A stretch of 64,000 nt of DNA from Pavona decussata (GCA_977016875.1 CDRNST010000185.1:558001-622000), one strand, 5' to 3'. Positions 1-64,000 are shown, counted from the first letter of the stretch. Numbers and translations: made by a program. Notes: generated from the letters alone by a model not told the origin.

Positions 1-11800: not shown

Positions 11801-13730
11801 GATGAATGAATGTATAAATGGTTAATGCGGTTTGGAAATTTTTATGAAGTCATGCCTGGATCATTTTGGTGATCCTTTAAAACATAAAAAAAGATACTTT
11901 TATGGAATACTTCCAAACAAATTGCAATTGAACTTGTGAATTACTTGTACATTATCCTTAAATTCTTTAATTCAATTTATACTTTGATAGCTCAAATTTA
12001 TCGTTTGTGTAACGATTGTATTTCAAAGGTGTTGATCGCGAACTTTCAAACTCTACACTGTATTTCGACGTCATGAAACAGTGAAAGTGAAAATAGCGAA
12101 TATCGAAACTTCTTTAAACATATATTGTACGAAACAAAACTAGAAAAAGCGAAGGGCAAAAACTTCATTACAAAAAACTTCGTAAGATAAAGACGAAACG
12201 AAACGCGGAAAAGACGAATGCCCACACACCCTAAAATGCAACTAATATTTAGACCCGCTTATAAATTTAAGTACACGTAAAAAAAAAAAACGATATGAAT
12301 AATAATTGAACAATAGACAATTAGTTGAGAATGTTTGCTTGCTTGTTCCGAAAGGTGTTTGCTTCTTGCTTTAACCCCCTCGTGAACATTCTCCTCTCCC
12401 TCGATATGCACGAAGTTGCATGTCGGTAAGCTAAGAATAAGTCTCTTTGCAAATAATTAATTAACTGACAGTTTCCCTAATTCATTGTTTTGTCCAGTTC
12501 TAAAGGGCACACTTTCGACACGTTTCGATATAAAACGGTCGGTTGCACTTGAACTTTTGCTACTCATTCACGTCCGCGTTCTCCTGGATAAACTTCACTA
12601 ACTAAGGTCTTTCTAAGAGTCGAGCTATTTGTTTCTTGAGTTAGGCGAGAATAACCATTCTCTAATCCAGTGCTGCTCTCTGGAGCGAGCTGTCCTTCCC
12701 CTCTGTCCATGGAGAAAATTATTCAGTGTCAGCGGCACATCATCATTTGGATCCATGGTTTGATAAGTTTATGGTCTAAAATTAAGTTCATTAAAGCCTC
12801 TGCTCCAGTAAGAGCCGTCATTAGTTCTTCATCGTTGATGTCAGCTGATGGATGGCGTAGATCACTCGTTTGGCTTCTTTTATCATTATTTCATATACTC
12901 CCCCGAAATGAGGTACTAAAGGGGGTTGAAATTCCATTTCGTATGCTGATTCGCCGCTGACTTCTGAATTTTGTCCTTTACAGATTTATATTGTCAGTTC
13001 GCGCAACTCTTTGTCTGCTCCAACAAAATTTCCTCCGTTGTCGGAGAGAGCTCTTTGCGGAAGGCCTTTGCGATTTATCATCCGACAAATTAAAATGCGT
13101 TGAGAAACGAATCAGTATCCATCTCAAATGCGACATCTAAATGCATACTCTTGACAATAAGCAGGTGAATATTTTCTGGGTTTCCCTCTTTCCAGAATCG
13201 TAAATAATGAGCCAGCAAAATCTTCAGTAACGACGGGCTGCTTTTAGAGGTTCCTTCACTATTATCCTTGGTAGAGGCGTCATCAATTGCCAAGCTTGAA
13301 GTCAAATCGGCTAACTTTTGATTTGTTCCGTTAATGCGATGGACTTTCAAATGATAGTTTTTGACAATCAAAGTGGTAAATTAATGTACCCAAGGATGAA
13401 TTATTGGGAAAGGTGTTTCGTGTGGCGGAATGAACTCTGCGTATTTGAGGCGTCCGACAATGCGTAAAATTTCAGATTGAGCAGCTTTGATTTCTTCTAG
13501 AGAAATTTATCCGGCTGTTCGTTCTGCTTTGGGTAAACAGCAGTTATGCAGGAAGCGTTAAACAAACGCATGTTCCCTTGCGAGTCGCATCCACCTCCAA
13601 AATCGACGAGGTTCTAAGCATCAGTCTAATGACCTTTCTTTAGTGACTGCAGTCTCCGTACTTTCTTGACTACCTTAAATTTCAGGTTTGCTGAAACGCC
13701 CTCGTGATCGAATCTCTTTGTCGAAGAAGA

Positions 13731-14849
13731 AGATGTTTTAAAGTGTTGACACGACTCCTGCTAGTGTCGCCCATGTTGAGTACTTGACCTTTAGAGATTG
13801 GCTTTTTTATATCCCTCCCCTTATCTGAGTCAGAGAAGAGGCAAGTGTAAGATTCACATTCTTTATTAGAACTGTTCTCTAATGCTTTTATCATTCCTTT
13901 TACTTTCTCTAGTTTTTTGGTTAACGTCTCGGTAAGCTTTTTTAATGTTCTCATGTGCCTTTTTGGTGTCCTTGGCCGGACGTGAATAATTCTTGATGAG
14001 TCTGGAATCGTTCGTCTTCCTGCCTTTGGAAATGTTTGCTACGTTCTACTCTTCGTTGGTGGAAGCGCGTTAATGCGCCGACTAGTTTTTGTTCTGCGTC
14101 CCTTCGGATGCGGCTCACATCCATTTTAAAATCTTCGTCCGGCGTGATGTTCGCGCGAACGTTGTAGCGTAGCGATTTGGGACATGTTCTCTTCGCGGCG
14201 GCGTGCGCCTCCAATTTGGTGATAGATTCTATTTTTATAATTTGCTTTTCAAAGCTTTAGCGCCGTCATCTTGTCTTGGCCGTTTTCTTCGTTCGCTTCC
14301 TTGCTGTTCTTCGTGGCGACGCTTGACAATCGGCAGACTTTGTCCGCTCTTAGAATCTTCATCGGAGTCGGTGATGCTAATGTTGATGGGCCGGATTCAA
14401 GCATGCCTTCTTCAGTTAGTCTGAGGTTGCTCATTTTCACGTTCTAAAACAATACTGCAGTTTCGATTCTAAAGCGAATCTCTTTGTTAGTGTCTCTGGA
14501 ATGACAGTATTTCAACTGGTACCATTCCGTGCTTGATCTTGTTCTTGCCGTTTTTATAGGCGTTGTGAGGATCGAAAATTCTCGCTTGCTATTGGTTCTT
14601 TTGGTTGACCAATAGCTAGTATGATGCTTTGATCCACACAGAGTTGTGTTTCTTCTGAAGTTCTTTTTGCTGTTTTTTGGAGTTGTGAGGTCTCAGTCTC
14701 GTATAATGAAGTATTATAGGAACAGCATTCATGCAGCTGAAATAGCTCGCTATTCCTTTTTCTTTGCTGTGGTCTAGTAATTCTTGTACATGTTGATAAG
14801 TGGTGCTATAGGACGAAGCAGCACGGAGCTCTGCCTAAATATATCGCAG
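13731..14849 (-). mobile_element. Internally deleted (RT-less) unit of the Penelope-like tandem array
   Basis: It keeps the 5' region, the N-terminal ORF part and the 3' tail. The N-terminal part (...DIKK) joins directly to the ORF end at ~13800. Confidence 0.85.
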
Positions 14850-17800
14850 AGATGTTTTAAAGTGTTGACAGGCCTAACACCACTCCTGCTGGTGTCGCCC
14901 ATGTTGAGTACTTGACCCTTAGAGTTTGGCTCTTACAAGTATGCCTTTTAAACATTTTCCTCTCTGGTAGGATACAATCGGTGGATCCTGATAAATTTCT
15001 TTCAGCAGAGGTTGATTCTCGATTAAATGTCATTTGCTCATTAAGTTTTTTTTTAAGTTTGGCACTGATGGATTGTATTGTGTGGCAAAGGGAAAATATT
15101 TTCTTGCGCATTTTCTGTTTCTGACGAAGAGCCGATTTCCTGTCTTTAAATTGAACATCTGCGAGGACTTTATTGACCAGAAGATCTGCGTAGCCTCGTA
15201 CACGCAAACGTGATTTAAAATCTTTTATATTTTCTTCAAAAAGACTTTTGGAAGAACTGGTTCTTAAAAGTCTGAGGGCTTCGCGCTTGATAAAACCTTT
15301 CCTGATGCTAAGGGCGTGGCAGGAAGAAAAATGCGTGTATTGGAACGTCTCAGTTGGTTTGAAATGCGTTTTAATGTCAAAGACGTAGTCTTTGTTGAAT
15401 CTTTCGCCTTTGAATACTGTTGTGTCTAGAAAGTTTATTTATTTCTATGATACTTCAGCTGTGAACTTGATGGTTGTTTGGTGCCTGTTTGCGTCTAAAA
15501 TGAAAAGATCTATCTCCTCTCTTTTAGTGTCCCACAAAGAGAACACGTCATCGATGTATCTTTTCCACTCGAGTGGTTTCTTACTGCTCTTGTTGATTAT
15601 TTCTGTCTCTACTGCAGACATAAAGATGTTTGCGAAGGCAACCGCCATTTTCGTGCCCATTGCGGCTCCATGTGTTTGGAGATAGTTCCTCCCATTAAAT
15701 TGGAAGGAGTTCTCCTGAAGTATAAGTCTAAGTAGTTCTCTAAGAGAGTGTGTTGGTATCGGAGTGTCTTTTTTATAGAATGTTTCGTATGCCTTACATA
15801 CAGTGTCTATTCCTTCTTCCTGTGGGATGTTGGTGTACAGCCTAGTGACATCCATTGACACTAGAATTGTATTCTCTGGGACTTTAGTCCTCTCTATAAA
15901 ATTAATGAAGTCTGTCGTATCTTTAATGTGCGATTTCTGTGTTTTTGCTATAGGCTGAAGAATGTTGTCTATAAATGATGATATTCGTTCTTTAGGGCTA
16001 TCACATCCCGAGATTATCGGTCTACCGACCGGGTTTTTCTTGTGAATCTTTGTTAGTGTGTAAAACACTGGTATGCGAGGTTGGTAAGGTGTCTGAGGAA
16101 GCCATTTTGTGGTCATTTCGTCTATATGATGTCCACCTTGTAGGTCTTTGATAATATTTTGTAGTCTTTGGAATGTGTCTTTGACCATTGGTGCTTCTAG
16201 GGGCAAATAGTTATTTCTGCCATCGAGTTTTATAAGGCCCTCTTGTATCTTATCTTGTTTGTTGATAATGACCGTTGTTGTGCCTTTGTCTGCCTTCTTA
16301 ATGTTTATTTCAGAGTTTGTTCTCGACTCTCTAATAGCTTTACGCTCGTTGTACGACAGGTTAGGCTTTGGCTTTATAAGTTTAATCTTAGCGAGTTCTG
16401 TTTTAACTTCTTCTAGGAAAGTTTCTAGGGCAACTGATCTTTGAACTGACGGTTCCCAGTTGGATTGAACGTAGAACAGATGTGGTTCACTACTCTGCCG
16501 TGAAATATGTACTGGAGACGCATTCTTCTCGCGAATTGCTTAAAATCTAGTAGCAGTTGTTGCTTTACGCGTTTTTCTTCTATAATCGGCGTAGAGATGA
16601 ATTTCAGTCCCTTTGCTAGTAGATTTGTCTGATCAGTTGTCATTTTGTACTCTGAAAAGTTTTTGATGTGCTTCTGATTAGCGTCTGTTGATTTTCTAAT
16701 TTGATCTCGTCTAACGTGTTTTCTTCTCTCGCTATGTTTTTTGTTTCTAAATTTTCAGTTTTTTATATCACTCCCCTTACCTGAGTCAGAGAAGAGAAAA
16801 GTGTAAGATTCATATTCTTTATTAGAACTGCTCTCTAATGCTTTTATCATTCCATTTACTTTCTCTAGTTTTTGGGTTAACGTCTCGGTAAGCTTTTTAA
16901 TGTTCTCATGTGCCTTCTTGGTATCCTTGGCCGGACGTGAATAATTCTTGATGAGTCTGGAATCGTTTGTCTTTCTGCCTTTGGAAATGGTTGCTCTCTG
17001 CTCTGTTTTTCTGAGCTTAATCGTATTACGTTCTACTCTTCGTTGGTGGACGCGCCCTTGTTCTGCGTCCCTTCGGATGCGGCTCACTTCCATTTTAAAA
17101 TCTTCATCCGGCGCGATGTCTGCGCGAACGTTGTAGCGTAGCGACTAGGGACATGTTCACTTCTCGGCGTGCACCTCCAATTTGGTGATAGATTCTTTCG
17201 ATTCTTTTTTTAATTTGCTTTCCAAAGCTTTAGCGCTGTCATCTTGTCTTGGCCGTTTTCTTCGTTCGCTTCCTTGCTGTTCTTCGTGGCGACGCTTGAC
17301 AATCGGCAGACTTTGTCCGCTCTTAGAATCTTCATCGGAGTCGGCTAACAGCGACTTTTCCTCTTCGGCGTTTATGTCGTTAGTGTCAGGTAGCTCGGCC
17401 TCGCCTGATGTTGATGGGCCGGATTCAAGCATGCCTTCTTCAGTTAGTCTGAGGTTGCTCATTTTCACGTTCTAAAACAATACTGCAGTTTCGATTCTAA
17501 AGCGAATCTCTTCCGTTGTTGCTTTGTTAGTGTCTGTGGAATGACAGTATTTCAACTGGTACCATTCCGTGGTTGATCTTGTTCTTGCCGTTTCTATAGG
17601 CGTTGTGAGGATCGAAAATTCTCGCTTGCTATTGGTTCTTTTGGTTGACCAATAGCTAGTATGACGCTTTGATCCACACAGAGTTGTGTTTCTTCTGAAG
17701 TTCTTTTTGCTGTTTTTTGGAGTTGTGAGGTCTCAGTCTCGTATAATGAAGTATTATAGGAACAGCATTCATGCAGCTGAAATAGCTCGCTATTCCTTTT

Positions 17801-17889
17801 TCTTTGCTGTGATCTAGTAATTCTTGTACATGTTGATAATTGGTGCTATAGGACGAAGCAGAACGGAGCTCTGCCTAAATATATCGCAA
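14850..17889 (-). mobile_element. Penelope-like retroelement unit (3.04 kb): RT, no GIY-YIG; ORF disrupted
   Basis: NFS..LLAKGLKF, KADKG, KIHK..PVGRPIISG, MDVTRLYTNIP, GAAMGTKMA and RYIDD motifs. The ancestral ORF ran ~17462-14920. Confidence 0.92.
17476..17520 (-). ncRNA. Hammerhead-like motif (U4 to G core variant) just 5' of the element ATG
   Basis: aacaa CGGAAGA gauuc gcuuua gaauc GAAA cugcag UA uuguu, with perfect stems I and II. Confidence 0.6.
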
Positions 17890-20858
17890 AGATGTTTTAA
17901 ATTGTTGACAGGCCTAACACCACTCCTGCTGGTGTCGCCCATGTTGAGTACTTGACCTTTAGAGTTTGGCTCTTACGAGAATGCGTTTTAAAGATTTTCC
18001 TCTCTTGTAGGATACAATCGGTGGATTCTGATAAATTTCTTTCAGCAGAGGTTGATTCTCGATTAAATGCCATTTGCTCATTAAGATTTTTTTTAAGTTT
18101 GGCACTGATGGATTGTATTGTGTGACAAAGGGCAATATTTTCTTGCGCATTTTCGGTTTCTGACGAAGAGCCGATTTTCTGTCTTTAAATTGAACATATG
18201 CGAGGACTTTATTGACCAAAAGATCTAGGTAGCCTCGTGCACGCAAACGTGATTTAAAATCTTTTATATTTTCTTCAAAAAGACTTTTAGAAGAGTTGTT
18301 TTTTAAAAGTCTGAGGGCTTCGCGCTTGATAAAACCTTTCCTGATGCTAAGGGCGTGGCAGGAAGAAAAATGCGTGTATTGGAACGTCTCAGTTGGTTTG
18401 AAATGCGTTTTAATGTCAAAGACGTAGTCTTTGTTGAATCTTTCGCCTTTGAATACTGTTGTGTCTAGAAAGTTTATTTATTTCTATGATACTTCAGCTG
18501 TGAACTTGATGGTTGTTTGGTGCCTGTTTGCGTCTAAAATGAAAAGATCTATCTCCTCTCTTTTAGTGTCCCACAAAGAGAACACGTCATCGATGTATCT
18601 TTTCCACTCGAGTGGTTTCTTACTGCTCTTGTTGATTATTTCTGTCTCTACTGCAGACATAAAGATGTTTGCGAAGGCAACCGCCATTTTCGTGCCCATT
18701 GCGGCTCCATGTGTTTGGAGATAGTTCCTCCCATTAAATTGGAAGGAGTTCTCCTGAAGTATAAGTCTAAGTAGTTCTCTAAGAGAGTGTGTTGGTATCG
18801 GGGTGTCTTTTTTATAGAATGTTTCGTATGCCTTACATACAGTGTCTATTCCTTCTTCCTGTGGGATGTTGGTGTACAGCCTAGTGACATCCATTGACAC
18901 TAGAATTGTAATCTCTGGGACTTTAGTCCTCTCTATAAAATTAATGAAGTCTGTCGTATCTTTAATGTGCGATTTCTGTGTTTTTGCTATAGGCTGAAGA
19001 ATGTTGTCTATAAATGATGATAATCGTTCTTTAGGGCCATCACATCCCGAGATTATCGGTCTACCGACCGGGTTTTTCTTGTGAATCTTTGTTAGTGTGT
19101 AAAACACTGGTATGCGAGGTTGGTAAGGTGTCTGAGAAAGCCATTTTGTGGTCATTTGGTCTATATGATCTCCACGATGTAGGTCTTTGATAATATTTTG
19201 TAGTCTTTGGAATGTGTCTTTGACCATTGGTGCTTCTAGTGGCAAATAGGTATTTCTGTCATCGAGTTGTATAAGTCCCTGTTGTATCTTATCTTGTTTG
19301 TTCATAATGACCGTTGTTGTGCCTTTGTCTGCCTTCTTAATGTTTATTTCAGAGTTCGTTCTCAACTCTCTAATATCTTTACGCTCGTTGTACGACAGGT
19401 TAGGCTTGGCTTTATAAGTTTAATCTCAGCGAGTTCTGTTTTAACTTCTTATAGGAAAGTTTCTAGGGCAATTGATCTTTAAACTGACGGTTCCCAGTTG
19501 GATTGAACGTAGAACAGATGTGGTTCACTATCTCTGCCGTGAAATATGTACTGAAGACGCATTCTTCTCGCGAATTGCTTAAAATCTAGTAGCAGTTGTT
19601 GCTTTACGCGTTTTTCTTCTATAATCGGCGTAGAGATGAATTTCAGTCCCTTTGCTAGTAGATTTGTCTGATCAGTTGTCATTTTGTACTCTGAAAAGTT
19701 TTTGATGTGCTTCTGATTAGCGTCTGTTGATTTTCTAATTTGATCTCGTCTAACGTGTTTTCTTCTCTCGCTATGTTTTTTGTTTCTAAATTTTCAGTTT
19801 TTTATATCACTCCCCTTACCTGAGTCAGAGAAGAGGCAAGTGTAAGATTCATATTCTTTATTAGAACTGCTCTCTAATGCTTTTATCGTTCCATTTACTT
19901 TCTCTAGTTTTTGGGTTAACGTCTTGGTAAGCTTTTTAATGTTCTCATGTGCCTTCTTGGTGTCCCTGGCCGGACGTGAATAATTCTTGATGAGTCTGGA
20001 ATCGTTTGTCTTTCTGCCTTTGGAAACGTTTGCTCTCTGCTCTGTTTTTCTAAGCTTAATCGTATTACGTTCTACTCTTCGTTGGTGGACGCGCCCTTGT
20101 TCTGCGTCCCTTCGGATGCGCCTCACTTCCATTTTAAAATCTTCGTCCGGCGTGAAGTTCGCGCGAACGTTGTAGCGTAGCGACTAGGGACATGTTCACT
20201 TCTCGGCGTGCGCCTCCAATTTGGTGATAGATTCTTTCGATTCTTTTTTTAATTTGCTTTCCAAAGCTTTAGCGCTGTCATCTTGTCTTGGCCGTTTTCT
20301 TCGTTCGCTTCCTTGCTGTTCTTCGTGGCGACGCTTGACAGTCGGCCAACTTTGTCCGCTCTTAGAATCTTCATCGGAGTCGGCTAACAGCGACTTTTCC
20401 TCTTCGGCGTTTATGTCGTTAGTGTCAGGTAGCTCGGCCTCGCCTGATGTTGATGGGCCGGATTCAAGCATGCCCTCTTCAGTTAGTCTGTGGTTGCTCA
20501 TTTTCACGTTTTAAAACAATACTGCAGTTTCGATTCTAAAGCGAATCTCTTCCGTTGTTGCTTTGTTAGTGTCTGTGGAATGACAGTATTTCAACTGGTG
20601 CCCTTCCGTGGTTGATCTTGTTCTGGCCGTTTTTATAGGCGTTGTGAGGATCGAAAATTCTGGCTTGCTATTTGTTCTTTTGGTTGACCAATAGCTAGTA
20701 TGACACTTTGATCCACACAGAGTTGTGTTTCCTTTGAAGGTTTTTTTTGCTTTTTTTTGGAGTTGTGAGGTCTCATTCTTGTATAATGAAGTATTATAGG
20801 AACAGCATTTATGCAGCTGAAATAGCTCGCTATTCGTTTTTCTTTGCTGTGGTCTAGT
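17890..20858 (-). mobile_element. Second full-length Penelope-like unit, running into the assembly gap
   Basis: Colinear with 14850-17889 at a ~3039-bp offset. RT ORF 18484-19365; C-terminus SYKRGKSLKRILVRAKL-stop at 17959. Confidence 0.92.
20515..20559 (-). ncRNA. Hammerhead-like motif, same sequence in the next unit
   Basis: Identical to 17476-17520. Confidence 0.6.
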
Positions 20859-21755
20859 NNNNNNNNNNNNNNNNNNNNNNNNNNNNNNNNNNNNNNNNNN
20901 NNNNNNNNNNNNNNNNNNNNNNNNNNNNNNNNNNNNNNNNNNNNNNNNNNNNNNNNNNNNNNNNNNNNNNNNNNNNNNNNNNNNNNNNNNNNNNNNNNNN
21001 NNNNNNNNNNNNNNNNNNNNNNNNNNNNNNNNNNNNNNNNNNNNNNNNNNNNNNNNNNNNNNNNNNNNNNNNNNNNNNNNNNNNNNNNNNNNNNNNNNNN
21101 NNNNNNNNNNNNNNNNNNNNNNNNNNNNNNNNNNNNNNNNNNNNNNNNNNNNNNNNNNNNNNNNNNNNNNNNNNNNNNNNNNNNNNNNNNNNNNNNNNNN
21201 NNNNNNNNNNNNNNNNNNNNNNNNNNNNNNNNNNNNNNNNNNNNNNNNNNNNNNNNNNNNNNNNNNNNNNNNNNNNNNNNNNNNNNNNNNNNNNNNNNNN
21301 NNNNNNNNNNNNNNNNNNNNNNNNNNNNNNNNNNNNNNNNNNNNNNNNNNNNNNNNNNNNNNNNNNNNNNNNNNNNNNNNNNNNNNNNNNNNNNNNNNNN
21401 NNNNNNNNNNNNNNNNNNNNNNNNNNTTTTCTGGCCACTCAGTTTTCTTAAAAGAATTTTGGGCCTTGCCACCAGGTCTCATAATTGGCCAGCTCGGTTG
21501 CTGTCATACTTCTAGTTGGAAAATCGGCAGGATTTTCGTCCGTTGGGATACACATGCACTGTTCAGATCTAGACGCTTGAATTTCGGCAACCTGTTAGCA
21601 ACGAATGGCTTAAATCTTCGACTAGGATTGGGATCTCATTCGACACGACTAGAAAATTTAGAAGCCACTTTCGAGCATGCATTTCAGCTCCATGACACAG
21701 TTGTTTAACTGCTTGTAAAGTTCAATTCCTTGATCATCATTAGGCATCGAGTGCA

Positions 21756-22121
21756 GGCTTTCTTTTCGCACTTGCTTGAGTTGCGTATATAACTGCGATG
21801 ATCATTCACTTATTCATTCTCTCTTCTGCAGTTTAAAAACTTGAATGTTTATATATTCACTTTCATCTCATCAACGCAACTCTACGGGTATATTACAAAT
21901 TTATAACATGACTAGCTTCCAATTGGCTTGATAGCTCAATTGGTAGAACACTACAACAGTATCGCAGAGGTCATGGGCTCGAATCCCGTCCAAGCTTGAA
22001 TTTTTTTCAGGCTTTCATTTCGAAACTTTTTAAGTTGCGTATAAAACTGGGATGATCATTTACTTATTTATTCTTTCTTCCGCAGTTTAAATATATGAAT
22101 TTTCATATATTCACGTTCATC
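21756..22121 (+). mobile_element. tRNA-derived repeat flanked by ~115-bp direct repeats
   Basis: tRNA-like ggcttgatagctcaattggtagaaca...gggctcgaatcccgtccaagct (21925-21996) followed by a T-run. Direct repeats at ~21756-21868 and ~22009-22121. Confidence 0.7.
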
Positions 22122-22278
22122 TGATTCAAAGGTGCTTAACGATTATGGGTGAAACAAGGATTTTAATAAGGGCATTGTTTAACGTGTCCACAGCTGTTAC
22201 CCTTTGCACATTACCGGAACTCTTCTGTATGTAAAGGCAATGAATGTTACACTGGTATCATAAACTAAACTGACTCAC

Positions 22279-22521
22279 TTTGTACAAACACGTTGACGCT
22301 TCTATTGGCAGCATTTCCAACACCATTATTAGCAGTGCATTTGTAGACTCCTTCATCCTGTTTACCACTGATGGTCAAAGGAAACGTTACAACACTGTTA
22401 TCAGAAACTCGCGTCCAGACGATCTTTGGAGTTGGATCGCCATAAGCTGTACACTTGAGTGTCAAAATATCCCCTTCATTCTTTGTCTGATTACTAGAAA
22501 TGTCTGTAATCTCTGGTGGAT
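22279..22521 (-). CDS. Gene A exon: I-set Ig-like domain
   Basis: ctatag|DPPEI...LKCTAYGDPTPKIVW...DEGVYKCTANNGVG...VQ|gtgagt; 243 bp, phase 1-1. Confidence 0.88.
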
Positions 22522-22603
22522 CTATAGCAAAATTAACAATGAGAGAACGTAAAATAAAAAAGAAAATTAACAATTGCCGTCGTGTATCCAGTTCTCTACC
22601 CAC

Positions 22604-22732
22604 CTGTACAAGAGGTGCGTTCAATCTCAGCCGCTATTCTATCCAGTAAGTTCTTCACGCGTTCCTGTTCTTTCTTGTCCTCTTCCTTCTGTTTTTTGAT
22701 CTCATCAATGACTTTCGTTTCCTCAGGGGAAG
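22604..22732 (-). CDS. Gene A exon: coiled-coil segment
   Basis: ctttcag|SPEETKVIDEIKKQKEEDKKEQERVKNLLDRIAAEIERTSCT|gtgggt; 129 bp, phase 1-1, conserved in the copy at 58979. Confidence 0.8.
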
Positions 22733-22805
22733 CTGAAAGCAAATTGTTTAGTAACCAACTGTAAATGAAATATCCATCACCAGCAGAATTATTTTATAAG
22801 ACAGA

Positions 22806-22807
<2 letters not shown>

Positions 22808-22889
<82 letters not shown>
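22808..22889. repeat. (TTA)n microsatellite
   Basis: Direct reading. Confidence 0.95.
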
Positions 22890-23706
22890 GATCACCACAA
22901 CTTTCCCCTTTGTGATTAGACTCCACTTTGTAAAGTGCGTTTTCGTGAAATAATATCCTACGCAGGTTTGAAAAGCACAAGTCGGATACATATTATCCAC
23001 AACAAAGGGAATTTTTGTTATCCCGCGTGATAAGAATTCGTGCACTTTTGGGTCATTTCGGGGAGACATCGCGGTGATGGTTGCACCAAAGACCTGATGA
23101 TGACACAAAATTGATGACACTGCCTTGGTCTAAAACTATTAATTTGAGAGAAAAGCATTAAGAATAAGACACAATCAGTATGTAGCAGCCGTGTAATGTG
23201 GACTTATTTAGAACACTTGGCATTTAGAAATTGAAATCAACAAATTGCATTTTGTTATGTTTTTCTATTTGTCCGATTCCCTTGCTTAATCCTTCTTCTT
23301 CGACCAAACGTAGATGAGCAGGTTTTAGAAATCATCGAGGATGCATCAAAAATCTGAATGCTACACTGTGTGTCCTTTCGCGAAGACATCGCGGTGCTGG
23401 TTGGACCAAAGACCCCTCAGCAGCACGGCCTGCACACTGGCAACGAATTAAGAGCTTCAAACGGCCGTCATGCTGCTTCAACCTGAGGCCGGGGAACCGA
23501 GCTCAAATCCGGCAGCTTCTTCGTCCTGTGATTTGGTTTTTAGCAAAACCACGCACTTGTAGTGTCCGAGCAGGCTTGCTCAAGGGTGCAGAAATATTAA
23601 TATGATCAGCAGAACACAAAAAGGGCACGATAAATTTATACAAAACGTTTTTCCTCTAAAACTAAAGGTTTCCCATCTTGGTTAGGTTTTGGAAACAGTT
23701 CGTCCC

Positions 23707-62789: not shown

Positions 62790-64000
62790 AGATCTTCCAA
62801 GCCTTTTAATCGCTGTCTTTTTTCCAAGGTTCCTGCTTTACTTTGTTCTTTATTCAATTGTTTCTGTTGTTTTTAATTTGCTTTACTGGGAGTTAATATA
62901 CATTAACATCAATTTTTATAACTTCAGAACAACGGGGCTGGTATTTCGAAGTTCCTGCAAGATCATGCAAGGACATCCAGGAGTATGGTACCTCTAAGGG
63001 AGATGGGGAGTACTGGATCAACCCTGGATGGAGTGGCGATCCATTGAAAGTTTACTGCGACATGACTACTGACGGAGGTGAGGATCAAAAACTTTCCACC
63101 TCACCCATTTTCCTGCGTGAACGTGTTAAAAGTCGATTACCTCGACTGCGCTTCTCGGCACATCCGATGGAAGCTATGAACTAAAAAAAAAAGGTTTTTT
63201 CCCTTTTTGTTTTCTTTGGAAGAAAACCTCGACATACAGCACGGGGACATTTTTCCAAGTGTTCCTCGCACACGAGTCCTAATAACAATCTTGTTGCAAG
63301 CCAAGACATCATGTGTACTTTAAATACGATTAGTATTGTTTTTGGGTGTCTGGTAACGTGAGGTTAGAGCAGATTTCTTTTCTATCCGTGAGCAATTTTT
63401 TGAGACAAAGTAAGCTAACAAAATTTTCGTTCAAAATCACATTTTTTTGAACAAATATTTAATAGCAATTTTATGCAAACTTTCCCGTCGTTTTTAAGAG
63501 AAAATCATGAGTCCAAGCCAAATTTAATTCGATTTAACGACCATATTAATGAAGAAGGTAAACTCGGAGAAAACATATTTCAATGTTTGGCGGATTTGCA
63601 AATATGAAATAAAATCTAGTTTTCTGCAAGAAATAGAGGTTGCCGAACACAGTTTTCAAGTATACAGGTGTTAGTAAACGTTATTTACATACCAAGTAGT
63701 TCTAGGTGCCCCAGCATGGTGGGATAGCAGGGGGTGGCATGGTGCAAGATTAACTTAGAAAGAATGTACTTTGCTACTTGTTGTTAAACTAGGCAGCGTT
63801 ACCATGGCAACGAACAAGTTATTTATCGCCCAAGAATAAAATGTTTTCTTTATTTTTAGAAAATGCAATCCCTATATTTTGTCCATTTTGTATCTCCAGG
63901 AAAACTCCTAAAATACTTTACCTTAAAAAAACAGTTCATTTGCATTAAAACCAATCAACATTTTTTTGTCAAATGAGCATGCAATGCTTCAATTGGGTTT
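62790..64000 (+). repeat. Direct segmental duplication of ~40490-41820 (exon plus following intron)
   Basis: Colinear similarity from aggttcctgctt through to aattgggttt. Confidence 0.9.
62928..63077 (+). CDS. Gene C exon: fibrinogen/intelectin-like N-terminal subdomain (last exon expected beyond window)
   Basis: cttcag|QRGWYFEVPARSCKDIQEYGTSKGDGEYWINPGWSGDPLKVYCDMTTDG|gtgagg; paralog of 40606-40755. Confidence 0.88.

Follow-up and report, generated by a model that had tools for sequence, protein, structure and literature searches.

Penelope-like elements without a GIY-YIG endonuclease at internal sites in stony corals: a decayed tandem array in Pavona decussata and its intact relatives

The reverse transcriptases (RTs) of Penelope-like elements (PLEs) are the closest relatives of telomerase, and the integration of PLEs is poorly understood. 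According to the published rule, PLEs that lack the GIY-YIG endonuclease (EN) are found at telomeres, while those that encode it (EN+) are found inside chromosomes, with a few unexplained exceptions. An earlier reading of the DNA described here, made from the sequence alone, had relied on this rule. Two exceptions to it have been published, the Neptune-like MjPLE01 from kuruma shrimp and Chlamys PLE-X from Selaginella and Chara (Craig et al. 2021, PMC8557442). Both are EN-less offshoots of EN+ clades.

Like the coral clade, MjPLE01 and Chlamys PLE-X have a PLE RT without GIY-YIG and are not restricted to telomeres. In all of them, the nearest EN+ kin have a CX2-5CxxC linker and a CCHH EN, a combination that corresponds to Neptune under the criteria set out by Craig et al. 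(PMC8557442). The coral clade differs in being large, with many subfamilies and young copies, and in having its own N-terminal module and a conserved box in the 3′ UTR (MjPLE01 was compared by its description only). Athena and Coprina share with the coral clade the lack of an EN, the presence of a hammerhead ribozyme, an extended N-terminus and head-to-tail arrays of 5′-truncated copies. The 3′ ends of the coral elements, however, are free of reverse-complement telomeric repeats; the elements are located at internal sites and have a single fused ORF where Athena and Coprina have ORF1 and ORF2. Neptune-type EN+ PLEs are represented in the same genome by the family of L058 (L-numbers denote genomic loci and P-numbers database proteins). 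This family resembles the coral clade in its RT (37% identity, collinear as far as LVRAK), its hammerhead and its tandem and inverted insertions; it differs by 158 additional residues (linker and GIY-YIG), by a hammerhead downstream of the ORF and by the lack of a 3′ box. Finally, we propose an analogy to the endonuclease-independent insertion of LINE-1 at DNA breaks, in which the RT is primed by an existing 3′-OH and no target duplication arises. LINE-1 has a different class of RT, the coral elements have precise 3′ ends, and what is a rare side path for LINE-1 would be the normal state of the coral lineage.

The window analyzed here is a stretch of 64,000 nucleotides from Pavona decussata. 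It contains an array of an EN-less PLE at 13730-20858 on the minus strand, on which a blastn search of the unit against the window and a repeat finder agree. The array has the following components:

13730-13806, minus strand: terminal 3′ fragment, consisting of the last 12 nt of the ORF and the 3′ UTR, with the box partly deleted
13803-14484, minus strand: 5′ part of the terminal unit, consisting of a hammerhead with a 12-nt deletion and ~680 nt that code for the N-terminus and have undergone several deletions
14482-17521, minus strand: full unit 1, 97.3% identical to unit 2, with a period of 3039-3040 (blastn)
17475-17523, minus strand: minimal hammerhead of PLE type with the core CGGAAGA (U4 to G); the ATG follows after 18 nt
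17522-20560, minus strand: full unit 2, 3039 bp, with hammerhead, broken ORF and 70-nt 3′ UTR
17889-17958, minus strand: 3′ UTR, with the box GGAGTGGTGTTAGGCCTGTC at ~17907-17926 and the precise 3′ end of the element at 17889
17959-17961, minus strand: terminal stop codon of unit 2
20199-20510, 19797-20183, 19482-19793, 18487-19419 and 17962-18477, minus strand: the pieces of the unit 2 ORF
17962-19419, minus strand: PLE reverse transcriptase with DKG motif, YIDD and thumb, ending in LVRAKL
19797-20510, minus strand: clade-specific N-terminal extension, an acidic disordered head followed by a helical-hairpin module (SLRY, PDEDFK, AEQ)
20514-20562, minus strand: second hammerhead copy, identical in sequence
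20561-20858, minus strand: partial unit 3, 298 bp, the stretch between the 3′ end of the element and the hammerhead, 94% identical to 17522-17818 (blastn)

At 13730, the array borders on unique flanking sequence. At the other side, partial unit 3 runs into a gap of Ns (20859-21426) that hides the upstream end of the array; to the right of this gap, blastn of the unit against the window found nothing related to it. The terminal unit has a 1.8-kb internal deletion, and its 5′ part is followed immediately by the final 86 nt of the element. Three units with a common 3′ end had been described in the sequence-only reading. This is correct for the two full units, while the third contributes only the 86-nt terminal fragment.

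Judged by their sequence, the window copies are a dead, non-functional tandem. The ORF of unit 2 is broken into five pieces by five premature stop codons and one frameshift, and unit 1 has an additional frameshift near the C-terminus. All five stop codons of unit 2 are found at matching positions in unit 1, where the dispersed relatives L003 and L027 have sense codons, and the U4-to-G mutation of the hammerhead is common to both full units. The shared stop codons and the shared hammerhead mutation argue that the array was multiplied from a copy that was already defective. It may have grown from one multimeric cDNA or by a later DNA-level duplication in place; either would fit. The possibility that a single dead insertion was later multiplied by unequal exchange, in which case the window array says nothing about integration, has close to an even chance. 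It agrees with the defects that are common to both units and missing in the dispersed relatives, and with the genome search, which found no other copy more than 95% identical to the window element. However, a multimeric cDNA made from one defective RNA would look alike, an internal point of the terminal unit is connected to the precise 3′ end in the manner of template switching, and young families have the same type of array. Because it was copied from a dead element, the window array alone cannot show how active elements integrate; as a dead copy, it matters only as an example.

The absence of an EN is best seen by comparison with an EN+ element of the same genome. L058 and the intact EN-less L004 (903 aa) are 37% identical over 454 residues (blastp). 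Their alignment ends at LVSAKL in L058 and LVRAKI in L004, after which L058 continues for 158 residues that comprise a CX3CxxC linker and the GIY-YIG domain. The C-terminus of the unit 2 ORF reads ...SYKRGKSLKRILVRAKL and is followed by the stop codon at 17959-17961. The stop thus comes directly after LVRAKL, collinear with L058 up to LVSAKL, and the RT ORF does halt at the boundary to the linker and GIY-YIG domain, as the sequence-only reading had stated. That reading was also right in seeing no GIY-YIG domain in the 3.04-kb unit, in which neither Pfam nor tblastn found one. The tblastn search with the linker and EN of L058 (E ≤ 10) covered the window and 30 EN-less loci and returned no GIY-YIG in or beside the elements (best E ~0.1). 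By Pfam, there is no nuclease in the ORF pieces of at least 52 aa from the non-coding stretches of the unit, in the whole 903- and 860-aa proteins of relatives or in antisense ORFs. A six-frame scan of the unit for the GIY-YIG motif had no match, but the regular expression also overlooked the true motif of L058, so that the absence of an EN is based on tblastn and Pfam. Precomputed Pfam labels are unsafe as an EN test, since P0115-P0119 carry a GIY-YIG C-terminus without the PF01541 label. The coral elements thus lack the C-terminal GIY-YIG domain in the same ORF, which is a feature of Penelope/Poseidon, Neptune, Nematis and Hydra, and also the N-terminal GIY-YIG domain of Naiad and Chlamys (Pfam, tblastn and an AlphaFold2 model of the N-terminus). 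Elsewhere in the window, at 62203-62621, there is a GIY-YIG PLE stub (tblastn, E = 7e-28), which had been noticed before.

A full element has ~3.0-3.25 kb and consists of a 413-454-nt leader, a hammerhead, one ORF and a 3′ UTR of 55-75 nt. The ORF begins with ~120 disordered residues, followed by a conserved helical hairpin, the PLE N-motifs and the RT with its thumb, and stops after LVRAK[L/I]. The tandem units of 3245 bp on contig C56 are fully explained by leader, hammerhead, ORF and 3′ UTR, and the same complete accounting of parts applies to L061, a single full-length copy from another coral assembly. The RT is confirmed to be of PLE type by the N-terminal GLKF and DKG motifs and by the thumb (Pfam DUF8422, RVT_1 and HTH_animal).

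The hammerhead is found ~10-70 nt before the ATG in every family. Its core is CUGAUGA in L016, L026 and L061, CUGAAGA in L003 and L004, and CUGACGA in L023. Helices I and II and the palindromic loop of helix III vary between families yet remain complementary (co-variation). The window element has CGGAAGA, and as L003, which is 90% identical to it, has CUGAAGA, this is a decay mutation rather than a new ribozyme variant. The mutated core also accounts for the failure of Rfam to detect a hammerhead in the window array at E ≤ 1; the relatives have a weak match to Rfam HH9 and clear matches to the hammerhead motif.

The box in the 3′ UTR (GAGTCGTG..GGCCTGTC) is kept across 12 families whose proteins are only ~60% identical. 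According to RNAalifold, the 3′ UTR is conserved in sequence, with no co-varying structure. The strict form of the box occurs 300 times genome-wide, versus none for a reversed control. It was found 36 times in EN-less loci and not at all in the one EN+ family of the genome that was checked. The 3′ end of the element falls on a precise base, 15-25 nt past the box, and the downstream sequence differs from copy to copy.

Young copies of family B illustrate how such elements are joined: the precise 3′ end is followed by a next copy that starts at full length, at position 2733 or at position 3100. Inverted head-to-head pairs are also seen (L008, L030). Partial tandem or inverted insertion with variable 5′ truncation, as is typical for PLEs, is thus present in the coral elements. 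Among the matches listed, all nine or ten close pairs of boxes on opposite strands are in minus-then-plus order, with the 3′ ends pointing outward; some are segmental duplicates of each other, which leaves about seven independent pairs. Some pairs, on C35 and C82, have identical flanks on both sides and may be inverted duplications instead of two priming events. L019 was considered as an insertion at the center of a pre-existing 225-bp palindrome. We dropped this reading because this “flank” is also found after the 3′ ends of other subfamilies, at C38:793935 and C86:1659560; it is a repeat in the inverted geometry of PLEs.

No target duplication, short or long, was found in L008, L019, L061 and two box-defined pairs, as judged by the flanks only, with no empty site recovered. 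For L008, the assembled Logan contigs gave neither a clean empty-site joint nor usable RNA evidence. Among the 3′ flanks listed, the sequences vary, and neither (TA)n nor ATT is a common target. Neither (TTAGGG)n nor (CCCTAA)n was found in 63 loci or in the window, nor were telomeric repeats found genome-wide within 5-35 nt of the box, in searches with a tool that may skip simple repeats. Box copies are situated far inside contigs. An internal, non-telomeric location of the coral EN-less elements, which had been claimed for the window array, is thus supported.

The mechanism that we propose starts at the box. The RT would begin cDNA synthesis at the 3′ end that is defined by the box, and it would be primed by free 3′-OH ends that are already present in the cell, often by both ends of one chromosome break. 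Priming at both ends would generate head-to-head pairs with outward 3′ ends and without target duplication. Template jumps, or multimeric templates processed by the hammerhead, would generate head-to-tail arrays of variably 5′-truncated copies. That the window array is a decayed tandem from an EN-less lineage, with box-initiated priming on existing 3′-OH ends as the whole explanation, we consider on balance likely. The absence of target duplications and the outward 3′ ends of the inverted pairs make us lean towards priming on existing chromosome breaks, which is our preferred reading ahead of a borrowed EN, but a tentative one whose chances fall slightly short of even. Inverted pairs and tandems are also normal for EN+ PLEs and are therefore compatible with an EN that acts in trans, which is a point against the proposal. 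In vitro, the protein of an EN+ PLE cuts and extends both strands (PMC11167929).

The EN-less elements could be mobilized by the EN of resident EN+ PLEs of Neptune type, which would nick both strands and leave the EN-less RT to prime there. Potential donors are plentiful, as GIY-YIG PLEs with long open frames are numerous in the genome (933 or more candidates at first look), and the tandem and inverted geometry is that of EN+ PLEs (PMC11167929). However, the nearest EN+ families in the genome are only 37-39% identical, and the one that was sampled has no 3′ box. The five insertions without target duplication and the heterogeneous listed 3′ flanks, with no common (TA)n or ATT target, also speak against this scenario, which we regard as rather unlikely.

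In the sequence-only reading, the N-terminal extension was described as long, charged and unrecognised. It is indeed without a match in Pfam, and Foldseek with a model of the N-terminus returned nothing at E ≤ 1, but it is more than a charged stretch, as it contains a conserved, clade-specific helical hairpin. Among 267 PLE proteins, a profile of residues 95-320 matches the coral clade only. AlphaFold2, run with 35 sequences, predicts a disordered head (1-120), a confident helical hairpin (123-210) that surrounds an invariant TCPK.LRY loop, and further helices, but no strands. An Atlas search with the extension found only weak similarity to PLE N-termini and no nuclease, and ORF1 of the other EN-less clade (see below) has no similarity to the coral N-terminus. 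That the extension or a second ORF hides a nuclease that replaces GIY-YIG might be suggested by the ~320 clade-specific residues, among which L140, C149, P150, F167 and Y273 are invariant, and by antisense ORFs of 145-188 aa in three families. We consider this very improbable, because the model is disordered and all-helical without a beta core, none of the nuclease searches (Foldseek, Pfam, Atlas) had a match, and the antisense ORFs lack a Pfam match and are not kept in L061.

The lack of an EN characterizes a real and diversified lineage of coral elements. At least 128 matches were scored in a genome search with the RT piece. Open frames of 738-903 aa are present in several diverged families (60-68% identity), and each of these frames with a complete C-terminus ends in LVRAK[L/I] followed by a stop codon. 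Intact relatives of 860-903 aa, with the stop at a common residue, exist in the Pavona decussata genome and in other stony corals. Among the best 120 database proteins, 114 (53-94% identity) belong to the coral clade, including members from Montipora, Acropora, Oculina and Pocillopora, and nearly all of those with a complete C-terminus end at LVRAK[L/I]. Going by these proteins, the EN-less lineage is widespread in stony corals. The lineage is probably active; the copies of family B are 98.5-100% identical and have open 903-aa frames. The next proteins after the 114 are P0115-P0119 (43% identity), which have a GIY-YIG C-terminus. When P0115 is used as a query against the genome, the EN-less elements come first (with the RT part only), followed by EN+ families with 37-39% identity. 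No EN+ member of the coral clade was found in the genome by this search or in the tree. The sequence-only reading had taken the array to represent an EN-less lineage, as opposed to mere deletion derivatives, and this is borne out by the intact relatives, which stop at the same residue and in which the element ends 55-75 nt further on. That the copies are non-autonomous elements derived by deletion from an EN+ family, with an intact EN+ master to copy them, is suggested by the dead window copies and the 1.8-kb internal deletion in the last unit, but it is largely refuted and barely credible, because all intact relatives, even those with only 53% identity and from other coral genera, share the residue at which they end, no EN is needed to account for the full length of the 3.0-3.25-kb units, and neither the genome nor the tree contains an EN+ member of the clade.

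The coral clade was placed by two trees, one computed with FastTree on 156 RT sequences and the other with IQ-TREE (LG+C20) on 68, both without named PLE references. The broken ORF of the window was included with an X at the break. The coral clade comes out as monophyletic in both trees (SH-aLRT 100). It is separate from a Neptune-type EN+ clade and from a second EN-less clade, and the three make up an unresolved trichotomy. All EN+ neighbors carry the CX2-5CxxC linker and CCHH. The second EN-less clade, for which Atlas points to a rotifer-like affiliation, has an RT ORF of ~640 aa and, in the two contigs that were examined, a separate ORF1. Both contigs have matching ends, as is found in collapsed tandems.

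The 3′ box may itself be a trace of the lost domain. Situated 14 codons past LVRAK, it can be translated as C-R-P and, with the frame shifted by one base, as C-Q. P0141, an EN+ protein, has a linker zinc finger that begins with GCRPCQ at a matching distance from LVRAK. As the box sits where EN+ kin start their linker finger, the EN has probably been lost secondarily while the old linker was retained as an RNA signal, an argument that is based on ~14 nt.

It is tempting to combine these points into a self-sufficient, active clade of coral PLEs that has lost its EN and uses both ends of double-strand breaks as primers for reverse transcription to spread within chromosomes, with a box derived from the linker as a possible start signal for the RT. 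We put this forward as a possibility, and a somewhat doubtful one. If it is true, this patching of breaks would stand midway between the telomere-attached EN-less PLEs, or telomerase, on one side and ordinary intrachromosomal retrotransposons on the other. With its precise 3′ ends and hundreds of internal copies, this large and young EN-less clade is a tractable system in which it can be tested directly whether ordinary chromosome breaks can serve a telomerase-like RT.

Multi-copy arrangements of Penelope-like elements (PLEs) without the GIY-YIG endonuclease (EN) are also found elsewhere in the genome searched (G000):

C46:4102102-4105678, array with four copies of the box (the conserved motif of the 3' UTR), spaced by exactly 1165 bp
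C35:950932-951940, head-to-head pair
C82:1142233-1143282, head-to-head pair

The array on contig C46 consists of strongly 5'-truncated units, all from one EN-less subfamily. The pairs on C35 and C82 have the same structure at the two loci, and their outer flanks are identical on either side. Therefore, they are probably inverted duplications that include the flank, rather than the result of two independent priming events.

A second clade of EN-less PLEs is represented by two metagenome contigs, L062 and L063. In these, ORF1 (270 or 433 aa) is separate from the RT ORF, which is ~640 aa long, and a hammerhead is present in L062. Each contig has the same 120-140 nt at its start and at its end, as collapsed tandems or circles would.

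The window contains additional features outside the EN-less array:

1-671, tandem repeat at the window start (122-bp unit, 5.5 copies, 88% matches)
21925-21997 (+), tRNA-like sequence immediately right of the gap (N run), scored marginally above threshold by the Rfam tRNA model (31.6 bits), with no ARAGORN call
62203-62621, pair of GIY-YIG fragments in inverted orientation that derive from an EN+ PLE
62520 down to 62203 (-), minus copy of this pair (48% identity to the EN of L058, a Neptune-type family of the same genome; E=7e-28)
62523-62621 (+), short plus copy of this pair

Among the genome-wide box matches listed, the commonest subfamilies have a CCA-3' terminus, ending in ...CCCCATTATGCCA or ...ATTATTACCA, and several copies are adjoined by A-runs or (TAA)n/(TTAA)n. 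This terminus is absent from the window family, represented by the dead array copies (...AAAACATCTT), and from the young family B (...TATTATCA).

In three different EN-less subfamilies, the 3' end is immediately followed by one and the same repeat, which starts with TTCAATTCTTTTCT...GTTAATGTGTATAT (L019:3025-3250 and L019:456-650; C38:793935; C86:1659560). At L019, a locus of the EN-less coral clade, it is found on both sides of the element, in inverted orientation. The repeat may travel with EN-less PLEs as a passenger or be their preferred partner.
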